Translations under genes and position numbers: made by a program
The notes under the pieces: generated by a model
What the model saw: the letters and a program-made list of their open reading frames with translations, nothing else
What the model was told of the DNA's origin: nothing
Databases searched by the model: none
Source: Escherichia coli
Lineage (GTDB): Bacteria; Pseudomonadota; Gammaproteobacteria; Enterobacterales; Enterobacteriaceae
NCBI RefSeq assembly: GCF_003790525.1
Contig: NZ_CP033635.1
Length of the DNA stretch: 64,000 nucleotides
Direction: 5' to 3' (one strand)
Part shown: piece after piece, positions 1 through 64,000 of the stretch
Layout: the number at the start of each line of letters is the position of its first letter
Position numbering within the stretch: position 1 is the first letter of the stretch

Positions 1-583
1 GATAATCAGGAATGTGGTTAGAGAACAACGTCGCCAGTCCTTCAATATCATTACGCCAGTCACGGTGCAGCTCGCAAGCCACGCCGAACCATGTCATCAA
101 TTGCGCACCTGCTTGCGACATGCGATCCCATGCCGAATGCCGGGTAATTTCATTAAAGGTCCCTGAGGCGTCAGTCACGACAAAGACGTCAAACCCTTCT
201 TCAATGGCTGAAAGCGCCGGGAATGCCACGCAAACTTCAGTTACCACACCGGCAATAATTAACTGTTTTTTACCTGTCGCTTTGACTGCTTTTACAAAAT
301 CTTCGTTATCCCAGGCGTTAATATTTCCCGGGCGAGCAATGTAAGGTGCATCGGGGAATTGTGCTTTCAGTTCTGGAACTAATGGACCGTTAGGACCGGT
401 TTCAAAACTGGTGGTAAGAATAGTTGGTAAGTTAAAATACTTAGCCAGGTCACCCAGCGCCAGCACGTTATTTTTAAACTTATCGGGTTCGATATCCCGT
501 ACAAGGGAAAGTAAACCAGCCTGGTGATCAACAAGCAAAACGGCAGCATCATTTTTATCAAGACGAACATACGGTTTGGTCAT
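1..583 (-). CDS. ycaC: Isochorismatase-family hydrolase YcaC, C-terminal end cut by window edge
   Basis: Reverse-strand frame from ATG at 583-581 reads MTKPYVRLDKNDAAVLLVDHQAGLL... without a stop to position 2; the stop lies outside the window. Track ORF 12..344 (+) is its antisense shadow. Confidence 0.9.
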   Translation of the reverse strand, partial: MTKPYVRLDKNDAAVLLVDHQAGLLSLVRDIEPDKFKNNVLALGDLAKYFNLPTILTTSFETGPNGPLVPELKAQFPDAPYIARPGNINAWDNEDFVKAVKATGKKQLIIAGVVTEVCVAFPALSAIEEGFDVFVVTDASGTFNEITRHSAWDRMSQAGAQLMTWFGVACELHRDWRNDIEGLATLFSNHIPDY

Positions 584-897
584 CCTCTTCTCCTTTCGAG
601 AGTCAGTGGTACGTCTGAAATCGGTCAGACGCGATGCATTGCTCTGAAAGCATAGACGGGAAATATGAGTTTGCTGTGACCATGAAATTTTTCGACTGAA
701 CGAAGCGTATGAAATTTGTGTTAGATCAATAAAAACAATCAGATGAGATTAATCGTCTCTCCAGCATTAGCGTTATGAATGAGTAATATAAATCGATAAT
801 ACCTCAGCTGCGATATGCGCGTATTTTCACCCATTGACAATGTTTTTGGCGGTGGCATGATGCGCATGAAATTTGAACTTCCTCACGGTTTTAATTC

Positions 898-2046
898 ATG
901 TCCACGTATACCCGGCCTGTCATGCTTTTGCTGTCTGGCCTGCTTTTGTTGACTCTGGCGATTGCGGTGTTAAATACACTCGTGCCGCTTTGGCTCGCCC
1001 AGGAACACATGTCCACATGGCAGGTAGGCGTTGTCAGCTCATCCTATTTTACCGGCAACCTGGTCGGTACATTGCTGACAGGGTATGTCATTAAGCGCAT
1101 TGGCTTTAACCGCAGCTATTATCTGGCCTCCTTCATTTTTGCCGCTGGCTGTGCCGGCCTTGGCCTGATGATTGGATTCTGGAGCTGGTTGGCTTGGCGT
1201 TTTGTCGCCGGCGTCGGCTGTGCCATGATTTGGGTGGTTGTTGAGAGCGCGCTGATGTGCAGTGGGACGTCACGTAACCGTGGGCGTTTGCTTGCTGCGT
1301 ATATGATGGTTTATTACGTGGGAACGTTTTTAGGCCAGTTACTGGTCAGCAAAGTTTCAACCGAGCTGATGTCCGTATTGCCGTGGGTTACAGGTTTGAC
1401 GTTGGCAGGGATCTTACCGCTGTTGTTTACGCGTGTGCTGAATCAGCAGGCTGAAAACCATGATTCGACGTCAATTACGTCAATGCTAAAACTCCGTCAG
1501 GCGCGGCTTGGCGTGAATGGCTGCATTATCTCAGGAATCGTTCTGGGATCTCTATATGGCCTGATGCCGCTGTACCTCAATCACAAAGGGGTGAGCAATG
1601 CCAGCATTGGTTTCTGGATGGCGGTACTGGTCAGTGCGGGTATCCTTGGACAATGGCCGATTGGACGTCTGGCGGATAAGTTTGGTCGACTGCTGGTGTT
1701 GCGTGTTCAGGTCTTTGTCGTCATTCTCGGCAGTATCGCGATGCTTAGCCAGGCGGCGATGGCCCCAGCGTTATTCATCCTCGGTGCCGCTGGCTTTACG
1801 CTATATCCGGTGGCGATGGCATGGGCTTGCGAGAAAGTTGAACATCATCAACTGGTGGCGATGAACCAGGCCTTACTGTTGAGCTATACCGTGGGAAGTC
1901 TGCTTGGCCCGTCATTTACTGCCATGCTAATGCAGAATTTCTCCGATAATTTATTGTTTATCATGATCGCCAGCGTATCGTTTATCTATTTGCTGATGCT
2001 GCTTCGCAACGCCGGTCATACGCCGAAACCCGTTGCTCACGTGTAA
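898..2046 (+). CDS. ycaD: MFS transporter YcaD
   Basis: Track ORF 898..2046, 382 aa, hydrophobic multi-TM protein recognised as YcaD; followed by an intrinsic terminator. Confidence 0.93.
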
Positions 2047-2057
2047 ATGAATTAACG

Positions 2058-2094
2058 CAGAGTGTGAACTTACTGTTTCACACTCTGTTTTTTT
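2058..2094 (+). terminator. ycaD intrinsic terminator
   Basis: CAGAGTGTGAA-CTTACTG-TTCACACTCTG (11-bp perfect stem) followed by TTTTTTT, 12 bp after the ycaD stop. Confidence 0.75.
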
Positions 2095-2255
2095 GTTTCT
2101 TCTATCTGACTTGCTTTTTTCAAAATTTTATTCGTTTCAAAATAAAATGTGCAGCAGGTTATAATTTTGCATTTCGCTATTTCCGCACTTCTTATTTGCC
2201 GCGCATAATCCCTCGTTTTACAGATGCCCCTTTACTTTTGGCGAAGGATTTGTCT

Positions 2256-3686
2256 ATGGCTGGGAATGTTCAGGAAAAACAGCTGCGATGGTACAACATT
2301 GCGCTGATGTCTTTTATCACTGTCTGGGGTTTTGGCAACGTTGTTAATAACTACGCCAACCAGGGGCTGGTGGTTGTTTTTTCATGGGTGTTTATCTTTG
2401 CGCTCTATTTCACACCTTATGCGCTAATTGTTGGTCAGTTAGGCTCGACCTTCAAAGATGGGAAGGGCGGGGTCAGTACCTGGATTAAACACACGATGGG
2501 ACCCGGACTGGCTTACCTCGCCGCGTGGACCTACTGGGTAGTGCATATTCCCTATCTGGCACAAAAACCCCAGGCAATACTGATTGCGCTCGGTTGGGCG
2601 ATGAAAGGCGACGGTTCGTTAATCAAAGAATATTCAGTCGTAGCGTTACAGGGGTTAACGCTGGTGCTGTTTATCTTCTTTATGTGGGTTGCTTCACGCG
2701 GTATGAAATCGCTGAAAATCGTCGGTTCTGTGGCAGGGATTGCGATGTTTGTTATGTCGCTCCTGTATGTGGCGATGGCGGTAACCGCGCCTGCGATTAC
2801 TGAAGTGCATATTGCGACCACAAACATTACCTGGGAAACGTTCATTCCTCATATCGACTTTACCTACATCACCACTATTTCAATGCTGGTTTTCGCGGTT
2901 GGCGGAGCAGAGAAGATTTCTCCTTACGTTAATCAAACGCGCAACCCAGGAAAAGAATTTCCAAAAGGGATGTTATGCCTGGCGGTGATGGTTGCGGTTT
3001 GTGCCATTCTGGGCTCGCTGGCGATGGGGATGATGTTTGATTCGCGTAATATCCCGGATGACTTAATGACTAACGGTCAGTATTACGCCTTTCAGAAACT
3101 GGGCGAGTATTACAACATGGGTAATACTTTAATGGTGATTTACGCCATTGCGAATACCCTGGGACAAGTAGCTGCGCTGGTATTCTCGATTGATGCGCCG
3201 CTTAAAGTACTATTAGGCGATGCTGATAGCAAATATATTCCAGCCAGTTTATGTCGTACCAACGCTTCTGGTACGCCCGTTAATGGCTATTTTCTGACCC
3301 TGGTGCTGGTGGCGATCCTGATTATGCTGCCGACGCTGGGTATCGGCGATATGAATAATCTCTACAAGTGGTTGCTGAATCTTAACTCGGTGGTGATGCC
3401 ACTACGTTATCTGTGGGTATTTGTTGCATTTATTGCAGTCGTTCGTCTGGCGCAGAAATATAAACCAGAGTATGTCTTTATTCGTAACAGGCCGCTGGCG
3501 ATGACTGTCGGGATCTGGTGTTTTACCTTTACCGCTTTTGCCTGCCTGACAGGGATCTTCCCGAAAATGGAAGCCTTCACTGCAGAGTGGACCTTCCAGT
3601 TAGCGCTGAATGTTGCAACGCCGTTTGTCCTGGTTGGACTGGGGCTGATATTCCCGCTGCTGGCGCGTAAAGCGAATAGTAAATAA
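2256..3686 (+). CDS. ycaM: APC-family amino acid transporter YcaM
   Basis: Track ORF 2064..3686; start placed at internal ATG 2256 (MAGNVQEKQLRWYNIALMSF...) giving 476 aa; the upstream extension is low-complexity leader. Confidence 0.88.
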   Translation: MAGNVQEKQLRWYNIALMSFITVWGFGNVVNNYANQGLVVVFSWVFIFALYFTPYALIVGQLGSTFKDGKGGVSTWIKHTMGPGLAYLAAWTYWVVHIPYLAQKPQAILIALGWAMKGDGSLIKEYSVVALQGLTLVLFIFFMWVASRGMKSLKIVGSVAGIAMFVMSLLYVAMAVTAPAITEVHIATTNITWETFIPHIDFTYITTISMLVFAVGGAEKISPYVNQTRNPGKEFPKGMLCLAVMVAVCAILGSLAMGMMFDSRNIPDDLMTNGQYYAFQKLGEYYNMGNTLMVIYAIANTLGQVAALVFSIDAPLKVLLGDADSKYIPASLCRTNASGTPVNGYFLTLVLVAILIMLPTLGIGDMNNLYKWLLNLNSVVMPLRYLWVFVAFIAVVRLAQKYKPEYVFIRNRPLAMTVGIWCFTFTAFACLTGIFPKMEAFTAEWTFQLALNVATPFVLVGLGLIFPLLARKANSK

Positions 3687-3853
3687 TTATTGTGGTCGGT
3701 GACGCTGACTCTGGCAGATCTGACCCGTTTTTACATAATCGAGAAATGCGCGCAAGCCGCAGGACATATACTGGCGGTTTGGGTAATACATTTGGAAGCT
3801 GTGCTGTAAGGGCGCTAGAAATAGAGCCCTGAATTATTTATGCAGCACGGAAT

Positions 3854-3886
3854 AAAAAAGCGGCAACTCAATAAAGTTGCCGCTTT
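3854..3886. terminator. Bidirectional terminator between convergent ycaM and pflA
   Basis: GCGGCAACT-CAATAA-AGTTGCCGC flanked by AAAAAA and TTT; gives hairpin plus U6 on the pflA strand. Confidence 0.65.
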
Positions 3887-3895
3887 ACGGGGAAA

Positions 3896-4636
3896 TTAGA
3901 ACATTACCTTATGACCGTACTGCTCAAGAATGCTTTTCACGCGTTCCATGGTCTCTTTCTTCGGTGGTTTAACACCATCAAGTTTGTATTCTTCACCCAT
4001 CGCCACCCATTTGTGTTTGCCCAGCTCGTGGTAGGGGAGAAGCTCGATTTTCTCAACGTTGCCCATATCACGGGTAAATTCACCGAGGCGATGCGCTGAA
4101 TCGTCATCGTCAGACCAGCCAGGGACAACAACGTAGCGGATCCACACCTTAACATCTTTGTTCGCCAGATATTTAGCGAACTCCAGTGTACGGTGGTTAG
4201 ATACGCCAACCAGATTCTGGTGAATTTCGTCGTTCATCTGTTTGAGATCGAGCATTACCAGGTCGGTTACTTCCAGCAGTTCATCAATCACCGGATCGTA
4301 ACGACGAACAAAACCGTTGGTATCCAGACAGGTATGAATGCCTTCTTTTTTGCAGGCGCGGAACCAGTCACGAACAAACTCAGCTTGCAGGATTGCTTCA
4401 CCGCCGGATGCGGTAACGCCGCCGCCGGAAGCGTTCATAAAGTGGCGATAGGTCACCACTTCCTTCATCAAATCTTCAACGGTAACTTCTTTACCGCCAT
4501 GCGTGTCCCAGGTGTCGCGGTTATGACAATACAGGCAGCGCATCAGGCAGCCCTGGAAAAAGGTGATAAAGCGAATACCCGGGCCGTCTACGGTTCCACA
4601 GGATTCAAAGGAGTGAATGCGACCAATAACTGACAT
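3896..4636 (-). CDS. pflA: Pyruvate formate-lyase activating enzyme (radical SAM)
   Basis: Track ORF 3896..4663; start trimmed to [20 protein letters not shown] (246 aa); radical-SAM CxxxCxxC motif [10 protein letters not shown]. Confidence 0.95.
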
Positions 4637-4761
4637 TGCGGTGTTTCTCCAGATGTGGCCCATCTGAGGCCGTGTTGGTGCGCAGCTCGAAGGCTACGTC
4701 GAGTCTGTTTTGGCAGTCACCTTAAAGTATAGATAGCTGACAAAAAAGGCTCTCGTGCTAA

Positions 4762-4790
4762 AAAAGGCCCCACTTTCGTGGAGCCTTTAT
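4762..4790 (-). terminator. pflB intrinsic terminator
   Basis: On the reverse strand GGCUCCAC-GAAA-GUGGGGCC followed by UUUUU, about 40 bp after the pflB stop. Confidence 0.6.
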
Positions 4791-4827
4791 TGTACGCTTT
4801 TTACTGTACGATTTCAGTCAAATCTAA

Positions 4828-7110
4828 TTACATAGATTGAGTGAAGGTACGAGTAATAACGTCCTGCTGCTGTTCTTTAGTCAGCGAGTTGAAACGTACT
4901 GCGTAGCCAGATACACGGATGGTCAGCTGCGGATATTTTTCCGGGTTTTCCATCGCGTCGAGCAGCATTTCACGGTTCATCACGTTAACGTTCAGGTGCT
5001 GACCACCTTCGATGGACGCTTCGTGGTGGAAGTAACCATCCATCAGACCAGCCAGGTTGGTCTTACGAACTTCGTCGTCTTTACCCAGTGCGTTCGGAAC
5101 GATAGAGAAGGTGTAGGAGATACCATCTTTAGCGTAAGCAAACGGCAGTTTAGCAACGGAAGTCAGAGAGGCTACTGCACCTTTCTGGTCACGACCGTGC
5201 ATCGGGTTAGCACCCGGCCCGAACGGCGCGCCAGCACGACGACCGTCTGGGGTGTTACCAGTTTTCTTACCATACACAACGTTAGAAGTGATGGTCAGAA
5301 CAGACTGAGTCGGGATAGCGTCACGGTAGGTGTGCAGTTTCTGAATTTTCTTCATGAAACGTTCTACCAGGTCAACAGCCAGGTCATCTACACGCGGATC
5401 GTTGTTACCAAACTGCGGGTATTCGCCTTCGATTTCGAAGTCGATAGCCAGACCGTCTTCGTCACGAATCGGTTTAACTTTCGCATATTTGATTGCAGAC
5501 AGGGAGTCAGCAGCAACGGACAGACCAGCGATACCACACGCCATGGTGCGGATAACGTCACGGTCGTGCAGCGCCATCAGAGAGGCTTCGTAGCTGTACT
5601 TGTCGTGCATGTAGTGGATGATGTTCAGTGCAGTGATGTACTGTTTAGCCAGCCAGTCCATGAAGTGATCCATGCGCTCCATCACTTCATCGTAGTTCAG
5701 GAGATCGCCTTTGATCGGTTCAGACTTCGGACCAACCTGCATTTTCAGTTTTTCGTCAACGCCGCCGTTGATTGCGTACAGCATGGTTTTCGCCAGGTTT
5801 GCACGCGCACCGAAGAACTGCATTTGTTTACCAACGATCATCGGGCTTACGCAGCAAGCGATAGCGTAGTCATCGTTGTTGAAGTCCGGACGCATCAGGT
5901 CATCGTTCTCATACTGCAGAGAAGAGGTGTCGATGGACACTTTAGCAGCGAATTTCTTGAAGTTCAGCGGCAGTTTTTCGGACCACAGAATGGTCATGTT
6001 CGGTTCCGGAGACGGACCCATGGTGTACAGGGTGTTCAGGAAACGGAAGCTGTTTTTGGTAACCAGGGTACGACCGTCGAGGCCCATACCACCGATAGAT
6101 TCGGTTGCCCAGATTGGGTCGCCAGAGAACAGTTCATCGTATTCCGGAGTACGCAGGAAGCGAACCATACGCAGTTTCATGACCAGGTGGTCAACCATTT
6201 CCTGCGCTTCTTGTTCGGTGATCTTGCCAGCTTTCAGGTCACGTTCGATGTACACATCCAGGAAGGTGGAGGTACGACCGAAGGACATTGCAGCACCGTT
6301 CTGAGACTTAACAGCAGCCAGGTAGCCGAAGTAAGTCCACTGGATAGCTTCCTGAGCGTTGGTAGCCGGACCAGAGATGTCGTAGCCGTATTTCGCAGCC
6401 ATTTCTTTCATCTGACCCAGAGCGCGGTGCTGTTCAGCGATTTCTTCGCGCAGACGGATAGTCTGTTCCAGGTTTACGCCGTTTTCCAGATCAGCCTGCA
6501 GAGAGGTGAACTGAGCGTATTTGTCTTTCATCAGGTAGTCGATACCGTACAGCGCAACGCGACGGTAGTCACCGATGATACGACCACGGCCATAAGCATC
6601 TGGCAGACCGGTCAGAACACCGGATTTACGGCAACGCAGGATGTCCGGAGTGTAAACGTCGAACACGCCCTGGTTGTGAGTTTTACGGTATTCAGTGAAG
6701 ATTTTTTTGATCATCGGGTCCAGTTCGCGGTTGTACGCTTTGCAGGAACCTTCGATCATTTTGATACCACCGAACGGGATAAGAGCACGTTTCAGCGGAG
6801 CTTCAGTCTGCAGACCAACAACTTTTTCCAACGCTTTGTTGATGTAGCCAGCGTCGTGAGAGGTGATGGTGGAAGCAACAGCGGTGTCAAAGTCAACTGG
6901 CGCGTGAGTGCGGTTTTCCAGTTTAACGCCTTCCATTACTTTGTCCCACAGGGTGGTGGTCGCTTCAGTAGCGCCAGCCAGGAAGGACTCGTCACCCTCG
7001 TACGGAGTGTAGTTTTTCTGAATGAAGTCACGGACGTTTACTTCATTCTGCCAGTCACCTTTGGTAAAACCTTCCCAGGCTGTGGCTAACTTTTCATTAA
7101 GCTCGGACAT
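4828..7110 (-). CDS. pflB: Pyruvate formate-lyase (glycyl radical enzyme)
   Basis: 760-aa [18 protein letters not shown]...; glycyl-radical motif RVSGYAV near the C-terminus; strong codon bias leaves a 750-aa antisense open frame. Confidence 0.97.
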
Positions 7111-7164
7111 GTAACACCTACCTTCTTAAGTGGATTTTTTATTTACTGCGTACTTCGACAACCA

Positions 7165-8022
7165 TTAATGGTGATCGTTTTCACGCAGGTAAATGACCCA
7201 GTATGTCAACCCAACCAACAAACCACCGCCGATAATATTACCGATCGTAACCGGAATCAGGTTATCAGTGATGAAGTTCATCACGGTCAGGTGAGAAAAA
7301 TTTTCCGGTGCAGAACCGACAGCGGTCCAGAATTCCGGAGATGCGAAGTCGCGGATTACAATACCCATCGGGATCATAAACATGTTTGCGATACTGTGCT
7401 CAAAACCGCTGGCAACAAACATCGCGACCGGCAGCACCATAATGAACGCTTTATCCATCAGGCTGCGGCCAGAATAACTCATCCATACTGCCAGACATAC
7501 CATCAGGTTTGCCAGGATACCAAGGCAGACGGCCTCAATAAAAGTATGGTGCACTTTGTGGTCGGCGGTTTGTAGGACGTTTAGTCCCCATTGACCATTC
7601 GCGGTCATATACTCGCCGGAAAGCCACATTAAAAGTACAAACAGCAGTGCGCCGACCAGGTTGCCAAAATAGACATTTAGCCAGTTTTTCGCCAACTGAC
7701 CCCAGGTGATGCGCCCACTCGCCTTAGCAACAACAATCAACACTGTGGAAGTAAAGAGATCGGCTCCGCAGACAACACAAAGAATCAGCCCCAGAGAGAA
7801 GCAAATGCCGCCAACCAGTTTTGCCATGCCGAAGGGCATTGTTCCTGTGCCAGTGGTTGCTGTGATATAGAAGACGAATGCGATTGAGATGAAAACACCG
7901 GCGGTAATCGCCAGATAGAAAGTCTTAAGCGGATGTTTCGTTGCTTTATAGACACCTGCCTCTTCGGCCACTTTGGCCATTGCTGCAGGAAGTAAAAGAT
8001 CAAAAGGGTTGTCAGCTTTCAC
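7165..8022 (-). CDS. focA: Formate channel FocA (FNT family), GTG start
   Basis: Track ORF 7165..8361 stays open upstream; the recognised FocA N-terminus (V)KADNPFDLLLPAAMAKV begins at a GTG (revcomp of 8020-8022); 285 aa. Confidence 0.88.
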   Translation of the reverse strand: MKADNPFDLLLPAAMAKVAEEAGVYKATKHPLKTFYLAITAGVFISIAFVFYITATTGTGTMPFGMAKLVGGICFSLGLILCVVCGADLFTSTVLIVVAKASGRITWGQLAKNWLNVYFGNLVGALLFVLLMWLSGEYMTANGQWGLNVLQTADHKVHHTFIEAVCLGILANLMVCLAVWMSYSGRSLMDKAFIMVLPVAMFVASGFEHSIANMFMIPMGIVIRDFASPEFWTAVGSAPENFSHLTVMNFITDNLIPVTIGNIIGGGLLVGLTYWVIYLRENDHH

Positions 8023-8392
8023 ACTAACTCTCTCTTTATTAAGTCGGCGACGAGATACTAACAAAGCATTATAGATGAGAAATTGATATAGATCATATCT
8101 CGCCTGGCTTATAGGCCCGTAACTCGCATGGTTTTTATGCAAATACGGAGTAAATATTTGATTATCCAAATAAAAATAAATTTTAAAAATTAACAAATGA
8201 GTTGAATTTTTTCCGCATCCTCCGCTAAAACAGTTAATTAAAAGGGAGCACCAGGCGAATAAAGTAACAATATCGATCGTATTTATTAAATACAAATTAC
8301 CGATACTTAACTTTATAATTACAATTATTTTATTAATGCAAATATATGTAAAGCGGGGCATTAAAAAAACGCCCCGTAATATAACTCAGATG
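8023..8392 (-). promoter_or_regulatory. AT-rich multi-promoter control region upstream of focA-pflB
   Basis: 370-bp very AT-rich non-coding tract between focA and ycaO; position corresponds to the known FNR/ArcA/IHF-controlled pfl promoter region. Individual sites other than the FNR box were not resolved. Confidence 0.5.
8083..8096 (-). promoter_or_regulatory. FNR-box-like palindrome in the pfl/focA promoter region
   Basis: TTGATATAGATCAT matches the FNR consensus TTGAT-N4-ATCAA at 9 of 10 positions, about 60-75 bp upstream of the focA GTG; the pfl operon is a classical FNR target. Confidence 0.55.
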
Positions 8393-8427
8393 AATCAAAT
8401 AGCCTACATTGCGTAGGCTATTTGATT
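8393..8427. repeat. 15-bp perfect inverted repeat abutting the ycaO stop codon (putative terminator)
   Basis: AATCAAATAGCCTAC-ATTGC-GTAGGCTATTTGATT; perfect 15-bp arms with a 5-nt loop, immediately 3-prime of ycaO on the reverse strand. Confidence 0.5.
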
Positions 8428-10188
8428 TTATTTTGCCCAGAATGCCGCTTTGGCGCGCTGCAGCTTTTCGTAGGCTTTCAGCAACGATTGATGTGCAGCA
8501 AACGCGTGCAGATCGCTATCTACTGGTTGCAAGCCATAAAACGCCGCTTCGCCGCTCATTGCCGCACTGGCGGCTTCCACGGCGTCTGCGCCATACATAC
8601 GAACGAAGGCATTCAGATATTGCAGCGGTTGGCGGTCTTCTTCCTGTGCCAGTAATAACAACGTTTGCAGACAGCGATAATAGTTGGCGCGTTCCGGACT
8701 GAACACTGATGAGTTAAATTCCATCGTCCATTCAGTCCAGACCAGAGCCTGTTCCAGATCGCCACCAGCCAGCGCCAGCATGGCTTTTAATTCACCGATA
8801 CGCAGGGTGTACCAACCGTTATCCGGTCCGGTCGCCAGACCCAGTAGTTCACGTACGCGAGTAAAGTCATCAAAACCTTCTTCATCCAGTTGCTCGATGA
8901 GGTTCAGGTAATCTTCTTTTTCCCACACACTGCCTGGTAGCGAGAGAATGGTTTCACGTAAATGGCTACCCATACTGTTATTCGCTAACCACAGATCTTC
9001 AGCCGGATAAATATCGGACATGCCAGGCACGATAATACGGCAAGCATAAACGCCCAGATGCTCGTAATCGGCAATATAAACTTCTTTATCTTCTTTGTTG
9101 AAGATAGCCATCAGCGTAGCAAACTCTTCTTCCGTAGTGCCGGAGAAATTCCAGTCCACAAACGGATAATCGGCATCCTGCTTGAACAGGTCCCAGGAGA
9201 TTAAACCGCTGGAATCGATAAAGTGCGTTTCGAGGTTGGTATGTTCAGCAACTTCTTCATCATCGAAGGTTGGCGGAGTAAACACATCCAAATCTTTCAG
9301 GCCACGACCTTGCAGCAGCTCGGTCACGGTACGTTCCAGTGCTACGCCAAAATCAGGATGCGCACCGAAAGAGGCAAAGCAGGTGCCGTTAGCAGGATTA
9401 AACAGAACCACGCAAATCACCGGATACTGGCCGCCAAGCGAACCATCATAAGCAAAGATTGGGAAACCTTCTGCTTCCAGTGTTTCGATCGCTTCAACCA
9501 CCGCTGGGTAACGCGCCAGCACGTCTGCCGGGATTTCCGGCAAGCTGATGCTTTCAGCAATAATGCGGTTTTTCACGTAGCGTTCGAAAACTTCGGACAA
9601 TCCCTGAACGCGTGCTTCGTTACGGGTATTGCCAGCAGACATACCGTTAGAAACGTACAAGTTACCAATGATATTCATCGGAATATAAATGGTCTGGTTG
9701 TCGGACTGGCGCGTAAACGGTAGACCACAAATACCACGATCTTCGTTACCGGATTGCAGGTCAATCAGCATACTACCGGTCAGTTCATTCTCCGGATCGT
9801 AAAATGCGCGCAGACGGTCATCGAGCAGCCCTTCTGGTACATCGTCATTTTCGGTCAGTGGGAACCATTTTTCGTTGGGATAATGCACGAATGGGCCGTT
9901 GGCGATGGTTTCGCCCAGCCAGAAGTCCGCAAAAAAGTAGTTGGTTGAGAGACGCTCGAAATATTCACCGAGTGCAGAAGCCAGCGCCGCTTTTTTGGTT
10001 GCGCCTTTACCGTTGGTAAAACACAGTGCGCACTCTTTGTCGCGAATATGTACAGACCAGACGTTAGGCACGGGATTCAGCCAGGAGGCCTCTTCAATCT
10101 GAAAGCCGAGGTCTGAAAGTTTTTGCTGGAAGCGAGCGATGGAATCTTCCAGTGCGGCATCTTTGCCGGGGATAAATGTTTGCGTCAT
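8428..10188 (-). CDS. ycaO: YcaO-domain protein (with RimO, ribosomal protein S12 beta-methylthiolation)
   Basis: Track ORF 8428..10221; start trimmed to MTQTFIPGKDAALEDSIARF (586 aa), recognised as E. coli YcaO. Confidence 0.92.
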   Translation of the reverse strand: MTQTFIPGKDAALEDSIARFQQKLSDLGFQIEEASWLNPVPNVWSVHIRDKECALCFTNGKGATKKAALASALGEYFERLSTNYFFADFWLGETIANGPFVHYPNEKWFPLTENDDVPEGLLDDRLRAFYDPENELTGSMLIDLQSGNEDRGICGLPFTRQSDNQTIYIPMNIIGNLYVSNGMSAGNTRNEARVQGLSEVFERYVKNRIIAESISLPEIPADVLARYPAVVEAIETLEAEGFPIFAYDGSLGGQYPVICVVLFNPANGTCFASFGAHPDFGVALERTVTELLQGRGLKDLDVFTPPTFDDEEVAEHTNLETHFIDSSGLISWDLFKQDADYPFVDWNFSGTTEEEFATLMAIFNKEDKEVYIADYEHLGVYACRIIVPGMSDIYPAEDLWLANNSMGSHLRETILSLPGSVWEKEDYLNLIEQLDEEGFDDFTRVRELLGLATGPDNGWYTLRIGELKAMLALAGGDLEQALVWTEWTMEFNSSVFSPERANYYRCLQTLLLLAQEEDRQPLQYLNAFVRMYGADAVEAASAAMSGEAAFYGLQPVDSDLHAFAAHQSLLKAYEKLQRAKAAFWAK

Positions 10189-10317
10189 GAAAATCACTTT
10201 AGTCGTACGGAAAGCGCGCAATAATACGGGTTTTATCTCAAAGGCGCTATCACCGCCGCCATGCCGATGAACTGTTGACTATGCTTTTAGTGGATAAACC
10301 ACGATAAGAGCATAAAA

Positions 10318-11010
10318 ATGAAGGCGTTCGATCTCCACCGTATGGCATTTGATAAAGTGCCTTTTGATTTCCTTGGCGAAGTGGCACTACGTAGTCTTTA
10401 TACCTTTGTACTGGTTTTTTTGTTCCTCAAAATGACCGGAAGACGCGGTGTGCGGCAGATGTCGCTTTTTGAAGTGTTAATCATTCTGACGCTGGGATCA
10501 GCGGCGGGAGATGTGGCGTTTTATGATGATGTGCCGATGGTCCCGGTACTTATCGTCTTTATCACTCTGGCGTTGTTATACCGCCTGGTAATGTGGTTGA
10601 TGGCGCACAGTGAAAAACTGGAAGATCTTCTGGAAGGCAAGCCGGTTGTCATTATTGAAGATGGCGAGCTGGCCTGGTCAAAACTCAACAACTCCAACAT
10701 GACGGAATTTGAGTTCTTTATGGAGCTACGATTGCGCGGTGTGGAACAGCTGGGGCAGGTACGTCTGGCGATTCTCGAAACCAACGGGCAAATCAGTGTT
10801 TATTTCTTTGAAGATGACAAGGTGAAACCGGGCTTACTTATTTTACCCAGTGACTGTACTCAGCGTTACAAAGTGGTGCCGGAGTCGGCGGACTATGCCT
10901 GCATCCGTTGCAGTGAAATCATTCATATGAACGCGGGGGAAAAACAATTATGTCCGCGCTGTGCAAATCCAGAATGGACGAAGGCAAGTCGGGCAAAACG
11001 GGTGACGTGA
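10318..11010 (+). CDS. ycaP: UPF0702/DUF421 membrane protein YcaP
   Basis: 230-aa ORF with hydrophobic N-terminal half; C-terminal CIRC...CPRC motif; divergent from ycaO. Confidence 0.88.
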   Translation: MKAFDLHRMAFDKVPFDFLGEVALRSLYTFVLVFLFLKMTGRRGVRQMSLFEVLIILTLGSAAGDVAFYDDVPMVPVLIVFITLALLYRLVMWLMAHSEKLEDLLEGKPVVIIEDGELAWSKLNNSNMTEFEFFMELRLRGVEQLGQVRLAILETNGQISVYFFEDDKVKPGLLILPSDCTQRYKVVPESADYACIRCSEIIHMNAGEKQLCPRCANPEWTKASRAKRVT

Positions 11011-11208
11011 CAGTAAAAACATCGGCTTTTTGCTAATAATCCGAGAGATTCTTTTGTGTGATGCAAGCCACATTTTTGCCCTCAACGGTTTTACTCATTG
11101 CGATGTGTGTCACTGAATGATAAAACCGATAGCCACAGGAATAATGTATTACCTGTGGTCGCAATCGATTGACCGCGGGTTAATAGCAACGCAACGTGGT
11201 GAGGGGAA

Positions 11209-12297
11209 ATGGCTCAAATCTTCAATTTTAGTTCTGGTCCGGCAATGCTACCGGCAGAGGTGCTTAAACAGGCTCAACAGGAACTGCGCGACTGGAACGG
11301 TCTTGGTACGTCGGTGATGGAAGTGAGTCACCGGGGCAAAGAGTTCATTCAGGTTGCAGAGGAAGCCGAGAAGGATTTTCGCGATCTTCTTAATGTCCCC
11401 TCCAACTACAAGGTATTGTTCTGCCATGGCGGCGGTCGCGGTCAGTTTGCTGCTGTTCCGTTGAATATTCTCGGTGATAAAACCACTGCAGATTATGTTG
11501 ATGCCGGTTACTGGGCGGCAAGTGCCATTAAAGAAGCGAAAAAATACTGCACGCCTAATGTCTTTGACGCCAAAGTGACTGTTGATGGTCTGCGCGCGGT
11601 TAAGCCAATGCGCGAATGGCAACTCTCTGATAATGCTGCTTATATGCATTATTGCCCGAATGAAACCATCGACGGTATCGCCATCGACGAAACGCCAGAC
11701 TTCGGCAAAGATGTGGTGGTCGCCGCCGACTTCTCTTCAACCATTCTTTCCCGTCCGATTGACGTCAGCCGTTATGGCGTGATTTACGCTGGCGCGCAGA
11801 AAAATATCGGCCCGGCAGGCCTGACAATCGTCATCGTTCGTGAAGATTTGCTGGGCAAAGCGAATATCGCGTGTCCGTCGATTCTGGATTATTCCATCCT
11901 CAACGATAACGGCTCCATGTTTAACACGCCGCCGACATTTGCCTGGTATCTGTCTGGTCTGGTCTTTAAATGGCTGAAAGCGAACGGCGGTGTAGCTGAA
12001 ATGGATAAAATCAATCAGCAAAAAGCAGAACTGCTGTATGGGGTGATTGATAACAGCGATTTCTACCGCAATGACGTGGCGAAAGCTAACCGTTCGCGGA
12101 TGAACGTGCCGTTCCAGTTGGCGGACAGTGCGCTTGACAAATTGTTCCTTGAAGAGTCTTTTGCTGCTGGCCTTCATGCGCTGAAAGGTCACCGTGTGGT
12201 CGGCGGAATGCGTGCGTCTATTTATAACGCCATGCCACTGGAAGGCGTTAAAGCGCTGACAGACTTCATGGTTGAGTTCGAACGCCGTCACGGCTAA
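11209..12297 (+). CDS. serC: Phosphoserine aminotransferase
   Basis: 362-aa [27 protein letters not shown]... recognised as SerC. Confidence 0.97.
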
Positions 12298-12316
12298 TGT
12301 CGAAATTTTGCTTAAT

Positions 12317-12345
12317 CCCCACAGCCAGCCTGTGGGGTTTTTATT
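12317..12345 (+). terminator. serC-aroA intercistronic hairpin with T-run (attenuator)
   Basis: CCCCACAG-CCAGC-CTGTGGGG followed by TTTTTATTT, 20 bp after the serC stop and upstream of aroA. Confidence 0.6.
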
Positions 12346-12367
12346 TCTGTTGTAGAGAGTTGAGTTC

Positions 12368-13651
12368 ATGGAATCCCTGACGTTACAACCCATCGCCCGT
12401 GTCGATGGCACTATTAATCTGCCCGGTTCCAAGAGCGTTTCTAACCGCGCTTTATTGCTGGCGGCATTAGCACATGGCAAAACAGTATTAACCAATCTGC
12501 TGGATAGCGATGATGTTCGCTATATGCTTAATGCGTTAAAGGCATTAGGGGTAAGCTATACGCTTTCAGCCGATCGTACGCGTTGCGAAATCATCGGTAA
12601 CGGCGGTCCATTACACGCAAAAAGCGCCCTGGAGTTGTTCCTCGGTAACGCCGGAACGGCAATGCGTCCGCTGGCGGCAGCTCTTTGTCTGGGTAGCAAT
12701 GATATTGTGCTGACCGGTGAACCGCGTATGAAAGAACGCCCCATTGGTCATCTGGTGGATGCGCTGCGCCTGGGCGGGGCGAAGATCACTTACCTGGAAC
12801 AAGAAAATTATCCACCATTGCGTTTACAGGGCGGCTTTACTGGCGGCAACGTTGACGTTGATGGCTCCGTTTCCAGCCAGTTCCTCACCGCACTGTTAAT
12901 GACTGCGCCTCTTGCACCGGAAGATACGGTGATTCGTATTAAAGGCGATCTGGTCTCTAAACCTTATATCGACATCACACTCAATCTGATGAAGACGTTT
13001 GGTGTTGAAATTGAAAATCAGCACTATCAACAATTTGTCGTTAAAGGCGGGCAGTCTTATCAGTCTCCGGGTACTTATTTGGTCGAAGGCGATGCATCTT
13101 CGGCTTCTTACTTCCTGGCAGCAGCAGCAATCAAAGGCGGCACTGTAAAAGTGACCGGCATTGGACGCAACAGTATGCAGGGTGATATTCGCTTTGCTGA
13201 TGTGCTGGAAAAAATGGGTGCGACCATTTGCTGGGGCGATGATTATATTTCCTGCACGCGTGGTGAACTGAACGCCATTGATATGGATATGAACCATATT
13301 CCCGATGCGGCGATGACCATTGCCACCGCGGCGTTATTTGCAAAAGGCAACACCACGCTGCGCAATATCTATAACTGGCGTGTTAAAGAGACCGATCGCC
13401 TGTTTGCGATGGCAACAGAACTGCGTAAAGTCGGTGCGGAAGTCGAAGAGGGGCACGATTTTATTCGCATTACGCCACCGGAAAAACTGAAATTTGCTGA
13501 GATCGCCACTTATAATGATCACCGGATGGCGATGTGTTTCTCGCTGGTCGCATTATCAGATACGGCAGTGACGATTCTTGATCCCAAATGCACGGCCAAA
13601 ACATTTCCGGATTATTTCGAGCAGCTGGCGCGGATTAGCCAGGCAGCCTGA
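12368..13651 (+). CDS. aroA: EPSP synthase (3-phosphoshikimate 1-carboxyvinyltransferase)
   Basis: 427-aa [38 protein letters not shown]... recognised as AroA. Confidence 0.97.
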
Positions 13652-13697
13652 ATGAACAACGTGCAATAAATAGCCAAATCTTTCTTTATCAAAACGT

Positions 13698-13710
13698 CGG
13701 CACATTGCCG
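13698..13710. repeat. Left copy of 13-bp target-site duplication flanking IS4
   Basis: CGGCACATTGCCG immediately left of the IS4 left end; identical 13-mer at 15137-15149. Confidence 0.85.
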
Positions 13711-15136
13711 TAATGCCGATCAGTTAAGGATCAGTTGACCGATCCAGTGGCTGTGTAAGAATCCGGAAACGCTCACTTGTTTCCGGATTTTTTTATGCAC
13801 ATTGGACAGGCTCTTGATCTGGTATCCCGTTACGATTCTCTGCGTAACCCACTGACTTCTCTGGGGGATTACCTCGACCCCGAACTCATCTCTCGTTGCC
13901 TTGCCGAATCAGGTACTGTAACGCTACGCAAGCGCCGTCTTCCCCTCGAAATGATGGTCTGGTGTATTGTTGGCATGGCGCTTGAGCGTAAAGAACCTCT
14001 TCACCAGATTGTGAATCGCCTGGACATCATGCTGCCGGGCAATCGCCCCTTCGTTGCCCCCAGTGCCGTTATTCAGGTCCGCCAGCGCCTGGGAAGTGAG
14101 GCTGTCCGCCGCGTGTTCACGAAAACAGCGCAGCTCTGGCATAACGCCACGCCGCATCCGCACTGGTGCGGCCTGACCCTGCTGGCCATCGATGGTGTGT
14201 TCTGGCGCACACCGGATACACCAGAGAACGATGCAGCCTTCCCCCGCCAGACACATGCCGGGAACCCGGCGCTCTACCCGCAGGTCAAAATGGTCTGCCA
14301 GATGGAACTGACCAGCCATCTGCTGACGGCTGCAGCCTTCGGCACGATGAAGAACAGCGAAAATGAGCTTGCTGAGCAACTTATAGAACAAACCGGCGAT
14401 AACACTCTGACGTTAATGGATAAAGGTTATTACTCACTGGGACTGTTAAATGCCTGGAGCCTGGCGGGAGAACACCGCCACTGGATGATACCTATCAGAA
14501 AGGGAGCGCAATATGAAGAGAGCAGAAAACTGGGTAAAGGCGATCATCTGGTGAAGCTGAAAACCAGCCCGCAGGCACGAAAAAAGTGGCCGGGACTGGG
14601 AAATGAAGTGACAGCCCGCCTGCTGACCGTGACGCGCAAAGGAAAAGTCTGCCATCTGCTGACGTCGATGACGGACGCCATGCGCTTCCCCGGAGGAGAA
14701 ATGGCGGATCTGTACAGTCATCGCTGGGAAATCGAACTGGGATACAGGGAGATAAAACAGACGATGCAACTGAGCAGGCTGACGCTGAGAAGTAAAAAAC
14801 CGGAGCTTGTGGAGCAAGAGCTGTGGGGTGTCTTACTGGCTTATAATCTGGTGAGATATCAGATGATTAAAATGGCGGAATATCTGAAAGGTTACTGGCC
14901 GAATCAACTGAGTTTCTCAGAATCATGTGGAATGGTGATGAGAATGCTGATGACATTGCAGGGCGCTTCACCGGGACGTATACCGGAGCTGATGCGCGAT
15001 CTTGCAAGTATGGGACAACTTGTGAAATTACCGACAAGAAGGGAAAGGGCCTTCCCGAGAGTGGTAAAGGAGAGGCCCTGGAAATACCCCACAGCCCCGA
15101 AAAAGAGCCAGTCAGTTGCTTAACTGACTGGCATTA
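13711..15136 (+). mobile_element. Insertion sequence IS4, complete copy
   Basis: Exactly 1426 bp; imperfect terminal inverted repeats TAATGCCGATCAGTTAAGG (left) and GCTTAACTGACTGGCATTA (right); single intact transposase ORF; flanked by a perfect 13-bp direct repeat. Confidence 0.93.
13795..15123 (+). CDS. insG: IS4 transposase
   Basis: Track ORF 13777..15123; start trimmed to [20 protein letters not shown] (442 aa), recognised as the IS4 transposase; no frameshift or internal stop. Confidence 0.93.
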
Positions 15137-15149
15137 CGGCACATTGCCG
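15137..15149. repeat. Right copy of 13-bp target-site duplication flanking IS4
   Basis: CGGCACATTGCCG immediately right of the IS4 right end, followed by GCGTTTTTTTT (the distal half of the split aroA terminator). Confidence 0.85.
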
Positions 15150-15258
15150 GCGTTTTTTTTCGGACCTTGTGAGTCATTTTGATTAATGGTAGCGTCGTTT
15201 GTCAATGTAAGTTATTGATACATAATATTTATATATGATTAATCAACGGATGATTCAC

Positions 15259-16023
15259 ATGAAGAATACTAAATTACTGCTGGCGATTGCGGCCTCTGCA
15301 GCTTTACTGACAGGGTGTCAGAATACCCACGGTATTGATACCAATATGGCTATCAGCTCAGGTTTAAATGCCTATAAAGCAGCAACGTTAAGCGATGCTG
15401 ATGCAAAAGCGATTGCCAATCAGGGCTGTGCCGAAATGGACAGCGGCAATCAAGTCGCAAGTAAATCCAGCAAGTACGGTAAACGTCTGGCAAAAATCGC
15501 CAAAGCATTGGGTAACAATATTAATGGCACGCCGGTCAACTATAAGGTTTATATGACCAGCGACGTCAACGCATGGGCGATGGCGAACGGCTGTGTTCGT
15601 GTCTACAGTGGCCTGATGGACATGATGAACGACAACGAAATTGAAGGCGTTCTGGGTCATGAACTGGGCCACGTCGCGTTGGGTCACTCGCTGGCTGAAA
15701 TGAAAGCTTCTTATGCGATCGTTGCCGCACGTGATGCGATTTCCGCTACCAGCGGTGTGGCTTCCCAGCTTTCTCGCTCACAATTAGGTGATATCGCAGA
15801 AGGCGCTATCAATGCGAAATACTCCCGCGATAAAGAGTCCGAAGCAGATGATTTCTCCTTTGATCTGTTGAAGAAACGTGGCATCAGCACCCAGGGGCTG
15901 GTTGGCAGCTTTGAAAAATTGGCCAGCCTGGATGGCGGTCGCACCCAGTCCATGTTTGACTCTCACCCACCATCAACAGAGCGTGCGCAACACATCCGTG
16001 ATCGTATCGCCTCTGGTAAGTAA
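15259..16023 (+). CDS. ycaL: M48-family metalloprotease lipoprotein YcaL
   Basis: Track ORF 15235..16023; start trimmed to MKNTKLLLAIAASAALLTGC (lipobox LTGC), 254 aa; HExxH motif HELGH. Confidence 0.9.
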   Translation: MKNTKLLLAIAASAALLTGCQNTHGIDTNMAISSGLNAYKAATLSDADAKAIANQGCAEMDSGNQVASKSSKYGKRLAKIAKALGNNINGTPVNYKVYMTSDVNAWAMANGCVRVYSGLMDMMNDNEIEGVLGHELGHVALGHSLAEMKASYAIVAARDAISATSGVASQLSRSQLGDIAEGAINAKYSRDKESEADDFSFDLLKKRGISTQGLVGSFEKLASLDGGRTQSMFDSHPPSTERAQHIRDRIASGK

Positions 16024-16195
16024 ATCATTGTCATCTTTCGGGCTGGTCTTCTGCCAGCCCGCTATAATTGCGCAATAAATCCCCATCTGAATACAGACAA
16101 AACTGGTTTTTGCACACAACGTTAACGATTTGTGGCGTCGGCGCGTATAATGCGCGCGGTTATGTTAACGGTACGCCTGTTTTAAGGAGATAAAG

Positions 16196-16879
16196 ATGAC
16201 GGCAATTGCCCCGGTTATTACCATTGATGGCCCAAGCGGTGCAGGGAAAGGCACCTTGTGTAAGGCTATGGCGGAAGCGTTGCAATGGCATCTGCTGGAC
16301 TCGGGTGCAATTTATCGCGTACTGGCACTGGCGGCATTACATCACCATGTTGATGTTGCATCGGAAGATGCGCTGGTGCCGCTGGCATCCCATCTGGATG
16401 TACGTTTTGTGTCGACCAATGGCAATCTGGAAGTGATCCTCGAAGGGGAAGATGTCAGCGGCGAAATTCGTACTCAGGAAGTGGCGAATGCTGCCTCACA
16501 AGTCGCGGCATTCCCACGCGTTCGTGAAGCATTATTGCGTCGCCAACGCGCGTTTCGCGAATTACCAGGCCTGATTGCCGATGGCCGCGACATGGGAACG
16601 GTGGTATTCCCTGATGCGCCAGTGAAAATTTTCCTTGACGCCTCCTCGGAAGAACGTGCGCATCGCCGCATGCTACAGTTGCAGGAGAAGGGCTTTAGTG
16701 TTAACTTTGAGCGCCTTTTGGCCGAGATCAAAGAACGCGACGACCGCGATCGTAACCGAGCGGTAGCGCCACTGGTTCCGGCAGCCGATGCTTTAGTGTT
16801 GGATTCCACCACCTTAAGCATTGAGCAAGTGATTGAAAAAGCGCTACAATACGCGCGCCAGAAATTGGCTCTCGCATAA
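16196..16879 (+). CDS. cmk: Cytidylate kinase
   Basis: 227-aa ORF; P-loop GPSGAGKGT; recognised as Cmk. Confidence 0.96.
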
Positions 16880-16989
16880 GCGACCGAATTTGCAGTACCC
16901 CCGTTGCAATGGAATGACAGCGGGTATGTTAAACAACCCCATCCGGCATGGAGCTAGGTGGACGTTAAATATAAACCTGAAGATTAAAC

Positions 16990-18663
16990 ATGACTGAATC
17001 TTTTGCTCAACTCTTTGAAGAGTCCTTAAAAGAAATCGAAACCCGCCCGGGTTCTATCGTTCGTGGCGTTGTTGTTGCTATCGACAAAGACGTAGTACTG
17101 GTTGACGCTGGTCTGAAATCTGAGTCCGCCATCCCGGCTGAGCAGTTCAAAAACGCCCAGGGCGAGCTGGAAATCCAGGTAGGTGACGAAGTTGACGTTG
17201 CTCTGGACGCAGTAGAAGACGGCTTCGGTGAAACTCTGCTGTCCCGTGAGAAAGCTAAACGTCACGAAGCCTGGATCACGCTGGAAAAAGCTTACGAAGA
17301 TGCTGAAACTGTTACCGGTGTTATCAACGGCAAAGTTAAGGGCGGCTTCACTGTTGAGCTGAACGGTATTCGTGCGTTCCTGCCAGGTTCTCTGGTAGAC
17401 GTTCGTCCGGTGCGTGACACTCTGCACCTGGAAGGCAAAGAGCTTGAATTCAAAGTAATCAAGCTGGATCAGAAGCGCAACAACGTTGTTGTTTCTCGTC
17501 GTGCCGTTATCGAATCCGAAAACAGCGCAGAGCGCGATCAGCTGCTGGAAAACCTGCAGGAAGGCATGGAAGTTAAAGGTATCGTTAAGAACCTCACTGA
17601 CTACGGTGCATTCGTTGATCTGGGCGGCGTTGACGGCCTGCTGCACATCACTGATATGGCCTGGAAACGCGTTAAGCATCCGAGCGAAATCGTCAACGTG
17701 GGCGACGAAATCACTGTTAAAGTGCTGAAGTTCGACCGCGAACGTACCCGTGTATCCCTGGGCCTGAAACAGCTGGGCGAAGATCCGTGGGTAGCTATCG
17801 CTAAACGTTATCCGGAAGGTACCAAACTGACTGGTCGCGTGACCAACCTGACCGACTACGGCTGCTTCGTTGAAATCGAAGAAGGCGTTGAAGGCCTGGT
17901 ACACGTTTCCGAAATGGATTGGACCAACAAAAACATCCACCCGTCCAAAGTTGTTAACGTTGGCGATGTAGTGGAAGTTATGGTTCTGGATATCGACGAA
18001 GAACGTCGTCGTATCTCCCTGGGTCTGAAACAGTGCAAAGCTAACCCGTGGCAGCAGTTCGCGGAAACCCACAACAAGGGTGACCGTGTTGAAGGTAAAA
18101 TCAAGTCTATCACTGACTTCGGTATCTTCATCGGCCTGGACGGCGGCATCGACGGCCTGGTTCACCTGTCTGACATCTCCTGGAACGTTGCAGGCGAAGA
18201 AGCAGTTCGTGAATACAAAAAAGGCGACGAAATCGCTGCAGTTGTTCTGCAGGTTGACGCAGAACGTGAACGTATCTCCCTGGGCGTTAAACAGCTCGCA
18301 GAAGATCCGTTCAACAACTGGGTTGCTCTGAACAAGAAAGGCGCTATCGTAACCGGTAAAGTAACTGCAGTTGACGCTAAAGGCGCAACCGTAGAACTGG
18401 CTGACGGCGTTGAAGGTTACCTGCGTGCTTCTGAAGCATCCCGTGACCGCGTTGAAGACGCTACCCTGGTTCTGAGCGTTGGCGACGAAGTTGAAGCTAA
18501 ATTCACCGGCGTTGATCGTAAAAACCGCGCAATCAGCCTGTCTGTTCGTGCGAAAGACGAAGCTGACGAGAAAGATGCAATCGCAACTGTTAACAAACAG
18601 GAAGATGCAAACTTCTCCAACAACGCAATGGCTGAAGCTTTCAAAGCAGCTAAAGGCGAGTAA
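16990..18663 (+). CDS. rpsA: 30S ribosomal protein S1
   Basis: 557-aa [29 protein letters not shown]... with repeated S1 domains; highly biased codon usage (379-aa antisense shadow ORF). Confidence 0.98.
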
Positions 18664-18671
18664 TTCTCTGA

Positions 18672-18700
18672 CTCTTCGGGATTTTTATTCCGAAGTTTGT
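18672..18700 (+). terminator. rpsA 3-prime hairpin (terminator/attenuator before ihfB)
   Basis: CTTCGG-GATTTTTATT-CCGAAG followed by TTTGTTG, 10 bp after the rpsA stop. Confidence 0.55.
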
Positions 18701-18822
18701 TGAGTTTACTTGACAGATTGCAGGTTTCGTCCTGTAATCAAGCACTAAGGGCGGCTACGGCCGCCCTTAATCAATGCAGCAACAGCAGCCGCTTAATTTG
18801 CCTTTAAGGAACCGGAGGAATC

Positions 18823-19107
18823 ATGACCAAGTCAGAATTGATAGAAAGACTTGCCACCCAGCAATCGCACATTCCCGCCAAGACGGTTGAAGATGCAGTA
18901 AAAGAGATGCTGGAGCATATGGCCTCGACTCTTGCGCAGGGCGAGCGTATTGAAATCCGCGGTTTCGGCAGTTTCTCTTTGCACTACCGCGCACCACGTA
19001 CCGGACGTAATCCGAAGACTGGCGATAAAGTAGAACTGGAAGGAAAATACGTTCCTCACTTTAAACCAGGTAAAGAACTGCGCGATCGCGCCAATATTTA
19101 CGGTTAA
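18823..19107 (+). CDS. ihfB: Integration host factor beta subunit
   Basis: 94-aa [33 protein letters not shown]... recognised as IhfB. Confidence 0.97.
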
Positions 19108-19131
19108 GTTTTTACTCAAACTTGAACGCGA

Positions 19132-19158
19132 GAAAAGCACCTGTCGGGTGCTTTTTTC
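19132..19158 (+). terminator. ihfB intrinsic terminator
   Basis: AGCACC-TGTCG-GGTGCT followed by TTTTTTC. Confidence 0.75.
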
Positions 19159-19312
19159 ATTTCTCTAATCTGGAACTGGAAGCTGCCTCGCAGAGTTTTG
19201 AGCAGTTTTCACCCTATCGTTAAATTCTTCTGAACGTGCCTCGGGGAACGCAAAACACCCACCAGACAACCGTTCAACAAAGTTGCACACTTTCTATAAA
19301 CAGGGAGGGTGC

Positions 19313-21577
19313 ATGAAAATAACGACAGTCGGCGTATGCATAATTTGCGGAATTTTTCCGTTGCTGATTTTGCCCCAATTGCCAGGGACAGTAACCCTTG
19401 CGTTTCTGACTCTCTTCGCCTGTGTACTGGCATTTATCCCTGTTAAAACCGTCCGTTATATCGCGCTGACGTTGCTGTTTTTCGTTTGGGGCATATTAGC
19501 AGCAAAGCAAATTTTGTGGGCAGGAGAAACCTTAACTGGCGCGACGCAGGATGCAATAGTTGAGATCACTGCTACTGACGGCATGACCACTCATTACGGT
19601 CAAATCACTCATCTACAAAGTCGACGTATATTCCCTGCGCCAGGCCTCGTACTGTATGGCGAATATCTTCCGCAAGCGGTTTGTGCCGGACAAGTATGGT
19701 CAATGAAACTCAAAGTTCGTGCAGTTCATGGTCAACTTAATGATGGCGGCTTTGATAGCCAGCGTTATGCCATTGCCCAGCATCAACCGCTCACCGGCCG
19801 TTTTCTGCAGGCAAGTGTCATTGAACCGAATTGTAGCCTGCGTGCACAGTATCTGGCGTCATTACAAACAACGCTGCAACCCTATCCGTGGAATGCGGTT
19901 ATTCTTGGTTTAGGTATGGGGGAACGGTTATCCGTTCCCAAAGAAATCAAAAATATCATGCGCGATACTGGAACGGCGCATTTAATGGCGATATCGGGAT
20001 TGCATATCGCTTTTGCGGCGTTGCTGGCTGCCGGACTCATTCGCGGTGGGCAAGTTTTTCTGCCTGGGCGCTGGATCCACTGGCAAATGCCATTAATTGG
20101 CGGAATCTGCTGTGCTGCTTTTTATGCCTGGCTGACTGGGATGCAACCTCCTGCATTGCGTACCGTGGTGGCGCTTGCTACGTGGGGAATGCTTAAGTTA
20201 AGTGGGCGACAATGGAGTGGCTGGGATGTATGGATATGTTGTCTGGCGGCAATTTTGCTGATGGATCCTGTTGCCATTCTCTCGCAAAGTTTATGGCTCT
20301 CTGCCGCTGCGGTCGCGGCACTGATTTTTTGGTATCAGTGGTTTCCCGGTCCTGAGTGGCAACTGCCGCCGGTATTGCGTGCACTTGTTTCCCTCATCCA
20401 TCTGCAACTGGGAATCACACTCCTGCTTATGCCCGTGCAAATCGTCATATTTCATGGCATTAGTCTGACCTCGTTTATTGCAAATCTATTTGCAATTCCC
20501 CTGGTGACATTTATCACGGTTCCGTTGATCCTCGCCGCTATGGTTGTGCATTTAAGCGGGCCGTTAATCCTGGAAGAGGGATTATGGTTTCTTGCCGACC
20601 GGTCTTTGGCTTTACTTTTCTGGGGGTTAAAGAGTTTGCCGGAAGGGTGGATCAACATTGCTGAACGTTGGCAATGGCTATCATTTTCCCCATGGTTCTT
20701 ACTGGTGGTATGGCGATTAAACGCCTGGCGAACGTTGCCAGCAATGTGTGTGGCTGGAGGCTTGCTGATGTGCTGGCCGCTGTGGCAAAAACCTCGACCT
20801 GACGAGTGGCAAGTGTACATGCTTGATGTCGGGCAAGGGCTGGCAATGGTGATAGCCAGAAACGGCAAAGCGATTCTCTATGACACGGGACTGGCCTGGC
20901 CTGAAGGGGATAGTGGGCAACAACTGATTATCCCCTGGCTCCACTGGCATAATCTTGAACCGGAAGGCGTTATTCTGAGTCATGAACATCTGGATCACCG
21001 GGGAGGGCTGGACTCAATATTGCATACATGGCCGATGTTATGGATCAGAAGTCCGTTAAACTGGGAACACCATCAGCCCTGTGTGCGTGGCGAAGCGTGG
21101 CAATGGCAAGGATTGCGTTTCAGCGTGCACTGGCCTTTACAAGCTAGCAACGATAAAGGAAATAACCATTCCTGTGTGGTTAAGGTTGATGACGGGACGA
21201 ATAGCATTCTTCTAACCGGTGATATTGAAGCCCCCGCTGAACAAAAGATGCTAAGCCGTTACTGGCAGCAAGTGCAGGCAACATTGCTTCAGGTACCTCA
21301 CCATGGCAGTAATACCTCATCATCGTTGCCATTAATTCAGCGAGTGAATGGAAAAGTGGCACTCGCATCGGCATCGCGCTATAACGCATGGCGACTGCCC
21401 TCAAGCAAAGTTAAACATCGCTATCAACAACAGGGTTATAAGTGGCTTGATACTCCACATCAGGGTCAAATAACGGTCGATTTTTCAGCGCAAGGCTGGC
21501 GGATTAGCAGCCTCAGAGAGCAAATTTTACCTCGTTGGTATCATCAGTGGTTTGGCGTGCCAGTGGATAACGGGTAG
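19313..21577 (+). CDS. ycaI: ComEC/Rec2-family inner membrane protein (DNA-uptake channel homolog)
   Basis: Track ORF 19283..21577; start trimmed to MKITTVGVCIICGIF (754 aa); polytopic N-terminal part and C-terminal metallo-beta-lactamase fold (HEHLDH). Confidence 0.88.
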   Translation: MKITTVGVCIICGIFPLLILPQLPGTVTLAFLTLFACVLAFIPVKTVRYIALTLLFFVWGILAAKQILWAGETLTGATQDAIVEITATDGMTTHYGQITHLQSRRIFPAPGLVLYGEYLPQAVCAGQVWSMKLKVRAVHGQLNDGGFDSQRYAIAQHQPLTGRFLQASVIEPNCSLRAQYLASLQTTLQPYPWNAVILGLGMGERLSVPKEIKNIMRDTGTAHLMAISGLHIAFAALLAAGLIRGGQVFLPGRWIHWQMPLIGGICCAAFYAWLTGMQPPALRTVVALATWGMLKLSGRQWSGWDVWICCLAAILLMDPVAILSQSLWLSAAAVAALIFWYQWFPGPEWQLPPVLRALVSLIHLQLGITLLLMPVQIVIFHGISLTSFIANLFAIPLVTFITVPLILAAMVVHLSGPLILEEGLWFLADRSLALLFWGLKSLPEGWINIAERWQWLSFSPWFLLVVWRLNAWRTLPAMCVAGGLLMCWPLWQKPRPDEWQVYMLDVGQGLAMVIARNGKAILYDTGLAWPEGDSGQQLIIPWLHWHNLEPEGVILSHEHLDHRGGLDSILHTWPMLWIRSPLNWEHHQPCVRGEAWQWQGLRFSVHWPLQASNDKGNNHSCVVKVDDGTNSILLTGDIEAPAEQKMLSRYWQQVQATLLQVPHHGSNTSSSLPLIQRVNGKVALASASRYNAWRLPSSKVKHRYQQQGYKWLDTPHQGQITVDFSAQGWRISSLREQILPRWYHQWFGVPVDNG

Positions 21578-21613
21578 AATATGCGGCTATTTCAACAAAT
21601 GCTGGTTTTTTGA

Positions 21614-23362
21614 ATGCATAACGACAAAGATCTCTCTACGTGGCAGACGTTCCGCCGACTGTGGCCAACCATTGCGCCTTTTAAAGCGGGTCTGATCGTG
21701 GCGGGCGTAGCGTTAATCCTCAACGCAGCCAGCGATACCTTCATGTTATCGCTCCTTAAGCCACTTCTTGATGATGGCTTTGGTAAAACAGATCGCTCCG
21801 TGCTGGTGTGGATGCCGCTGGTGGTGATCGGGCTGATGATTTTGCGTGGTATCACCAGCTATGTCTCCAGCTACTGTATCTCCTGGGTATCAGGAAAGGT
21901 GGTAATGACCATGCGTCGCCGCCTGTTTGGTCACATGATGGGAATGCCGGTTTCATTCTTTGACAAACAGTCAACGGGTACGCTGTTGTCACGTATCACC
22001 TACGATTCCGAACAGGTTGCTTCTTCCTCTTCCGGCGCACTGATTACTGTTGTGCGTGAAGGTGCGTCGATCATCGGCCTGTTCATCATGATGTTCTATT
22101 ACAGTTGGCAACTGTCGATCATTTTGATTGTGCTGGCACCGATTGTTTCGATTGCGATTCGCGTTGTATCGAAGCGTTTTCGCAATATCAGTAAAAACAT
22201 GCAGAACACCATGGGGCAGGTGACCACCAGCGCCGAACAAATGCTGAAAGGCCATAAAGAAGTATTGATTTTCGGTGGTCAGGAAGTGGAAACGAAACGC
22301 TTCGATAAAGTCAGCAACCGAATGCGTCTTCAGGGGATGAAAATGGTTTCAGCCTCTTCCATCTCTGATCCGATCATTCAGCTGATCGCCTCTTTGGCGC
22401 TGGCGTTTGTTCTGTATGCGGCAAGCTTCCCAAGTGTCATGGATAGCCTGACTGCCGGTACGATTACCGTTGTTTTCTCTTCAATGATTGCACTTATGCG
22501 TCCGCTGAAATCGCTGACCAACGTTAACGCCCAGTTCCAGCGCGGTATGGCGGCTTGTCAGACGCTGTTTACCATTCTGGACAGTGAGCAGGAGAAAGAC
22601 GAAGGTAAGCGCGTGATCGAGCGTGCGACTGGCGACGTGGAATTCCGCAATGTCACCTTTACTTATCCGGGACGTGACGTACCCGCATTGCGTAACATCA
22701 ACCTGAAAATTCCGGCAGGGAAGACGGTTGCTCTAGTTGGACGCTCTGGTTCAGGTAAATCAACCATCGCCAGCCTGATCACGCGTTTTTACGATATTGA
22801 TGAAGGCGAAATCCTGATGGATGGTCACGATCTGCGCGAGTATACCCTGGCGTCGTTACGTAACCAGGTTGCTCTGGTGTCGCAGAATGTCCATCTGTTT
22901 AACGATACGGTTGCCAACAACATTGCTTACGCACGGACTGAACAGTACAGCCGTGAGCAAATTGAAGAAGCGGCGCGTATGGCCTACGCCATGGACTTCA
23001 TCAATAAGATGGATAACGGTCTCGATACAGTGATTGGTGAAAACGGCGTGCTGCTCTCTGGCGGTCAGCGTCAGCGTATTGCTATCGCTCGAGCCTTGTT
23101 GCGTGATAGCCCGATTCTGATTCTGGACGAAGCTACCTCGGCGTTGGATACCGAATCCGAACGTGCGATTCAGGCGGCACTGGATGAGTTGCAGAAAAAC
23201 CGTACCTCTCTGGTGATTGCCCACCGCTTGTCTACCATTGAAAAGGCAGACGAAATCGTGGTCGTCGAGGATGGTGTCATTGTGGAACGCGGTACGCATA
23301 ACGATTTGCTTGAGCACCGTGGCGTTTACGCGCAACTTCACAAAATGCAGTTTGGCCAATGA
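21614..23362 (+). CDS. msbA: Lipid A ABC exporter (flippase) MsbA
   Basis: 582-aa ORF; Walker [13 protein letters not shown] signature LSGGQRQR; recognised as MsbA. Confidence 0.97.
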
Positions 23363-24345
23363 TCGAAAAAATCTGGTCTGGTGAATCCCCTTTGTGGCGG
23401 CTATTGCTGCCACTCTCCTGGTTGTATGGCCTGGTGAGTGGCGCGATCCGTCTTTGCTATAAACTAAAACTGAAGCGCGCCTGGCGTGCCCCCGTACCGG
23501 TTGTCGTGGTTGGTAATCTCACCGCAGGCGGCAACGGAAAAACCCCGGTCGTTGTCTGGCTGGTGGAACAGTTGCAACAGCGCGGTATTTGCGTGGGGGT
23601 CGTATCGCGGGGATATGGTGGTAAGGCTGAATCTTATCCGCTGTTATTGTCGGCAGATACCACCACAGCACAGGCGGGTGATGAACCTGTGTTGATTTAT
23701 CAACGCACTGATGCGCCTGTTGCGGTTTCTCCCGTGCGTTCTGATGCGATAAAAGCCATTCTGGCGCAACACCCTGATGTGCAGATCATCGTAACCGACG
23801 ACGGTTTACAGCATTACCGTCTGGCGCGTGATGTGGAAATTGTCGTTATTGATGGTGTGCGTCGCTTTGGCAATGGCTGGTGGTTGCCGGCGGGGCCAAT
23901 GCGTGAGCGAGCGGGGCGCTTAAAGTCGGTTGATGCGGTAATCGTCAACGGTGGTGTCCCCCGCAGCGGTGAAATCCCCATGCATCTGCTGCCGGGTCAG
24001 GCGGTGAATTTACGTACCGGTACGCGTTGTGACGTTGCTCAGCTTGAACATGTGGTGGCGATGGCAGGGATTGGTCATCCGCCGCGCTTTTTTGCCACGC
24101 TGAAGATGTGTGGCGTACAACCGGAAAAATGTGTACCGCTGGCCGATCATCAGTCTTTGAATCATGCGGATGTCAGCGCGTTGGTCAGCGCCGGGCAAAC
24201 GCTGGTAATGACAGAAAAAGATGCGGTGAAATGCCGGGCCTTTGCAGAAGAAAATTGGTGGTATTTGCCTGTAGACGCACAGCTTTCAGGTGATGAACCA
24301 GCGAAACTGCTTGCGCAACTAACCTCGCTGGCTTCTGGCAACTAG
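23359..24345 (+). CDS. lpxK: Tetraacyldisaccharide 4-prime-kinase
   Basis: 328-aa ORF; start overlaps the msbA stop (ATGA); P-loop [12 protein letters not shown]. Confidence 0.96.
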
Positions 24346-24381
24346 TTACGCCGCGGCAGCGTTCGATTGATGGAGTCATGA

Positions 24382-25614
24382 ATGTCGCTGCCGCACCTCT
24401 CTCTTGCTGATGCGCGTAATCTTCACCTCGCCGCGCAAGGCCTGTTAAACAAACCCCGCCGTCGAGCGTCGTTGGAGGATATTCCGGCAACGATCTCCCG
24501 CATGTCCTTGCTGCAAATCGATACCATCAATATTGTTGCCCGTAGCCCATATCTGGTGCTTTTCAGTCGTCTGGGAAATTATCCTGCCCAGTGGCTGGAT
24601 GAGTCTCTGGCGCGTGGCGAATTAATGGAATACTGGGCGCATGAAGCCTGCTTTATGCCACGTAGCGATTTTCGTCTTATTCGCCACCGCATGCTGGCAC
24701 CTGAAAAAATGGGCTGGAAATACAAAGACGCCTGGATGCAGGAACATGAGGTGGAAATTGCACAGTTAATTCAGCATATTCATGATAAGGGGCCGGTACG
24801 TTCAGCCGATTTTGAGCATCCTCGTAAAGGGGCAAGCGGCTGGTGGGAGTGGAAGCCGCATAAACGACATCTGGAAGGTTTATTTACTGCCGGAAAGGTG
24901 ATGGTGATTGAACGGCGCAACTTCCAGCGCGTTTATGATTTAACCCACCGTGTCATGCCTGACTGGGATGATGAGCGCGATCTCGTTTCGCAAACAGAAG
25001 CAGAAATCATCATGCTGGATAACAGTGCGCGTAGCCTGGGCATATTCCGCGAACAGTGGCTGGCAGATTACTATCGGCTGAAACGTCCGGCACTGGCGGC
25101 TTGGCGCGAAGCGAGGGCTGAACTGCAGCAAATCATTGCTGTGCATGTTGAAAAATTGGGCAATCTTTGGTTGCATGCTGATTTGCTGCCGCTACTCGAG
25201 CGTGCGCTGGCCGGAAAGCTCACTGCAACGCACAGCGCGGTACTTTCGCCTTTTGATCCTGTTGTCTGGGATCGCAAACGCGCAGAGCAGCTTTTTGATT
25301 TTAGCTACCGGCTGGAGTGCTATACCCCTGCGCCGAAACGCCAGTATGGCTATTTTGTTCTGCCGTTATTACATCGTGGGCAATTAGTTGGGCGAATGGA
25401 TGCCAAAATGCATCGCCAGACAGGCATCCTTGAAGTTATCTCTCTGTGGTTACAGGAAGGCATTAAACCAACGACAACGCTGCAAAAAGGGTTACGTCAG
25501 GCGATTACTGATTTCGCTAACTGGCAGCAGGCAACGCGGGTGACATTAGGACGCTGCCCGCAAGGCCTCTTTACTGATTGCCGCACCGGCTGGGAAATAG
25601 ACCCCGTCGCATAA
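24382..25614 (+). CDS. ycaQ: Winged-helix DNA glycosylase-like protein YcaQ
   Basis: 410-aa ORF recognised as E. coli YcaQ. Confidence 0.9.
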   Translation: MSLPHLSLADARNLHLAAQGLLNKPRRRASLEDIPATISRMSLLQIDTINIVARSPYLVLFSRLGNYPAQWLDESLARGELMEYWAHEACFMPRSDFRLIRHRMLAPEKMGWKYKDAWMQEHEVEIAQLIQHIHDKGPVRSADFEHPRKGASGWWEWKPHKRHLEGLFTAGKVMVIERRNFQRVYDLTHRVMPDWDDERDLVSQTEAEIIMLDNSARSLGIFREQWLADYYRLKRPALAAWREARAELQQIIAVHVEKLGNLWLHADLLPLLERALAGKLTATHSAVLSPFDPVVWDRKRAEQLFDFSYRLECYTPAPKRQYGYFVLPLLHRGQLVGRMDAKMHRQTGILEVISLWLQEGIKPTTTLQKGLRQAITDFANWQQATRVTLGRCPQGLFTDCRTGWEIDPVA

Positions 25615-25665
25615 ATGATTATGATAAGATTTATGCATTCATAACCCGATCCATCTGGAGGAACT

Positions 25666-26591
<926 letters not shown>

Positions 26592-26744
26592 TTTCACTTC
26601 ACGACACTCCAGCCAATTTTGGGAGGAGTGTCGTACCGTTACGATTTTCCTCAATTTTTCTTTTCAACAATTGATCTCATTCAGGTGACATCTTTTATAT
26701 TGGCGCTCATTATGAAAGCAGTAGCTTTTATGAGGGTAATCTGA

Positions 26745-27638
26745 ATGGAACAGCTGCGTGCCGAATTAAGCCATTTACTGGGCGAAAAACTCAGTCGTAT
26801 TGAGTGCGTCAATGAAAAAGCGGATACGGCGTTGTGGGCTTTGTATGACAGCCAGGGAAACCCAATGCCGTTAATGGCAAGAAGCTTTAGTACGCCCGGA
26901 AAAGCCCGACAACTGGCATGGAAAACCACCATGCTGGCAAGAAGTGGGACTGTCCGTATGCCGACTATTTATGGTGTGATGACGCATGAAGAACACCCCG
27001 GCCCCGATGTCCTGCTACTGGAGCGGATGCGTGGTGTTTCGGTGGAGGCACCAGCCCGAACACCAGAACGCTGGGAACAACTCAAAGATCAAATCGTTGA
27101 AGCCTTACTGGCCTGGCACCGTCAGGACAGTCGCGGTTGCGTCGGCGCGGTCGACAATACTCAGGAAAATTTCTGGCCCTCATGGTACCGGCAACATGTT
27201 GAAGTGCTATGGACCACGCTCAATCAGTTCAATAACACCGGTCTGACGATGCAGGATAAGCGGATCCTGTTTCGCACTCGCGAATGTCTCCCGGCATTAT
27301 TTGAAGGCTTTAACGACAATTGTGTACTGATTCACGGTAACTTCTGTTTACGCAGCATGCTGAAAGATTCGCGCAGCGATCAGTTACTGGCGATGGTCGG
27401 ACCGGGACTAATGCTTTGGGCACCGCGAGAATACGAACTGTTCCGACTAATGGATAATTCTCTGGCGGAAGATTTGCTCTGGAGTTATCTGCAACGCGCG
27501 CCAGTGGCGGAGTCGTTCATCTGGCGGCGTTGGTTGTATGTGTTATGGGATGAAGTTGCGCAACTGGTCAACACCGGACGATTTAGTCGGCGTAACTTCG
27601 ATCTGGCATCAAAATCACTCTTGCCGTGGCTCGCCTGA
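26745..27638 (+). CDS. ycbJ: Putative phosphotransferase / kinase-like protein YcbJ
   Basis: 297-aa ORF; 3-prime end overlaps elyC on the opposite strand by 24 bp. Confidence 0.88.
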   Translation: MEQLRAELSHLLGEKLSRIECVNEKADTALWALYDSQGNPMPLMARSFSTPGKARQLAWKTTMLARSGTVRMPTIYGVMTHEEHPGPDVLLLERMRGVSVEAPARTPERWEQLKDQIVEALLAWHRQDSRGCVGAVDNTQENFWPSWYRQHVEVLWTTLNQFNNTGLTMQDKRILFRTRECLPALFEGFNDNCVLIHGNFCLRSMLKDSRSDQLLAMVGPGLMLWAPREYELFRLMDNSLAEDLLWSYLQRAPVAESFIWRRWLYVLWDEVAQLVNTGRFSRRNFDLASKSLLPWLA

Positions 27639-28394
27639 CGAACCTTTCAGCCATTGCCAGATCCGGCCAAGCGTTTCATAGCCAACGCGGTCGCTATGCA
27701 TCAACCAAACCGGAGAAGGGATTGCCCGTTCCCACGGATTAAGCGGCGAGTCGATGGCCAACTGATTCGCCGGGGCTGGTAGCGGATTTAACCCTTCCTG
27801 CTGAAAAAAGATCATCGCCCGCGGCAGATGTGATGCGGAGGTCACCAGCAGGAAAGGGGCGTCACCAATCGCCTGTTTCACTGCCGCAGCTTCTTCTTCG
27901 GTATCTTTTGGCAAATCCAGGGTGATAATTTGCTCGCGCGGTACGCCCAGCGATTGCGCAACTCTGGCACCTACTTCCGCTGTACTCACCGTATTGGTTT
28001 TTGCTACGCCTCCCGTGAAGATCAGTTTTGATCCCGGATTTTCGCGCCATAAGCGAATACCTTCATTCAGGCGTGGCAGACTGTTATTGATTAAATTCGA
28101 ACTCGGTGCCCACTGTGGGTTCCAGGTATAACCGCCTCCGAGCACCACGATATAGTCCACTTTTTGCGAATTATTCCATGTCGGATAGGTGCTTTCGATG
28201 GGACGCAGCAGGCGGTCGGCTACCGGTTGCAAACTCAATAACAAGAGCGCCAGCCACCCAATGCTAATAAAAATCTTCCCGGTTTTTTGAAAACGGCTAA
28301 ACCACAGCAGCGCCAGGCCAGCGCCAATAATCAACAACATCAGCGGAAGTGGCAGCAACATATTGCCAATCACTTTTTTCAGTGTAAAAAGCAT
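27615..28394 (-). CDS. elyC: Envelope biogenesis factor ElyC (DUF218)
   Basis: 259-aa ORF MLFTLKKVIGNMLLPLPLMLLIIGAGLALLWF... with N-terminal TM helices; formerly ycbC. Confidence 0.9.
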   Translation of the reverse strand: MLFTLKKVIGNMLLPLPLMLLIIGAGLALLWFSRFQKTGKIFISIGWLALLLLSLQPVADRLLRPIESTYPTWNNSQKVDYIVVLGGGYTWNPQWAPSSNLINNSLPRLNEGIRLWRENPGSKLIFTGGVAKTNTVSTAEVGARVAQSLGVPREQIITLDLPKDTEEEAAAVKQAIGDAPFLLVTSASHLPRAMIFFQQEGLNPLPAPANQLAIDSPLNPWERAIPSPVWLMHSDRVGYETLGRIWQWLKGSSGEPRQE

Positions 28395-28529
28395 CCTTTC
28401 TGGTTCCTTTTTTAACCATATAGCAAGGGATCGCCAGCGATATTACACCAGACGGGTTCATTCTCGCCGTGGCTGTGACAAAATAGCGTCTTTATCAGAA
28501 AACGTCTTAGCCAACCGGTGGAGAAAGCA

Positions 28530-29315
28530 ATGCAGGATCGCAATTTTGATGATATTGCGGAAAAGTTTTCCCGTAACATTTACGGCACCACCAAAGGGCA
28601 GCTTCGACAGGCTATTCTGTGGCAGGATCTCGATCGCGTGCTGGCGGAAATGGGCCCGCAAAAACTGCGTGTGCTGGATGCTGGCGGTGGAGAAGGGCAG
28701 ACCGCAATCAAAATGGCTGAGCGCGGGCATCAGGTCATTTTATGCGATCTTTCTGCGCAGATGATCGACCGCGCAAAACAGGCGGCAGAAGCAAAAGGTG
28801 TGAGCGACAACATGCAATTTATACATTGCGCCGCTCAGGATGTTGCTTCGCATTTGGAAACGCCCGTTGATCTGATATTGTTCCATGCGGTGCTCGAGTG
28901 GGTGGCCGATCCCCGCAGCGTATTACAGACCCTGTGGTCAGTGTTGCGTCCAGGCGGCGTGTTGTCGTTAATGTTCTACAATGCGCACGGCTTGCTGATG
29001 CATAACATGGTCGCCGGGAATTTTGATTACGTGCAGGCGGGAATGCCGAAAAAGAAAAAACGGACGCTTTCGCCAGATTATCCACGCGACCCGGCGCAGG
29101 TTTATCTGTGGCTGGAAGAAGCTGGTTGGCAAATTATGGGTAAGACAGGCGTTCGTGTGTTTCATGATTATCTGCGCGAGAAGCACCAGCAGCGCGACTG
29201 CTATGAAGCATTACTTGAATTAGAAACGCGTTATTGCCGTCAGGAACCGTATATTACCCTGGGGCGTTATATTCATGTCACCGCGCGCAAACCGCAGAGC
29301 AAGGATAAAGTATGA
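28530..29315 (+). CDS. cmoM: SAM-dependent tRNA methyltransferase CmoM (SmtA)
   Basis: Track ORF 28518..29315; start trimmed to [19 protein letters not shown] (261 aa); SAM-binding motif VLDAGGGEG; stop overlaps the mukF start. Confidence 0.9.
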
Positions 29316-30634
29316 GTGAATTTTCCCAGACAGTCCCCGAACTGGTTGCCTGGGCCAGAAAAAATGACTTCTCCATCTCGCTGCCGGTAGACCGACTCTC
29401 TTTTCTGCTGGCGGTTGCCACGCTGAACGGCGAGCGTCTGGATGGTGAGATGAGTGAAGGCGAGCTGGTGGATGCATTCCGCCATGTGAGTGATGCGTTT
29501 GAGCAAACCAGCGAAACCATCGGCGTGCGTGCCAACAACGCGATCAACGACATGGTGCGTCAACGTCTGCTGAACCGCTTTACCAGCGAGCAGGCGGAAG
29601 GGAACGCAATTTACCGTCTGACGCCGCTCGGCATCGGCATTACTGACTATTACATCCGTCAGCGCGAGTTTTCTACGCTGCGCCTTTCTATGCAGTTGTC
29701 GATTGTGGCGGGTGAGCTCAAACGCGCGGCAGATGCCGCCGAAGAGGGCGGTGATGAATTTCACTGGCACCGTAATGTTTATGCGCCACTGAAATATTCG
29801 GTAGCAGAAATTTTCGACAGTATCGACCTGACGCAACGTCTGATGGACGAACAGCAGCAGCAGGTGAAGGACGATATCGCCCAGTTGCTGAACAAAGACT
29901 GGCGGGCGGCGATCTCCAGCTGTGAATTGTTGCTTTCGGAAACTTCCGGAACGCTGCGTGAATTGCAGGATACGCTGGAAGCGGCAGGCGACAAATTGCA
30001 GGCTAATCTGTTGCGCATTCAGGATGCGACGATGACCCATGACGATCTGCATTTTGTCGATCGTCTGGTGTTCGATCTGCAGAGCAAACTTGACCGTATT
30101 ATCAGTTGGGGCCAGCAATCCATCGACTTGTGGATTGGCTACGACCGCCACGTACACAAATTTATCCGTACCGCAATCGATATGGATAAAAACCGCGTCT
30201 TTGCTCAGCGGTTACGTCAGTCGGTACAAACCTATTTTGATGAGCCGTGGGCGCTAACTTATGCCAATGCCGATCGTCTGCTGGATATGCGTGACGAAGA
30301 GATGGCACTGCGCGATGAAGAAGTGACTGGGGAACTTCCTGAGGATCTGGAGTACGAAGAGTTTAACGAGATCCGCGAACAGCTGGCGGCGATCATTGAA
30401 GAACAACTTGCCGTGTACAAAACCAGACAAGTGCCGCTGGATCTTGGTCTGGTGGTACGCGAATATCTGTCACAGTATCCGCGTGCACGTCACTTTGACG
30501 TTGCGCGCATTGTTATTGATCAGGCGGTACGTCTTGGCGTAGCGCAAGCAGATTTCACCGGACTGCCAGCGAAATGGCAGCCGATTAATGATTACGGAGC
30601 CAAGGTACAGGCGCATGTCATCGACAAATATTGA
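29312..30634 (+). CDS. mukF: Condensin kleisin subunit MukF
   Basis: 440-aa [34 protein letters not shown]... recognised as MukF. Confidence 0.97.
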
Positions 30635-31319
30635 ACAAGTGATGCCGGTTAAGCTGGCGCAGGCGCTGGCGAATCCGTTATTTCCGGCGCTGGATAGCGC
30701 CTTACGTTCAGGCCGCCATATTGGCCTCGACGAACTGGATAATCATGCATTCCTGATGGATTTTCAGGAATATCTGGAAGAGTTTTACGCGCGTTATAAC
30801 GTTGAGCTTATTCGCGCACCGGAAGGGTTCTTCTATTTACGCCCACGTTCCACCACTCTTATCCCGCGTTCCGTCTTGTCGGAACTGGATATGATGGTCG
30901 GGAAAATCCTCTGTTATCTCTATCTCAGCCCGGAACGGCTGGCGAACGAGGGGATTTTCACCCAGCAGGAACTGTACGACGAACTGCTCACCCTGGCCGA
31001 TGAAGCGAAACTGCTGAAACTGGTGAACAACCGTTCAACCGGTTCAGACGTTGACCGCCAGAAGTTGCAGGAGAAAGTACGTTCTTCGCTCAACCGTCTG
31101 CGTCGTTTGGGTATGGTGTGGTTTATGGGCCACGACAGCAGCAAGTTCCGCATTACCGAATCGGTGTTCCGCTTCGGAGCCGATGTGCGTGCTGGCGACG
31201 ATCCCCGTGAAGCACAGCGTCGCCTGATTCGTGATGGCGAAGCAATGCCGATTGAAAATCATCTGCAACTCAACGATGAAACCGAAGAGAATCAGCCAGA
31301 TAGCGGAGAGGAAGAATAA
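30615..31319 (+). CDS. mukE: Condensin subunit MukE
   Basis: Track ORF 30588..31319; start placed at [18 protein letters not shown] (234 aa), 20 nt inside the mukF 3-prime end; alternative upstream ATG at 30588 cannot be excluded. Confidence 0.88.
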
Positions 31320-34300
31320 TGATTGAACGCGGTAAATTTCGCTCACTGACGCTGATTAACTGGAACGGCTTTTTTGCCCGAACTTTTGACCTTGACGAGC
31401 TGGTCACGACGCTTTCTGGCGGTAACGGGGCGGGTAAATCCACCACCATGGCGGCGTTCGTTACGGCGCTGATCCCCGACCTGACCCTGCTGCATTTCCG
31501 TAACACCACGGAAGCCGGGGCCACCAGCGGTTCGCGCGATAAAGGTCTGCACGGTAAGCTGAAAGCGGGTGTCTGTTATTCGATGCTCGACACCATTAAC
31601 TCGCGCCACCAGCGCGTGGTGGTCGGTGTGCGTCTGCAACAGGTTGCCGGACGCGATCGTAAAGTGGATATCAAACCGTTTGCCATTCAGGGTTTACCGA
31701 TGTCGGTGCAGCCGACACAACTGGTGACCGAAACCCTGAGCGAACGTCAGGCGCGCGTGCTGCCGCTTAACGAGCTGAAAGACAAGCTCGAGGCGATGGA
31801 AGGCGTGCAGTTTAAACAGTTCAACTCCATTACCGATTACCACTCGCTGATGTTCGATCTGGGCATCATCGCGCGTCGTCTGCGCTCAGCGTCTGACCGT
31901 AGTAAATTCTATCGTCTGATCGAAGCTTCGCTGTACGGCGGGATCTCCAGCGCCATTACGCGCTCTCTGCGCGACTACCTGTTGCCGGAAAACAGCGGCG
32001 TGCGGAAAGCGTTCCAGGACATGGAAGCGGCGCTGCGCGAAAACCGCATGACGCTGGAAGCGATTCGTGTCACCCAGTCGGACCGCGACCTGTTTAAGCA
32101 TCTGATTAGCGAAGCCACCAACTACGTGGCGGCGGACTACATGCGTCACGCCAACGAGCGCCGTGTCCATCTCGACAAAGCCCTGGAGTTTCGTCGCGAG
32201 CTACACACTTCGCGTCAGCAACTGGCGGCTGAGCAGTACAAACACGTCGATATGGCGCGTGAGCTGGCAGAGCACAACGGTGCCGAAGGCGATCTGGAAG
32301 CAGATTATCAGGCGGCCAGCGATCACCTGAACCTGGTGCAAACCGCACTGCGTCAGCAGGAGAAGATCGAACGCTACGAAGCGGATCTCGATGAGCTGCA
32401 GATCCGTCTGGAAGAGCAAAACGAAGTGGTGGCAGAAGCCATCGAACGCCAGGAAGAGAACGAGGCTCGTGCGGAAGCTGCCGAACTGGAAGTGGACGAG
32501 CTGAAAAGCCAGCTTGCTGACTACCAGCAGGCGCTGGACGTCCAGCAAACGCGCGCGATCCAGTATAACCAGGCGATTGCTGCGCTTAATCGTGCCAAAG
32601 AACTGTGCCATCTGCCGGACTTAACCGCCGACAGCGCCGCCGAATGGCTGGAAACCTTCCAGGCGAAAGAGCTGGAAGCGACCGAAAAAATGCTCTCTCT
32701 TGAGCAGAAAATGAGCATGGCGCAAACCGCGCACAGCCAGTTTGAGCAGGCTTATCAGCTGGTGGTGGCAATCAACGGCCCGCTGGCGCGTAACGAGGCG
32801 TGGGATGTCGCTCGCGAACTATTGCGCGAAGGGGTCGATCAGCGTCACCTGGCAGAGCAGGTTCAGCCGTTGCGGATGCGCTTAAGCGAACTGGAACAGC
32901 GTCTGCGTGAGCAGCAAGAAGCTGAGCGTCTGCTGGCAGATTTCTGCAAACGTCAGGGCAAGAATTTTGACATTGACGAGCTGGAAGCTCTGCATCAGGA
33001 GCTGGAAGCACGCATTGCCTCTCTTTCCGATAGCGTGTCTAACGCCCGTGAAGAGCGGATGACACTGCGCCAGGAGCAGGAACAGCTGCAGTCTCGCATT
33101 CAGAGTTTGATGCGGCGTGCGCCGGTTTGGCTGGCTGCGCAAAACAGTCTCAACCAGTTGAGCGAACAGTGCGGCGAAGAGTTCTCCTCCAGCCAGGATG
33201 TCACCGAATATCTGCAACAGTTGCTGGAGCGTGAGCGCGAAGCCATTGTTGAACGCGATGAAGTAGGCGCGCGCAAAAACGCCGTCGATGAAGAGATCGA
33301 ACGTTTAAGCCAGCCAGGTGGTTCTGAAGACCAGCGTCTGAATGCGCTGGCGGAGCGTTTTGGCGGCGTGCTGCTGTCAGAAATTTATGACGACGTTAGC
33401 CTGGAAGATGCGCCGTACTTCTCAGCGCTGTATGGCCCGTCACGCCACGCCATCGTGGTGCCAGATCTGTCACAGGTAACCGAACACCTGGAAGGCTTGA
33501 CCGATTGCCCGGAAGATCTCTATCTGATCGAAGGGGATCCGCAGTCATTCGATGACAGCGTGTTCAGCGTTGATGAGCTGGAAAAAGCGGTGGTGGTGAA
33601 AATCGCCGATCGTCAGTGGCGTTATTCACGTTTCCCGGAAGTGCCGCTGTTTGGTCGTGCTGCGCGTGAAAGCCGTATTGAAAGCCTCCATGCCGAGCGT
33701 GAAGTGCTTTCCGAACGCTTCGCCACGCTCTCCTTTGATGTACAGAAAACCCAGCGTCTGCATCAGGCGTTCAGCCGCTTTATCGGCAGCCACCTGGCGG
33801 TGGCGTTTGAGTCTGATCCGGAAGCCGAAATCCGTCAACTGAACAGCCGTCGCGTCGAACTGGAGCGGGCGTTGAGTAATCATGAAAATGATAACCAGCA
33901 GCAGCGTATTCAGTTTGAGCAGGCGAAAGAGGGTGTTACGGCGCTGAACCGCATTCTGCCGCGTCTCAACTTGTTGGCTGATGACAGCCTGGCGGATCGC
34001 GTCGATGAAATCCGCGAACGTCTGGATGAAGCCCAGGAAGCCGCGCGTTTTGTTCAGCAGTTCGGTAATCAACTGGCGAAACTGGAACCGATCGTTTCGG
34101 TATTGCAGAGTGACCCGGAACAGTTCGAACAATTAAAAGAAGATTACGCGTACTCTCAGCAGATGCAGCGCGATGCCCGTCAGCAGGCGTTTGCCCTGAC
34201 GGAAGTGGTGCAGCGTCGTGCGCACTTTAGCTACTCTGACTCGGCAGAAATGCTTAGCGGTAACAGCGATCTCAACGAAAAACTGCGTGAACGTCTGGAA

Positions 34301-35779
34301 CAGGCGGAAGCGGAGCGTACCCGCGCGCGTGAAGCGTTGCGCGGACACGCAGCGCAGTTGAGTCAGTACAACCAGGTGCTGGCTTCGCTGAAAAGTTCTT
34401 ACGACACCAAAAAAGAGCTACTCAACGATCTGCAACGTGAATTGCAGGATATCGGCGTGCGTGCTGATAGCGGGGCAGAAGAGCGGGCGCGTATTCGCCG
34501 TGACGAGTTGCACGCGCAACTGAGCAATAACCGTTCACGCCGCAATCAACTGGAAAAAGCGCTTACCTTCTGCGAAGCAGAGATGGACAACCTGACCCGC
34601 AAACTGCGCAAGCTGGAGCGGGATTACTTTGAGATGCGCGAGCAGGTAGTGACCGCGAAAGCGGGCTGGTGTGCAGTCATGCGCATGGTGAAAGATAACG
34701 GTGTTGAGCGCCGCTTACACCGTCGTGAGCTGGCTTATCTCTCCGCTGATGATTTGCGTTCCATGTCGGATAAGGCGTTAGGTGCGCTGCGTCTGGCGGT
34801 GGCGGATAACGAACATCTGCGCGACGTGCTGCGGATGTCGGAAGATCCGAAACGTCCGGAGCGTAAAATTCAGTTCTTCGTGGCGGTTTATCAGCATCTG
34901 CGCGAGCGTATTCGTCAGGATATTATTCGTACCGATGATCCGGTTGAAGCTATCGAGCAGATGGAGATCGAACTTAGTCGTCTGACTGAAGAGTTAACGT
35001 CCCGCGAACAGAAACTGGCGATCAGTTCCCGCAGCGTGGCGAACATCATCCGTAAAACCATTCAGCGCGAGCAGAACCGTATCCGTATGCTCAACCAGGG
35101 CTTGCAGAACGTATCGTTCGGTCAGGTGAACAGCGTGCGCCTCAACGTGAACGTGCGTGAAACGCATGCCATGCTGCTGGATGTGCTCTCTGAACAGCAC
35201 GAGCAACATCAGGATCTGTTTAACAGCAACCGTCTGACCTTCTCGGAAGCGCTGGCGAAACTGTATCAACGTCTTAACCCGCAGATTGATATGGGGCAGC
35301 GCACGCCGCAGACCATCGGTGAAGAACTGCTGGATTACCGCAACTATCTGGAAATGGAAGTTGAGGTTAACCGTGGTTCCGATGGCTGGCTGCGCGCAGA
35401 ATCTGGCGCTCTGTCGACCGGTGAGGCGATTGGTACCGGTATGTCGATTCTGGTGATGGTGGTACAAAGCTGGGAAGATGAATCTCGCCGCCTGCGCGGT
35501 AAAGATATCTCTCCTTGCCGCCTGCTGTTCCTCGATGAAGCAGCGCGACTGGATGCTCGTTCCATCGCCACGCTGTTTGAATTGTGTGAGCGTTTGCAAA
35601 TGCAGCTCATCATCGCAGCGCCGGAAAATATCAGCCCGGAAAAAGGCACCACCTATAAACTGGTGCGTAAAGTCTTCCAGAATACCGAACACGTTCACGT
35701 AGTCGGTCTGCGTGGTTTTGCACCGCAACTCCCTGAAACGCTTCCAGGAAGTGACGAAGCGCCTTCCCAGGCGAGCTAA
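31319..35779 (+). CDS. mukB: Condensin SMC-like ATPase MukB
   Basis: 1486-aa ORF; Walker [10 protein letters not shown]; long coiled-coil middle; ATG overlaps the mukE stop (TAATG). Confidence 0.97.
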
Positions 35780-35784
35780 GATTG

Positions 35785-35809
35785 AGGCGGCAGCGATGCC
35801 GCCTTTTCT
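35785..35809 (+). terminator. mukB intrinsic terminator
   Basis: AGGCGGCA-GCGA-TGCCGCCT followed by TTTCTATTT, 6 bp after the mukB stop. Confidence 0.7.
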
Positions 35810-36039
35810 ATTTCTGAAAACTCCGTTTCTGCACTAAAAAAATGCCACATTCTGGCGCGCTTTTCTTTAAACTTCTTTACATTAGGTTATGTAAAAACGT
35901 ATCGGCGTTTATATACTGAAGATAAGCCTGATGAGTAACAGGCTTGCTCGTCATACTTTCGTGAGTATTGGCGTTGTACAGGCAAGTCGTAAAATAACAG
36001 CCTGGCTATTCAGAGTATGATAAAAACAGGGGGCAAGGG

Positions 36040-37887
36040 ATGTTGCTTAATATGATGTGTGGTCGTCGGCTGTCGGCAATCAGTTTGTGCGTGGCCGTAA
36101 CATTCGCTCCACTGTTCAATGCGCAGGCCGATGAGCCTGAAGTAATCCCTGGCGACAGCCCGGTGGCTGTCAGTGAACAGGGCGAGGCACTGCCGCAGGC
36201 GCAAGCCACGGCAATTATGGCGGGGATCCAGCCATTGCCTGAAGGTGCGGCAGAAAAAGCCCGCACGCAAATCGAATCTCAATTACCCGCAGGTTATAAG
36301 CCGGTTTATCTTAACCAGCTTCAACTGTTGTATGCCGCACGCGATATGCAACCCATGTGGGAAAACCGTGATGCTGTTAAAGCCTTCCAGCAACAGCTGG
36401 CAGAGGTGGCGATTGCCGGTTTCCAGCCGCAGTTTAATAAATGGGTAGAGTTACTGACCGATCCTGGTGTTAACGGGATGGCACGCGACGTCGTGCTCTC
36501 TGATGCGATGATGGGCTATCTCCATTTCATTGCAAATATTCCGGTCAAAGGCACTCGCTGGCTATATAGCAGTAAACCTTATGCGCTTTCAACGCCGCCG
36601 CTTTCGGTGATTAACCAATGGCAGCTGGCGCTGGATAAAGGTCAATTGCCGACGTTTGTTGCAGGTCTGGCACCGCAGCATCCGCAATATGCAGCGATGC
36701 ATGAATCGTTACTGGCCTTACTCAGTGACACCAAACCGTGGCCCCAACTGACCGGCAAAGCAACGTTGCGCCCAGGGCAGTGGAGTAACGACGTACCGGC
36801 GTTGCGCGAAATATTGCAACGCACAGGCATGCTGGACGGGGGGCCGAAAATTACTCTACCTGGCGATGACACGCCAACTGACGCGGTAGTCAGCCCATCC
36901 GCTGTTACTGTTGAAACAGCAGAAACTAAGCCGATGGACAAGCAAACGACGTCTCGTAGTAAACCTGCGCCTGCCGTTCGTGCCGCCTACGATAATGAAC
37001 TGGTGGAAGCCGTTAAACGTTTTCAGGCATGGCAAGGATTGGGAGCAGATGGCGCTATTGGCCCGGCAACGCGTGACTGGTTAAACGTAACGCCCGCCCA
37101 GCGTGCTGGCGTGTTGGCACTCAACATCCAGCGATTGCGCTTGCTGCCAACAGAGCTTTCTACCGGGATCATGGTTAACATTCCGGCCTATTCGCTGGTC
37201 TACTATCAGAACGGCAATCAGGTGCTGGATTCGCGAGTCATTGTCGGTCGCCCCGATCGCAAAACGCCGATGATGAGCAGTGCACTTAACAACGTAGTGG
37301 TAAACCCGCCGTGGAACGTACCACCAACTCTGGCACGCAAAGATATTCTGCCGAAAGTGCGCAACGATCCGGGATATCTCGAAAGCCATGGCTATACGGT
37401 GATGCGCGGCTGGAACAGCAGAGAAGCGATTGACCCATGGCAGGTTGACTGGTCTACAATCACGGCCTCGAATTTACCGTTCCGCTTCCAGCAGGCTCCA
37501 GGCCCACGGAACTCGCTGGGGCGCTATAAATTCAATATGCCGAGTTCAGAGGCCATTTATTTGCATGACACGCCGAACCACAATCTGTTCAAACGTGATA
37601 CACGCGCATTGAGCTCAGGCTGTGTGCGAGTGAATAAAGCTTCCGATCTGGCGAATATGCTGTTGCAGGATGCAGGATGGAATGACAAACGTATTTCTGA
37701 TGCGCTGAAGCAGGGCGATACGCGTTACGTCAATATTCGGCAGTCGATTCCGGTGAATCTCTACTACCTGACGGCCTTTGTTGGTGCAGATGGTCGTACC
37801 CAGTATCGTACAGATATTTACAATTATGATCTGCCTGCGCGATCCAGCTCGCAAATCGTATCGAAAGCGGAACAATTAATCAGGTAA
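36040..37887 (+). CDS. ldtD: L,D-transpeptidase LdtD (YcbB)
   Basis: 615-aa ORF with signal peptide; YkuD catalytic motif [10 protein letters not shown]...SSGCVRV. Confidence 0.93.
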
Positions 37888-38067
37888 ATGAAGTAGTTCG
37901 GGGAAATCAGTTGTCGTAATAATTAGCATGATCGGGGGCGATTCTCTGCAGCCCCCGTCACTGCTGGGGTTGAGTCATCTTGACGTCAGCTTTACTGACG
38001 GTTAAGGTGCCTCTTGTGCGCCAGAAGTGCATATAAACGATAACATTGACCTGTAGACTTGATTATC

Positions 38068-38616
38068 ATGGACAAATTCGACGCTAATCGCCGCAAACTG
38101 CTGGCGCTTGGTGGCGTTGCACTCGGTGCCGCCATCCTGCCGACCCCGGCGTTTGCAACACTCTCTACCCCACGCCCGCGCATTTTGACACTCAATAATC
38201 TTCATACCGGAGAGTCAATCAAAGCGGAGTTTTTCGATGGCAGAGGCTATATTCAGGAAGAATTGGCAAAACTTAACCATTTTTTCCGCGATTACCGCGC
38301 GAACAAAATAAAGTCCATCGACCCAGGATTGTTCGATCAGTTGTATCGCCTGCAAGGGTTATTAGGTACCCGCAAACCGGTGCAACTCATTTCCGGTTAT
38401 CGTTCCATTGATACCAACAATGAACTACGCGCCCGCAGCCGTGGAGTAGCGAAGAAAAGCTATCACACGAAAGGGCAGGCGATGGATTTCCATATTGAAG
38501 GTATCGCGTTAAGCAATATTCGCAAAGCCGCGTTATCTATGCGCGCAGGTGGTGTAGGATATTACCCACGTAGTAACTTTGTGCATATTGATACCGGGCC
38601 AGCACGGCACTGGTAG
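38068..38616 (+). CDS. mepK: Murein endopeptidase MepK (YcbK), M15 peptidase with Tat signal
   Basis: Track ORF 38059..38616; start trimmed to MDKFDANRRKLLALGGVALGAAIL (twin-arginine signal), 182 aa. Confidence 0.9.
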   Translation: MDKFDANRRKLLALGGVALGAAILPTPAFATLSTPRPRILTLNNLHTGESIKAEFFDGRGYIQEELAKLNHFFRDYRANKIKSIDPGLFDQLYRLQGLLGTRKPVQLISGYRSIDTNNELRARSRGVAKKSYHTKGQAMDFHIEGIALSNIRKAALSMRAGGVGYYPRSNFVHIDTGPARHW

Positions 38617-38642
38617 TAATCGCTTAACGAAACAGGGGCAGT

Positions 38643-39290
38643 ATGAACTATCGTATTATTCCGGTCACCGCATTCTCCCAGAACTGTTCATTGATCTGGT
38701 GTGAACAAACCCGACTGGCCGCACTGGTCGATCCTGGCGGCGATGCGGAAAAAATCAAACAGGAAGTTGATGCCAGCGGCCTGACACTGATGCAGATCCT
38801 GCTGACTCATGGTCATCTGGACCACGTTGGCGCAGCGGCGGAACTGGCGCAACATTACGGCGTGCCGGTTTTTGGCCCGGAAAAAGAAGATGAGTTCTGG
38901 CTGCAAGGCTTGCCTGCGCAAAGTCGTATGTTTGGTCTGGAAGAGTGCCAGCCGCTGACGCCAGATCGTTGGCTGAACGAAGGCGATACCATCAGCATAG
39001 GGAATGTGACTTTACAGGTGTTACATTGCCCTGGGCATACGCCGGGTCATGTCGTGTTTTTTGATGAGCGGGCAAGGCTGCTGATTTCTGGCGACGTTAT
39101 TTTCAAAGGCGGAGTAGGGCGCAGTGACTTTCCGCGTGGCGATCATAATCAACTGATTTCTTCAATCAAAGATAAATTGCTGCCCCTGGGGGATGACGTG
39201 ACATTTATTCCGGGTCACGGACCATTATCAACTCTTGGTTACGAACGCCTGCATAATCCCTTCCTGCAAGACGAAATGCCCGTCTGGTAA
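38643..39290 (+). CDS. gloC: Metallo-beta-lactamase-fold hydrolase GloC/YcbL (glyoxalase II-like)
   Basis: 215-aa ORF with HGHLDH metal-binding motif. Confidence 0.9.
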
Positions 39291-39299
39291 AGACGTATA

Positions 39300-39330
39300 A
39301 AAAAGCCCGCTTTCACAGCGGGCTTCGTTT
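39300..39330. terminator. Bidirectional terminator between gloC and aspC
   Basis: GCCCGC-TTTCACA-GCGGGC flanked by AAAAAA on one side and TTCGTTT on the other; T-runs follow the hairpin on both strands. Confidence 0.7.
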
Positions 39331-39339
39331 AACTAGCCT

Positions 39340-40530
39340 TTACAGCACGGCCACAATCGCTTCGCACAGCGGAGCCATGTTATCTGGCGTCATCCCGGCC
39401 ACGTTCACACGACCAGAAGCCACTGCATACACGCCAAACTCTTCACGCAGACGCAGTACCTGTTCTTTCGTCAGGCCACTGAAGGAGAACATACCGTTCT
39501 GTTTGATGATAAAGCTGAAGTCGCGGTTTGCCCCTTTTTCCTGCAGCGTATTGACGAACAACTGACGCATACGCTGAATACGCTGGCGCATATCAGTCAG
39601 CTCTTGTTCCCAAATCGCACGTAACGCATCGTTGCTCAGGATGGTGGCAACAACAGAAGCGCCGTGTGCTGGTGGGTTAGAGTAGTTAGCGCGAATCGCC
39701 GCTTTCATTTGGCTGAATGCGCGATCAACGGTCTCACTGTCAGCAGCAACCAGAGTACAAGCGCCAACACGCTCGTTGTACAGGCCAAAGTTTTTAGAGT
39801 AGGAACTGGCAACAATCAGCTCTTTATGCATAGCAGCGAAAGCGCGCAGTCCTTCAGCATCTTCTTCCAGACCACGGGCAAAACCCTGGTAAGCGAAGTC
39901 AAACAGCGGTAACCAGCCTTTCTCAACGGAAAGTTGTGCCAGTGTCTGCCATTGTTCCAGCGTAGGGTCGATACCGGTTGGGTTATGGCAGCAGCCATGG
40001 AACAGCACTACGTCGCCAGCCTGAGCTTCGTTCAGGCTGTTAATCAGTGCATCGAAGTCAAGGGTGTGATTTTCCGCATCATAATAAGCGTATTCACGAA
40101 CTTCCAGACCTGCAGAGTTAAAGACGCTCTTATGGTTCGGCCAGCTTGGGTTGCTCACCCACACACGCTTAACGCTGGTATTTTTTGCCAGGAAATCGGC
40201 AGCCACGCGTAGTGCGCCAGTGCCACCCGGAGTCTGTGCCGTGCGAGCACGTTTGTCATTGATCAGGGCGCTACCTTTACCAAACAGCAGTTCCTGAGTG
40301 CAGCGACCAAATTCAGGGATGCCGTCAATGCCGAGGTAATTTTTGGTGGTTTCATTTTCGAGCAAATACTGTTCAGCCTTTTTCACGCTGGTCAGTACCG
40401 GGGTTTTGCCCGTCTCATCTTTATAGACACCAATCCCGAGGTTAATTTTGCCGGGACGTTCATCGGCACGAAACAGATCGGCCAGGCCCAGAATCGGGTC
40501 GGCAGGAGCGGCGGTAATGTTCTCAAACAT
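39340..40530 (-). CDS. aspC: Aspartate aminotransferase
   Basis: 396-aa [39 protein letters not shown]...; PLP-lysine region SYSKNFGLY. Confidence 0.97.
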
Positions 40531-40659
40531 GACGAGGTTCCATTATGGTTACAGAAGGGAAGTCCGCTATCAGGGTAACGGGAGATTTACAAAATTCCAA
40601 CTATTACTGATGAAAACGCAGGCTGTTTTTGCAAGACGTGAGATTGCTCTGGAAGGCAT

Positions 40660-40690
40660 AAAAAAAACAGGACCAACGTCCTGTTTTTTC
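40660..40690 (-). terminator. ompF intrinsic terminator
   Basis: ACAGGAC-CAAC-GTCCTGT flanked by A7 and T6; reads as a hairpin plus U-tract on the ompF strand. Confidence 0.75.
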
Positions 40691-40714
40691 GGCATTTAAC
40701 AAAGAGGTGTGCTA

Positions 40715-41788
40715 TTAGAACTGGTAAACGATACCCACAGCAACGGTGTCGTCTGAACCTACGCCCAGTTTGTTGTCAGAATCGATCTGGTTGATGATGT
40801 AGTCAACATAGGTGGACATGTTTTTGTTGAAGTAGTAGGTTGCGCCCACTTCAAAGTAGTTCACCAGATCAACATCACCGATACCTTCTACGTCTTTCGC
40901 TTTAGATTTGGTGTAAGCGATGGACGGACGCAGACCGAAATCGAACTGGTATTGCGCAACTAACAGAACGTCTTGCGTTTTGTTGGCGAAGCCGCCTTCA
41001 ATTGGCGTAGCGTTACGGGTTTCACCGTAGTTCGCTGCCAGGTAGATGTTGTTCGCGTCATACTTCAGACCAGTTGCCCACTGTTCAGCTTTTTTACCCT
41101 GACCGCGGAATTCGGCTTCCTGGGCGTCGGTACGGTCTGCTGCACCGTAAGCACCTACGATACCAAAGCCTTCGAATTCGTAGCTGATAGAGCCACCGAC
41201 GCCGTCGCCGTTGGAACGCTCAGGAATACCAGCACGTTCGTTTTTGCCCAGGTACTGAACGGCAAAGTTCAGGCCGTCAACCAGACCGAAGAAGTTGGAG
41301 TTACGATAGGTAGCAACGCCGCCTACACGACCAACGAAGAAGTCATCGCTGTATGCCGTGTCACCGCCAAACTCAGGCAGCATATCGGTGTAACCCAGTG
41401 CGTCGTAAACCACACCGTAGTTACGACCGTAGTCGATAGAACCCGCATCAGCGAATTTCAGACCTGCGAATGCCAGACGAGTTTTGTTACCTTTCTGGGC
41501 ATCAGCGCCTTCAGAGTTGTTACCCTGGAAGTTATATTCCCACTGACCGTAGCCGGTCAGATCGGAATTGATTTGTGTTTCCCCTTTAAAACCAAGACGG
41601 GCATAAGTTTTGTCGCCGTTTCCGCCGTAACTGTTTACACCATTGTCTTTAGAAAAATAATGCAGACCGACAGCTTTACCGTACAGATCTACTTTGTTGC
41701 CATCTTTGTTATAGATTTCTGCAGCGTTTGCAGTACCTGCTACTAACAGAGCAGGGACGATCACTGCCAGAATATTGCGCTTCATCAT
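40715..41788 (-). CDS. ompF: Outer membrane porin OmpF (loop-variant allele)
   Basis: 357-aa [41 protein letters not shown]... ending ...VGIVYQF; beta-barrel core matches recalled K-12 OmpF, with substitutions and a short deletion confined to predicted surface loops. Confidence 0.95.
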
Positions 41789-41929
41789 TATTTATTACCC
41801 TCATGGTTTTTTTATGACACCTGCCACTGCCGTCAATAAGTTCTGTCAATAAAAATTTACGGAACTATTGATGAGAGTTTGGTGTCTTTATGTGTCTGCA
41901 GGCATCTTTCCATTCAAACTAACGTTTCG

Positions 41930-42010
41930 CTACCGTGAAAGTGCTACAAAGATAAAGATTTGGTTTCAAAAAGAAAAAATATGTAACCAAAAGTAAAATT
42001 TAAGGAACTT
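41930..42010 (-). promoter_or_regulatory. ompF promoter with tandem OmpR-binding sites (F1-F3)
   Basis: Reverse-strand sequence TTTTACTTTTGGTTACATATTTTTTCTTTTTGAAACCAAATCTTTATCTTTGTAGCAC matches the characterised ompF upstream OmpR-binding region as I recall it; followed by a ~110-nt leader to the ATG. Confidence 0.6.
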
Positions 42011-42214
42011 TGTGAACACCGTCATATTTCCATAGAAGCGTGATGATATTTACAGCAATTTTTATCTATTTATATGATTTCCTTATATTTAAATTAACTA
42101 AAAGGAAATTTTGTTTCTGATGGAAACTTTATCGACCTGGCACTAAATCCTCGTTCAGACATCCAGAACGCCAAAAAATAGTATGAAAATTGTGCTATCA
42201 GCTAAGAAAAAACT

Positions 42215-42245
42215 AATCCGCAATAAGAATGCGGATTATTTTTTG
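42215..42245. terminator. Orphan terminator-like hairpin in the asnS-ompF intergenic region
   Basis: AATCCGCA-ATAAGAA-TGCGGATT followed by ATTTTTTG on + and preceded by A-rich sequence (U-tract on the other strand); about 130 bp beyond the asnS terminator. Confidence 0.45.
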
Positions 42246-42349
42246 TGCGCAAATGTTGCAGTGTAATATTTCGTAACAGGATGATCGTTATGGCGGGGTT
42301 GCAAATAGATTGCTTGACTTAACAAACAGATAACTTGACAGAAAGGATA

Positions 42350-42378
42350 AAAAAAGAGCCAGCGGGCGCTGGCTCTTG
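42350..42378 (-). terminator. asnS intrinsic terminator
   Basis: AGAGCCAGC-GGGC-GCTGGCTCT preceded on + by AAAAAA (U-tract on the asnS strand), 12 bp after the asnS stop. Confidence 0.7.
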
Positions 42379-42389
42379 AAGACGCTAAA

Positions 42390-43790
42390 TTAGAAGCTGG
42401 CGTTACGCGGAGTACGTGGGAACGGAATCACATCACGCACGTTTTGCACACCAGTTACGTAAGCAATCAGGCGTTCAAAACCAAGACCGAAACCTGAATG
42501 CGGAACAGTACCGTAGCGACGCAGATCGCGATACCACCAGTAATCTTCTTTATTCAGGCCCATTTCCAGCATACGCTCGTCCAGCACGTCCAGACGTTCT
42601 TCACGCTGGGAGCCACCAATGATCTCACCGATGCCCGGAGCCAGAACGTCCATAGCCGCAACGGTTTTACCGTCTTCGTTAAGGCGCATATAGAACGCTT
42701 TAATATCTTTCGGATAGTTTTTAACCACTACCGGTGCTTTAAAGTGTTCTTCCGCCAGATAACGCTCATGCTCAGAAGAGAGATCAACGCCCCAGTAAAC
42801 CGGGTTTTCAAACTTCCTGCCGCAGTTTTCGAGAATGGTCACTGCGTCGGTGTAATCCACCTGCGCAAAATCGGCTTCAATGAAGCGTTCCAGACGTGAA
42901 ACGGCATCTTTATCTACGCGTTCAGCGAAGAATTTCATGTCGTCAGCGCGTTCTTCGAGAACCGCTTTGAAGACATATTTCAGCATGGCTTCAGCCAGAC
43001 CCGCGATATCGTTCAGGTTAGCAAACGCCACTTCCGGCTCCAGCATCCAGAATTCCGCCAGGTGACGGCTGGTGTTGGAGTTTTCAGCACGGAAAGTCGG
43101 GCCGAAGGTATAAATTTTGGATAATGCGCAAGCGTAGGTTTCGCCGTTCAACTGGCCAGATACGGTCAGGAAAGACTCTTTACCAAAGAAGTCTTTGTCG
43201 AAATCCACTTTGCCCTGATCGTTACGCGGCAGGTTTTCCAGATCCAGCGTAGAAACGCGGAACATTTCGCCAGCCCCTTCGGTATCAGACGCAGTAATCA
43301 GTGGCGTTGAAACCCAGAAGAATCCCTGCTCGTTAAAGAAGCGATGCAGCGCCTGCGCCAGCGTATGGCGAACGCGCGCGACGGCACCAATCAGGTTTGT
43401 GCGCGGACGCAGGTGAGCGACTTCACGCAGATACTCAATGCTGTGGCGTTTTGCCGCCATCGGGTAAGTGTCTGGATCTTCAACCCAACCAGCAACTTCA
43501 ACCTTGCTGGCCTGAATTTCAAATTGTTGCCCCTGGCCCGGCGACGCCACGACTTTACCCGTCACAATGACCGAGCAGCCGGTGGTCAGACGCAGGACGT
43601 CTTCATTGTAGTTGGGCAGAGAATTATTGATGACAGCCTGTACAGGATCAAAGCAGGAACCGTCATAAACGGCGAGGAAGGAGATGCCAGCTTTTGAATC
43701 TCGGCGGGTACGTACCCATCCGCGCACGGTGACTTCGCTGTCAACGGCTACGCGGCCCTGGAGTACGTCGGCTACAGGCACAACGCTCAT
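42390..43790 (-). CDS. asnS: Asparaginyl-tRNA synthetase
   Basis: Track ORF 42390..43835; start trimmed to [25 protein letters not shown] (466 aa); class II aaRS. Confidence 0.95.
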
Positions 43791-43924
43791 AATATTCTCT
43801 CTGTTAATAGTCGGAAAAAATAAACACTTGTCCACCCGTAAATGGGGGGATACCTATGTTACCTGGCATCTGCAATCAGACAAGCAGAATTCGCAAATGC
43901 AGCGAAAGATTTCGGAATTAAAGG

Positions 43925-43950
43925 TAAAAAAGGGAGCCGATTAGCTCCCT
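43925..43950 (-). terminator. pncB intrinsic terminator
   Basis: GGGAGC-CGATTA-GCTCCC preceded on + by AAAAAA (U-tract on the pncB strand). Confidence 0.65.
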
Positions 43951-43957
43951 GATGATA

Positions 43958-45160
43958 TTAACTGGCTTTTTTAATATGCGGAAGGTCGAATGCTTTGCGC
44001 AGTGCCCGAACAAACGCTTTATCGTGGCAGATAGTTTTGCCAGGGCTGTCAGAAAGTTTCGCCACCGGTTTACCGTTACACTCAACCAACTTAATGACAA
44101 TATTCAGGGGTTTTACCTGGGGGATATCGCAGGTCAGGCGAGTCCCAATACCAAAACTTAATTGCACGCGGGAAGAGAAATGGCGGTATAGCTCAACCGC
44201 TTTGCGTAAATCCAGATTGTCAGAGAAAACCAGCGTTTTACTCTGTGGATCAATTCCCAGCTTCTCATAATGTGCAATGGCTTTTTCACCCCATTCAACC
44301 GGGTCGCCAGAGTCATGACGCAGGCCCTGATAGCGACTGGCGAACTCGACACCGAAATCACGCAGGAAAGCATCCATAGTGATGCAGTCGGTTAATGCAA
44401 TGCCAAGTTGGTCGGGATACTCTTCCAGCCAGGCAGCAAGTGCAGCTCGCTGGCTGTTGGCTAGATCCGGGCTGATTTGCTGATGCGCCTGGAACCATTC
44501 GTGTGCCTGTGTTCCCATCGGCGTGAGGGAAAGCCGGCGCGCCAGATCATAGTTGCTGGTGCCCACGAACCAGGATTCCTGTTGCAGACGCTTAACGATG
44601 GTTTCTTGTACTTCGCGAGAAAAACGGCGGCGGGTGCCAAAATCCATCAGATGGAAGCGCGACATATCAAGACCGGCGGTTAATGCCGAGAAGTCGACTA
44701 ATTTGCTTTCCAGCGTGTCGAGGGCTTGCGCAACGTCGGTCTGCGGTGAGCGATAGCGATGTACCATTTCACTGATAACCGCCAGCAAAGGAACTTCCCA
44801 GAGGATGACTTCACGCCACGGGCCGCTTAAACGAATATCCAGCTTGCCATTATCGTTGGATACGGTGACTTGTTCCGGGTTAAAGCGGAACTCGCGTAAC
44901 CAGTTAAGATAGTCGGCCTGAAAGAAAGGCAGGGCAGAGAGCCACTGATATTCATCATCCTGCAGGCGCAGGTGCTGCATCGCCTGAACCTGTTCACGAA
45001 TAGCATCGGCATAAATACCCAGCAGATCGTCACCTCGGCAACGAAACTCCGCCGCGACATGCACATCGTAATAGTGATGAAACACGGCTTGCTGCATATG
45101 CAACTTATAAGCATCTGTATCCAGCAACGAGTGCAGAACAGGAGAAGCGAATTGTGTCAT
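43958..45160 (-). CDS. pncB: Nicotinate phosphoribosyltransferase
   Basis: Track ORF 43958..45208; start trimmed to [24 protein letters not shown] (400 aa). Confidence 0.95.
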
Positions 45161-45189
45161 AGGTGCGCAGTAGCGTCCTCGTACAGGAG

Positions 45190-45207
45190 CGTTTAGTACA
45201 ATAAACA
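45190..45207. promoter_or_regulatory. Palindrome resembling a NadR operator upstream of pncB
   Basis: CGTTTAGTACAATAAACA: inverted half-sites GTTTA/TAAAC resembling the NadR box TGTTTA...TAAACA, 30-47 bp upstream of the pncB ATG; spacing versus consensus not verified. Confidence 0.4.
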
Positions 45208-45425
45208 TCTTCAGGAACTGCTGGAGTATACCTTGTTTCGCAATTTATTGAACCCCGATCACACCATATGCCACCTTTCTGGTCGATGGCATTACGCGGT
45301 GTATGTTATAAAAATGTAGCAATAAAGGCGTTTGTACCTGAAAAGATGAAGATTCTGCATAGCGCGATTTACGCAACAGGAATAGACTGAACACCAGACT
45401 CTATAAAAGATGCTAAAGGTTATTT

Positions 45426-48038
45426 ATGACTCAACAGCCACAAGCCAAATACCGTCACGATTATCGTGCGCCGGATTACCAGATTACTGATATTGACTTG
45501 ACCTTTGACCTGGACGCGCAAAAGACGGTCGTTACCGCGGTCAGCCAGGCTGTCCGTCATGGTGCATCAGATGCTCCGCTTCGTCTTGATGGCGAAGATC
45601 TTAAACTGGTTTCTGTTCATATTAATGATGAGCCGTGGACCGCCTGGAAAGAAGAAGAGGGCGCACTGGTCATCAGTAATTTGCCGGAGCGTTTTACGCT
45701 TAAGATCGTTAATGAAATTAGCCCGGCGACGAATACCGCGCTGGAAGGGCTTTATCAGTCAGGCGATGCGCTTTGCACCCAGTGTGAAGCCGAAGGTTTC
45801 CGCCATATTACGTATTATCTCGACCGCCCGGACGTGCTGGCGCGTTTTACCACCAAAATTATTGCCGATAAAACCCAATATCCCTTCCTGCTTTCCAACG
45901 GTAACCGCGTTGCGCAAGGCGAACTGGAAAACGGACGTCACTGGGTACAGTGGCAGGACCCGTTCCCTAAACCGTGCTACCTGTTTGCGCTGGTGGCAGG
46001 CGACTTCGACGTGCTGCGCGACACCTTCACCACGCGTTCTGGTCGCGAAGTTGCGCTGGAGCTGTACGTCGATCGCGGCAACCTTGATCGTGCGCCGTGG
46101 GCGATGACCTCGCTGAAAAACTCCATGAAATGGGATGAAGAGCGCTTCGGCCTGGAGTATGACCTCGACATCTATATGATCGTCGCGGTGGATTTCTTCA
46201 ATATGGGCGCAATGGAGAATAAGGGTCTGAATATCTTTAACTCCAAATATGTGCTGGCCCGCACCGATACCGCCACCGACAAAGATTACCTCGATATTGA
46301 ACGCGTTATCGGCCATGAATATTTCCATAACTGGACCGGTAACCGAGTGACCTGCCGCGACTGGTTCCAGCTCAGCCTGAAAGAAGGTTTAACCGTCTTC
46401 CGCGATCAGGAGTTCAGCTCTGACCTTGGTTCTCGCGCGGTAAACCGTATCAACAACGTGCGCACCATGCGCGGATTGCAGTTTGCGGAAGACGCCAGCC
46501 CGATGGCGCACCCGATCCGCCCGGATATGGTCATTGAGATGAACAACTTCTACACCCTGACCGTTTACGAGAAGGGCGCGGAAGTCATTCGCATGATCCA
46601 CACCCTGCTGGGCGAAGAAAACTTCCAGAAAGGGATGCAGCTCTATTTCGAGCGCCATGATGGCAGCGCGGCAACCTGCGACGACTTTGTTCAGGCGATG
46701 GAAGATGCGTCGAATGTCGATCTCTCTCATTTCCGCCGTTGGTACAGCCAGTCCGGTACGCCGGTTGTGACCGTCAAAGACGACTATAATCCGGAAACCG
46801 AGCAGTACACCCTGACCATCAGCCAGCGTACGCCTGCTACGCCGGATCAGGCAGAAAAACAGCCGCTGCATATTCCGTTTGCCATCGAACTGTATGACAA
46901 CGAAGGCAAAGTGATCCCGTTGCAAAAAGGCGGTCATCCGGTGAATTCGGTGCTGAACGTCACCCAGGCGGAACAGACCTTTGTCTTTGATAATGTCTAC
47001 TTTCAGCCGGTGCCTGCGCTGCTGTGCGAATTCTCTGCGCCAGTGAAACTGGAATATAAGTGGAGCGATCAGCAACTGACCTTCCTGATGCGCCATGCGC
47101 GTAATGATTTCTCCCGCTGGGATGCGGCGCAAAGCCTGCTGGCAACCTACATCAAGCTAAACGTCGCCCGTCATCAGCAAGGGCAGCCGCTGTCTCTGCC
47201 GGTGCATGTGGCTGACGCTTTCCGCGCGGTGCTGCTCGATGAGAAGATTGATCCGGCGCTGGCGGCAGAAATCCTGACGCTGCCTTCTGTCAATGAAATG
47301 GCTGAACTGTTCGATATCATCGACCCGATTGCTATTGCCGAAGTACGCGAAGCACTCACTCGTACTCTGGCGACTGAACTGGCGGATGAGCTGCTGGCTA
47401 TTTACAACGCGAATTACCAGAGCGAGTACCGTGTTGAGCATGAAGATATTGCGAAACGCACTCTGCGTAATGCCTGCCTGCGCTTCCTTGCTTTTGGTGA
47501 AACGCATCTGGCTGACGTGCTGGTGAGCAAGCAGTTCCACGAAGCGAACAATATGACCGATGCGCTGGCGGCGCTTTCTGCGGCGGTTGCCGCACAACTG
47601 CCATGCCGTGATGCGCTGATGCAGGAATACGACGATAAGTGGCATCTGGACGGTCTGGTGATGGATAAATGGTTTATCCTGCAAGCCACCAGCCCGGCGG
47701 CGAATGTGCTGGAGACGGTGCGCGGTCTGTTGCAGCATCGCTCATTTACCATGAGCAACCCGAACCGCATTCGTTCGTTGATTGGCGCGTTTGCGGGCAG
47801 CAACCCGGCAGCGTTCCATGCCGAAGATGGCAGCGGTTATCAGTTCCTTGTGGAAATGCTTACCGACCTCAACAGCCGTAACCCGCAGGTGGCATCGCGC
47901 CTGATTGAGCCGCTGATTCGCCTGAAACGTTACGATGCCAAACGTCAGGAGAAAATGCGCGCGGCGCTGGAGCAGTTGAAAGGGCTGGAAAATCTCTCTG
48001 GCGATCTGTACGAGAAGATCACCAAAGCACTGGCTTGA
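45426..48038 (+). CDS. pepN: Aminopeptidase N (M1 family)
   Basis: 870-aa ORF; GAMEN motif (FNMGAMENKG) and zinc-binding HEXXH (HEYFHNWTGN). Confidence 0.97.
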   Translation: MTQQPQAKYRHDYRAPDYQITDIDLTFDLDAQKTVVTAVSQAVRHGASDAPLRLDGEDLKLVSVHINDEPWTAWKEEEGALVISNLPERFTLKIVNEISPATNTALEGLYQSGDALCTQCEAEGFRHITYYLDRPDVLARFTTKIIADKTQYPFLLSNGNRVAQGELENGRHWVQWQDPFPKPCYLFALVAGDFDVLRDTFTTRSGREVALELYVDRGNLDRAPWAMTSLKNSMKWDEERFGLEYDLDIYMIVAVDFFNMGAMENKGLNIFNSKYVLARTDTATDKDYLDIERVIGHEYFHNWTGNRVTCRDWFQLSLKEGLTVFRDQEFSSDLGSRAVNRINNVRTMRGLQFAEDASPMAHPIRPDMVIEMNNFYTLTVYEKGAEVIRMIHTLLGEENFQKGMQLYFERHDGSAATCDDFVQAMEDASNVDLSHFRRWYSQSGTPVVTVKDDYNPETEQYTLTISQRTPATPDQAEKQPLHIPFAIELYDNEGKVIPLQKGGHPVNSVLNVTQAEQTFVFDNVYFQPVPALLCEFSAPVKLEYKWSDQQLTFLMRHARNDFSRWDAAQSLLATYIKLNVARHQQGQPLSLPVHVADAFRAVLLDEKIDPALAAEILTLPSVNEMAELFDIIDPIAIAEVREALTRTLATELADELLAIYNANYQSEYRVEHEDIAKRTLRNACLRFLAFGETHLADVLVSKQFHEANNMTDALAALSAAVAAQLPCRDALMQEYDDKWHLDGLVMDKWFILQATSPAANVLETVRGLLQHRSFTMSNPNRIRSLIGAFAGSNPAAFHAEDGSGYQFLVEMLTDLNSRNPQVASRLIEPLIRLKRYDAKRQEKMRAALEQLKGLENLSGDLYEKITKALA

Positions 48039-48045
48039 TAAATAA

Positions 48046-48075
48046 CCGAATGGCGGCAATAGCGCCGCCATTCGG
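48046..48075. terminator. 12-bp perfect hairpin between convergent pepN and ssuB
   Basis: CCGAATGGCGGC-AATAGC-GCCGCCATTCGG, 8 bp after the pepN stop and 6 bp beyond the ssuB stop; no strong T-run, so it may act as a stability or rho-dependent element. Confidence 0.5.
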
Positions 48076-48080
48076 GGAAT

Positions 48081-48848
48081 TTACCCCTGTTTTCTCAGGC
48101 GAATTTCAGATTCACCACGCTGCATCACCCTTTGCAACACTTCCGATTCCAGCTCCGCTAATCGCACCGACCCTAATCGACGCGGACGGGGGATATCCAC
48201 TGTCAAATCCAGACCAATTTTTCCCTCTTCAATTAATAACACCCGGTCAGCCATTGCTACCGCTTCGCTCACATCATGCGTCACCAGCAAAACGGTAAAA
48301 CCGTGCTTCTGCCAAAGCGACACAATCAAATCCTGCATCTCGAGTCGCGTTAAAGCGTCCAGCGCACCGAGTGGTTCATCAAGTAACAATAAACCCGGTC
48401 GATGAATCAGCGCCCTTGCCAGCGCCACACGTTGTTTCTGCCCGCCAGAAAGTGCGGCAGGCCATTCCCCGGCGCGATTCTCCAGTCCTACCGCAGCCAG
48501 AGCCTGACGCGCCGCATCGCGCCACTGGCCTTTAAGGCCTAACCCAACGTTATCAATCACCGATTTCCACGGCAGCAGACGCGCGTCCTGAAACATCATT
48601 CGCGTATCATCCTGAATCTCAGCCAGCGGTGTGGTGCCCGCTAACACGTCGCCTGCGGTTGGCGTTTCCAGACCTGCCAGCAGGCGCAGCAGGGTACTTT
48701 TGCCACCACCGCTGCGGCCCACCACCGCCACAAACTGACCTGCCGGAATATGTAAATCCAGTTGGTTCAGGACGATATTTTCCGCGTAATGTTTGCTTAC
48801 TGCATTGAGCAACAATGGTGTGCCCTGGTTCAGACGAGCAGTATTCAT
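48081..48848 (-). CDS. ssuB: Aliphatic sulfonate ABC transporter ATPase
   Basis: 255-aa ORF; Walker [10 protein letters not shown], signature LSGGQKQR. Confidence 0.95.
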
Positions 48849-49636
48849 ACCGTGGCCTCCTTCAAATGATAAGCCGGGTTCCAGCGCAACCAGAGACGCT
48901 CTAACAGCTGCGCGCTGACGTCAGCAAGTTTGCCGAGCAGGGCGTAAAGAATAATAGCGACTACCACCACGTCCGTTTGCAGAAACTCCCGCGCATTCAT
49001 CGCCAGATAACCAATGCCGGAATTGGCAGAAATAGTTTCGGCAACGATCAGCGTCAGCCACATCAGGCCCAAAGCAAAACGCACACCGACCATAATTGAG
49101 GGCAGGGCACCAGGCAGGATCACATGGATAAACAGCGGTATGCCGGATAATCCATAGCTACGTGCCATCTCCACCAGCCCACGGTCGATATTACGGATGC
49201 CATGCCAGGTGTTGATATAAATGGGGAATAGCGTACCGAGCGCCACCAGAAAGATTTTTGCGGATTCATCAATGCCAAACCACAAAATCACCAGCGGGAT
49301 CAGCGCCAGATGCGGCACGTTGCGCAACATCTGAATGGAGGTATCCAGCAGCCGTTCTCCCCAGCGCGACAGCCCGCTAATCAGTCCCAGAATCAACCCC
49401 AGCGATCCGCCAATTGAAAAGCCAATCAACGCCCGCCAGGAGCTGATCGCCAGATGCTGCCACAATTCGCCGCTGGCAGAGAGCGTCCAGAACGCCATCA
49501 CCACTCCTTCCGGTGAGGGCAAAATACGCGTCGATAGCCAGCCAACCGAGGAGGCCAGTTGCCACACCGCCACGATGCCCACCGGTAAAAACCAGGGGGC
49601 AACGCGCAATAACCACTTCTTCACTGGCGTTGCCAT
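48845..49636 (-). CDS. ssuC: Aliphatic sulfonate ABC transporter permease
   Basis: Track ORF 48845..49639 (MMATPVKKW...); second Met taken as start (263 aa); stop overlaps the ssuB start. Confidence 0.9.
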
Positions 49637-49647
49637 CATCGTGTTCC

Positions 49648-50793
49648 TTAGCTTTGCGCGACGTTACGGGGGATAAAATCATTCGCCACCGCTTCGCCTT
49701 GCGGATTCAGCGGTTGTGGCTGGGGAATTTCCGGGATGGCGACATCCAGATGTGGGAACAGTAACTCGCCGACCCGATACGCTTCTTCCAGATGCGGGTA
49801 GCCCGAAAGCACAAAACTGTCGATGCCAAGTGCAGCGTATTCGTTGATTCGCGCGGCGACCGTAGGACCATCGCCCACCAGCGCCGTCCCGGCACCGCCG
49901 CGCACTAAGCCAACACCCGCCCATAAATTGGGGCTAATCTCCAGATTGTCGCGCTTGCCGTTATGTAGCGCCGCCATTCGCTGTTGTCCTACGGAATCCG
50001 TTCGGGCGAATGCGGCCTGTGCTTTGGCGATAGTTTCATCATCAAGATGCGAGATTAACCGCTCGGCGGCCTGCCACGCTTCGCCGTTGGTTTCACGAAC
50101 AATCACATGCAGACGAATACCGAAACGAATTTTGCGTCCATGCGCGGCAGCTTTCGCCCGCACTTGTTCGATTTTCTCTTTTACCAGTTCCGGTGGTTCG
50201 CCCCAGGTGAGGTAGAGATCAACTTGTTCTGCCGCCAGCTCCTGGGCGACATCTGACGATCCGCCAAAGTAAAGCGGAGGATACGGCTGTTGAATCGGCG
50301 GGAAGAGCAGTTTGGCTCCGCGTACATGAATATGTTTGCCGTTGAAATCCACTGTCTCGCCAAGCAACAACCGCCGCCAGACTTGGGTAAATTCTGCCGA
50401 GGCTTCGTAACGCTCGCTATGATCAAGGAACACGCCGTCGCCTGCCAGTTCTTGGGGATCGCTGCCTGTGACCAGGTTAAACAACGCACGTCCGTTAGAG
50501 AGACGGTCAAGCGTGGCGGCCTGGCGGGCGGCAACGGTAGGCGATGTCACACTGGGGCGCAGGGCGACAAGAAACTTCAGCCGTTGTGTCACCGGGATCA
50601 TCGACGCCGCCACCAGCCACGCATCTTCACACGATCGCCCCGTCGGGATCAGCACACCGGTATAGCCCAGACGATCCGCCGCTTGCGCAATTTGTTGCAG
50701 ATAACCGTGATCAACCGGACGTGAACCTTCTTCCGTTCCCAGATAATGCCCGTCACCGTGGGTCGGTAAAAACCAGAACATATTCAGACTCAT
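49648..50793 (-). CDS. ssuD: FMNH2-dependent alkanesulfonate monooxygenase
   Basis: 381-aa [40 protein letters not shown]... recognised as SsuD. Confidence 0.96.
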
Positions 50794-51749
50794 AATTGTT
50801 TTCCTTCCAGTTGAGTGGGTTGCCAGATGCGCTGGCGAATATCGACTTTTTTCGGCACCAGACGGTTTTCATAAAACAGATCTGCCGTTTGCTGCTGTAA
50901 GGCGGCAACTTCAGCGCTCAACGGTTTGATGGTGGTGGGAGGACGATGATCCAGATACGAGGCAATAACCGGTGCCGGTAAGCCCATCGTTTTTGCCAGT
51001 AAAGCGATGCTTTGTTCGCGCTGGCTGCGGGTTAACGCATCGGCCTCACTAAAGGTTGCCAGTACGCCCTGAATAAAAGCGCCGTTTTTTTCTGCATACG
51101 GACGGGCTGCCAGATAAAACGATCCGGTTTGATTGAGATCGGTGCCGTCTTTCAACACCCGCACGCCGCCCTGTAATAATGCAGCGGAGTAGTAGGGATC
51201 CCAGATAGCCCAGGCGTCAACGTTACCTTGCTGGAACGCGGCGCGGGCATCGGCAGGCGTCAGGTAAGTGGGCTGGATATCCGTGAATTTAAGCCCGGCC
51301 TGGCGTAGTGCGCGTAGTAAAAGATTGTGCGAGCTGGAACCTTTCTGAAAGGCAACTTTATGACCTTTAAGATCGGCTACGGTTTTGATTGGGCTGTTAT
51401 CTGCCACCAGAATCACTTCGGCTTTGGGCTTCGGCGGCTCGACGCCCACGTACACCAAATCAGCCCCGGCAGCCTGGGCAAAGATTGGCGGAATATCCCC
51501 GGTACTGCCGAGATCAATACTGCCAACGTTTAACGCCTCCAGCATCTGTGGGCCAGCCGGGAACTCCACCCAGGAGATTTTTGTTTGCGGATAGCGTTTT
51601 TCCAGTAATTGGTGGCTTTTTGCCAGCACCATACCAATACTGCCTTTCTGATAGCCAATTCGTAACGCCTCTGGCGAAGACTCCGCGGCAACAGCAAGTG
51701 TAGAGACGCTAAGTAAACCCGCCAGCACCAGTTTAATGAGCTTACGCAT
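50790..51749 (-). CDS. ssuA: Aliphatic sulfonate periplasmic binding protein
   Basis: Track ORF 50790..51791; start trimmed to [21 protein letters not shown] (signal peptide), 319 aa. Confidence 0.92.
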
Positions 51750-52317
51750 GGGCATTACCTCGCAGAGACAGTAGGTCAGGAACCTGAACATCGCGGCGGT
51801 GCAACGCCTGACAGAAAGTTTCTAGCGCGGTATCAAGACGGGTTTGCAGATTTGGCGTGAATAGCGGCTTGTGCTGGTAATCAATCACCTGCGAGTCATC
51901 GGCAAACACGCCGTGCAGGATCTCCTGGGCTTTCAACGCACTTAAAACTGGATTTAGGGCATAATCGACCGCCAGTAGATGAGCCACGGTGCCGCCCGTC
52001 GCCAGCGGCAACACGACTTTGCCTTGCAGCGCGCGTTCTGGCAGCAGGTCGAGGAGCGTTTTCAGTGCACCGGAATAGGCTGCTTTATACACAGGCGTGG
52101 CGACAATCAGCCCATCAGCCTGTTGCAGCTGTTCGGTGAAGGTCTTGAGTGCCGGACTATCGAAACGGGCATAAAGCAGATCTTCCGGGGCGAAGTTTTG
52201 CAGATTCCAGTGATAAATCTCTACATCCAGGCCATTTAGTTTTTCCCGCGCATATTCCAGCAAGGAGCTGGAGCGAGAAGGAAAGCGAGGACTTCCTGCC
52301 AGGGTGATGACACGCAT
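51742..52317 (-). CDS. ssuE: NADPH-dependent FMN reductase
   Basis: 191-aa ORF MRVITLAGSPRFPSRSSSLLEYAREKL... recognised as SsuE; first gene of ssuEADCB. Confidence 0.95.
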   Translation of the reverse strand: MRVITLAGSPRFPSRSSSLLEYAREKLNGLDVEIYHWNLQNFAPEDLLYARFDSPALKTFTEQLQQADGLIVATPVYKAAYSGALKTLLDLLPERALQGKVVLPLATGGTVAHLLAVDYALNPVLSALKAQEILHGVFADDSQVIDYQHKPLFTPNLQTRLDTALETFCQALHRRDVQVPDLLSLRGNAHA

Positions 52318-52671
52318 ACTCTCTCCTTATAACCAATTGTTCTTGTTTTGTTAACATTGATAACAATTCGGTCAGTCTGTCGGAGAGACAAGAGAATGCC
52401 AAATATAAATTTTGTGTATCTTTTTCTGAAAATGAACTAAGGATTGAGGGATATATATCACGTGTATTTATTTATTGGATATTCAATAGATGTTGAATCA
52501 ATGAATTACTCGTTCAGGTAATAAAGAAAGATTCATGGAATCTATAAATAAAAGATTTGTCACGTATTGAGTAAACACTACTGGTTTAAATGGCGGTCAT
52601 TTGTTGTTATTATTAAGTCCAATGTCATTTGCAGGCATTATCATATTTACGAAAAAATCAGGATGATAACG
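52318..52671. promoter_or_regulatory. Divergent AT-rich control region (ssuE promoter / elfA promoter)
   Basis: 354-bp AT-rich non-coding spacer between divergently transcribed ssuE and elfA; corresponds to the Cbl-activated ssu promoter and the H-NS-silenced elf promoter; individual sites not resolved. Confidence 0.45.
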
Positions 52672-53211
52672 ATGAAAAAAAATGTATTGGCGGCGTTTAT
52701 AACTGTGATATGTACAACTTCAAGTGTTATGGCGGCTGATGATAATGCCATCACGGATGGCTCGGTTACGTTTAATGGTAAAGTCATTGCTCCTGCCTGT
52801 ACGCTGGTTGCTGCGACGAAAGATTCCGTGGTGACTTTACCAGATGTTAGTGCAACGAAGTTGCAAAGTAATGGTCAGGTTTCTGGGGTGCAAACTGATG
52901 TGCCAATTGCATTAGAAGATTGTGATATTACCGTAACAAAAAATGCAACGTTCACTTTTAATGGCACAGCGGATACTACGCAGATTACAGCGTTTGCTAA
53001 CCAGGCCTCATCTGAGGCTGCTACAAACGTGGCCCTGCAAATGTATATGAATGATGGTACAACGGTCATTACGCCAGACACAGAAACCGGGAATATTTTG
53101 TTGCAGAGTGGAAATCAAACGCTAACTTTTAAAGTAGATTATATCGCTACGGGTAAAGCGACGTCAGGTAATGTCAATGCGGTAACAAATTTCCATATTA
53201 ATTATTATTAA
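52672..53211 (+). CDS. elfA: Chaperone-usher fimbrial major subunit ElfA (YcbQ)
   Basis: Track ORF 52567..53211; start trimmed to MKKNVLAAFITVICTTSSVMAADD (signal peptide), 179 aa. Confidence 0.9.
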   Translation: MKKNVLAAFITVICTTSSVMAADDNAITDGSVTFNGKVIAPACTLVAATKDSVVTLPDVSATKLQSNGQVSGVQTDVPIALEDCDITVTKNATFTFNGTADTTQITAFANQASSEAATNVALQMYMNDGTTVITPDTETGNILLQSGNQTLTFKVDYIATGKATSGNVNAVTNFHINYY

Positions 53212-53241
53212 TATCAGCCATTAATTTTTAATTAATTAATA

Positions 53242-53278
53242 CCCTTCCAGTGTCCTGGAGGGGATATTCATTTTTTTA
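53242..53278 (+). terminator. Stem-loop with T-run between pilin and chaperone genes (attenuator)
   Basis: CCCTTCCAG-TGTC-CTGGAGGGG (one G-U pair) followed within 8 nt by TTTTTTT; position typical of stoichiometry-setting attenuators in chaperone-usher operons. Confidence 0.5.
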
Positions 53279-53291
53279 AGAGTGACTATTT

Positions 53292-53993
53292 ATGAAAACT
53301 TGCATAACAAAGGGAATTGTGACCGTAAGTTTAACGGCAATATTACTCAGCTGTTCGTTCACATGGGCGGCAGGTAAAGGTGGGGTCGGACTTGCAGCAA
53401 CACGTCTTGTTTATTCGGAAGGTGAAGAGCAAATTTCACTGGGTGTACGTAACACCAGTCCGGATGTTCCTTATCTGATTCAGTCATGGGTGATGACACC
53501 AGATAATAAAAAGTCAGCGGACTTTATTATTACACCACCGCTATTTGTGCTGAATCCGGCAAACGAGAACCTGCTACGCATTATGTACATTGGCGCGCCG
53601 TTGGCGAAAGACAGAGAAACTCTTTTCTTCACCAGCGTACGGGCAGTCCCTTCAACAACGAAGCGGGAAGAAGGCAATACCCTGAAGATTGCCACACAAA
53701 GCGTCATCAAACTTTTCTGGCGACCAAAAGGTTTAGCGTATCCCTTAGCCGAGGCTCCGGCGAAACTACGTTGCACTTCGTCAGCTGACATGGTTACGGT
53801 CAGTAACCCAACACCTTATTTCATTACCCTGACAGACCTGAAAATAGGTGGAAAAGTAGTTAAAAATCAAATGATTTCCCCCTTTGATAAATACCAATTC
53901 TCTCTGCCAATGGGTGCCAAAAACAGCAGCGTAACGTACCGAACTATCAATGACTACGGGGCGGAAACGCCGCAACTCAACTGTAAATCGTAA
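53292..53993 (+). CDS. elfD: Fimbrial periplasmic chaperone ElfD (YcbR)
   Basis: 233-aa ORF with signal peptide; PapD-like chaperone. Confidence 0.9.
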   Translation: MKTCITKGIVTVSLTAILLSCSFTWAAGKGGVGLAATRLVYSEGEEQISLGVRNTSPDVPYLIQSWVMTPDNKKSADFIITPPLFVLNPANENLLRIMYIGAPLAKDRETLFFTSVRAVPSTTKREEGNTLKIATQSVIKLFWRPKGLAYPLAEAPAKLRCTSSADMVTVSNPTPYFITLTDLKIGGKVVKNQMISPFDKYQFSLPMGAKNSSVTYRTINDYGAETPQLNCKS

Positions 53994-54017
53994 TTCGTCT
54001 TCATTTAAGAGAGCGAG

Positions 54018-56600
54018 ATGTATAGAACTCAACGACAACACAGCCTGTTAAGCTCTGGTGGAGTGCCATCGTTTATTGGTGGGCTGGTGGTGTTTGTGTC
54101 GGCAGCGTTCAATGAACAAGCTGAAACCTGGTTCGATCCAGCCTTTTTCAAAGATGATCCCTCAATGGTGGCTGATTTGTCTCGTTTCGAAAAAGGGCAA
54201 AAAATAACGCCAGGGGTTTATCGAGTCGATATTGTTCTGAATCAGACAATTGTAGATACGCGCAACGTCAATTTTGTTGAGATAACGCCAGAGAAGGGGA
54301 TTGCCGCCTGTTTGACGACTGAAAGCCTGGATGCAATGGGCGTGAATACTGATGCGTTTCCGGCTTTTAAACAACTGGATAAACAAGCGTGTGCGCCATT
54401 GGCGGAAATTATTCCGGATGCCAGCGTAACTTTTAATGTGAATAAACTCCGTCTGGAAATTTCAGTACCGCAAATCGCCATCAAAAGTAACGCTCGTGGT
54501 TATGTCCCCCCTGAACGTTGGGATGAAGGGATCAACGCGCTATTACTGGGATATTCTATTCATAGCAGCGCAGGTAGTGATTCTGGCGACAGCTATTTTC
54601 TGAATTTAAACAGTGGCGTTAATTTAGGCCCATGGAGATTGCGCAACAATTCAACATGGAGTCGCAGTAGTGGCCAAACCGCAGAATGGAAGAATCTCAG
54701 CAGCTATTTGCAGCGGGCGGTGATTCCATTAAAAGGCGAACTGACCGTCGGTGATGATTATACGGCAGGCGATTTTTTTGATAGCGTCAGCTTTCGTGGC
54801 GTGCAGCTGGCGTCAGATGACAACATGCTGCCAGACAGCTTGAAAGGGTTTGCGCCAGTGGTGCGTGGTATCGCCAAAAGCAATGCACAGGTAACGATTA
54901 AGCAAAATGGTTACACCATCTATCAAACTTATGTTTCGCCTGGCGCTTTTGAGATTAGTGATCTCTACTCTACGTCGTCGAGTGGTGATTTGTTGGTTGA
55001 AATCAAAGAAGCTGACGGTAGTGTCAATAGTTACAGTGTGCCCTTTTCCAGCGTGCCATTACTCCAGCGTCAGGGACGCATCAAATATGCGGTGACGCTG
55101 GCGAAATACAGAACCAATAGTAATGACCAGCAAGAAAGTAAATTTGCTCAGGCCACGCTGCAATGGGGTGGGCCGAGGGGAACGACCTGGTATGGCGGAG
55201 GGCAATATGCTGAATATTACCGTGCCGCTATGTTTGGTCTGGGTTTTAACCTCGGCGATTTCGGAGCAATTTCGTTCGACGCGACCCAGGCTAAAAGTAC
55301 GCTGGCAGACCAAAGTGAACATAAAGGGCAGTCATATCGTTTTCTGTATGCCAAAACGCTCAACCAATTGGGCACCAACTTTCAATTGATGGGCTACCGC
55401 TATTCGACGTCGGGTTTCTACACCCTTTCCGACACTATGTATAAACACATGGATGGCTACGAATTTAATGACGGTGATGATGAAGATACGCCAATGTGGT
55501 CGCGTTATTACAATTTGTTTTACACAAAACGTGGCAAACTGCAGGTCAACATCTCCCAGCAATTAGGCGAGTACGGTTCGTTTTATTTAAGCGGTAGCCA
55601 GCAAACTTACTGGCATACCGATCAACAGGATCGGCTATTACAGTTTGGCTACAACACGCAAATTAAAGATCTCTCGCTGGGGGTTTCCTGGAACTACAGT
55701 AAGTCCCGTGGTCAACCTGACGCTGACCAGGTGTTTGCACTTAATTTTTCCCTGCCGCTCAATCTGTTGCTCCCCAAAAGTAATGATAGCTATACCAGGA
55801 AAAAAAATTACGCCTGGATGACCTCTAATACCAGTATCGATAACGAAGGGCACACTACACAAAACCTGGGTTTAACGGAGACACTACTCGATGACGGTAA
55901 TCTGAGCTACAGCGTGCAACAGGGATATAACAGCGAGGGGAAAACGGCTAATGGTAGCGCCAGCATGGACTACAAAGGGGCGTTTGCAGATGCTCGAGTG
56001 GGCTACAACTACAGCGATAACGGCAGTCAACAACAACTGAACTACGCTCTTTCAGGCAGTTTAGTTGCCCATTCGCAGGGTATTACGTTGGGTCAATCAT
56101 TGGGTGAAACTAATGTCCTGATTGCCGCGCCAGGCGCCGAAAATACTCGTGTGGCGAACAGCACCGGGCTGAAAACTGACTGGCGTGGATATACCGTTGT
56201 GCCTTATGCCACTTCTTATCGGGAAAATCGAATTGCACTTGATGCGGCGTCGTTAAAACGTAACGTGGATCTTGAAAATGCCGTAGTAAACGTGGTTCCC
56301 ACCAAAGGGGCATTGGTTCTGGCGGAGTTCAATGCCCATGCGGGGGCTAGGGTATTAATGAAAACATCAAAGCAGGGTATGCCGCTGAGATTTGGTGCAA
56401 TGGCAACACTGGATGGCGCACAAACAATTAGCGGTATCATTGATGATGATGGTTCGCTCTATATGTCTGGTTTGCCGGCGAAGGGAACGATAACTGTACG
56501 CTGGGGCGACGCTCCCGATCAAATTTGTCATATCAGTTACGAGCTTACCGAACAACAAATTAACGCTGCGATTACGCGGATGGATTCAGTATGCGAATAA
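54018..56600 (+). CDS. elfC: Fimbrial outer membrane usher ElfC (YcbS)
   Basis: 860-aa ORF; in-frame TAA at 54006-54008 fixes the ATG at 54018 as the first possible start. Confidence 0.9.
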
Positions 56601-57661
56601 TTTCAGGGGATAGTAGTGTGTTAAGACTCCGGCTTCTTTTGACTGCTGTTTTAATGCTGTGGGGATTTCATGCCGCCGCTTATACCGGGCAGTGTCATAC
56701 CACTCAGGGGAATCCGTATATTGGCGTCAATTTTGGCGTTAAAACCCTGGAGGAGGAAGAGAATACGGCTGGAAAAGTCAAAGATGAATTTTATCAGTGG
56801 AGTGAATCGAATGATTATTATGTTTCCTGCGATTGCGATAAAGACAATGTCAGAAGTGGTCTATGGGCATTCGCTGCGGATTCTCCGTTAGTTTATTTGG
56901 GCGACAACTGGTACAAAATTAACGATTATCTTGCCGCAAAGGTGCTATTAGGAGTGAAAGGTAACACACCTTCGGCCGTACCTTTTGAAAATCTCGGTAC
57001 AGGAAGTGATACCCGATGGCATATTTGCGATCCCGGTGGTCAACGTTTGGGCGGCAAGGGGGCAAGCGGCAATAGCGGAAGTTTTTCACTGAAAATATTG
57101 CAGCCGTTTGTCGGTTCGGTCGTCATTCCTCCTATGGCGCTGGCGCGACTATATGAGTGTTACAACATACCCGCAAGTGATTCCTGCACGACTACAGGTA
57201 CACCGGTTTTAGTGTATTACCTGTCTGGTACGATTAATTCACTTGGCTCATGTTCTGTCAATTCTGGAGAGACAATAGAGGTTGATTTGGGGGATGTATT
57301 TGCTGCCAATTTCCGTGTTGTAGGGCATAAACCGCTTGGATCCAGAACGGCAGAACTCTCAATTCCAGTCAGGTGTAATACCGGAAACGCAGAGCTGGTT
57401 AATGTTAATTTGAGTCTGACGGCAACCAGTGATCCCGATTATCCTCAGGCAATCAAGACATCACGACCAGGTGTCGGTGTTGTGGTCACCGACAGCCAAA
57501 ACAACATTATTTCGCCTGCCGGTGGCACACTGCCGCTATCCATCCCTGACGACGCGGACAGCTTCGCTCGAATGAATGTTTATCCGGTCAGCACGACAGG
57601 TGTACCACCGGAAACCGGGAGCTTTGAAGCCACAGCAACGGTGAGAATAAACTTTGACTGA
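56591..57661 (+). CDS. elfG: Fimbrial adhesin-like protein ElfG (YcbT)
   Basis: 356-aa ORF with signal peptide; overlaps the elfC stop by 10 nt. Confidence 0.88.
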
Positions 57662-57672
57662 TATGTGAACGT

Positions 57673-58215
57673 ATGAAAAAGAACACAATATTTCAAGTCG
57701 TTATCTTATCATTCACTTTGCTTTATATGCATGTCGGGATAGCTGGACCTGAACAAGTCAGTATGCATATTTATGGTAATGTGGTCGATCAGGGCTGTGA
57801 TGTTGCCACCAAAAGTGCATTACAAAATATTCATATTGGTGATTTTAATATCAGTGATTTTCAGACCGCGAATACCGTAAGCACTGCTGCTGATTTGAAT
57901 ATCGATATCACCGGTTGTGCCGCTGGTATTACTGGCGCGGACGTCCTTTTTAGCGGCGAGGCTGACACCCTTGTGCCGACACTGCTCAAATTAACTGACA
58001 CAGGCGGAAGCGGTGGTATGGCAACGGGGATTGCTGTGCAAATTCTTGATGCGCAAAGTCAGCAAGAAATCCCGCTCAATCAGGTCCTACCTCTTACGCC
58101 CTTAAAAGCCGGGGATAACACACTCAAATATCAACTTCGTTATAAGTCCACAAAGGCGGGAGCAACGGGCGGTAATGCGACGGCGGTTCTCTATTTTGAT
58201 CTGGTTTACCAGTGA
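57673..58215 (+). CDS. ycbU: Fimbrial-like minor subunit YcbU
   Basis: 180-aa ORF with signal peptide and pilin-like C-terminal strand (LYFDLVYQ). Confidence 0.87.
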   Translation: MKKNTIFQVVILSFTLLYMHVGIAGPEQVSMHIYGNVVDQGCDVATKSALQNIHIGDFNISDFQTANTVSTAADLNIDITGCAAGITGADVLFSGEADTLVPTLLKLTDTGGSGGMATGIAVQILDAQSQQEIPLNQVLPLTPLKAGDNTLKYQLRYKSTKAGATGGNATAVLYFDLVYQ

Positions 58216-58222
58216 AGGAGTG

Positions 58223-58738
58223 ATGTTGAAACAGATAATCTGGATTCTGTTCTTACTGGGATTAACGGGGGGCTGTGAGCTATTTGCCCATGATGGCACG
58301 GTCAACATTAGCGGATCGTTTCGCCGTAATACATGCGTGCTGGCACAGGATAGCAAGCAAATCAATGTGCAGTTAGGCGACGTCTCGCTGACACGTTTTT
58401 CTCATGGGAATTATGGCCCGGAGAAATCGTTCATCATTAATTTGCAGGATTGCGGAACAGATGTCAGCACGGTTGACGTCACCTTTTCAGGAACCCCCGA
58501 CGGAGTACAGAGCGAAATGCTGTCCATTGAAAGTGGTACGGATGCAGCCAGTGGGCTGGCAATTGCAATTCTGGATGATGCGAAGATATTGATTCCGCTT
58601 AACCAGGCGAGTAAAGACTACAGCCTACATAGCGGTAAGGTGCCATTAACTTTTTACGCGCAATTGCGACCTGTCAATAGCGATGTGCAGTCGGGTAAAG
58701 TGAATGCCAGCGCGACATTTGTACTTCATTATGACTAA
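58223..58738 (+). CDS. ycbV: Fimbrial-like minor subunit YcbV
   Basis: Track ORF 58175..58738; start trimmed to MLKQIIWILFLLGLTGGCELFA, 171 aa; C-terminal FVLHYD. Confidence 0.87.
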   Translation: MLKQIIWILFLLGLTGGCELFAHDGTVNISGSFRRNTCVLAQDSKQINVQLGDVSLTRFSHGNYGPEKSFIINLQDCGTDVSTVDVTFSGTPDGVQSEMLSIESGTDAASGLAIAILDDAKILIPLNQASKDYSLHSGKVPLTFYAQLRPVNSDVQSGKVNASATFVLHYD

Positions 58739-59441
58739 TACGTGGAACAGATTGGCGCTCTTGATTTTCGCCGTTTTATCGCTGCTGGTGGCGAGTGAAT
58801 TGCAGGCAGGAGTGGTGGTCGGCGGAACGCGATTTATCTTTCCGGCAGACAGAGATTCGATATCTATTTTATTGACTAATACCAGTCAGGAATCCTGGCT
58901 TATTAACAGTAAAATCAATCGCCCAACGCGTTGGGCTGGGGGTGAAGCGTCGACAGTACCAGCACCATTACTGGCCGCTCCGCCACTTATTCTCCTGAAG
59001 CCCGGTACTACAGGCACATTGCGCTTGCTGAGAACGGAAAGCGACATCTTGCCCGTGGATCGCGAAACGCTATTTGAGTTAAGCATTGCCAGCGTGCCAT
59101 CCGGCAAAGTTGAAAATCAGAGCGTAAAAGTGGCGATGCGCTCGGTATTTAAACTGTTCTGGCGACCCGAAGGTTTGCCGGGCGACCCGCTGGAAGCTTA
59201 TCAACAATTACGCTGGACACGGAATTCGCAGGGTGTACAACTCACTAACCCAACGCCTTACTACATTAACCTGATTCAGGTGAGCGTAAATGGTAAAGCG
59301 TTAAGTAATGCGGGAGTTGTGCCACCTAAAAGCCAGCGTCAGACAAGCTGGTGTCAGGCTATAACACCGTGTCATGTCTCCTGGCGGACGATAAATGATT
59401 ACGGCGGGTTGAGTGCAAAGAAGGAGCAAAATCTGCCCTGA
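58731..59441 (+). CDS. ycbF: Second PapD-like fimbrial chaperone YcbF
   Basis: Track ORF 58704..59441; start trimmed to MTNTWNRLALLIFAVLSLLVA, 236 aa. Confidence 0.87.
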   Translation: MTNTWNRLALLIFAVLSLLVASELQAGVVVGGTRFIFPADRDSISILLTNTSQESWLINSKINRPTRWAGGEASTVPAPLLAAPPLILLKPGTTGTLRLLRTESDILPVDRETLFELSIASVPSGKVENQSVKVAMRSVFKLFWRPEGLPGDPLEAYQQLRWTRNSQGVQLTNPTPYYINLIQVSVNGKALSNAGVVPPKSQRQTSWCQAITPCHVSWRTINDYGGLSAKKEQNLP

Positions 59442-59551
59442 AACAGGCTCGGAAAACGTTTGCGCTTTTTTTGCCACAGGTCAATTCCCTTTTGGTCCGA
59501 ACTCGCACATAATACGCCCCCGGTTTGCACACCGGGAATCCAGGAGAGTTC

Positions 59552-60562
59552 ATGTACTACCCCTTCGTTCGTAAAGCCCTTTTCCAGCTCGATCCAGAGC
59601 GCGCTCATGAGTTTACTTTTCAGCAATTACGCCGTATTACCGGAACGCCGTTTGAAGCACTGGTGCGGCAGAAAGTGCCTGCGAAACCTGTTAACTGCAT
59701 GGGCCTGACGTTTAAAAATCCGCTTGGTCTGGCAGCCGGTCTTGATAAAGACGGGGAGTGCATTGACGCGTTAGGCGCGATGGGTTTTGGATCTATCGAG
59801 ATCGGTACCGTCACGCCACGTCCACAGCCAGGTAATGACAAGCCGCGTCTCTTTCGTCTGGTAGATGCCGAAGGTTTGATCAACCGTATGGGCTTTAATA
59901 ATCTTGGCGTTGATAACCTCGTAGAGAACGTAAAAAAAGCCCATTATGATGGCGTCCTGGGTATTAACATCGGCAAAAATAAAGATACGCCGGTGGAGCA
60001 GGGTAAAGATGACTATCTGATTTGTATGGAAAAAATCTATGCTTATGCGGGATATATCGCCATCAATATTTCATCGCCGAATACCCCAGGACTACGCACA
60101 CTGCAATATGGCGAAGCGCTGGATGATCTCTTAACCGCGATTAAAAATAAGCAAAATGATTTGCAAGCGATGCACCATAAATATGTGCCGATCGCAGTGA
60201 AGATCGCGCCGGATCTTTCTGAAGAAGAATTGATCCAGGTTGCCGATAGTTTAGTTCGCCATAATATTGATGGCGTTATTGCAACCAATACCACGCTCGA
60301 TCGTTCTCTGGTTCAGGGAATGAAAAATTGTGATCAAACCGGTGGCTTAAGTGGTCGTCCGCTTCAGTTAAAAAGCACAGAAATTATTCGCCGCTTGTCA
60401 CAGGAATTAAACGGTCGCTTACCGATCATCGGTGTTGGCGGCATTGACTCGGTTATCGCTGCGCGTGAAAAGATTGCTGCGGGGGCCTCACTGGTGCAAA
60501 TTTATTCTGGTTTTATTTTTAAAGGTCCGCCGCTGATTAAAGAAATCGTTACCCATATCTAA
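59552..60562 (+). CDS. pyrD: Dihydroorotate dehydrogenase (quinone)
   Basis: Track ORF 59525..60562; start trimmed to [21 protein letters not shown] (336 aa). Confidence 0.96.
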
Positions 60563-60594
60563 TTATTTCTTCGAATTCCTCTTTATAAGATAAT

Positions 60595-60624
60595 CAGGGC
60601 TTTATTTTAAGCCCTGGTTGTTTT
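60595..60624 (+). terminator. pyrD 3-prime hairpin
   Basis: CAGGGC-TTTATTTTAA-GCCCTG followed by GTTGTTTTA. Confidence 0.5.
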
Positions 60625-60735
60625 ATATTCATCACTGTTGCTTATTTAGACATTTTGTACTTTTATTGTTGAGGTTATTAAGCGAAGCGACAATGGATTG
60701 TGTTGCTGCGGTTTTATAGGGTAGGGGAGAGGCAA

Positions 60736-61278
60736 ATGCGAATTAAACCAGACGATAACTGGCGTTGGTATTACGATGAAGAGCACGATCGAATGATGCT
60801 CGATTTAGCCAATGGTATGCTATTTCGCTCACGTTTTGCGCGCAAAATGTTGACTCCAGATGCCTTTTCTCCCGCAGGCTTTTGCGTTGACGACGCCGCG
60901 CTCTATTTCTCATTTGAAGAAAAATGCCGCGATTTTAATTTATCTAAAGAACAAAAAGCCGAACTGGTGCTTAATGCGCTGGTAGCAATTCGTTATCTCA
61001 AACCGCAAATGCCGAAAAGCTGGCATTTTGTTTCCCATGGTGAAATGTGGGTGCCCATGCCGGGCGATGCGGCCTGCGTTTGGTTGAGCGACACTCACGA
61101 GCAAGTCAATTTGCTGGTCGTTGAATCTGGCGAAAATGCCGCACTATGCCTGCTGGCACAACCCTGCGTTGTTATAGCGGGTCGCGCGATGCAGCTGGGC
61201 GACGCCATCAAAATCATGAACGACAGGCTGAAACCGCAGGTTAATGTTGACAGCTTCAGCCTCGAACAGGCAGTTTAA
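60736..61278 (+). CDS. zapC: Cell division Z-ring associated protein ZapC (YcbW)
   Basis: Track ORF 60700..61278; start trimmed to [24 protein letters not shown] (180 aa). Confidence 0.92.
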
Positions 61279-62384
61279 CGCGTCAGCTTAAGTGCAGTCT
61301 TCGGTACACAACTACAGCAAAGAATAGTGCCATCATCACCCATTGCTGATTTTTTCAGCGGCGTGACTTCGCCTTCTAAAAGCTGAACACGGCAACTTCC
61401 ACAAATGCCCGCGCGGCAAGAATAAGGGATACGAATTCCCTGATTTTCTAATTGCTCCAGCAGCACCTGTTGGTTATTTCCACGAAATGCCTGTCCCTGC
61501 CAGTCAATATCTACGTTTGCGTCCGGTTGTTGCGTGATGTTGGCAGTATCATCGGCGGCACCTGCGCCGTAAATTTTAGCTGGAGCCGTTGCCAGAATTT
61601 CCACCTCATCGCCAACGCGAATCACGCCGCTATTACGGGCAATTAAATTCTGACCAAAATCGACATCGCCGTTATCCTGGGCAGTACGGAAAGATTGCAG
61701 CGTTTTTAATGGTTCGCCTGCCGGATGTTTTTGCCCTTTTTCTGGGCTGACGGTGGTGAAAATACAGCGGCTACAAGGCTTAACCACATCAAACACGACA
61801 TCACCAATGCGAATCACTTTCCAGCTATCTTCTTCCCAGGCCGATGCACCGGAAACCACCAGATTGGGGCGGAATTGCTCCATTTTTACACTGGCCGGAC
61901 AACGTTGTTGGAGATCACGTAACGAGGCCTCGTTAGCAAGAAGGTAAGGATAACCATCAGCAAATGACAGGGGTACAGTGTTGTGGCGTTTCACGCGCCG
62001 GGTCATTTGTGGCCCCACCCAGCGTAATTGCACTTCGCGGGAGAAAAATCCACTTAGCCATTTGTTGATCGCGTCTGGCGCAATTCGCGCGGTAAAATGT
62101 GTGCCCCAAACTTCGGTTGGTGCGTCTTGTGTGGCGAAATCAGCAAAACGAACATATGCACTACTGCCATCTGGTGCGGTGAGATGCAAGCCATCATGCA
62201 CGGGTGAAGGAGTAAACCGTACCATTAGCGGAAACTGGCGAGCGGTAATAAACGTACCGTCAGGTTCCGTGATCATAAAGATGCGATCGAAGGCCAGACC
62301 ACTGACATCTGCCAGGGTATGTGTAAGACCAATGCCGCGCATCGATTTAACAGGATGAATAAAAAGCCGGGTTAATGTCGCCAC
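61275..62384 (-). CDS. ycbX: MOSC-domain protein with C-terminal 2Fe-2S ferredoxin domain
   Basis: 369-aa ORF; C-terminal cysteine cluster [11 protein letters not shown]; 3-prime end overlaps zapC by 4 nt (convergent). Confidence 0.9.
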
Positions 62385-62481
62385 GGTGCGGTCCTCAAAT
62401 GAAAATAAGCCCTCAACTTTATGACATGACGCGCTTATTAGCTATAATGCGCAACAATTTTCTTAGAGTAAAAGTGACGAT

Positions 62482-64000
62482 ATGAATTCTCTGTTTGCCA
62501 GTACGGCCCGTGGGCTGGAAGAGCTGTTAAAAACTGAACTGGAAAACCTGGGGGCCGTTGAATGCCAGGTGGTTCAGGGTGGGGTCCATTTCAAGGGCGA
62601 CACACGGCTTGTTTACCAGAGCCTGATGTGGAGCCGCCTGGCCTCGCGTATTATGTTGCCGCTGGGCGAGTGTAAGGTTTACAGCGATTTAGACCTCTAT
62701 CTCGGTGTTCAGGCGATCAACTGGACAGAGATGTTTAATCCTGGCGCGACCTTCGCTGTCCACTTCAGTGGTTTGAATGACACCATACGCAACAGTCAGT
62801 ACGGTGCGATGAAAGTGAAAGACGCGATCGTCGATGCTTTCACGCGGAAAAATCTGCCGCGTCCAAATGTTGATCGCGATGCGCCGGATATCCGCGTTAA
62901 CGTCTGGCTGCATAAAGAAACTGCCAGTATCGCCCTTGATCTCAGTGGTGATGGTTTACATCTGCGTGGCTATCGCGATCGTGCTGGTATTGCGCCGATC
63001 AAAGAAACCCTGGCAGCCGCGATTGTTATGCGATCCGGCTGGCAGCCAGGAACACCGCTGCTCGATCCGATGTGTGGTTCCGGTACGTTGCTGATTGAAG
63101 CGGCGATGCTGGCGACCGATCGCGCACCAGGCTTGCACCGTGGACGTTGGGGCTTTAGCGGCTGGGCACAGCATGATGAAGCCATCTGGCAGGAAGTGAA
63201 AGCAGAAGCGCAAACTCGCGCCCGTAAAGGCCTGGCGGAGTACAGCTCCCATTTCTACGGTTCGGACAGCGACGCACGGGTGATTCAACGTGCGCGCACT
63301 AACGCCCGTCTTGCGGGGATTGGTGAACTGATCACCTTTGAGGTGAAAGATGTCGCGCAACTGGCCAATCCGCTGCCGAAAGGGCCGTACGGTACAGTGT
63401 TGAGCAACCCGCCATACGGTGAACGTCTGGACAGCGAACCGGCGCTGATTGCGCTGCATAGTCTGCTGGGCCGAATCATGAAAAACCAGTTCGGTGGCTG
63501 GAATCTCTCTTTGTTTAGTGCCTCGCCGGATCTGCTCAGCTGCCTGCAGCTGCGTGCAGACAAACAGTACAAGGCGAAAAACGGCCCGCTGGACTGCGTA
63601 CAGAAAAACTACCATGTTGCCGAAAGCACACCAGACAGCAAACCGGCGATGGCAGCGGAGGACTACGCCAACCGTCTGCGTAAGAACCTCAAAAAATTCG
63701 AGAAGTGGGCTCGTCAGGAAGGAATTGAATGTTACCGCCTGTATGACGCCGATCTGCCGGAATATAACGTTGCCGTTGACCGTTATGCCGACTGGGTGGT
63801 GGTGCAGGAGTATGCGCCGCCAAAAACTATTGATGCGCACAAAGCGCGTCAGCGTCTGTTCGATATTATCGCTGCAACCATTTCGGTACTGGGGATTGCG
63901 CCAAACAAACTGGTACTGAAAACCCGTGAACGCCAGAAGGGCAAAAATCAGTACCAGAAACTGGGCGAGAAGGGCGAGTTTCTCGAAGTCACCGAATATA
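62482..64000 (+). CDS. rlmL: 23S rRNA methyltransferase RlmKL (YcbY), C-terminal end cut by window edge
   Basis: Open frame from ATG 62482 ([28 protein letters not shown]...) running off the window with no stop; not in the track for that reason. Codon bias leaves a 294-aa antisense shadow ORF. Confidence 0.92.

Follow-up and report, generated by a model that had tools for sequence, protein, structure and literature searches.

In Escherichia coli K-12 MG1655, the genes ycaM (b0899), ycaN (b0900), ycaK (b0901) and pflA (b0902) occur in this order, with ycaN on the minus strand, ycaK on the plus strand, and 1,680 bp between the stop codons of ycaM and pflA. ycaN encodes a LysR-type regulator, and ycaK a flavodoxin-like NAD(P)H oxidoreductase. 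Deletion of ycaN in K-12 is reported to alter the expression of ycaC, ycaD and focA and to lead to a negative formate-utilisation phenotype (PMC9068703). In our search of the literature on ycaN, ycaK, b0900 and b0901, we came across functional studies of YcaN, and nothing on a presence/absence polymorphism. The loss of ycaN-ycaK represents ordinary accessory-gene turnover, and the remnant described below already has a RefSeq pseudogene entry.

We analysed a stretch of 64,000 nucleotides (the window), in which ycaM and pflA lie much closer together. Over window positions 3300-4300, the sequence matches that of E. coli SMS-3-5 (NC_010498.1) with 100% identity. A spacer of 209 bp (3687-3895) separates the end of the ycaM stop codon (3686) from the pflA stop codon, which is on the minus strand and begins at 3896. 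An original prediction, made from the letters of the window, gave these same positions, which agree with the raw sequence and the open reading frame (ORF) list, and it gave the K-12 gene order correctly; ycaM is not directly beside pflA in K-12. The prediction also held that ycaN and ycaK are absent from the window and proposed that the spacer be inspected for a deletion scar. Both genes are indeed missing, and a scar is present, consisting of a 3' stub of ycaN and a relic of the end of ycaK (Table 1). The spacer is very probably what remains after a deletion of ~1.5 kb.

Table 1. Features at the ycaM-pflA junction, in window coordinates
Feature	Position	Strand	Description and basis
ycaM	2256..3686	+	APC-family permease, intact, left of scar; RefSeq CDS WP_000918513.1
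ycaN 3' remnant	3687..3797	-	last 36 codons plus stop; RefSeq pseudogene ECSMS35_RS28260, "incomplete; missing N-terminus"
Deletion junction	3799..3800		boundary of blastn blocks; same junction in O55:H7 and E. albertii
ycaK stop-region relic and ycaK-pflA intergenic spacer	3800..3839		40 bp; alignments with other Escherichia
pflA intrinsic terminator hairpin	3857..3886	-	12-13 bp stem, then UUUUUUAUU on the pflA strand; terminator scan
pflA	3896..4636	-	pyruvate formate-lyase 1 activating enzyme, intact, right of scar; RefSeq CDS WP_000111039.1

The mechanical ORF list contains no ORF of at least 80 amino acids within the spacer. For ycaM, it gives a longer frame (2064-3686; 540 amino acids) with a GTG start at 2064, which is 64 codons upstream of the RefSeq ATG at 2256 (476 amino acids). 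The RefSeq start is favoured because, in every fetched locus, similarity to YcaM sets in at query residue 1-6, at or near the annotated start. The same list contains a 750-amino acid ORF with a TTG start (window 4837-7089, plus strand) that lies antisense to nearly all of pflB; there is no evidence beyond the mechanical listing that it is a gene.

Comparison with K-12 delimits the missing segment. Using blastn, window positions 1-3799 align to positions 976-4773 of the K-12 locus (L005), and window positions 3840-6556 align to 6285-9001, such that 40 bp in SMS-3-5 take the place of K-12 chromosome positions 948,773-950,283 (1,511 bp). SMS-3-5 lacks 798 bp from the 5' side of ycaN, the promoter region of ycaN-ycaK and, as K-12-alignable sequence, ycaK except for approximately its last 10 bp. 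The position of the breakpoint is uncertain by ~10 bp; the hexamer TGTGCT recurs 10 bp further into ycaN.

On the left side of the junction, the ycaN remnant adjoins the ycaM stop codon exactly as in K-12. Its translation, FQMYYPNRQYMSCGLRAFLDYVKTGQICQSQRHRPQ followed by the stop, is identical to the K-12 YcaN C-terminus in 36 of 37 residues. Homology to K-12 DNA extends through window position 3799, and positions 3687-3799 are 97% identical to the ycaN 3' ends of K-12 and O121, with no indels. Only 36 of the 302 ycaN codons are kept; the N-terminal 266 codons, including the helix-turn-helix (HTH) DNA-binding domain, are gone, and the frame upstream of the remnant reaches a stop after 12 further codons. 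By these sequence features, positions 3687-3797 are a truncated pseudogene, a deletion remnant of ycaN: the homology lies in the orthologous position and orientation, and the start codon, promoter and HTH domain have been lost. RefSeq annotates the ycaN remnant of O55:H7 DEC5D as a pseudogene in the same way ("LysR family transcriptional regulator, missing N-terminus").

The 40 bp on the right side have no significant blastn match within the K-12 locus. Among E. coli, this sequence occurs once in each of 1,023 genomes and nowhere else in those genomes. We considered that it might be foreign "filler" DNA, given its lack of a K-12 match and its restriction to genomes with the scar, but alignment with other Escherichia led us to reject this possibility. 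The last ~10 bp of ycaK read TGCACTATAA in K-12 and SCPM-O-B-8794 versus TGTGCTGTAA in SMS-3-5. Judging from these alignments, positions 3800-3839 are a diverged ycaK end together with the fast-evolving ycaK-pflA spacer, and belong to an allele class that is common to E. albertii and not to K-12-type E. coli.

In SMS-3-5, positions 3799-3850, which include the ycaK relic, can fold into a hairpin with a predicted energy of -24.4 kcal/mol (z -4.8). Three substitutions relative to O55:H7 fall in this stem-loop, and all of them preserve pairing through G-U pairs. The consensus fold of five Escherichia sequences reaches only -2.3 kcal/mol, with many pairs broken, and none of E. albertii, SCPM-O-B-8794 and E1V33 keeps the stem-loop. 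The best hits of the spacer to Rfam covariance models had E-values of 0.46 and 0.88 and fell well short of the gathering scores. A functional RNA or a second terminator in the spacer was therefore rejected, as the 3799-3850 fold is not conserved and there is no Rfam match.

The remaining element of the spacer is the hairpin downstream of pflA. On the minus strand its predicted folding energy is -20.3 kcal/mol, compared with -19 kcal/mol for the plus strand (z about -6 to -7), and it is kept in all Escherichia compared, including K-12, where it lies between ycaK and pflA. The original prediction described the spacer as holding only a shared bidirectional terminator and no ORF. The hairpin exists, and the lack of an ORF stands at the 80-amino acid threshold, but the spacer also contains the 111-bp ycaN remnant and the 40-bp relic. 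Moreover, the bidirectional reading is only half supported. A stable GC-rich hairpin does lie between the two stop codons; a U-rich tract is not present on both strands, since the ycaM (plus) strand has only UUU after the stem, followed by ACGGGG. Because of this short tract, and because the terminator scan calls the element on the minus strand only, the hairpin is at most a putative terminator of ycaM transcripts.

The deletion that we propose would have taken out 88% of ycaN, from the 5' side, together with the divergent promoter region and nearly the whole of ycaK. It would have left behind a dead 111-bp ycaN 3' stub, ~40 bp from the ycaK stop and the spacer that follows it, and the hairpin of the pflA terminator. 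We find no insertion sequence (IS) or integrase in or next to the K-12 ycaN-ycaK segment, no tRNA within it, no direct repeats spanning the breakpoints in K-12, and no repeat-derived or foreign sequence in the scar. The locus thus shows the hallmarks of neither a mobile genomic island nor IS-mediated excision. Since an IS, an integrase and flanking direct repeats are all lacking, the deletion is best read as illegitimate, involving microhomology barely or not at all, and as neither IS-mediated nor a product of site-specific recombination. The left breakpoint lies inside a 13-nt inverted repeat within K-12 ycaN. The two breakpoint contexts (GATCTGGAAG versus GATATGGTAG) are weakly similar, with 7-8 of 10 positions matching; in view of this weak similarity and of the absence of spanning direct repeats, deletion between repeats was rejected. 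By inference, SMS-3-5 would be without YcaN-dependent regulation and YcaK activity.

To place the scar within the species, we determined the state of this locus in 5,426 complete E. coli genomes, a collection that does not include the phylogroup D reference UMN026 (NC_011751.1). Three haplotypes come close to partitioning the collection, together accounting for ~5,387-5,410 of its genomes. Haplotype A (ycaM-ycaN-ycaK-pflA) includes K-12, O121 and IAI39, and occurs in 3,318 genomes at a coverage of at least 80%, or 3,341 when any match is counted. Haplotype B (ycaM-scar-pflA) is the SMS-3-5 form; it is present in 1,022-1,023 genomes, including those of O55:H7, O157:H7 and O145, and corresponds to ~19% of complete E. 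coli genomes, a count that is inflated by the many O157:H7 genomes in the collection. In haplotype C (1,047 genomes, among them the type strain ATCC 11775, ATCC 25922 and ZJ3920), ycaM is also absent and the ycaD terminator is fused to the pflA terminator, with ~3-4 bp between the two (window 2047-3853 compared with 5940-6060 of locus L004).

Consequently, ycaN-ycaK are absent from ~39% of complete E. coli genomes, in two main forms. These counts bear out the original prediction in that the two genes show a presence/absence polymorphism while the region around them is colinear. Its choice of K-12 as the expected state holds insofar as K-12 has both genes, but is weakened by the size of the fraction that lacks them. 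Other, independent rearrangements at this locus were also observed. CUPS04 carries an IS1-mediated deletion that extends from the middle of ycaM to near the end of ycaK (L052 2175-3567), EC96 has IS1 copies inside ycaN, and in GF43 bcsB/bcsC genes and an IS3 directly abut pflA (L006 1-5866).

We used a chimeric query, composed of SMS-3-5 mukB and K-12 ycaN-ycaK, to look for copies elsewhere on the chromosome. It matched one place on the SMS-3-5 chromosome, through mukB only, compared with two places in each of IAI39 and CE10. Because mukB alone was matched, ycaN-ycaK are absent from the SMS-3-5 chromosome and not relocated on it.

IAI39, which like SMS-3-5 presumably belongs to phylogroup F, has intact ycaN-ycaK, although its mukB gene, 28 kb away, is 99.9% identical to that of SMS-3-5. 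SMS-3-5 and IAI39 differ chiefly at window positions 3251-3750 and 4090-4340, which flank the indel. This mosaic implies that alleles in this region are exchanged by homologous recombination and do not strictly track phylogroup. Two patches of SMS-3-5, comprising the 3' 390 bp of ycaM (3300-3690) and a segment of pflA (4160-4260), are 9-10% diverged from every Escherichia compared, and ~32 genomes carry the whole 1-kb SMS-3-5 allele at 99% identity or more. The patches are probably a recombination mosaic derived from an unsampled donor; for the ycaM 3' patch, no donor closer than 91% was found among the sampled Escherichia, Citrobacter and Salmonella loci.

A scan for YcaM in GTDB species representatives yielded 41 loci, which were mapped using tblastn with six K-12 proteins. 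Four other Escherichia have both ycaM and pflA in the fetched locus. All four have the arrangement ycaM, ycaN stub, pflA, and none is intact. SMS-3-5 shares both its junction and its right-hand 40-bp allele class with the E. albertii type strain NBRC 107761. In SCPM-O-B-8794 and E1V33, the junction is shifted by ~9 bp on the left side and ~5 bp on the right side. In MOD1-EC7003, the ycaN stub is longer by ~45 bp and the join lies at the ycaK stop; this junction cannot have arisen from that of haplotype B. The stubs of E. albertii and E1V33 contain frame-breaking indels, as expected of decay.

Outside Escherichia, the order ycaD-ycaM-pflA is conserved in Citrobacter, Salmonella enterica subsp. 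arizonae/diarizonae, Kluyvera, Yokenella and Pluralibacter, and the ycaM-pflA spacers of these sister genera contain no trace of ycaN or ycaK homology. YcaM in sister genera is 90-94% identical, while the nearest full-length relatives of YcaK outside Escherichia (for example, in Pseudocitrobacter and Hafnia) are 60-72% identical. GC3 is 0.44 for ycaN and 0.41 for ycaK, versus 0.58-0.61 for pflA and ycaD. Based on the absence of the genes from sister genera, the low YcaK identity and the low GC3, the Escherichia lineage most likely gained ycaN-ycaK by insertion into an ancestral convergent ycaM-pflA spacer, and repeated losses followed.

Other sequences also occupy this position. The spacer of C. 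werkmanii contains a 5.8-kb ORF cluster and a 264-amino acid ORF (L012 7427-12965), and that of C. portucalensis contains a similar 264-amino acid ORF alone (L017 7477-8271). In "E. coli E69", ORFs of 782 and 446 amino acids lie downstream of ycaM, with no pflA within 6 kb (L024 8532-12224). The ycaM-pflA spacer looks like a recurrent insertion spot. Two further observations concern YcaM itself. A YcaM fragment that is 98% identical to E. coli occurs on a 396-bp contig of Corallococcus aberystwythensis (NODE_614, L047; coverage 0.67), which is most likely E. coli contamination. YcaM homologues with 62-66% identity are found in Clostridium, Pelosinus, Anaerospora and Sporomusaceae (L036-L042). 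For a permease found in both Firmicutes and Enterobacteriaceae this identity is unusually high, and an ancient horizontal transfer may account for it.

The acquisition of ycaN-ycaK at some point, indicated by sister genera in which ycaM is beside pflA, by the low GC3 and by the lack of close homologues, raises the question of whether SMS-3-5 simply retains the ancestral empty site, with K-12-type strains having gained the genes and nothing having been deleted. We regard this explanation as highly improbable. The in-frame stretch of 36 ycaN codons and the ycaK stop region refute it for SMS-3-5; no such homology is seen in Citrobacter, Kluyvera and Salmonella, where the site is truly empty. That the junction is an assembly artefact, or that the genes were relocated, merits hardly any credence. 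SMS-3-5 is a finished genome, the junction recurs in more than 1,000 complete assemblies, the chimeric query finds one place on the chromosome, and the three haplotypes form a near-exact partition. A collapsed assembly, which the original prediction had named as an outcome that would overturn its claim, is contradicted by the same contiguous junction in 1,022 independent complete genomes. A recent deletion private to the SMS-3-5 lineage, from a modern K-12-type haplotype like that of IAI39, fits with the intact locus of this close relative and with a stub that matches K-12-type ycaN without indels. It is nonetheless very unlikely, as the identical junction and relic occur throughout haplotype B, including O157:H7 and O55:H7, and also in E. 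albertii; base-level comparison of the SMS-3-5 and O157:H7 junctions revealed no difference. Also, the relic is strongly unlike the sequence downstream of ycaK in K-12 and IAI39, and the mosaic tract that surrounds the indel suggests that homologous recombination replaced the allele, rather than that a new deletion took place.

The deletion is not private to SMS-3-5 and forms a fixed haplotype, whose two sides give different indications of age. The right-hand region of SMS-3-5 is ~87% identical to that of E. albertii over 98 bp, compared with 85-93% for flanking genes. The right-hand 40 bp cluster with their E. albertii counterpart and cannot be simply aligned to intact E. coli haplotypes, which suggests an old allele, with identity by descent resting on one E. 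albertii genome. The left stub, so similar to E. coli ycaN, suggests instead a young event, homogenisation by recombination up to the junction, or independent recurrence. We searched for an intact haplotype with a downstream spacer like that of haplotype B, but three contigs with divergent YcaK all proved to be K-12-type (frameshift, insertion, noisy reads). Independent occurrence of the same deletion in E. coli and E. albertii, at a mutational hotspot, is unlikely but deserves real consideration. The genus contains at least three junction types as well as IS1-mediated losses, the left breakpoint has its 13-nt inverted repeat and the GATCTGGAAG/GATATGGTAG contexts their weak similarity, and the stub in E. 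coli resembles the ycaN of that species far more than it does the stub in E. albertii. Conversely, haplotype B E. coli and E. albertii share not only the position of the junction but also derived indels and substitutions in the 40 bp rightward of it, and these derived features are absent from all intact E. coli haplotypes. A more speculative scenario, which we consider rather doubtful, is an old trans-species polymorphism. Here, a deletion allele predating the split of E. coli and E. albertii would have been shuffled among phylogroups by recombination, and perhaps maintained by selection through YcaN control of focA-pflB, ycaC and ycaD, with the spacer acting as a recurrent site of cargo exchange across Enterobacteriaceae. 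The SMS-3-5 scar is one widespread, probably old loss allele.

These findings have implications for the use of K-12 as a reference. At this locus, the gene order of K-12 does not stand for the species as a whole, and regulatory-network models based on K-12 should not be carried over to it in SMS-3-5 or O157:H7, which lack the YcaN regulator. The locus could also serve as a three-state marker (ycaMNK, ycaM-scar, none) in studies of recombination. Its states do not strictly follow phylogroup, as SMS-3-5 and IAI39 differ.

The scar shares features with each of the other arrangements. Relative to the K-12 locus, SMS-3-5 has the same flanking genes, orientation and pflA hairpin, and the last 111 bp of ycaN at 97% identity, but the sequence just downstream of the ycaK stop represents a different allele class. 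The junction and scar of O157:H7 and O55:H7 are identical to those of SMS-3-5, with three substitutions within 3680-3900 (221 bp, ~99%). What sets SMS-3-5 apart from these strains is its patches of 9-10% divergence within pflA and the neighbouring 3' end of ycaM. The B2-type ycaD-pflA junction (ATCC 11775, ATCC 25922, ZJ3920) likewise lacks ycaN and ycaK and has the same pflA terminator, but differs in that ycaM is lost too and no remnant persists. With ycaN-ycaK gone, ycaM in SMS-3-5 would converge directly on pflA, as in sister genera. The ycaM-pflA pair of those genera resembles that of SMS-3-5 in being convergent, with a short spacer and one hairpin. However, their spacers are shorter (~45-200 bp, mostly ~45-100), have hairpins of unrelated sequence and carry no relics.

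Follow-up and report, generated by a model that had tools for sequence, protein, structure and literature searches.

The closest known counterpart of the gene studied here is that for YcaO of E. coli K-12 (EcYcaO; UniProt P75838; crystal structures PDB 4Q84, 4Q85 and 4Q86). Rice et al. (2026; PMC13063428) combined a knockout with co-expression and with reconstitution in vitro, and showed that EcYcaO forms a backbone thioamide at Met82 of ribosomal protein uL16. The thioamide was lost in a ycaO deletion, showing that EcYcaO is necessary in vivo, and uL16 was fully thioamidated on co-expression with EcYcaO. Purified EcYcaO thioamidated full-length uL16 only with Na2S, MgCl2 and ATP, and is thus sufficient in vitro. 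The enzyme binds uL16 with a Kd of ~10 nM and requires the folded full-length protein, peptides of 11 to 24 residues not being modified. Klebsiella and Pseudomonas YcaO orthologues likewise thioamidate uL16, and an E202A variant is the inactive control. E. coli encodes no TfuA or ThiS-type sulfur delivery. The same authors describe a very acidic protein (pI ~4.4), complementary to basic uL16, and a C-terminal tetratricopeptide repeat (TPR)-like domain of ~150-170 residues in the EcYcaO group; this YcaO_C domain serves in dimerisation and may contribute to uL16 binding (PMC13063428).

Three other YcaO systems are relevant for comparison. The methanogen YcaO proteins, which act with or without TfuA and form the thioglycine of methyl-coenzyme M reductase (MCR), share with EcYcaO an ATP-dependent backbone oxygen-to-sulfur exchange in a folded protein, and neither is a RiPP system (PMC13063428). 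The azoline-forming cyclodehydratases of TOMM and cyanobactin pathways (SagD, BalhD, LynD/PatD) have the YcaO ATP-binding fold and the amide-activation mechanism in common with EcYcaO. Their nucleophile is a Cys, Ser or Thr side chain, whereas EcYcaO uses external sulfide. The OsmC-YcaO fusions (TIGR03549) carry an additional N-terminal OsmC-like domain of ~147 aa.

We analysed a stretch of 64,000 nucleotides of E. coli DNA (the window). The sole long ORF at the locus spans 8428-10221 on the minus strand, and the annotated start codon lies within it. The gene, its domains and its neighbours are as follows:

8428-10188, minus strand: ycaO CDS, 586 aa, with ATG at 10188 (annotated start) and TAA at 8428-8430 (ORF and translation, RefSeq, NF040716 and PDB 4Q84 match)
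9016-10014, minus strand: YcaO catalytic (ATP/Mg2+-binding) domain, residues 59-391, including E199, E202 and R203 (Pfam PF02624)
8446-8970, minus strand: YcaO_C tetratricopeptide-like C-terminal domain, residues 407-581 (Pfam PF18381)
7165-8022, minus strand: focA (formate channel), GTG start, first gene of a separate focA-pflB operon (RefSeq)
4828-7110, minus strand: pflB (pyruvate formate-lyase) (ORF list, RefSeq)
3896-4636, minus strand: pflA (PFL-activating enzyme) (RefSeq)
10318-11010, plus strand: ycaP (DUF421 membrane protein), divergent and upstream of ycaO (RefSeq)

The gene is intact in the window. The chromosome of E. coli SMS-3-5 is 100% identical to the window and its CDS is annotated as ycaO in RefSeq; among 5426 complete E. 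coli genomes, 5422 contain the region with a coverage of at least 80%. Pfam searches assigned YcaO at E 9.3e-75, with model positions 1-325 of 325 matched, and YcaO_C at E 1e-64. The protein passes the equivalog threshold of NCBIfam NF040716 ('YcaO_for_S12'; 914.9 bits, with the cutoff at 700 and 570 of 571 model positions covered) and scores 573.9 bits with TIGR00702 (cutoff 75.65). PDB entries 4Q84, 4Q85 and 4Q86 matched across all 586 residues, 583 of them identical. These results confirm the gene identity, coordinates and strand given in an earlier note on this DNA.

The gene is the same as that of K-12 in chromosomal position, in its two domains, in its catalytic residues and in the acidic pI of its product. 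The window allele carries three substitutions (V167I, E421V and S455P; K-12 residue first), none of which falls in a column invariant among 25 diverse homologues. E202, R79 and the G60-K61-G62 motif are invariant in these homologues, E75, E78, E199, R203, R286 and E290 are nearly so, and all are present in the window allele. The computed pI is 4.39 (91 D+E against 42 K+R), which matches the acidic hallmark reported by Rice et al., and ranges from 4.36 to 4.95 in all 77 orthologues tested from 80 loci. The C-terminal TPR-like domain of the uL16-thioamidating group is likewise present (PF18381). With 99.5% identity (3 of 586 residues differing), the K-12 biochemistry would extend to this allele, and we infer that the window enzyme would also thioamidate uL16.

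Similarity to the other systems is more distant. The methanogen MCR-type model TIGR03266 is matched only remotely (38.2 bits against a cutoff of 365), and PDB 6PE3, a relative of methanogen YcaO, at E 6e-4. The catalytic core is common to both proteins, while the substrate differs, and the window YcaO additionally possesses the C-terminal TPR domain and a large electrostatic interface. For the TfuA-associated class, the score was below the cutoff, no tfuA is annotated next to the gene and no recurrent neighbour was seen in 80 loci. In contrast to the azoline-forming cyclodehydratases, the window YcaO has neither a fused or adjacent E1-like/RRE partner nor a precursor peptide, and by score, partner and precursor it falls outside the SagD type. 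The YcaO and C-terminal parts of the OsmC-YcaO fusions align with it over their full length (679 bits, TIGR03549 model positions 148-722), and one representative fusion (P0123) is 53% identical. However, the OsmC-like domain is absent and the whole-protein score is under the cutoff of 900.

We then investigated the ycaO-focA spacer, which comprises 405 nt (8023-8427). The following elements were found:

8393-8427, minus strand: perfect 15-bp inverted repeat AAUCAAAUAGCCUAC / GUAGGCUAUUUGAUU, directly 3' of the ycaO stop codon
8340-8376, minus strand: probable intrinsic terminator of ycaO, a 9-bp G+C-rich stem-loop (8354-8376; GGGGCGUUU/AAUGCCCCG...), then CUUUACAUAUAUUU (fold and comparison)
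8324-8352, minus strand: distal sigma-70 promoter-like site TTTACA-17-AATAAT for focA-pflB, 10/12 consensus matches
8083-8096, minus strand: FNR box aTGATctatATCAA, centred 67.5 nt upstream of the focA GTG (read from the sequence)
8055-8060, minus strand: TAGTAT, a -10-like hexamer downstream of the FNR box

The 111-nt stretch holding both hairpins 3' of ycaO has a fold z of -5.6. The inverted repeat lacks a U tract, and little of its sequence is conserved from genus to genus. The terminator element recurs as ACGGGGC...GCCCCG(U)UUUUU in 11 other Enterobacteriaceae genera; its inner stems differ between genera yet stay complementary, with the compensatory pair GGAGCG/CGCUCC. This comparison rests on per-sequence folds, since loops of variable length misalign the 3' arms and upset column-wise covariation. 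In E. coli the U tract is interrupted (CUUUACAUAUAUUU) and is the weakest of the genera compared; a consensus terminator scanner made no call at 8340-8376 in E. coli. Terminator-like hairpins lie 3' of ycaO in 36 of 46 focA-linked loci and, when all loci are counted, in 60 of 79, compared with 64 of 237 shuffles; the remaining 10 of the 46 have no match under the criteria used. The only Rfam match in the spacer, AbsR25, is sub-threshold (27.4 bits against a gathering threshold of 47, E 0.22), lies over the terminator hairpins and was dismissed as chance.

The remainder of the spacer appears to belong to focA-pflB. The -35 hexamer of the distal promoter-like site overlaps the terminator tail, a TGTAAT just downstream of the site is conserved in a 12-genus alignment, and RpoD genomic SELEX (PMC3946193) lists the two hexamers TTTACA and AATAAT for the focA/ycaO spacer. 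Of the 46 linked loci, which range from Escherichia to Aeromonas, 45 have an FNR box whose centre lies 65.5 to 78.5 nt before focA (36 within one mismatch of TTGAT-N4-ATCAA and nine with two), and the block with this box is nearly invariant in the 12-genus alignment. FNR/ArcA control of focA-pflB is stated in the literature (PMC11841067, PMC3798270). A frame open upstream of focA was considered as an N-terminal extension of FocA and rejected; it runs for 113 codons here, 48 in another E. coli and 0-86 elsewhere, as expected by chance.

An earlier study described the synteny of ycaO, focA and pfl across Gammaproteobacteria (Watson et al. 2020; PMC7550191). We scanned 80 species loci and scored linkage within 10 kb. 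The ycaO and focA genes are linked in 46 loci, comprising Enterobacterales and Aeromonas, and their spacer measures 285-647 nt in every one. Grimontia shows partial linkage, with ycaO, an unrelated 522-aa ORF and then pflB-pflA. Linkage within 10 kb was not found in Shewanella, Pseudoalteromonas, Methylophaga and others. Upstream neighbours differ in Aeromonas, yet ycaO-focA-pflB is kept. When the flanking ORFs of the 80 loci were clustered, no neighbour outside the Enterobacterales block recurred across orders. The sampled non-Enterobacterales neighbours are unrelated genes (gloB, type II asparaginase, GNAT acetyltransferase and a thioredoxin-like protein). The ycaP gene, whose product gave no match in an NCBIfam search, is adjacent in only 19 of 80 loci and is therefore not regarded as a YcaO partner; the AlphaFold3 ipTM of its product with YcaO is 0.11 (PMC13063428 supplementary data).

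Because the spacer is at least 285 nt and contains terminator-like hairpins, a conserved FNR box and a SELEX-listed promoter, ycaO and focA-pflB look like independent transcription units, as judged from the DNA. A co-transcribed member of focA-pflB would have a short gap, no terminator and no separate promoter, and ycaO does not show this arrangement. A passage in Watson et al. (2020; PMC7550191) likewise concludes that ycaO and focA-pfl are transcribed independently, citing Sawers 2005. The earlier note was correct about the 405-nt spacer, which the gene coordinates reproduce, and about the absence of an adjacent precursor peptide or partner, the flanks being focA and ycaP and the spacer ORFs not being conserved. 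It had also regarded the position next to focA-pflB as conserved, and would have given up its view if ycaO were both transcriptionally independent and conserved in position only within Escherichia. The former is supported by these sequence features; the latter fails, since the position is conserved well beyond Escherichia (46 linked loci of 80).

Taken together, this feature is very probably the standard chromosomal ycaO of E. coli, encoding the uL16 thioamidase and transcribed separately from focA-pflB. Three other explanations have to be weighed. RefSeq and NCBIfam names both assign an S12/RimO role, and the earlier note gave assistance to RimO as the only assigned role of YcaO. According to the account in PMC13063428, YcaO co-purified with tagged uS12 in the work of Strader et al. 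(2011), and S12 modification fell from 99% to 84% in a ycaO deletion. However, a uS12 peptide is modified in vitro by RimO on its own, none of the modification is left in a rimO deletion, and AlphaFold3 ipTM values with YcaO are 0.31 for uS12 and 0.16 for RimO, against 0.8-0.87 for uL16 (PMC13063428). The S12 effect of the ycaO deletion may be indirect, via ribosome assembly. Given that direct activity on uL16 Met82 has been reconstituted (PMC13063428), the statement in the earlier note is outdated, and we consider it very unlikely that YcaO is primarily an accessory factor for methylthiolation of S12 Asp88/89 by RimO. The label "accessory factor" for RimO/S12 is a legacy one. A cryptic RiPP enzyme, with its precursor unannotated in the spacer or flanks, is hardly conceivable. 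Most characterised YcaO enzymes modify small precursor peptides encoded nearby, and the spacer does hold three ORFs of 21-26 codons. Nevertheless, in other genera two of them no longer have their start, frame or stop. The third ORF (8128-8193, plus strand) is antisense to focA and lies in the DNA-conserved promoter block, keeping its length only because this block is free of indels, while its N-terminal half varies freely. The SagD-type model TIGR03604 gives 43.6 bits against a cutoff of 219.25, and focA and ycaP are, by annotation, not of E1-like, RRE or TfuA partner types. With an enzyme that ignores short peptides in favour of folded uL16 (PMC13063428), a hidden precursor is effectively refuted.

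The remaining explanation is that ycaO is functionally coupled to focA-pflB, either by partial co-transcription through read-through or by a formate/sulfide physiological link to uL16 thioamidation. In the read-through form, transcription past the ycaO terminator would give basal or aerobic focA-pflB expression. In favour of coupling, the U tract of the E. coli terminator is weak and shares sequence with the -35 hexamer of the distal focA promoter, and uL16 thioamidation needs a sulfide equivalent. In addition, Enterobacterales and Aeromonas keep the genes adjacent on the same strand, as does Grimontia more loosely, even with differing upstream neighbours. On the other hand, terminator-like hairpins and a dedicated, conserved FNR promoter lie in a spacer that is never short. 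Linkage within 10 kb is absent from all 16 sampled Pasteurellaceae loci, although these species presumably carry pfl genes. P. aeruginosa is not known to carry pflB. Pseudomonas YcaO nevertheless thioamidates uL16 (PMC13063428), and thioamidated ribosomes came from aerobic cultures in the study that credits independent transcription to Sawers 2005 (PMC7550191). PflB was also considered as a second YcaO substrate, by analogy with glycine-modified MCR, and is rejected within the proteome-wide AlphaFold3 survey, where the ipTM of the pair is 0.14 (PMC13063428 supplementary data). We regard functional coupling as very unlikely. Same-strand adjacency across three orders exceeds what general collinearity would predict, and a selective reason for the linkage is possible because Aeromonas kept ycaO-focA-pflB while its upstream neighbours changed. 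We give little credence, though, to selection rather than accident as the cause of ycaO retention upstream of focA-pflB in Enterobacterales, Aeromonadales and Vibrionales. If the position were selected, possible routes would be regulated read-through at the weak E. coli terminator, the tail of which also serves as the distal focA -35, or a dependence of uL16 thioamidation on the sulfide and redox conditions of fermentative growth.

For the preferred reading, a separately transcribed uL16 thioamidase gene, the following model may be drawn. The ycaO transcript would be monocistronic and end at the intrinsic terminator 50-90 nt past the stop codon. The 405-nt spacer would then be the multi-promoter, FNR/ArcA-controlled region of the separate focA-pflB operon, starting at the terminator tail. 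The homodimeric, very acidic and ATP-dependent YcaO would bind folded uL16, the Met82 backbone carbonyl would be activated by ATP-dependent phosphorylation, and its oxygen would be exchanged for sulfur, yielding a thioamide adjoining the peptidyl-transferase centre. In our interpretation, the adjacency may be an ancestral gene order from a common ancestor of Enterobacterales, Aeromonadales and Vibrionales. It might have been kept without any shared function, since nearly every intergenic base would be functional and would leave few harmless breakpoints for rearrangement.

The gene, its structure, its substrate (March 2026) and the focA-pfl synteny (2020) are all published already, and nothing here is new; the locus carries little weight as a discovery. 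Coupling to focA-pflB, if true, would tie anaerobic physiology to a modification at the peptidyl-transferase centre and might give a lead to the sulfur donor. The practical value of the analysis lies in the correction of a name. "S12 methylthiotransferase accessory factor", as the databases call it, is misleading, and "uL16 Met82 thioamide synthase" is the better reading.

The ycaO gene of this window is an ordinary, already-characterised gene, and the earlier note named and located it correctly; the spacer that separates it from focA measures 405 nt, the same figure as in that note. The genes of the locus are arranged as follows.

Genes at the ycaO locus
10318-11010, + strand: ycaP, divergent, upstream of ycaO; serC and aroA lie beyond it
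8428-10188, - strand: ycaO, intact, 586 codons, annotated
7165-8022, - strand: focA, GTG start, downstream of ycaO on the same strand
4828-7110, - strand: pflB, downstream of focA on the same strand
3896-4636, - strand: pflA, downstream of pflB on the same strand

A 4.2-kb query around ycaO matches NC_010498.1 (the E. coli SMS-3-5 chromosome) at 100%, and the region belongs to the core genome, with 5422 of 5426 complete E. coli genomes holding at least 80% of it. An IS4-family transposase gene (13777-15123, + strand; a 448-codon ORF equal to the annotated CDS span) lies between aroA and ycaL. Because this gap is only about 170 nt in another E. coli (L002), the gene is a strain-specific insertion. 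Between ycaM and pflA lies a short pseudogene that RefSeq lists as partial ("hypothetical protein, missing N-terminus"; 3687-3797, - strand).

The encoded protein contains a complete YcaO domain (Pfam; residues 59-391) and a YcaO_C domain (residues 407-581), and scores 914.9 bits against the NCBIfam equivalog NF040716 (cutoff 700). It fails the NCBIfam models for azoline-forming SagD (43.6 versus a cutoff of 219) and for methanogen McrA thioamidation (38.2 versus 365). It aligns with the crystallised K-12 YcaO (PDB 4Q84/4Q85/4Q86) along its full length of 586 residues and differs from it at three of them (V167I, E421V and S455P). In an alignment with 24 homologues (identity down to 37%), E202, R79 and the GKG motif are invariant and E75, E78, E199, R203, R286 and E290 nearly so; all are present in this allele. 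The computed pI is 4.39, and all 77 orthologues tested are likewise acidic (pI 4.36-4.95), consistent with the group of uL16-modifying enzymes that Rice et al. (PMC13063428) define. At the 50%-identity cluster level, the closest relatives include fusions such as P0123, a representative of 729 aa (53% identity; NCBIfam TIGR03549) in which an N-terminal OsmC-like (thiol peroxidase-type) domain precedes full YcaO and YcaO_C domains. These fusions could be relevant to a sulfur or redox partner of the uL16-type YcaO enzymes.

The statement in the earlier note that the only assigned role of YcaO is helping RimO has been superseded. In the E. coli ribosome at 2 Å, Watson et al. 2020 (PMC7550191) saw that Met82 of uL16 carries a backbone thioamide, for which they proposed YcaO as the leading candidate. 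Rice et al. 2026 (PMC13063428) found the thioamide missing in a ycaO deletion; co-expression of YcaO gave complete modification and ATP-site variants did not. In the same study, thioamidation of full-length uL16 by purified MBP-YcaO required Na2S, MgCl2 and ATP. The enzyme bound folded uL16 with a Kd of ~10 nM; it neither bound nor modified peptides 11 to 24 residues long. Orthologues from Klebsiella and Pseudomonas also thioamidate uL16, and E. coli has no TfuA (PMC13063428). The S12/RimO label is weak, because that study reports S12 methylthiolation lowered only from 99% to 84% in the deletion and RimO active alone in vitro, and because the AlphaFold3 interface scores with YcaO are low for uS12 (0.31) and RimO (0.16), compared with 0.8-0.87 for uL16. 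According to the literature, a ycaO deletion grows normally and acts as a suppressor of the slow growth seen in minimal medium when roxA is deleted. At 99.5% identity, we infer the same uL16 function for this allele.

We then investigated the locus outside Escherichia. One genome from each GTDB species was scanned with a profile, which yielded 80 loci with flanks of at most 10 kb per side; these were annotated by tblastn using the window's own proteins. The order ycaO-focA-pflB(-pflA) on one strand is found in 46 of them, from Enterobacteriaceae, Erwiniaceae, Yersiniaceae, Hafniaceae, Pectobacteriaceae, Morganellaceae, Budviciaceae and four Aeromonas species. Thus, the conserved position, which the earlier note had called unexplained, is real and extends beyond Escherichia, but it is not new, having been published by Watson et al. 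2020 (PMC7550191). No linkage within 10 kb was seen in any of 16 sampled Pasteurellaceae loci, or in Rosenbergiella, Shewanella, Pseudoalteromonas, Methylophaga, one Bacteriovoracaceae genome and one Desulfoarculaceae genome. In Grimontia hollisae (Vibrionaceae, L066), ycaO is followed by an ORF for a 522-aa multi-pass membrane protein (12156-13724, + strand) and then by pflB-pflA; this unrelated protein fills the place of focA and has no NCBIfam match. The other flank, serC-aroA-cmk, is equally conserved in Enterobacterales, indicating that part of the synteny signal is general collinearity. Aeromonas has different genes upstream of ycaO, yet keeps ycaO-focA-pflB. Clustering of all flanking ORFs in the 80 loci revealed no further neighbour common across orders, those sampled being unrelated genes. 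In 11 Yersiniaceae/Hafniaceae loci, the gene immediately upstream of ycaO (median 144 nt) encodes a type II L-asparaginase (NF008304, 663 bits) and takes the position of E. coli ycaP. At least L028 and L029 of these retain ycaP farther upstream, so the ycaP-ycaO adjacency is not fixed. An operon-like arrangement of ycaO and a gene downstream of it is seen at only one locus, in a Bacteriovoracaceae MAG (L074), where a GNAT/Pat-like acetyltransferase gene (11752-12360, + strand) starts inside the ycaO stop codon.

The spacer is never short in the 46 linked loci (285-647 nt). Its elements in E. coli are listed here.

Elements of the ycaO-focA spacer
8393-8427, - strand: perfect 15-bp inverted repeat directly after the ycaO stop codon, without a U tract
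8354-8376, - strand: second hairpin (probable ycaO terminator), G+C-rich, followed by CUUUACAUAUAUUU
8352-8324, - strand: promoter-like site TTTACA-17-AATAAT, its -35 overlapping the terminator tail
8083-8096, - strand: FNR box, aTGATctatATCAA in E. coli

The two strong hairpins directly 3' of the ycaO stop fall in a 111-nt stretch of -39.2 kcal/mol (z = -5.6). The second recurs in 11 other Enterobacteriaceae genera as ACGGGGC...GCCCCG(U) with a clean U run, the tract being imperfect in E. coli; the inner stems vary and are always paired (GCGC/GCGC, GCCG/CGGC, GCAAU/AUUGC and GGAGCG/CGCUCC, the last with a compensatory G-C to A-U change). A simple hairpin plus U tract within 150 nt of the ycaO stop is found at 36 of the 46 focA-linked loci and 60 of all 79 loci, compared with 64 of 237 shuffled controls. 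Of the 15-bp repeat, only a GTAGGC core recurs across other genera; it could protect the mRNA 3' end, bind a protein or be the remnant of a REP-like element. On the focA side, the ~100 nt immediately upstream of the gene are nearly invariant in a 12-genus alignment, and the FNR box lies 65.5-78.5 nt upstream of the focA start in 45 of the 46 linked loci, including Aeromonas. The hexamer pair of the promoter-like site is identical to one listed for the focA/ycaO spacer by RpoD-holoenzyme genomic SELEX (PMC3946193), focA-pflB is under FNR and ArcA control (PMC11841067, PMC3798270), and during gut adaptation focA is expressed more strongly when IS elements insert upstream of it (PMC5094792). From their sequences, ycaO and focA-pflB look like independent transcription units, for which Watson et al. 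(PMC7550191) cite Sawers 2005. Low-level read-through from ycaO into focA may occur, especially in E. coli, where the U tract is imperfect.

Three small ORFs (21-26 codons) exist in the spacer, two of which are disrupted in other genera. The third (8128-8193, + strand; 21 codons) is antisense to the focA promoter region; 10 of 12 genera have an ATG or GTG at the aligned start position, and none of the 12 carries an indel or an in-frame stop. This ORF coincides with an AT-rich, conserved promoter block and varies freely in its N-terminal half. Its length is kept only because it lies in this indel-free block, and what is constrained is probably the DNA itself. Upstream of the focA GTG, the reading frame also stays free of stops for 113 codons (8023-8361, - strand; 31-40% G+C). 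We attribute this to chance, because the extension lacks conservation, measuring 48 codons in another E. coli and 0-86 in other genera. The sole Rfam match in the spacer, to the Acinetobacter sRNA AbsR25 (8321-8424, + strand), is sub-threshold (27.4 bits versus a gathering score of 47; E 0.22), lies opposite the terminator hairpins and was judged a chance hit in hairpin-rich AT DNA.

A functional link between ycaO and focA-pflB is possible but has little support. In the proteome-wide AlphaFold3 scan (PMC13063428), YcaO-PflB scores 0.14 (YcaO-YcaP, 0.11), and the thioamidated ribosomes were derived from aerobic cultures (PMC7550191). The linkage is missing within 10 kb in every sampled Pasteurellaceae locus. 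P. aeruginosa is not known to carry pflB. Pseudomonas YcaO thioamidates uL16 (PMC13063428). Ancestral gene order without shared function is the best-supported explanation for the adjacency. Since the terminator tail adjoins the most distal focA promoter, there would be almost no neutral DNA between the two units, and we suggest that breakpoints for harmless rearrangements would consequently be rare.

Follow-up and report, generated by a model that had tools for sequence, protein, structure and literature searches.

Recurrent insertion of IS4 into the putative serC-aroA terminator of Escherichia coli

The window analysed here, a 64-kb stretch of E. coli DNA taken as a whole, carries an insertion sequence between aroA and ycaL, where it divides a hairpin resembling an intrinsic terminator. 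The features of the locus, in window coordinates, are as follows:

12368-13651, plus strand: aroA coding sequence, last gene of serC-aroA, stop codon TGA at 13649-13651 (open reading frame list and SMS-3-5 annotation)
13691-13710, plus strand: left half of the putative terminator, comprising an A-run (13691-13694), the outer 5' stem CGT (13695-13697) and the left 13-mer
13698-13710: left copy of the target-site duplication, CGGCACATTGCCG, within which lie the loop and inner stem of the putative terminator
13711-15136, plus strand: IS4, 1426 bp, with its transposase co-directional with aroA
13711-13728, plus strand: left terminal inverted repeat (IRL), 16 of 18 positions matching the right one
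13735-13762, plus strand: promoter-like site in IS4, TTGACC, a 16-nt spacer and TGT-AAGAAT (consensus scan)
13757-13796, plus strand: predicted left-end hairpin of IS4 and U-run, stem 13760-13789 with 12 pairs (folding)
13795-15123, plus strand: IS4 transposase, ATG start, 442 amino acids and stop (translation)
15097-15132, minus strand: predicted right-end hairpin of IS4, stem 15107-15132 with 11 pairs, -17.5 kcal/mol (scan and folding)
15119-15136, minus strand: right terminal inverted repeat (IRR)
15137-15149: right copy of the target-site duplication, CGGCACATTGCCG
15150-15160, plus strand: right remainder of the putative terminator, the outer 3' stem GCG (15150-15152) and T8 (15153-15160)
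15259-16023, plus strand: ycaL, metallopeptidase (annotation)

The inserted DNA is a complete copy of IS4, the element that serves as type for the IS4 family of DDE transposons. Copies annotated 'IS4-like element IS4 family transposase' in several complete E. coli genomes match it with 100% identity. Aligned to the MG1655 copy annotated as 'insertion sequence:IS4' (insG), as a preliminary description of this DNA had proposed, it has the same length and ends and differs at 9 of 1426 nt (99.4% nucleotide identity) and 6 of 442 amino acids; we called an element IS4 when it had the reference length and termini and >95% nucleotide identity, and the window copy qualifies. Its transposase matches Nterm_IS4 (E 3.4e-32) and DDE_Tnp_1 (E 9.5e-32) in Pfam and scores 299.9 bits against NCBIfam NF033592, for which the cut-off is 115. 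The family is characterized by a DDE transposase encoded in one reading frame, in which the residues are spaced D(60-110)D(100-150)E and the motif Y(2)R(3)E(6)K is present, and subgroup IS4 by terminal inverted repeats that are imperfect and start with -AATR- (PMC2266710); for the target-site duplication of the subgroup, 10-13 bp was taken as the criterion. The window element shows the family spacing and motif, with putative catalytic residues D133, D209 and E314 (spacings 76 and 105) and YREK at Y307/R310/E314/K321, together with the ends and duplication length of the subgroup, its terminal inverted repeats being TAATGCCGATCAGTTAAG / TAATGCCAGTCAGTTAAG, both beginning TAATGCC. The coordinates, the Pfam and NCBIfam matches and the annotated copies thus agree with the preliminary description, which had recognized a complete 1426-bp IS4 with imperfect inverted ends and a 442-aa transposase.

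This element and its behaviour are already known, and it is a textbook insertion sequence: of the 5,426 complete E. coli genomes that we searched, 2,686 contain it. The very copy in the window is already in RefSeq as locus ECSMS35_RS11215 of strain SMS-3-5: window positions 10511-16910 are identical to the reverse complement of NC_010498.1 2225340-2231739, where the RefSeq annotation gives the gene order serC, aroA, IS4, ycaL, cmk, and five places in that record match IS4. The K-12 copy (insG, MG1655 4502090-4503515) shares with it the length, the termini, the 442-aa open reading frame and the left-end hairpin, but differs in site, lying between yjgZ and nanX with a 12-bp duplication. The window copy is probably functional: its reading frame and both ends are intact. 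The family is active, as is seen from the repeated independent insertions in nature described below and from eight new IS4 insertions in K-12 mutation-accumulation lines (PMC5009759).

CGGCACATTGCCG occurs twice in the 64-kb window, both times flanking IS4, and the 13-bp duplication cannot be extended, the preceding bases being T and A and the following ones T and G. Removal of IS4 and one 13-mer yields AAAACGTCGGCACATTGCCGGCGTTTTTTTT, which is predicted to fold into a 12-pair hairpin of -16.7 kcal/mol with its A·U extension (8-pair GC core, -11.7 kcal/mol), beginning 39 nt past the aroA stop codon and followed directly by U8. This reconstruction has natural counterparts. The empty site of strain CFSAN061771 is identical to it and holds a single copy of the 13-mer, and that of K-12 differs by one SNP in the stem (TTGTCG). 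The perfect duplication, the reconstituted hairpin with U8 and the placement of IS4 inside it had all been proposed beforehand and are borne out by these alleles. So is the statement that K-12 has no insertion sequence here: alignment to its aroA-ycaL region shows an empty site, and the only IS4 annotated in MG1655 is the one at insG.

The target has the marks of an intrinsic terminator, namely a GC-rich stem-loop with an immediate U-run, a position downstream of the last gene, and conservation. In a divergent class of aroA-ycaL spacers (~88% identity) the hairpin and U8 are kept base-for-base amid surroundings that differ, which argues for function. Structure, position and conservation therefore point to the serC-aroA intrinsic terminator, reportedly described by Duncan and Coggins in 1986; our literature searches for the serC-aroA terminator retrieved no paper. 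In the occupied locus this structure is split. Only a 5-pair hairpin of -5.3 kcal/mol, lacking a U-run, is kept at the left junction, so that the native terminator would be inactivated at that end; at the right junction only a 5-pair hairpin (-5.3 kcal/mol) is formed, 3 nt (GCG) before U8.

How often the site is occupied was determined in 5,426 complete E. coli genomes with a 400-nt probe spanning the junction of aroA and the left end of IS4, scoring contiguous coverage, and with a synthetic probe in which IS4 was reversed. The junction and orientation of the window are present in 67 genomes. The junction is 100% identical in at least 32 of these, whose sources are human, chicken, dog, pangolin and river water. 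A further 40, including IAI39, CE10 and NCTC86, have IS4 inverted at that nucleotide, and in 4,902 the empty-site probe is covered across the junction. The 107 occupied genomes include clonal relatives and do not represent 107 events. A chance origin is excluded by the 100% match to annotated IS4 copies together with the same junction in 67 genomes, and an assembly artefact is rejected, IS4 being at the aroA site in 107 complete genomes.

These counts bear directly on a reading that enlarges on the preliminary description, in which the insertion was a recent, one-off, strain-specific event that abolished aroA termination and let transcripts run through IS4 into ycaL-cmk-rpsA, changing their expression. 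The perfect duplication, the intact reading frame and the empty site of K-12 are all in keeping with such an event. Against a one-off insertion stand the 67 genomes that share the junction and the presence of both orientations on several haplotypes. The value of the insertion as a strain marker is accordingly lost, and of its claimed recency only part survives: the duplication has accumulated no mutations, but IS4 was in place before a whole lineage spread.

To count events we fetched nine occupied loci. In all nine the insertion point of IS4 is the same to the nucleotide and the duplication is 13 bp long, and the duplicated 13-mer is either CGGCACATTGCCG (the C allele) or CGGCACATTGTCG (the K-12-type T allele), both copies sharing one allele within each genome and each allele being seen with both orientations. 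Two alleles in two orientations require at least four independent insertions of IS4 at this nucleotide of the putative terminator. Flank comparisons suggest that the number among the nine genomes is likely to be at least seven. Occupied FDAARGOS_1285 and empty CFSAN061771 have 0 SNPs over 2.1 kb of flanks, occupied PF9285 and UMNF18 have 0 flank SNPs relative to empty K-12, and SMS-3-5 differs from other carriers of the same orientation by 31-57 flank SNPs. Homologous recombination could in principle lower the estimate of about seven, though not the minimum of four.

The same evidence weighs on a single ancient insertion that was passed on vertically and by homologous recombination, with the empty sites arising by loss. 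E. coli does recombine, and the IS4 copies at the aroA site differ from one another by as little as 1-13 nt. One event, however, cannot produce two orientations, nor would it account for the local allele, C or T, standing in both duplication copies of every genome examined, or for occupied and empty genomes with identical 2.1-kb flanks; it would also need many precise excisions, more than 90% of genomes being empty with an undisturbed single 13-mer, and it leaves aside that a target model derived from other sites predicts this nucleotide (see below). A single ancestral insertion is hence rejected on orientation and allele grounds, and we regard the scenario as a whole as highly improbable. Because both alleles and both orientations occur on flanks that match empty genomes, the presence or absence of IS4 at aroA is homoplasious. 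As the site is hit recurrently, IS4 at aroA-ycaL is unsafe as a clonal or strain marker unless orientation and flank haplotype are also checked. The aroA-ycaL site of IS4 was not found in the searchable literature.

We pooled left junctions of IS4 from a scan of species-representative genomes, a metagenome scan and other E. coli sites, obtaining 63 non-redundant left flanks, of which those from the species-representative scan are one-sided and come mostly from one Kosakonia draft genome with many IS4 copies. Aligned on the IS end, the 63 flanks are rich in A at positions -20 to -16 (frequency 0.57-0.89, with 0.89 at -18), C-rich at -14 to -9, variable in a loop region and G-rich at -4 to -1. 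An AAAA stretch lies within -23 to -15 in 42 of the 63, compared to 4% of random positions (p ~1e-43). Among targets known in full, eight of nine form a hairpin between an A run and a T run, the mean dG being -12.9 as against -4.6 for random 33-mers, and the palindromy of the targets exceeds what the position weights would give (0 of 300 column shuffles reach it). A long co-directional open reading frame ends within 150 nt upstream of 30 of 59 sites versus 17% of random positions, typically about 20-45 nt before the IS4 site.

The same architecture is seen at other E. coli targets, the 3' hairpins at bamD-raiA, tdk-adhE (convergent genes) and fieF-ogrK, and other IS4 copies have target duplications of 11-14 bp. 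The preference for terminator-shaped targets is strong, not absolute: about a third of the sites have no clean AAAA, and the target of the K-12 IS4 has the AAA and TTT arms but forms no hairpin (dG 0). The sequence of the arms may thus be more important for targeting than structure. Our 63-site pattern agrees with the AAA-N20-TTT target consensus that Mayaux et al. in 1984 and Mahillon and Chandler in 1998 reportedly gave for IS4. It agrees as well with the remark of De Palmenaer et al. on the 'spectacular' specificity in the target arms (PMC2266710).

A position-weight model was then trained with the aroA site left out and applied symmetrically to the IS-free window (~62,500 positions). It ranked the true aroA site second, at the exact nucleotide and with a 13-bp duplication. 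The top rank went to a hairpin after mukB (35846-35857), which is empty in the window. Junction probes showed that this site is occupied by IS4 in 2 + 20 other genomes, and in strain P27_L1_05.20 both the base of insertion and the 12-bp length of the duplication are as predicted. The target model therefore found a second real IS4 hotspot, mukB-ldtD, prospectively.

Recurrence could also stem mainly from selection, insertions being kept for a beneficial change in the expression of ycaL or aroA. The number of genomes occupied at aroA (107) is roughly five times that at mukB (22), although mukB has the higher model score, which would fit, as would the persistence of both orientations in sizeable lineages; the occupancy counts are, however, confounded by clonal sampling. 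Target preference alone gives the exact site and the duplication length, and both orientations occur despite the different transcriptional effects expected of them. In one study no ycaL phenotype was found (PMC11481492), that Salmonella aroA/ycaL work concerning a Tn10-derived scar, not IS4. We consider selection a very unlikely main cause, and favour recurrence through the target choice of the element itself.

What insertion would do to transcription can be judged from predicted structures at the two IS4 ends. The left-end hairpin lies 50-86 nt inside the element. Its calculated stability is -15.5 kcal/mol, or -18.8 kcal/mol with an A·U extension, and it is followed by UUUUUAUG, which runs into the ATG of the transposase; the hairpin covers the weak GGA ribosome-binding site of that gene. 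The predicted start of transcription from the promoter-like site falls at about 13769, within the 5' arm of the same hairpin. The right-end hairpin, whose folds included the IAI39 junction, is followed on the minus strand by UCUUUUUCGG, its U-run reading UCUUUUUC as RNA. A consensus terminator scan listed the right-end hairpin and not the left-end one, which was found by folding as a stem of 12-15 pairs with a U-run behind it; the omission is likely due to pairing of an upstream A-run with the U-run in the extended stem. Both inward-facing stems are stronger than the split native stem. Terminator-like sequences upstream of and inside insertion sequences have been described in a preprint as a general pattern (bioRxiv 10.1101/2025.07.22.666184).

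These structures decide our view of the read-through part of the earlier reading. In its favour, the native stem is parted from its U-run and the left junction has a 5-pair hairpin lacking one, so the claim of a split terminator stands. A transcript heading for ycaL would nevertheless have to pass the 12-pair left-end hairpin with its U-run, the 1.3 kb of IS4, and the weak residual exit hairpin with U8. Because of the left-end hairpin with its U-run and the residual exit hairpin with U8, long read-through from aroA toward ycaL seems improbable. Our expectation is that aroA transcripts stop shortly after entering IS4 and that ycaL-cmk-rpsA is hardly affected. In addition, 109 bp of native sequence is kept between IS4 and the ycaL start, including promoter-like sites at 15199-15228. 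Taken together with the recurrence, a one-off insertion that alters downstream expression is in our judgement unlikely.

We propose instead, with a probability of roughly 80%, that IS4 came to lie in the aroA terminator through its own target choice, that this terminator is hit repeatedly, and that the effect on the host is small, the hairpins at the IS4 ends replacing the terminator that was split. IS4 picks DNA shaped like a bidirectional intrinsic terminator, in which a GC-rich palindrome is set off by a few bases on either side from an A-run before it and a T-run after it. Staggered cuts 11-14 bp apart and centred on the loop then duplicate the loop and inner stem. The aroA terminator is a very good fit to such a target, and for that reason has received many independent hits at one nucleotide, in both orientations and in different E. 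coli lineages. The identity and anatomy of the element, the natural empty sites, the recurrence and the target model with its predictive power are the observations on which this part of the proposal stands.

The cost to the host would be small, no coding sequence being touched and the upstream region of ycaL being kept. The inward hairpin with U-run at each end could stop aroA transcripts some 35-86 nt after entry and so stand in for the split terminator; in the opposite orientation (40 genomes) they would meet the IRR hairpin within about 35 nt. In the window orientation the left-end hairpin overlaps the ribosome-binding site and start codon of the transposase. Transcripts from outside would contain the hairpin and be terminated or sequestered, and the element's own transcript, starting in the 5' arm, may escape. 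Termination at these hairpins, the interplay of promoter and hairpin, and the neutrality of the insertion are thus suggested by sequence and folding.

A bolder extension, which we offer tentatively and rate at somewhat less than even odds, is that IS4 is a dedicated terminator-seeking element. Its transpososome would read the architecture of a bidirectional terminator, possibly as an extruded hairpin or cruciform and not as plain sequence; its own inward terminators would make insertions near-neutral, and a simple position model would predict hotspots genome-wide, in the way that mukB was predicted here. If the hairpins at the IS4 ends do terminate, this would be a transposon that keeps harm low by seeking out terminators and supplying a substitute for the one it breaks. 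Intrinsic terminators in which a hairpin stands between an A-run and a T-run are predictable landing pads for IS4. The window itself is little affected, with no gene disrupted; what the analysis adds is the aroA terminator as a recurrent IS4 hotspot and a simple predictive description of the target.

Classical hotspots of IS4 offer the closest parallel. A single IS4 site in galT was reportedly used in both orientations (Klaer et al., 1980-81), and the pheST attenuator is a classical hotspot; our literature searches combining IS4 with pheS or attenuator gave nothing useful. Like the aroA site and the 63-site model, the classical hotspots show one nucleotide reused both ways with 11-13-bp duplications, extreme site specificity and A/T arms about 20 bp apart. 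Beyond them, the present data add the GC-palindrome component and the position at the 3' end of genes.

Other insertion sequences, namely IS1397, ISKpn1, ISPpu9 and ISRm22, target repeated extragenic palindromes (PMC1525189, PMC12288879). Like IS4 they use intergenic, hairpin-forming palindromes as targets, so that genes are avoided. They read REP/BIME repeat families by sequence, however, whereas the targets of IS4 are unrelated single-copy terminators that share architecture only. Integration into a 'safe haven', in or next to the terminator that follows a gene, is likewise the strategy of Tn7, which inserts at attTn7 in the glmS terminator region, and of bacterial group IIC introns, which insert beside intrinsic terminator hairpins. 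Tn7 differs in that TnsD, a DNA-binding protein dedicated to the task, recognizes the coding sequence of glmS, IS4 being a one-protein DDE cut-and-paste element, and IIC introns, unlike IS4, are retroelements that recognize the hairpin in single-stranded DNA. Lastly, IS10 and IS50 are protected from outside transcription, and IS200 has upstream terminators. In these elements an end structure blocks or sequesters read-through while the element's own promoter starts inside, an arrangement that the sequence of IS4 suggests it shares.

The target model, a position-weight description of IS4 insertion sites trained without the aroA site and applied to the IS-free window, placed the hairpin between mukB and ldtD first, ahead of the aroA terminator in second place, with two terminator-like candidates next in order.

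Predicted IS4 targets elsewhere in the window, by model score
35846-35857, rank 1, mukB-ldtD hairpin, AAAAAAATGC-CACATTCTGGCG-CGCTTTT
4770-4781, rank 3, terminator-like candidate, predicted only, AAAAAAGGCCC-CACTTTCGTGG-AGCCTTT
37868-37879, rank 4, terminator-like candidate, predicted only, AAAAAAGC-CCGCTTTCACAG-CGGGCTT

The top-ranked hairpin lies between the end of the mukB reading frame (1486 aa) at 35779 and the start of ldtD at 36040. It carries no IS4 in the window, and junction probes found it occupied by IS4 in 22 other E. coli genomes. These insertions sit at the nucleotide predicted by the model and carry a 12 bp duplication, both the base and the duplication having been read in strain P27_L1_05.20. 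The sole Rfam match in the window is unconnected with the IS4 finding:
59484-59557, + strand, PyrD leader (RF02373, 97.9 bits)

In roughly one in four E. coli genomes the aroA-ycaL spacer takes a divergent form, with ~88% identity. Comparison of two such loci (L012 and L013) with L010 showed that the hairpin and its U8 tract are kept exactly, and that the upstream A-run is broken (CAAAGACGT versus CAAAACGT). One of the divergent loci, from E. coli GN04530 (L013, NZ_CP147565.1), has an undamaged aroA terminator and, downstream of it, a ycaL truncated a few codons past its ATG, in place of which stand a recombinase gene and pieces of phage tail-fibre genes. This stretch looks like the remnant of an invertible tail-fibre segment.

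At the aroA junction itself, the IS4 left end (TAATGCCGAT) is complementary to the left arm of the terminator, GTCGGCA, and folding yields a new junction-spanning hairpin at 13696-13722, with seven pairs, -8.1 kcal/mol and no U-run. We regard this pairing as probably coincidental. For the window copy, the RefSeq (PGAP) annotation starts the transposase at TTG 13777, within the loop of the IS4 left-end hairpin, giving 448 aa; the annotated start of K-12 insG is an ATG, equivalent to 13795 in the window, giving 442 aa. A variant copy occupies the aroA site in E. coli AST215 (L005, NZ_AP043621.1), where IS4 measures 1525 bp, with 99 bp inserted behind its nucleotide 521 and a transposase annotated as longer to match.

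Outside E. coli genomes, the draft genome of Kosakonia oryziphila REICA_142 (L014-L029) carries the IS4 left end on at least 16 contigs, mostly no more than a few hundred bases from a contig end. Since the left-end 30-mer is identical to that of E. coli IS4 and the flank differs on each contig, these loci indicate a recent expansion of IS4 in a non-Escherichia host. The A-run and hairpin target is visible in most of the Kosakonia flanks. A left end also appears on a 265-bp contig assigned to Methylobacterium mesophilicum NBRC 15688 (L031, NZ_BPQU01000128.1), where the flank matches, base for base, that of the K-12 IS4 site between yjgZ and nanX; contamination of the assembly by an E. coli laboratory strain is the most likely explanation. 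The same K-12 junction is the most frequent among the metagenome hits (21 loci).

Four metagenome contigs (L066, L104, L113 and L116) hold a complete IS4 whose left and right flanks come from different target sites, and comparison of the flanks on these four revealed no matching duplication around the element. On L113, for example, the left flank is tdk-adhE and the right flank belongs to another site. Such contigs represent either IS4-mediated rearrangements or assembly chimeras. A further departure is seen at the bamD-raiA site (L032, L035 and L038), where the duplication, 14 bp with a single mismatch (CAGTCCTTGAGCTG / CAGCCCTTGAGCTG), exceeds the 10-13 bp usually quoted and points to an older insertion.

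Follow-up and report, generated by a model that had tools for sequence, protein, structure and literature searches.

The convergent Escherichia coli genes ycbJ and elyC share a 24-nt coding overlap that is probably maintained passively

Background

The genes ycbJ and elyC lie tail to tail in the window analysed here (the whole 64-kb stretch of Escherichia coli DNA, with positions counted from its first letter), and their coding sequences run into one another over the last 24 nucleotides of each. The features of the junction are the following:

26745..27638, + strand: ycbJ coding sequence, YcbJ family phosphotransferase, 297 aa (ORF list, NCBIfam, Pfam, RefSeq)
27615..28394, - strand: elyC coding sequence, envelope biogenesis factor ElyC, 259 aa (ORF list, NCBIfam, Pfam, RefSeq)
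27615..27638, both strands: shared 24 nt, encoding YcbJ S291-A297 plus stop and ElyC S253-E259 plus stop
27615..27617, both strands: TCA, Ser291 codon of ycbJ and TGA stop of elyC
27636..27638, both strands: TGA, stop of ycbJ and TCA Ser253 codon of elyC
27639..27644, - strand: hypervariable linker formed by elyC codons 251-252, with the largest entropy of the junction alignment (1.14 bits)

The sequence at 27615-27638, TCACTCTTGCCGTGGCTCGCCTGA, translates as S-L-L-P-W-L-A-stop on the + strand and as S-G-E-P-R-Q-E-stop on the - strand. Within it, codon position 2 of one gene faces position 2 of the other and position 1 faces position 3, and because the codons are in register the TGA of each gene is a TCA serine codon of its partner. 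Raw sequence and ORF list agree with a preliminary description of the locus, according to which ycbJ ends at 27638 (+) and elyC at 27615 (-) in a coding overlap of 24 bp; its wording that the last eight codons are shared holds if the stop is counted, the overlap comprising seven sense codons and a stop per gene.

YcbJ and ElyC are genuine conserved protein-coding genes, with hundreds of homologues of constant length. YcbJ matches the NCBIfam equivalog NF007890 over residues 1-297 of 297 and carries a Pfam APH domain at residues 64-249; ElyC matches equivalog NF007794 over 1-259 of 259 and carries Pfam DUF218 at residues 80-231, and both domains stop well short of the overlapped tails. The RefSeq annotation of strains SMS-3-5, MG1655, C600 and O157:H7 shows the identical 24-nt overlap, with MG1655 coordinates 971752..972645 for ycbJ and 972622..973401 for elyC (window positions equal MG1655 positions minus 945007). 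A 2025 preprint also describes ycbJ as overlapping elyC in opposite orientation and states that deletion of ycbJ inactivates elyC (10.1101/2025.02.11.637708). The overlap is real, ordinary, and already annotated and published.

The 2-kb region 26600-28600 is 100% identical to E. coli SMS-3-5 (NC_010498.1), and the junction was found in 5424 of 5426 complete E. coli genomes. Among the matches listed, 39 of 40 records have both genes annotated over the junction. In the exception, E. coli R9 (record H70), the match covers annotated elyC only, because ycbJ is interrupted by a prophage. This is a Mu-like transposable element of ~38 kb in the 3' end of ycbJ (locus L091, NZ_CP107164.1, ~76,170-114,310), with genes for Mor, Gam, a transposase-like integrase, tail proteins and a Gin-like recombinase; its insertion point corresponds to about 27601-27607 of the window, just upstream of the overlap, and leaves ycbJ truncated or altered and elyC intact. 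The broken junction of R9 is an incidental prophage insertion. Elsewhere in the window, coordinates extrapolated from SMS-3-5 are 18 nt off at zapC/ycbX (~61.3 kb), which reflects either imperfect collinearity with NC_010498.1 or a different strain.

Methods

Related loci were collected with a profile scan built on the YcbJ alignment, using one genome per species and retaining the best 80 of 289 relatives, all of them Enterobacteriaceae whose YcbJ is 81-99% identical; at the DNA level the sample does not extend to genera such as Klebsiella, Serratia and Yersinia. The best 80 yielded 79 usable loci, in which both protein tails were translated from conserved motifs to the first stop, and the tails of four loci lacking the motif were checked by eye. 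One YcbJ relative of 295 aa (P0123), which aligns to about residue 221 and then continues in unrelated sequence, with the look of a frameshift or assembly error, was left out of the alignments. Structure models were computed from shallow alignments (8 and 12 sequences) and reached a mean pLDDT of 70-75.

Results and discussion

Conservation and loss of the overlap

Conservation in other enterobacteria had been put forward in the preliminary description as a check, and the overlap is indeed kept: the two coding sequences overlap in 74 of the 79 Enterobacteriaceae species loci (94%) drawn from the best 80 of 289 relatives. Across these 79 loci from the best 80, the overlap measures 24 nt in 67, 21 nt in five and 36 nt in two, while the genes abut in one and are separated by a gap in four. 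The 21-nt overlaps in this sample of the best 80 of 289 relatives, which include S. enterica arizonae and Yokenella, have two origins: in four of them (L022, L060, L062, L069) a ycbJ leucine codon, TTA or CTA, constitutes an earlier elyC stop, and in the fifth (L077) the TCA remains the elyC stop and it is ycbJ that has one codon fewer. In both 36-nt cases (L059, L076) the ycbJ TGA has been lost and YcbJ has gained four residues. In the abutting pair, from Escherichia sp. MOD1-EC7003 (L005), a CTA in the linker is read as TAG at elyC codon 252, so that the end of elyC abuts the ycbJ stop. The same 251-aa ElyC, ending eight codons earlier at a TAG that abuts the ycbJ stop, occurs in some E. coli and in Shigella flexneri as well. 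An earlier stop in other strains, which the preliminary description had named as possible grounds for doubting the overlap, is thus found in a minority (some E. coli, S. flexneri and MOD1-EC7003), but the 24-nt form is the norm; the 251-aa ElyC is natural variation, with no sign of a sequence error here.

All four gapped loci among the best 80 of 289 relatives belong to the Citrobacter freundii group. Their gaps span 35-117 nt and contain classic REP palindromes between the two stops (e.g. GCCTGATGGCGACGCTGACGCGTCTTATCAGGCCTAC), and their ElyC ends in W-L-K-G-(S/A/R)-E-H. The REP-containing spacers are located as follows, in coordinates of each locus:

L008:1364-1480, Citrobacter freundii group
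L015:3895-3929, Citrobacter freundii group
L020:3895-3987, Citrobacter freundii group
L031:3895-3952, Citrobacter freundii group

These REP insertions exchange the last eight residues of ElyC for S/A/R-E-H and break the overlap, amounting to a natural uncoupling experiment. The overlap is not obligatory: it has been undone naturally at least twice, with neither gene lost.

At 73% YcbJ identity, Dryocola, Cedecea and Buttiauxella have a 21-nt overlap. Klebsiella ElyC, seen at the protein level, has 259 aa and a tail S-G-D-P-x-Q-D, which is consistent with the same overlap. Further out, Plesiomonas shigelloides (42% YcbJ identity) has a 30-nt gap and an ElyC tail K-H, a distant lineage at 33% identity has a 107-nt gap between ycbJ and elyC, and a lineage at 44% identity carries no elyC at the corresponding position. 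Since distant lineages are convergent but gapped, the convergence of the two genes predates their overlap, which is characteristic of Enterobacteriaceae.

Which protein the shared DNA serves

The L-P-W-L of the YcbJ tail is kept down to 33% identity, including in lineages without the overlap, and L292, P294 and W295 are invariant. This tail lies within a predicted helix (H282-296) that is the top-scoring part of the model, with a pLDDT of 81-90. The invariant residues of ElyC end at W246, L249 and K250; beyond G251 the protein has between 0 and 8 residues, unrelated among distant lineages, and its tail is predicted as coil with a pLDDT below 50. Synonymous ycbJ changes inside the overlap (CTC/CTG/CTT/TTG and CCC/CCG) switch ElyC residues between E, K and Q and between G and R.

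Column entropies point the same way. The overlap averages 0.33 bits, with 13 of its 24 columns invariant, versus ~0.6 bits in both flanks, and its variation tracks the codon periodicity of ycbJ (0.67 bits at position 3, 0.39 at position 1 and 0.07 at position 2), while variation in elyC-only DNA tracks elyC periodicity. The hypervariable linker at 27639..27644 lies between the conserved ElyC core (W246..L249-K250) and the overlapped tail, and it is here that the 251-aa variants carry their premature TAG and that REP elements have inserted in Citrobacter. Some constraint from the other strand is also suggested. Third-position variation in ycbJ is lower within the overlap (0.67 bits) than just upstream of it (1.16 bits), and YcbJ codon 297 appears as GCC, TCC, GTC or ACC, varying at its first and second bases and always ending in C, so that ElyC Gly254 is kept in 59 of the 67 species with the 24-nt form among the best 80 of 289 relatives. 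The retention of Gly254 points to an ElyC tail under some constraint and not wholly free; the conservation of ElyC Pro256, on the other hand, follows from the invariant Trp295 of YcbJ, which forces it. The best explanation of these patterns is that the shared 24 nt evolve mainly under YcbJ protein constraint, with the ElyC tail as a dispensable passenger.

Selection on the borrowed stop codons

Ser291 is encoded by TCA in 74 of 79 species from the best 80 of 289 relatives, and the other conserved ycbJ serines use AGC or AGT. For comparison, the majority codon at 114 other conserved ycbJ sites with at least four-fold degeneracy has a mean frequency of 0.55, peaking at 0.95. The five loci without TCA at Ser291 (TCT, TCG, TCT, TCT and GCG; best 80 of 289 relatives) all fall within the nine of 79 loci in that sample where elyC stops earlier, a coincidence with a hypergeometric probability, by our own arithmetic, of ~6e-6, or ~8e-5 when the five are taken as four independent events. 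A synonymous site of ycbJ is thus frozen because it doubles as the elyC stop, and selection is visible mainly on this TCA codon.

In the register of the overlap, stops arise only opposite TCA, TTA and CTA codons, about one per 20-32 codons. Loss of the ycbJ TGA in E. coli would add 48 residues, the next in-frame stop lying 48 codons on, and loss of the elyC TGA would add two residues in E. coli, which has a backup TCA at S289, and ~24 residues otherwise. Because loss of either stop would add a long extension, purifying selection is expected on both. The backup TGA for elyC, at the TCA of YcbJ Ser289 (27609-27611), is present in four of the 67 species with a 24-nt overlap in the set of the best 80 of 289 relatives.

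The length of the overlap is statistically unremarkable. A run-on of seven sense codons is shorter than the run length expected in this register, and two of the five convergent gene pairs in the 64-kb window overlap in their coding sequences. The second pair, homologues of zapC and ycbX (ORFs 60700..61278 on the + strand and 61275..62384 on the - strand), shares TTAA at 61275..61278. Like ycbJ and elyC, these are real opposite-strand genes that share their 3' ends, with a frame running on to the next stop in the neighbour, and they too are among the convergent transcript overlaps of MG1655 (PMC12288877). They differ in that their 4 nt consist of two interleaved TAA stops, whereas ycbJ and elyC share 24 nt in register and co-encode seven residues each.

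Transcription and termination at the junction

The features relevant to transcript ends around the junction are:

27600-27608 / 27656-27664: inverted repeat GATCTGGCA / TGCCAGATC, a perfect 9 bp, bracketing the overlap in E. coli
27113 (MG1655 972120), + strand: peak of a Rho termination region, inside ycbJ (PMC7815308, supplementary file 2)
27456..27604, - strand: candidate Rho loading region proposed from composition, C-rich and G-poor RNA downstream of the elyC stop and antisense to the ycbJ 3' end

No terminator-like site was found on the + strand from 27638 to 28350, or on the - strand below 27615 within ycbJ, and a search of Rfam gave no match at E <= 1 in 26000-29000. The preliminary description had concluded that neither gene can have a conventional terminator. 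This stands insofar as there is no room for an intergenic terminator and no intrinsic-like site downstream of either stop, but is overstated, given that a terminator can sit inside the neighbouring ORF and that Rho-dependent termination is also conventional; a significant Rho termination region has been published for the ycbJ strand (PMC7815308).

A conserved hairpin or bidirectional terminator at 27600..27664 was considered and rejected. Local folds at the junction are no more stable than those of shuffled sequences (non-significant z-scores of +0.69 and -1.5), the outer pairs of the inverted repeat are broken in 19-45 sequences across 73 species, and its covariation score (0.032) is no better than that of slid controls (0.038-0.064). 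The arms are conserved coding sequence, specifying conserved residues D-L-A and W-L in YcbJ and I-W-Q and W-L in ElyC.

Published data place a Rho-dependent limit on transcription of the ycbJ strand. Its Rho region has a score of 5.47 (p = 5e-12) and peaks inside ycbJ, ~525 nt before the junction (PMC7815308). In DirectRNA-seq, coverage in 800-nt windows drops from 135 to 18 when bicyclomycin is absent and from 192 to 140 when it is present; windows of this size place the limit only around the gene and junction and do not locate true 3' ends (PMC7815308). In the Term-seq tables of the same source the Rho region inside ycbJ is the only entry for the locus; a curated 3' end is listed neither for elyC nor for the junction. 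For the elyC strand we relied on composition: RNA downstream of the elyC stop has a C/G ratio of 1.7-1.9 in 78-nt windows at offsets of 10-80, where the 95th percentile of the whole window is 1.69, and RNA downstream of the ycbJ stop is weakly C-rich, its ratio falling from 1.5 to ~1.0, although composition alone proves no rut site. Termination by Rho inside the partner gene is most likely for both transcripts; for the ycbJ strand it is partly shown, at low resolution, and for the elyC strand composition suggests it.

That the transcripts are antisense to each other at their 3' ends, as the preliminary description had it, is borne out: full-length mRNAs are complementary over at least 24 nt, and the pair is among the 165 convergent transcript overlaps detected by ExcludonFinder in at least 50% of 58 MG1655 RNA-seq samples (NAR 2025, PMC12288877).

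Upstream of the junction, the position of the Rho peak (~27113) suggests premature termination of much of the transcription on the ycbJ strand, which may be read-through from kdsB, and a low expression of ycbJ. A terminator-like hairpin with a T-rich tail at 26566-26589 (+) overlaps the end of kdsB, whose stop lies at 26591, and the 153-nt spacer between kdsB and ycbJ holds a weak promoter-like match at 26685-26713.

Origin and maintenance of the overlap

We consider it likely that the junction is a passively maintained tail-to-tail coding overlap, formed by a run-on of elyC into the end of ycbJ. Under this model, ycbJ and elyC would be ancient convergent neighbours that at first had a short spacer between them. 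In an ancestor of Enterobacteriaceae, elyC would have lost its own stop together with the spacer, would have come to read seven additional codons into the reverse complement of the ycbJ 3' end, and would have stopped at the first in-frame stop available, the complement of the TCA of YcbJ Ser291. The direction of this change, with elyC extended and not ycbJ moved, is one that we infer from three distant loci only. From then on, the YcbJ C-terminal helix would dictate the shared sequence, the disordered ElyC tail would shift with each synonymous ycbJ substitution, and purifying selection would act mainly on the two stop codons. Because no spacer remains there is no intrinsic terminator, and transcripts would enter the neighbouring gene as antisense RNA and be ended by Rho; the transcripts would then overlap at their 3' ends, as many others do in E. 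coli, and this may give mild mutual interference. Nothing indicates a dedicated regulatory device. What preserves the arrangement in this model is not a need for the overlap but the fact that an insertion or deletion at this place would either harm YcbJ or abolish a stop.

The same persistence, in 94% of sampled species from the best 80 of 289 relatives, could nonetheless reflect selection for the arrangement. The main rival reading takes the overlap as a selected convergent excludon, in which transcription or mRNA of either gene represses its partner, by collision of polymerases or by cleavage of the 3' duplex by RNase III, and so couples YcbJ and ElyC expression. In principle RNase III could act on a duplex of this length (at least 24 bp), convergence is conserved across Enterobacterales, with the overlap itself in 74 of 79 Enterobacteriaceae species (best 80 of 289 relatives), and the pair belongs to the MG1655 convergent excludome (PMC12288877). 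Membership in that list, however, is decided by coverage overlap alone, which a pair of overlapping coding sequences can almost not fail to show. The overlap has moreover been lost without gene loss, through REP elements in the C. freundii group and, in some Escherichia, through an early TAG; most of the transcription on the + strand is lost to Rho ahead of the junction or near it (135 to 18 reads; PMC7815308); no hairpin is conserved across the 73 species; and we found no reciprocal-expression data for ycbJ and elyC in the literature. We therefore regard a selected excludon as unlikely, and the more specific proposal that obligatory 3' antisense pairing or polymerase collision makes expression of the kinase-like YcbJ and of ElyC reciprocally dependent as quite improbable. 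If true, such coupling would link the putative phosphotransferase activity of YcbJ to the control of undecaprenyl-phosphate, peptidoglycan and enterobacterial common antigen, and selection, not inertia, would then explain why the arrangement is conserved throughout the family.

Selection might instead act on protein, the eight-residue ElyC tail being functional and the overlap being kept because both protein tails are needed. The largely conserved Ser253-Gly254 and Pro256, the behaviour of YcbJ codon 297, which varies where this is synonymous for ElyC Gly254 and never at its own third base, and the damped third-position variation of ycbJ inside the overlap are all in line with this idea. It is hard to reconcile with natural 251-aa ElyC proteins ending at G251 in E. 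coli, Shigella and Escherichia sp., with replacement of the tail by S/A/R-E-H in Citrobacter and by K-H in Plesiomonas, with the charge-reversing E/K/Q and the G/R variation within it, and with its prediction as low-confidence coil (pLDDT below 50), and Pro256 is in any case imposed by YcbJ Trp295; we judge a needed tail to be very unlikely. An annotation or sequencing artefact, with one of the genes ending earlier and no true overlap, might be suspected from the shorter 251-aa ElyC of some strains, yet it is extremely improbable in view of the presence of the junction in 5424 of 5426 complete E. coli genomes, the end-to-end equivalog matches of both proteins, the identical stops in 67 of 79 species (best 80 of 289 relatives) with selection seen on the TCA/TGA codon, and the conserved, predicted helical terminal residues of YcbJ.

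Comparison with known systems

Excludons as catalogued by ExcludonFinder are likewise convergent genes with 3'-overlapping transcripts, and ycbJ-elyC is on the list (PMC12288877), but excludons owe their regulatory meaning to mutually exclusive expression and to processing by RNase III, whereas ycbJ and elyC are known from transcript overlap alone, which is unavoidable because their coding sequences overlap. The bidirectional terminators of the class of Ju et al. 2019 resemble the locus in joining a convergent pair with overlapping 3' ends and no canonical intrinsic terminator; going by the account of that class given in bioRxiv 10.1101/2022.10.23.513370, they need a hairpin-encoding element and are Rho-independent. 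At ycbJ/elyC the inverted repeat shows no structural conservation and transcription of the + strand responds to bicyclomycin (PMC7815308), which sets it apart from the class as so described. The pair mscL/arfA (PMC10070815) similarly consists of convergent E. coli genes with mutually antisense 3' RNA and is also on the ExcludonFinder list (PMC12288877); there a regulatory role is reported for the antisense interaction, unlike at ycbJ/elyC.

Conclusions

The geometry of the overlap bears on the genetics of both genes. The seventh codon from the end is S291 TCA in ycbJ, the stop of elyC, and S253 in elyC, the stop of ycbJ. A standard knockout of either gene (Keio design) would remove the stop codon of the partner, if the Keio primers followed the standard design, and with that stop removed each knockout should give the neighbouring protein a scar-encoded extension. 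This expectation fits the remark that ΔycbJ inactivates elyC in the 2025 preprint, which already puts the ΔycbJ phenotype down to that inactivation (10.1101/2025.02.11.637708); ΔelyC phenotypes have been complemented in trans (PMC3879167). Neither the knockout nor the shared-codon point opens a new question, and the main value of the locus lies in a caution and in a small textbook example. The caution is that phenotypes assigned to the uncharacterised ycbJ need re-checking. The example is one of selection on a shared codon, in which a synonymous site is frozen as the stop of the partner gene and is freed once an earlier stop has been gained.

Follow-up and report, generated by a model that had tools for sequence, protein, structure and literature searches.

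Do the overlapping stop and start codons that link cmoM to mukF, mukE and mukB couple the translation of these genes, and at which of several in-frame ATG codons does mukE begin? We addressed these questions in a stretch of 64,000 nucleotides of Escherichia coli DNA (the window), whose locus, compared over 3101 nt, is 100% identical to that of E. coli SMS-3-5 and other E. coli genomes, and is present in 5425 out of 5426 complete genomes of the species. We consider it probable that this known operon works by ordinary translational coupling and that most MukE is translated from the ATG at 30615, as a protein of 234 residues.

Operon organization and the outer junctions

The identities first given to the four genes from the sequence were borne out by Pfam and by the RefSeq annotation of the identical sequence, which give the order methyltransferase, MukF, MukE, MukB, all four co-oriented on the (+) strand. 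The Pfam matches were Methyltransf_11/25/31 for cmoM, KicB, MukF_M and MukF_C for mukF, MukE for mukE, and the MukB_N, hinge and Walker B regions for mukB. Genes, order and strand are identical to those of the E. coli smtA(cmoM)-mukFEB operon in the literature, with no difference between the two. The smtA-mukF-mukE-mukB genes have been described as an operon (PMC4255302, PMC3871593), with Yamanaka et al. 1996 cited in both papers, and the operon promoter upstream of smtA has been used for inducible control (PMC4255302, PMC3871593, PMC7163298); a smtA-mukFEB operon has also been predicted in Vibrio fischeri (PMC3948606). Both the operon, a textbook case, and the tightness of its junctions have long been known; what comparison adds is how each junction varies from genus to genus, and the frozen block read as the ribosome-binding region of mukE. 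A consensus scan, which is weak evidence, gave no promoter-like match inside 28300-35960, and the hairpin found by consensus scan just beyond mukB is likely to mark the operon end. Coordinates are collected in Table 1.

Table 1. Features of the cmoM-mukFEB locus, in window coordinates.
Feature	Position	Strand	Evidence
cmoM (smtA) CDS, 261 aa, tRNA cmo5U34 methyltransferase, operon gene 1	28530..29315	+	ORF list, Pfam SAM-methyltransferase domains, RefSeq
cmoM/mukF junction: Shine-Dalgarno AAGGA 29301-29305, mukF ATG 29312-29314, cmoM TGA 29313-29315	29301..29315	+	sequence
mukF CDS, 440 aa, kleisin subunit	29312..30634	+	Pfam KicB, MukF_M, MukF_C; annotation
mukF first ~16 codons, synonymous variation suppressed	29312..29359	+	third-position conservation
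Upstream in-frame ATG, alternative mukE start (243 aa), rejected	30588..30590	+	conservation, duplex energy
Near-invariant 57-nt block around the mukE start, in the mukF 3′ end	30590..30646	+	per-column counts, 81 loci
mukE CDS, 234 aa, best-supported start, 20-nt overlap with mukF	30615..31319	+	conservation, duplex energy, RefSeq, PDB
In-frame ATG inside mukE (225-aa form), 7 nt past the mukF stop	30642..30644	+	conservation; PDB
mukE/mukB junction: Shine-Dalgarno GGAGAGGAAG 31305-31314, mukE TAA, mukB ATG	31305..31321	+	sequence
mukB CDS, 1486 aa, SMC-like ATPase	31319..35779	+	Pfam MukB N-terminal, hinge, Walker B; annotation
Terminator-like GC-rich hairpin and T-run just 3′ of mukB	35784..35805	+	consensus scan only

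The comparison covered about 90 related genomes altogether, the main set being 81 Enterobacteriaceae sequences. The genome scan yielded Enterobacteriaceae only, with every MukE at least 93% identical, and wider diversity comes from nine loci only, some of them metagenomic, reached through a representative search and contig look-ups. Across the 81 genomes every junction lies between +3 and -20, and the layout is kept further out in Erwinia, Rahnella and Photorhabdus loci and in locus L086, whose MukE is 61% identical.

The two outer junctions were as first described, with a 4-nt overlap of the cmoM stop and the mukF start in ATGA (29312-29315) and a 1-nt overlap of the mukE stop (TAA, 31317-31319) and the mukB start (ATG, 31319-31321) in TAATG (31317-31321). 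At cmoM/mukF, where the anti-Shine-Dalgarno duplex of mukF reaches -5.2 kcal/mol, the AAGGA-N6-ATGAGTGA core is mostly kept across the compared genera, and the cmoM stop stands, according to genus, at a 3-nt gap (+3), a 4-nt overlap (-4) or an 8-nt overlap (-8) relative to the mukF ATG. It is the closeness of the two codons that is conserved at this junction, and not the exact ATGA overlap. The coding sequence just downstream is itself constrained: 29325-29354 ranks second in conservation among the 30-nt stretches of mukF-mukE (77 loci), and mukF third codon positions are near-invariant to about 29358. The fold of the cmoM/mukF junction was not significant against shuffled sequence (z = +0.43). 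At the mukE/mukB junction, where the duplex of mukB is -6.6 kcal/mol, 79 of the 81 loci read TAATG and the other two ATGA, and the 1-nt overlap recurs at greater distance in L082 and L084.

The start of mukE and the frozen 3′ end of mukF

The first-pass annotation preferred the mukE ATG at 30615, 20 nt upstream of the final base of the mukF TGA (30632-30634), a choice with which RefSeq agrees, and held that sequence could not settle between this codon and an ATG at 30588. That holds for a single genome; across genomes it does not, since 17 of the 81 loci lack the ATG at 30588, while that at 30615 is invariant and lies in a frozen ribosome-binding region. We regard a start at 30588, which would give a 47-nt overlap with mukF, as very improbable. 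No ATG precedes it in the mukE open frame, and one gene caller chose it in Photorhabdus asymbiotica; however, T 30589 is replaced by C (ATG to ACG) in those 17 loci, which belong to Enterobacter, Leclercia and Lelliottia and have no other upstream start, and its anti-Shine-Dalgarno duplex is just -1.8 kcal/mol. It is the occurrence of ACG in these loci, together with the want of Shine-Dalgarno pairing, that led us to reject it. Moreover, the ATG at 30588 arises from Asn-Asp codons of mukF (AAT GAT), and the start is used neither by RefSeq nor by any PDB entry or construct.

The ATG at 30615, by comparison, is present in all 81 loci, where the mukF/mukE overlap is always 20 nt, as well as in the four more distant loci that keep the layout (Erwinia, Rahnella, Photorhabdus and L086). 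Its duplex of -5.8 kcal/mol may be set against a median of -2.8 kcal/mol over all ATGs of the window, and the resulting 234-aa form of MukE is that used in PDB 3EUH, 9GMB and 9GMD. This form has 12 residues ahead of the conserved 'KL' helix (against 3 for the 225-aa and 21 for the 243-aa forms); where a distant MukE gene has an intergenic Shine-Dalgarno of its own, the number is 11-15. The spacing of the pairing elements is less than ideal: GGAG, which gives the best pairing, ends 15 nt upstream, longer than the ideal distance, whereas AAGG is better spaced and pairs more weakly. We infer that 30615 is the dominant mukE start in vivo.

Around this codon lies the near-invariant block, which contains GGAG (30596-30599), AAGG (30602-30605), the ATG at 30615, the mukF TGA and the ATG at 30642. 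Within it, the stretch 30592-30621 has the lowest entropy of any 30 nt in mukF-mukE (0.011 against a median of 0.383, 77 loci). This stretch holds 10 mukF third positions in succession with conservation of 95% or more, a level reached by only 16% of mukF third positions overall. GGAG and AAGG are formed by a rare Gly codon, GGA, and a minor Lys codon, AAG, neither of which varies in the 81 loci. We read the block as the ribosome-binding region of mukE, lying within the 3′ end of mukF; synonymous sites of mukF would then be frozen across Enterobacterales because this region is written into the last mukF codons. Two other causes were considered and rejected. Dual coding from 30588 does not account for the frozen mukF sites 30590-30614, because the 17 genomes that have neither that ATG nor another upstream start keep the block invariant. 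Structured RNA was set aside as a cause of the frozen blocks, with no Rfam match at E <= 1 within 28300-36100 and no significant fold, the mukF/mukE junction scoring z = -1.51 against shuffled sequence.

Neither initiation-site profiling nor N-terminal proteomics of mukE turned up in a literature search, and mukE, mukF and mukB are absent from the TRAINSPOTTER N-terminomics supplements. In the MazF regulon, mukE is entered with an ACA cleaved at 7 nt from its start (PMC5001579), which does not separate 30615 from 30642, because an ACA precedes each of them at about 7 nt. A firm mukE start matters for recoding, tagging or deleting genes of the operon, as the start has been annotated variously over time, with 234-aa and 225-aa forms both among PDB entries. 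If the last 15 mukF codons double as the mukE ribosome-binding region, as the conservation suggests, the same manipulations call for caution in mukF.

The ATG at 30642 and a possible second start

Two further in-frame candidates for the mukE start, a GTG at 30639 and the ATG at 30642, lie beyond those named in the first-pass annotation, and the ambiguity that remains is one that it did not raise, between 30615 and 30642. The latter codon is possibly a minor or reinitiation start. One may go further and suppose that MukE has two starts, the 234-aa form being initiated through the Shine-Dalgarno at 30615 and a 225-aa form at 30642 by reinitiation after the mukF TGA, with the 57-nt block serving both and helping to set the MukE:MukF ratio; we consider this unlikely. 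The ATG at 30642 is, like that at 30615, invariant in all 81 loci, the frozen block extends to 30646 and takes in third positions of mukE (30635, 30641 and 30644), and the codon, which lacks Shine-Dalgarno pairing (-0.2 kcal/mol), stands 7 nt past a stop codon. Structures have also been solved with the 225-aa form (PDB 7V8P, 3RPU), and the Pfam MukE model starts at 30642. Against this, the methionine may be kept for reasons of the protein; it is lost in L086, which has an ATG at the equivalent of 30615 and proline at that of 30642, and is absent from distant homologues. An initiating ribosome spans roughly -20 to +15 around the start codon, and the footprint of one placed at 30615 may explain the downstream conservation for some way, though not clearly as far as 30646.

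Recoded genomes bear on the same point. In a 2026 recoding study, a coordinate change is reported to have left 'forbidden' codons in the mukE gene of the synthetic genome Syn61 (PMC13287592). The codons in question are probably TCA and TCG, at positions 2-3 of mukE when it is read from 30615, which would place them upstream of 30642. The tRNA-deleted strain Syn61Δ3, which is without tRNAs matching the forbidden codons, is viable, and this viability could mean that the 30615 start is dispensable. The strongest form of the two-start proposal would make 30590-30646 a dual-start module, and so more than a ribosome-binding site, yielding 234 aa from 30615 by way of the Shine-Dalgarno and 225 aa from 30642 by reinitiation. 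Such a module, which we hold to be quite unlikely, would tune the MukE:MukF ratio and explain how recoded strains tolerate unreadable mukE codons 2-3.

Coupled translation weighed against compaction

The arrangement that we favor, a known operon with MukE made mainly from 30615, suggests a simple model of expression. A single promoter upstream of cmoM would give one mRNA ending at the hairpin after mukB, on which each internal gene starts a few bases from the preceding stop with its own Shine-Dalgarno inside the preceding coding sequence. Ribosomes on the upstream gene, as they translate it or reach its stop, would keep the next start open or reinitiate there, so that the three condensin subunits would be produced together from one mRNA. 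For mukE, the ribosome-binding region, from roughly -25 to +31 around its ATG, would be written into the last mukF codons.

Translational coupling across cmoM-mukFEB is a reasonable inference from the junctions. Successive genes overlap (by 4, 20 and 1 nt), and the downstream ribosome-binding sites (AAGGA at 29301, GGAG/AAGG at 30596-30605 and GGAGAGGAAG at 31305) all lie inside the upstream coding sequence, with duplexes of -5.2 to -6.6 kcal/mol and conservation that includes synonymous sites. The retention of tight junctions in 81 Enterobacteriaceae and four distant loci fits selection for coupled expression. No paper combining mukE, mukF and 'translational coupling' was found in the literature search.

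In E. coli operons such as trp and gal, stop-start distances this short typically lead to coupling that can be measured, and for trpE-trpD, trpB-trpA (with an overlapping UGAUG) and galT-galK coupling has been shown genetically. The present junctions resemble these pairs in that the stop overlaps or abuts the next start, the Shine-Dalgarno lies within the upstream coding sequence and the products are subunits of one complex. Unlike the trp and gal pairs, coupling in cmoM-mukFEB is deduced from the layout, and CmoM stands outside the MukBEF complex; in addition, the 20-nt mukF/mukE overlap exceeds the usual 1 or 4 nt.

Conversely, the overlaps might reflect mere genome compaction, through the -4 and -1 phase classes and mutation bias, with each gene initiated independently and no functional coupling. 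Such an explanation would accommodate the drift of the cmoM stop between +3, -4 and -8, the adequate Shine-Dalgarno of every downstream gene and the situation in more distant relatives, where mukF and mukE are separated by 7, 34 or 85 nt. The distant gammaproteobacterial loci L082, L084 and L085 keep the mukF-mukE-mukB order of E. coli and differ from it in this 7-85 nt gap and in a mukE with its own intergenic Shine-Dalgarno, and L082 and L083, unlike E. coli, have no cmoM upstream. Given these gaps, MukBEF function does not require the mukF/mukE overlap. Overlaps are also frequent in the window: of 40 neighboring gene pairs on the same strand, 10 overlap, and in five of these the overlap is the 4-nt ATGA (ssuA/D, ssuC/B, ycaR/kdsB, msbA/lpxK and cmoM/mukF). 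Such overlaps are common, and those of cmoM-mukFEB are not statistically remarkable. Nevertheless, in none of the 81 Enterobacteriaceae sequences does the gap at a junction exceed 3 nt, although synonymous sites elsewhere have diverged heavily, and coupling is typical of such short distances in E. coli operons. Compaction without coupling is, in our judgment, improbable.

Overlapping stop and start codons being routine in bacterial operons, the arrangement at this locus matters little beyond correct annotation. Elsewhere in the window, the ssuEADCB genes form a comparable chain of overlaps.

The operon and its overlapping junctions

The arrangement cmoM–mukF–mukE–mukB, in which a tRNA cmo5U34 methyltransferase gene (also named smtA) is followed by the three genes for the condensin subunits, is already known. 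A 3.1-kb stretch of the window is 100% identical in E. coli SMS-3-5 and is found in 5425 of 5426 complete E. coli genomes. The RefSeq gene calls (cmoM, mukF, mukE, mukB) place the mukE start at 30615, giving a protein of 234 aa, and Pfam recognises a SAM-dependent methyltransferase, MukE, all three domains of MukF and, in MukB, the N-terminal part, the hinge and the Walker B part. The genes are described as a single operon, smtA-mukF-mukE-mukB (PMC4255302; PMC3871593). The consensus scan, which constitutes weak evidence, returned no promoter-like site within the operon and a terminator-like hairpin beyond it.

The first-pass annotation had described a chain of overlapping stop and start codons, and its coordinates agree with both the sequence and the ORF list: ATGA (29312-29315) is common to the cmoM stop and the mukF start, a mukE start at 30615 would overlap mukF by 20 nt because the mukF TGA occupies 30632-30634, and TAATG (31317-31321) joins the mukE stop to the mukB start. 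The ATG at 30642, 7 nt 3' of the mukF stop, was absent from that description.

Coordinates of the genes, junctions and candidate start codons
Feature	Position	Codons	Source or remark
cmoM	28530-29315	TGA 29313-29315	sequence and ORF list
mukF	29312-30634	ATG 29312-29314; TGA 30632-30634	sequence and ORF list
mukE reading frame		first ATG 30588; further in-frame ATG 30615, GTG 30639, ATG 30642	sequence and ORF list
mukE/mukB junction		mukE TAA 31317-31319; mukB ATG 31319-31321	TAATG
terminator-like hairpin	35784-35805		3' of mukB; consensus scan, weak evidence

As a phenomenon, such overlaps are not beyond chance; E. coli operons are ordinarily built in this way. In the RefSeq annotation of the window 10 of 40 same-strand adjacent gene pairs overlap, exact 4-nt overlaps occur five times (ssuA/D, ssuC/B, ycaR/kdsB, msbA/lpxK and cmoM/mukF), and ssuEADCB forms a comparable chain with junctions of -8, -4, +11 and -4. 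The same annotation also holds convergent pairs that overlap at their 3' ends, elyC (27615-28394, -) with ycbJ (26745-27638, +) by 24 nt and ycbX with zapC by 4 nt.

Conservation of the three junctions

Comparison of the window with 80 species-level Enterobacteriaceae loci (81 sequences in all) indicates that at the cmoM/mukF junction it is closeness that is conserved, and not the particular overlap. Little changes at the mukF start or in the Shine-Dalgarno sequence that precedes it (AAGGA-N6-ATGAGTGA). The cmoM stop is a TAA 3 nt upstream of the mukF ATG in 32 loci, forms the ATGA overlap in 11, including E. coli, E. albertii, Klebsiella pneumoniae and Raoultella, and lies in an 8-nt overlap (ATGAGTGA) in approximately 34, a count that includes nine loci for which the script picked an earlier in-frame start. 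This movement arises because the CmoM C-terminal tail (29250-29315, the cmoM 3' end) shifts frame between genera, with endings such as ...KPQMQG*, ...SKDKV* and ...DARITYE*, and it accounts for stop positions of +3, -4 or -8 as counted from the mukF ATG. CmoM is apparently under no constraint over its final ~10 residues.

The mukF/mukE geometry is the same in 81/81 sequences, both the mukF stop and ATG 30615 being invariant, and the mukE/mukB junction reads TAATG in 79 and ATGA in 2. Erwinia, Rahnella and Photorhabdus loci, together with the distant locus L086 (MukE 61% identical), keep the four-gene layout and the 20-nt mukF/mukE overlap. Three further-removed loci (MukE identity 54-69%) have mukF-mukE gaps of 34, 85 and 7 nt, with a separate Shine-Dalgarno sequence for mukE inside the gap. 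Among the distant loci, L082 and L084 retain the 1-nt mukE/mukB overlap, and L082 and L083 are without cmoM upstream. An smtA-mukFEB operon has been predicted in Vibrio fischeri (PMC3948606).

The start of mukE

What the comparative analysis adds concerns the mukE start. The first-pass annotation had taken 30615 as the likely start and considered that one sequence alone does not settle the choice between it and 30588; on comparison of the 81 genomes 30588 is firmly rejected and 30615 is well supported, with 30642 as the true residual alternative. The E. coli mukE open frame offers only 30588, 30615, 30639 and 30642 as start candidates. The first of these is ACG in 17/81 genomes (C at the middle base; Enterobacter, Leclercia and Lelliottia), without any other upstream start. 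Its ATG is a by-product of mukF Asn-Asp codons, and the site pairs with the 3' end of the 16S rRNA at only -1.8 kcal/mol, weaker than the -2.8 median for all ATGs in the window.

ATG 30615 has GGAG (30596-30599) and AAGG (30602-30605) ahead of it, and the strongest duplex here reaches -5.8 kcal/mol. Both motifs fall within mukF codons 427-435 (GAT TAC GGA GCC AAG GTA CAG GCG CAT), where a rare Gly codon (GGA) and a minor Lys codon (AAG) create them; each of these two codons is invariant in 81/81. The lowest-variation 30-nt window in the mukF-mukE span is 30592-30621 (mean entropy 0.011 versus a median of 0.383), within which 10 mukF third-codon positions in a row are at least 95% conserved, a level attained by just 16% of third positions in mukF as a whole. 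Third positions vary freely in mukF upstream of 30590 and in mukE downstream of 30646. The nearly invariant block of 57 nt between these limits (~-25 to +31) is centred on ATG 30615, as a ribosome-binding region would be, and not on 30642; its downstream end extends past the reach of a ribosome bound at 30615. Inside the 20-nt overlap the mukF third positions that vary are 30622 and 30625, the latter in only 2/81 loci. At 30622 (T in 50, C in 31 of 81 loci) the change is silent in MukF (Ile) and switches MukE residue 3 between Ser and Leu, so that substitution at this residue of the N-terminal tail is tolerated in MukE.

Three more observations speak for 30615 rather than 30642. L086 retains the 30615-equivalent ATG and AAGG and has Pro at the 30642-equivalent codon; in distant MukE proteins whose intergenic starts are unambiguous, 11-15 residues precede the conserved 'KL' in the first helix, compared with 12, 3 and 21 in the 234-, 225- and 243-aa forms (starts at 30615, 30642 and 30588); and Shine-Dalgarno pairing at 30642 is essentially nil (-0.2 kcal/mol). 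It is nevertheless conceivable that 30642 serves as a secondary start, by reinitiation 7 nt past the stop codon: this ATG is invariant within Enterobacteriaceae, the Pfam MukE model begins at it, and PDB constructs include both the 234-aa protein (3EUH, 9GMB, 9GMD) and a 225-aa core (7V8P, 3RPU). The 225-aa form would begin MPVKLAQ.

The nine extra codons from 30615 to 30642 open with ATG TCA TCG, and the two serine codons here, TCA and TCG, are the very ones taken out in Syn61, a synthetic recoded E. coli genome. In a 2026 recoding study that re-annotated Syn61 against MG1655, genes with altered coordinates retain 'forbidden' codons, and mukE is named among the essential genes of Syn61 (PMC13287592). 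We infer that the codons meant are the TCA and TCG following ATG 30615. If so, viability without the matching tRNAs hints that sufficient MukE can come from a 30642 start or through leaky decoding, and thereby keeps a dual-start reading alive. A paper on the MazF regulon lists mukE with cleavage at an ACA 7 nt from the start (PMC5001579); since ACA triplets at 30607-30609 and 30635-30637 lie ~7 nt upstream of both ATGs, this listing cannot separate them. Taken together, 30615 is the best-supported start.

Probable translational coupling and further observations

Across Enterobacterales the same layout is kept: all three junctions are tight, and the gene before each downstream start contains the Shine-Dalgarno sequence for it. 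Translational coupling, as suggested in the first-pass annotation, is a conventional and plausible interpretation and the likely mechanism: ribosomes on the upstream gene would expose the start that follows, or begin translation anew at it, resulting in co-ordinated synthesis of MukF, MukE and MukB. A literature search found no experiment on coupling in mukF/mukE. There was no Rfam match at the junctions, and junction fold z-scores of -1.51 and +0.43 leave an explanation through RNA structure unsupported.

Across 77 Enterobacteriaceae genomes the first ~16 codons of mukF (29312-29359) show almost no synonymous variation, and 29325-29354 ranks second in conservation among the 30-nt stretches of mukF-mukE; the first codons of mukB show no comparable suppression. 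The mukF segment holds an imperfect inverted repeat (CCCAG...CTGGG), its fold being no stabler than shuffled sequence (z = +0.43). Four MukE relatives from outside the window (P0127, P0130, P0133 and P0136; 46-58% identity) are 450-574 aa long and end at the C terminus in very long low-complexity tails, rich in Asp and Glu and extremely acidic, compared with which the acidic tail of E. coli MukE (...NQPDSGEEE) is short.

Follow-up and report, generated by a model that had tools for sequence, protein, structure and literature searches.

What does it mean that the ompF gene of an ordinary Escherichia coli chromosome encodes a porin departing from the K-12 protein in discrete patches? OmpF is one of the main routes by which beta-lactams and quinolones enter the cell and also serves as a receptor for phages and colicins, and a change of its outer surface could thus touch several interactions at once. 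A first-pass annotation of the analyzed window (the whole stretch of 64,000 nucleotides examined here) had described loop-located changes, including a shortened loop, on an otherwise K-12-like gene and had considered them consistent with diversifying selection on a receptor.

The ompF locus and its protein

The ompF coding sequence occupies positions 40715..41788 on the minus strand (357 codons plus stop, taken from the ORF list). Its product shows no difference from RefSeq WP_000977905.1, the protein of SMS-3-5 (locus tag ECSMS35_RS11105), which is also encoded by IAI39 and 50579417, and the gene itself is 100% identical to ompF of all three strains. The 24 kb tested around ompF were 100% identical to SMS-3-5 and to about two dozen further genomes. 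The window is E. coli SMS-3-5, a strain of phylogroup F and ST354 (PMC11537424). With the NCBIfam OmpF equivalog NF007446, the protein scored 751.9 bits (cutoff 583); the PhoE and OmpC models gave 486 and 465 bits, each under its own cutoff. The Pfam family PF00267 (Porin_1) is a precomputed assignment for the representative of the identical-protein cluster.

The gene is flanked by asnS (from 42390) and aspC (39340-40530), both on the minus strand, in the same order asnS-ompF-aspC as in K-12, and the surrounding genes (mukFEB, ldtD, mepK, gloC, aspC, ompF, asnS, pncB, pepN) are ordinary core genome. Between aspC and gloC (39290-39340), K-12 is longer by about 172 nucleotides that include two REP-like palindromes and are missing from the window, N21 and 50579417; this reads as a REP/BIME presence-absence polymorphism. 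On the opposite strand, a 257-aa ORF (40973-41746, plus strand) lies wholly inside ompF; it arises mechanically from the codon bias of ompF, and nothing marks it as a gene of its own. The Rfam scan revealed no RNA family at or near ompF; its sole gathering-threshold match in the 64 kb was the PyrD leader (59484-59557, plus strand; RF02373, 97.9 bits).

The 211 nt upstream of the ompF ATG equal those of K-12 apart from an A8-to-A7 run. This run, located upstream of the Shine-Dalgarno sequence (around 41805, 17 nt before the ATG) and within the MicF-targeted region of the 5' UTR, is A7 in the window and N21 and A8 in K-12, 50579417 and STEC276. The OmpR-binding boxes F1-F3 of the promoter (41935..41997, minus strand) match those of K-12 exactly. 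Strain 50579417 shows a G-to-T change in box F1 and all three boxes are altered in N21 (K-12 positions -211 to -150 from the ompF ATG), while the window is wild type. Mutations in the ompF promoter have been linked to lower ompF expression in carbapenemase-producing lineages (PMC6970295). Downstream of the gene, a hairpin read from the sequence (ACAGGAC-GTTG-GTCCTGT followed by T8; 40660..40684, minus strand) is the likely intrinsic terminator of ompF; it is absent from the consensus terminator scan despite apparently fitting its stated rules. The Sec signal peptide (41723..41788, minus strand; codons 1-22, placed by alignment to the PDB 3hw9 precursor and MG1655) and the C-terminal aromatic YQF are retained, both identical to K-12. 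The window ompF is an undamaged form of the OmpF porin gene that is widespread in E. coli and already listed in databases.

The protein was compared with K-12 OmpF using the full-length precursor of PDB 3hw9 and RefSeq WP_000977920.1 of MG1655 as reference, both of which match the K-12 sequence used in the first pass. Protein identity to K-12 OmpF (P02931; PDB 2OMF, 3HW9) is 92%. In a codon-aware alignment, the 357-aa window protein is substituted at 20 positions, has one inserted residue in L4 and lacks six residues in L6, which fixes the net change at five residues fewer, where "5-6 residues shorter" had been estimated. Common to both proteins are the locus, the promoter, the signal peptide, the 16-strand barrel, L3, L7, L8 and the C-terminal 92 residues.

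Loops were assigned by DSSP on an AlphaFold model of the window allele (16 strands, pLDDT 83), whose best PDB matches are E. coli OmpF crystal structures (TM 0.90/0.95, rmsd 1.7 A). Among the PDB matches, no solved structure with window-type loops was found. Two entries, 7FDY ("OmpF1") and 7FF7 ("OmpF2"), are structures of non-K-12 OmpF variants; they score slightly below K-12 against the window allele and are therefore not of the window type.

Extracellular loops account for 23 of the 27 differing alignment columns (L1 3, L2 1, L4 5, L5 6, L6 8). Expressed per position, 23/120 loop columns differ as compared to 4/221 at other mature positions (Fisher p = 3.6e-8), and an even spread of the differences through the barrel was thus not what we observed. 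No amino-acid change affects L3, L7 or L8. The four non-loop changes (Y112F, V115A, F118I and Y204F, the last being F205 in the window) are conservative; the AlphaFold model puts them in turn T2 and where strands b4, b5 and b8 end on the periplasmic side, with three substitutions falling within beta-strands. The first-pass description accordingly needs some adjustment: all six listed patches are present and the signal peptide is identical, but M60K, where L1 ends, and also Y204F had been overlooked, the strands are nearly rather than exactly identical, and one of the supposedly extracellular patches (KFADAGSID) belongs to the periplasmic turn.

Following the chain from its N-terminus, L1 (41606..41650, minus strand, as for all following features; residues 47-61) carries D48, V51 and K60, a cassette that also occurs alone in otherwise K-12-type genes, and L2 (41486..41524; residues 89-101) carries K99. 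The periplasmic patch (41435..41455) comprises F112, A115 and I118 from the end of b4 over turn T2 to the start of b5, conservative changes seen also in other Escherichia and Citrobacter. The constriction loop L3 (41330..41416; residues 125-153) contains seven synonymous and no amino-acid changes. In L4 (41204..41248; residues 181-195), ERAGIPERS stands in place of ER-DTARRS, adding one residue and placing Glu at the K-12 R167 position with R168 retained. L5 (41093..41134; residues 219-232) has six substitutions (D221, A222, E226, F227, R228, Q230), and L6 (40982..41014; residues 259-269) reads PIEGGFAN, six residues shorter than in K-12. Charge is changed relative to K-12 in L1 (G26D, M38K), L2 (T77K), L4 (R167E) and L5. 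The pore residues are intact: neither the PEFGG motif of L3 nor the acidic D113/E117 nor the basic cluster K16, R42, R82 and R132 is among the 20 substitutions.

Depth and structure of the divergent block

At the DNA level, the gene shares 90.7% nucleotide identity with K-12 ompF (9.3% divergence), while the neighbour genes differ by about 1%, and all differences lie within codons 40-265. This block of 678 nt (40994..41671, minus strand) contains 58 synonymous and 27 nonsynonymous differences together with two indels (dS 0.51, dN 0.054). The adjoining 39 codons upstream (117 nt) and 92 codons downstream (276 nt; 40718..40993, minus strand, codons 266-357, covering b12-b16, L7 and L8) show no nucleotide difference at all (dS 0, dN 0), and values for the neighbours remain low (asnS dS 0.04, dN 0; aspC dS 0.09, dN 0). 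Because dS is this high inside the block and zero on both coding flanks, it is a deep haplotype with edges set by homologous recombination and not a set of loop mutations on a K-12-like gene; the number of silent differences contradicts the picture, implied by the first-pass annotation, of loop changes on an otherwise identical gene.

Block identity across 5,425 records was bimodal, with 486 at >=99%, 12 intermediate and 4,924 at 80-90%. The allele was found at >=99% identity in 484/5,435 records of complete E. coli genomes; out of 5,426 complete genomes, about 9% encode WP_000977905.1. The surrounding 24 kb, in contrast, reached >=99% in 75 records only.

In order to place the block, we used two non-coli Escherichia genomes (E. 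albertii and a second Escherichia species, L076) together with Citrobacter. With the variable loops excluded, scaffold dS to K-12 was 0.36 for the block, 0.44 for E. albertii, 0.31 for L076 and 0.66 for Citrobacter, a depth about equal to that of the splits between Escherichia species. Rooted bootstraps over 162 codons placed the block inside Escherichia in 100% of replicates, together with E. coli K-12/N21 in 14%, and outside K-12, N21, E. albertii and L076 in 68%. Synonymous relative-rate counts (31:13 and 34:12) agree with this placement. At the amino-acid level, relative-rate counts against the outgroups (15:10, 13:11) did not reach significance, and both allele classes carry unique loop states.

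The states themselves are of mixed kind. Outgroup states are found at F112 and in TDAQ, with which L5 starts, and A115 and I118 each match some of the outgroups; only the window class has the L1 set (D48, V51, K60) and, in L4, the motif AGIPE. Short L6 (PI-x-GGFANK) is common to E. albertii, L076 and Citrobacter, and since the short form is present in all three, it is probably the K-12 class that gained six residues (TNKFTN). The polarity of the "shortened loop" is hence reversed, the short L6 being the outgroup state and K-12 the probable bearer of an insertion. The TNKFTN unit of K-12 shares 9/18 nt with the adjacent TSGFAN unit, placing this pair in the top 4% of adjacent units, a weak hint suggestive of an old tandem duplication.

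Parts of the block also occur separately. The 121-nt L1 segment is window-type (>=99%) in 763 genomes, as compared to 486 only for the L4-L5 segment, and in about 280 genomes L1 is of the window type while the remaining block is not. The mosaic allele WP_000977907.1 (STEC276, J3, W21) is identical to the window over nt 91-200 and K-12-type elsewhere, with an additional V93I in a periplasmic turn. A third L5 cassette, EESSLGKG, occurs in the alleles of N21, ZJ3920 and B2.3, with a 90-nt stretch that departs from K-12 at 11 nt; it resembles EEATLGKG of L076. The soil strain T2 encodes the K-12 protein with five silent differences at ompF nt 361-450 (the L3 region), mostly matching the window, and this patch looks like a short gene-conversion tract.

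Forces behind the loop divergence

Next, we considered which force could have produced and kept this pattern. In pairwise comparison with K-12, the variable loops showed dN 0.176 and dS 1.15 (dN/dS 0.15), the rest of the block dN/dS 0.03 and the whole block 0.11. The highest single-loop value was 0.36 (L6) among loops with a computable ratio; L1 is saturated in dS and yields none. The dN/dS check proposed in the first pass, run pairwise against K-12, thus gave values below 1 everywhere in ompF, a test that is weak given the saturated loop dS and that we do not count against selection. Variable-loop dN is 16-fold that of the remaining block and 3-fold that between E. albertii and K-12 (0.06), a pair at a similar synonymous distance. 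Measured against K-12, loop dN of the window (0.18) approaches that of Citrobacter (0.20), while the window scaffold dN of 0.011 is at the within-genus level. Silent divergence, too, is elevated in the variable loops (pS 0.59 as compared to 0.28 elsewhere in the block), as expected around sites long kept polymorphic by selection. This elevation and the loop contrast with E. albertii are two indirect signs in favour of selection over mere tolerance.

The suggestion of diversifying selection is consequently borne out by the concentration of replacements in the loops and their excess over the E. albertii comparison, but not by the dN/dS values. Diversifying or balancing selection on a receptor nevertheless appears to be the most plausible force. 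The changed loops do include parts contacted by phage, as had been proposed: L5 and L6 are documented as needed for binding of phage K20 (Traurig and Misra 1999, as cited in PMC12032242 and bioRxiv 10.1101/2021.09.21.461324). A literature search for a phage, colicin, CDI or permeability phenotype of the window-type allele found none. We tentatively propose that the block polymorphism may date back to, or even predate, the separation of E. coli from E. albertii and other Escherichia species, and may have been kept by negative frequency-dependent selection from phages, colicins or CDI docking on the loops, with the silent peak as its footprint.

The same depth could also have been acquired at once. 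If homologous recombination brought the block in from an Escherichia-like lineage that is unsampled, and it later spread through phylogroups D/F and piecewise to other groups, there would be no need for long-term balancing selection within E. coli. Sharp boundaries with zero divergence outside the block, a depth equal to inter-species distances, the position outside K-12, E. albertii and L076 in most bootstraps and the near absence of intermediates (12/5,425 records) would all fit such an import. A donor, however, was not found: there was no close non-coli sequence among the matches listed when 100,044 species genomes were scanned with a peptide pattern (a list without E. fergusonii, E. marmotae and some further species) or in a search of 5.8 billion proteins, where the nearest non-coli proteins to the window OmpF reached <=87% identity. 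In addition, all named members read in the window-type 90% cluster are E. coli, and E. albertii and L076, although they have the short L6, are more distant from the block than K-12 is. We therefore regard an import as rather doubtful as the whole explanation; it is compatible with selection, which could afterwards have retained the imported allele.

Surface loops tolerate change, and relaxed constraint could yield the same spatial pattern. Under neutral drift, any old allele would show differences concentrated in its loops, in line with the low loop dN/dS and with the fact that loops also differ among species. E. albertii, however, at the same synonymous distance, keeps L1, L4 and most of L5 K-12-like. 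From this contrast in loop dN it follows that the loops were kept under constraint in one lineage, whereas the other exchanged them as a whole. Since drift also leaves the discrete cassettes, the mosaics and the raised synonymous divergence of the loops unexplained, we consider it unlikely.

Selection for altered passage of solutes or antibiotics, for instance through the Glu at the R167 position of the pore mouth, would suit the multidrug-resistant SMS-3-5. L4 is indeed remodelled with a charge reversal at this position, and the substitution R167S has been tabulated as increasing OmpF permeability (PMC4690030 Table 1). The identical protein is, however, found in IAI39 and in hundreds of unrelated human, animal and water isolates and is therefore not specific to resistant strains; moreover, neither L3 nor any of the basic or acidic pore residues is altered, and porin-based resistance of E. 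coli mainly involves ompF loss or promoter mutations (PMC6970295), while the window promoter is wild type. This makes a permeability-driven origin quite improbable. Finally, an assembly or sequencing error or a pseudogene can be dismissed with near certainty, because 484 complete E. coli records carry the allele at >=99% identity, many independent complete genomes among them holding 100% identical copies, and because the ORF is intact, passes the curated OmpF model and gives a confident barrel model.

Altogether, the window gene is quite likely a functional ompF of a second, deeply divergent E. coli allele class, carried in a recombination-bounded block and most likely shaped by agents docking on its loops. 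Its barrel scaffold and trimer-forming core are conserved, as are the constriction by L3, the promoter and the signal peptide, and it would thus be expected to act as an ordinary general-diffusion porin whose outward face is altered in L1, L2, L4, L5 and L6, all inside the block. Homologous recombination has wiped out the divergence flanking the block and shuttles single loop cassettes among allele classes, giving rise to mosaics. Rare or different surfaces would be favoured by agents that attach to the loops of OmpF (phages, colicins, antibodies and the toxins of contact-dependent inhibition), and in this way at least two loop sets are most likely kept in the species. The analysis shows that the protein is OmpF, where its differences lie, how the block is built and how deep it is, that mosaics exist and how frequent the allele is; the selective agent, and any change in sensitivity to phage, colicin or antibiotic, are inferred from this.

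Relation to known porin polymorphism

The allele, as well as mosaic, loop-centred evolution of ompF, is already known, and the locus represents a textbook-type receptor polymorphism. A 2021 preprint (bioRxiv 10.1101/2021.09.21.461324) recasts OmpF evolution as mosaic, driven by local recombination of loop hypervariable regions (HVRs). It describes five HVRs at loop apices and one periplasmic, multi-residue gain or loss in the L6 HVR, and five major OmpF groups exemplified by MG1655, SE15, ATCC8739, E2348/69 and CE10, and it cites Chen 2006 and Petersen 2007 for positive selection on ompF; a follow-up on mosaic OmpF evolution is available (PMC12175518). In the window OmpF, variation is likewise confined to discrete hypervariable regions at loop apices over a conserved scaffold, with one cassette found in several backgrounds. 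The allele displays each feature of the mosaic pattern set out in the preprint, including a counterpart of its periplasmic "HVR2" in the patch F112/A115/I118. It likely belongs to the CE10 group, as CE10 is a related lineage.

Our additions are modest. They comprise a block as deep as the distance between species and an L6 indel whose polarity is reversed, both beyond what the accessible text of this preprint covers, and the silent-site peak over the loops. The window is nonetheless a clean worked example of the known ompF pattern. The allele class can affect which hosts a therapeutic phage infects, how sensitive a strain is to colicins and, possibly, how drugs enter. In annotation, K-12 should not be taken as representative, given that about 9% of complete E. 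coli genomes carry a second surface.

The closest parallel is offered by the sister porin OmpC. It is another gene, and for its alleles functional consequences have been demonstrated, while the window OmpF allele is known here from sequence: OmpC loop alleles set the receptor specificity of CdiA-EC536 (PMC5056734), and ST38-type ompC has spread by recombination and affects beta-lactam entry (PMC6970295). In both porins, allele classes are located in the loops and exchanged through recombination.
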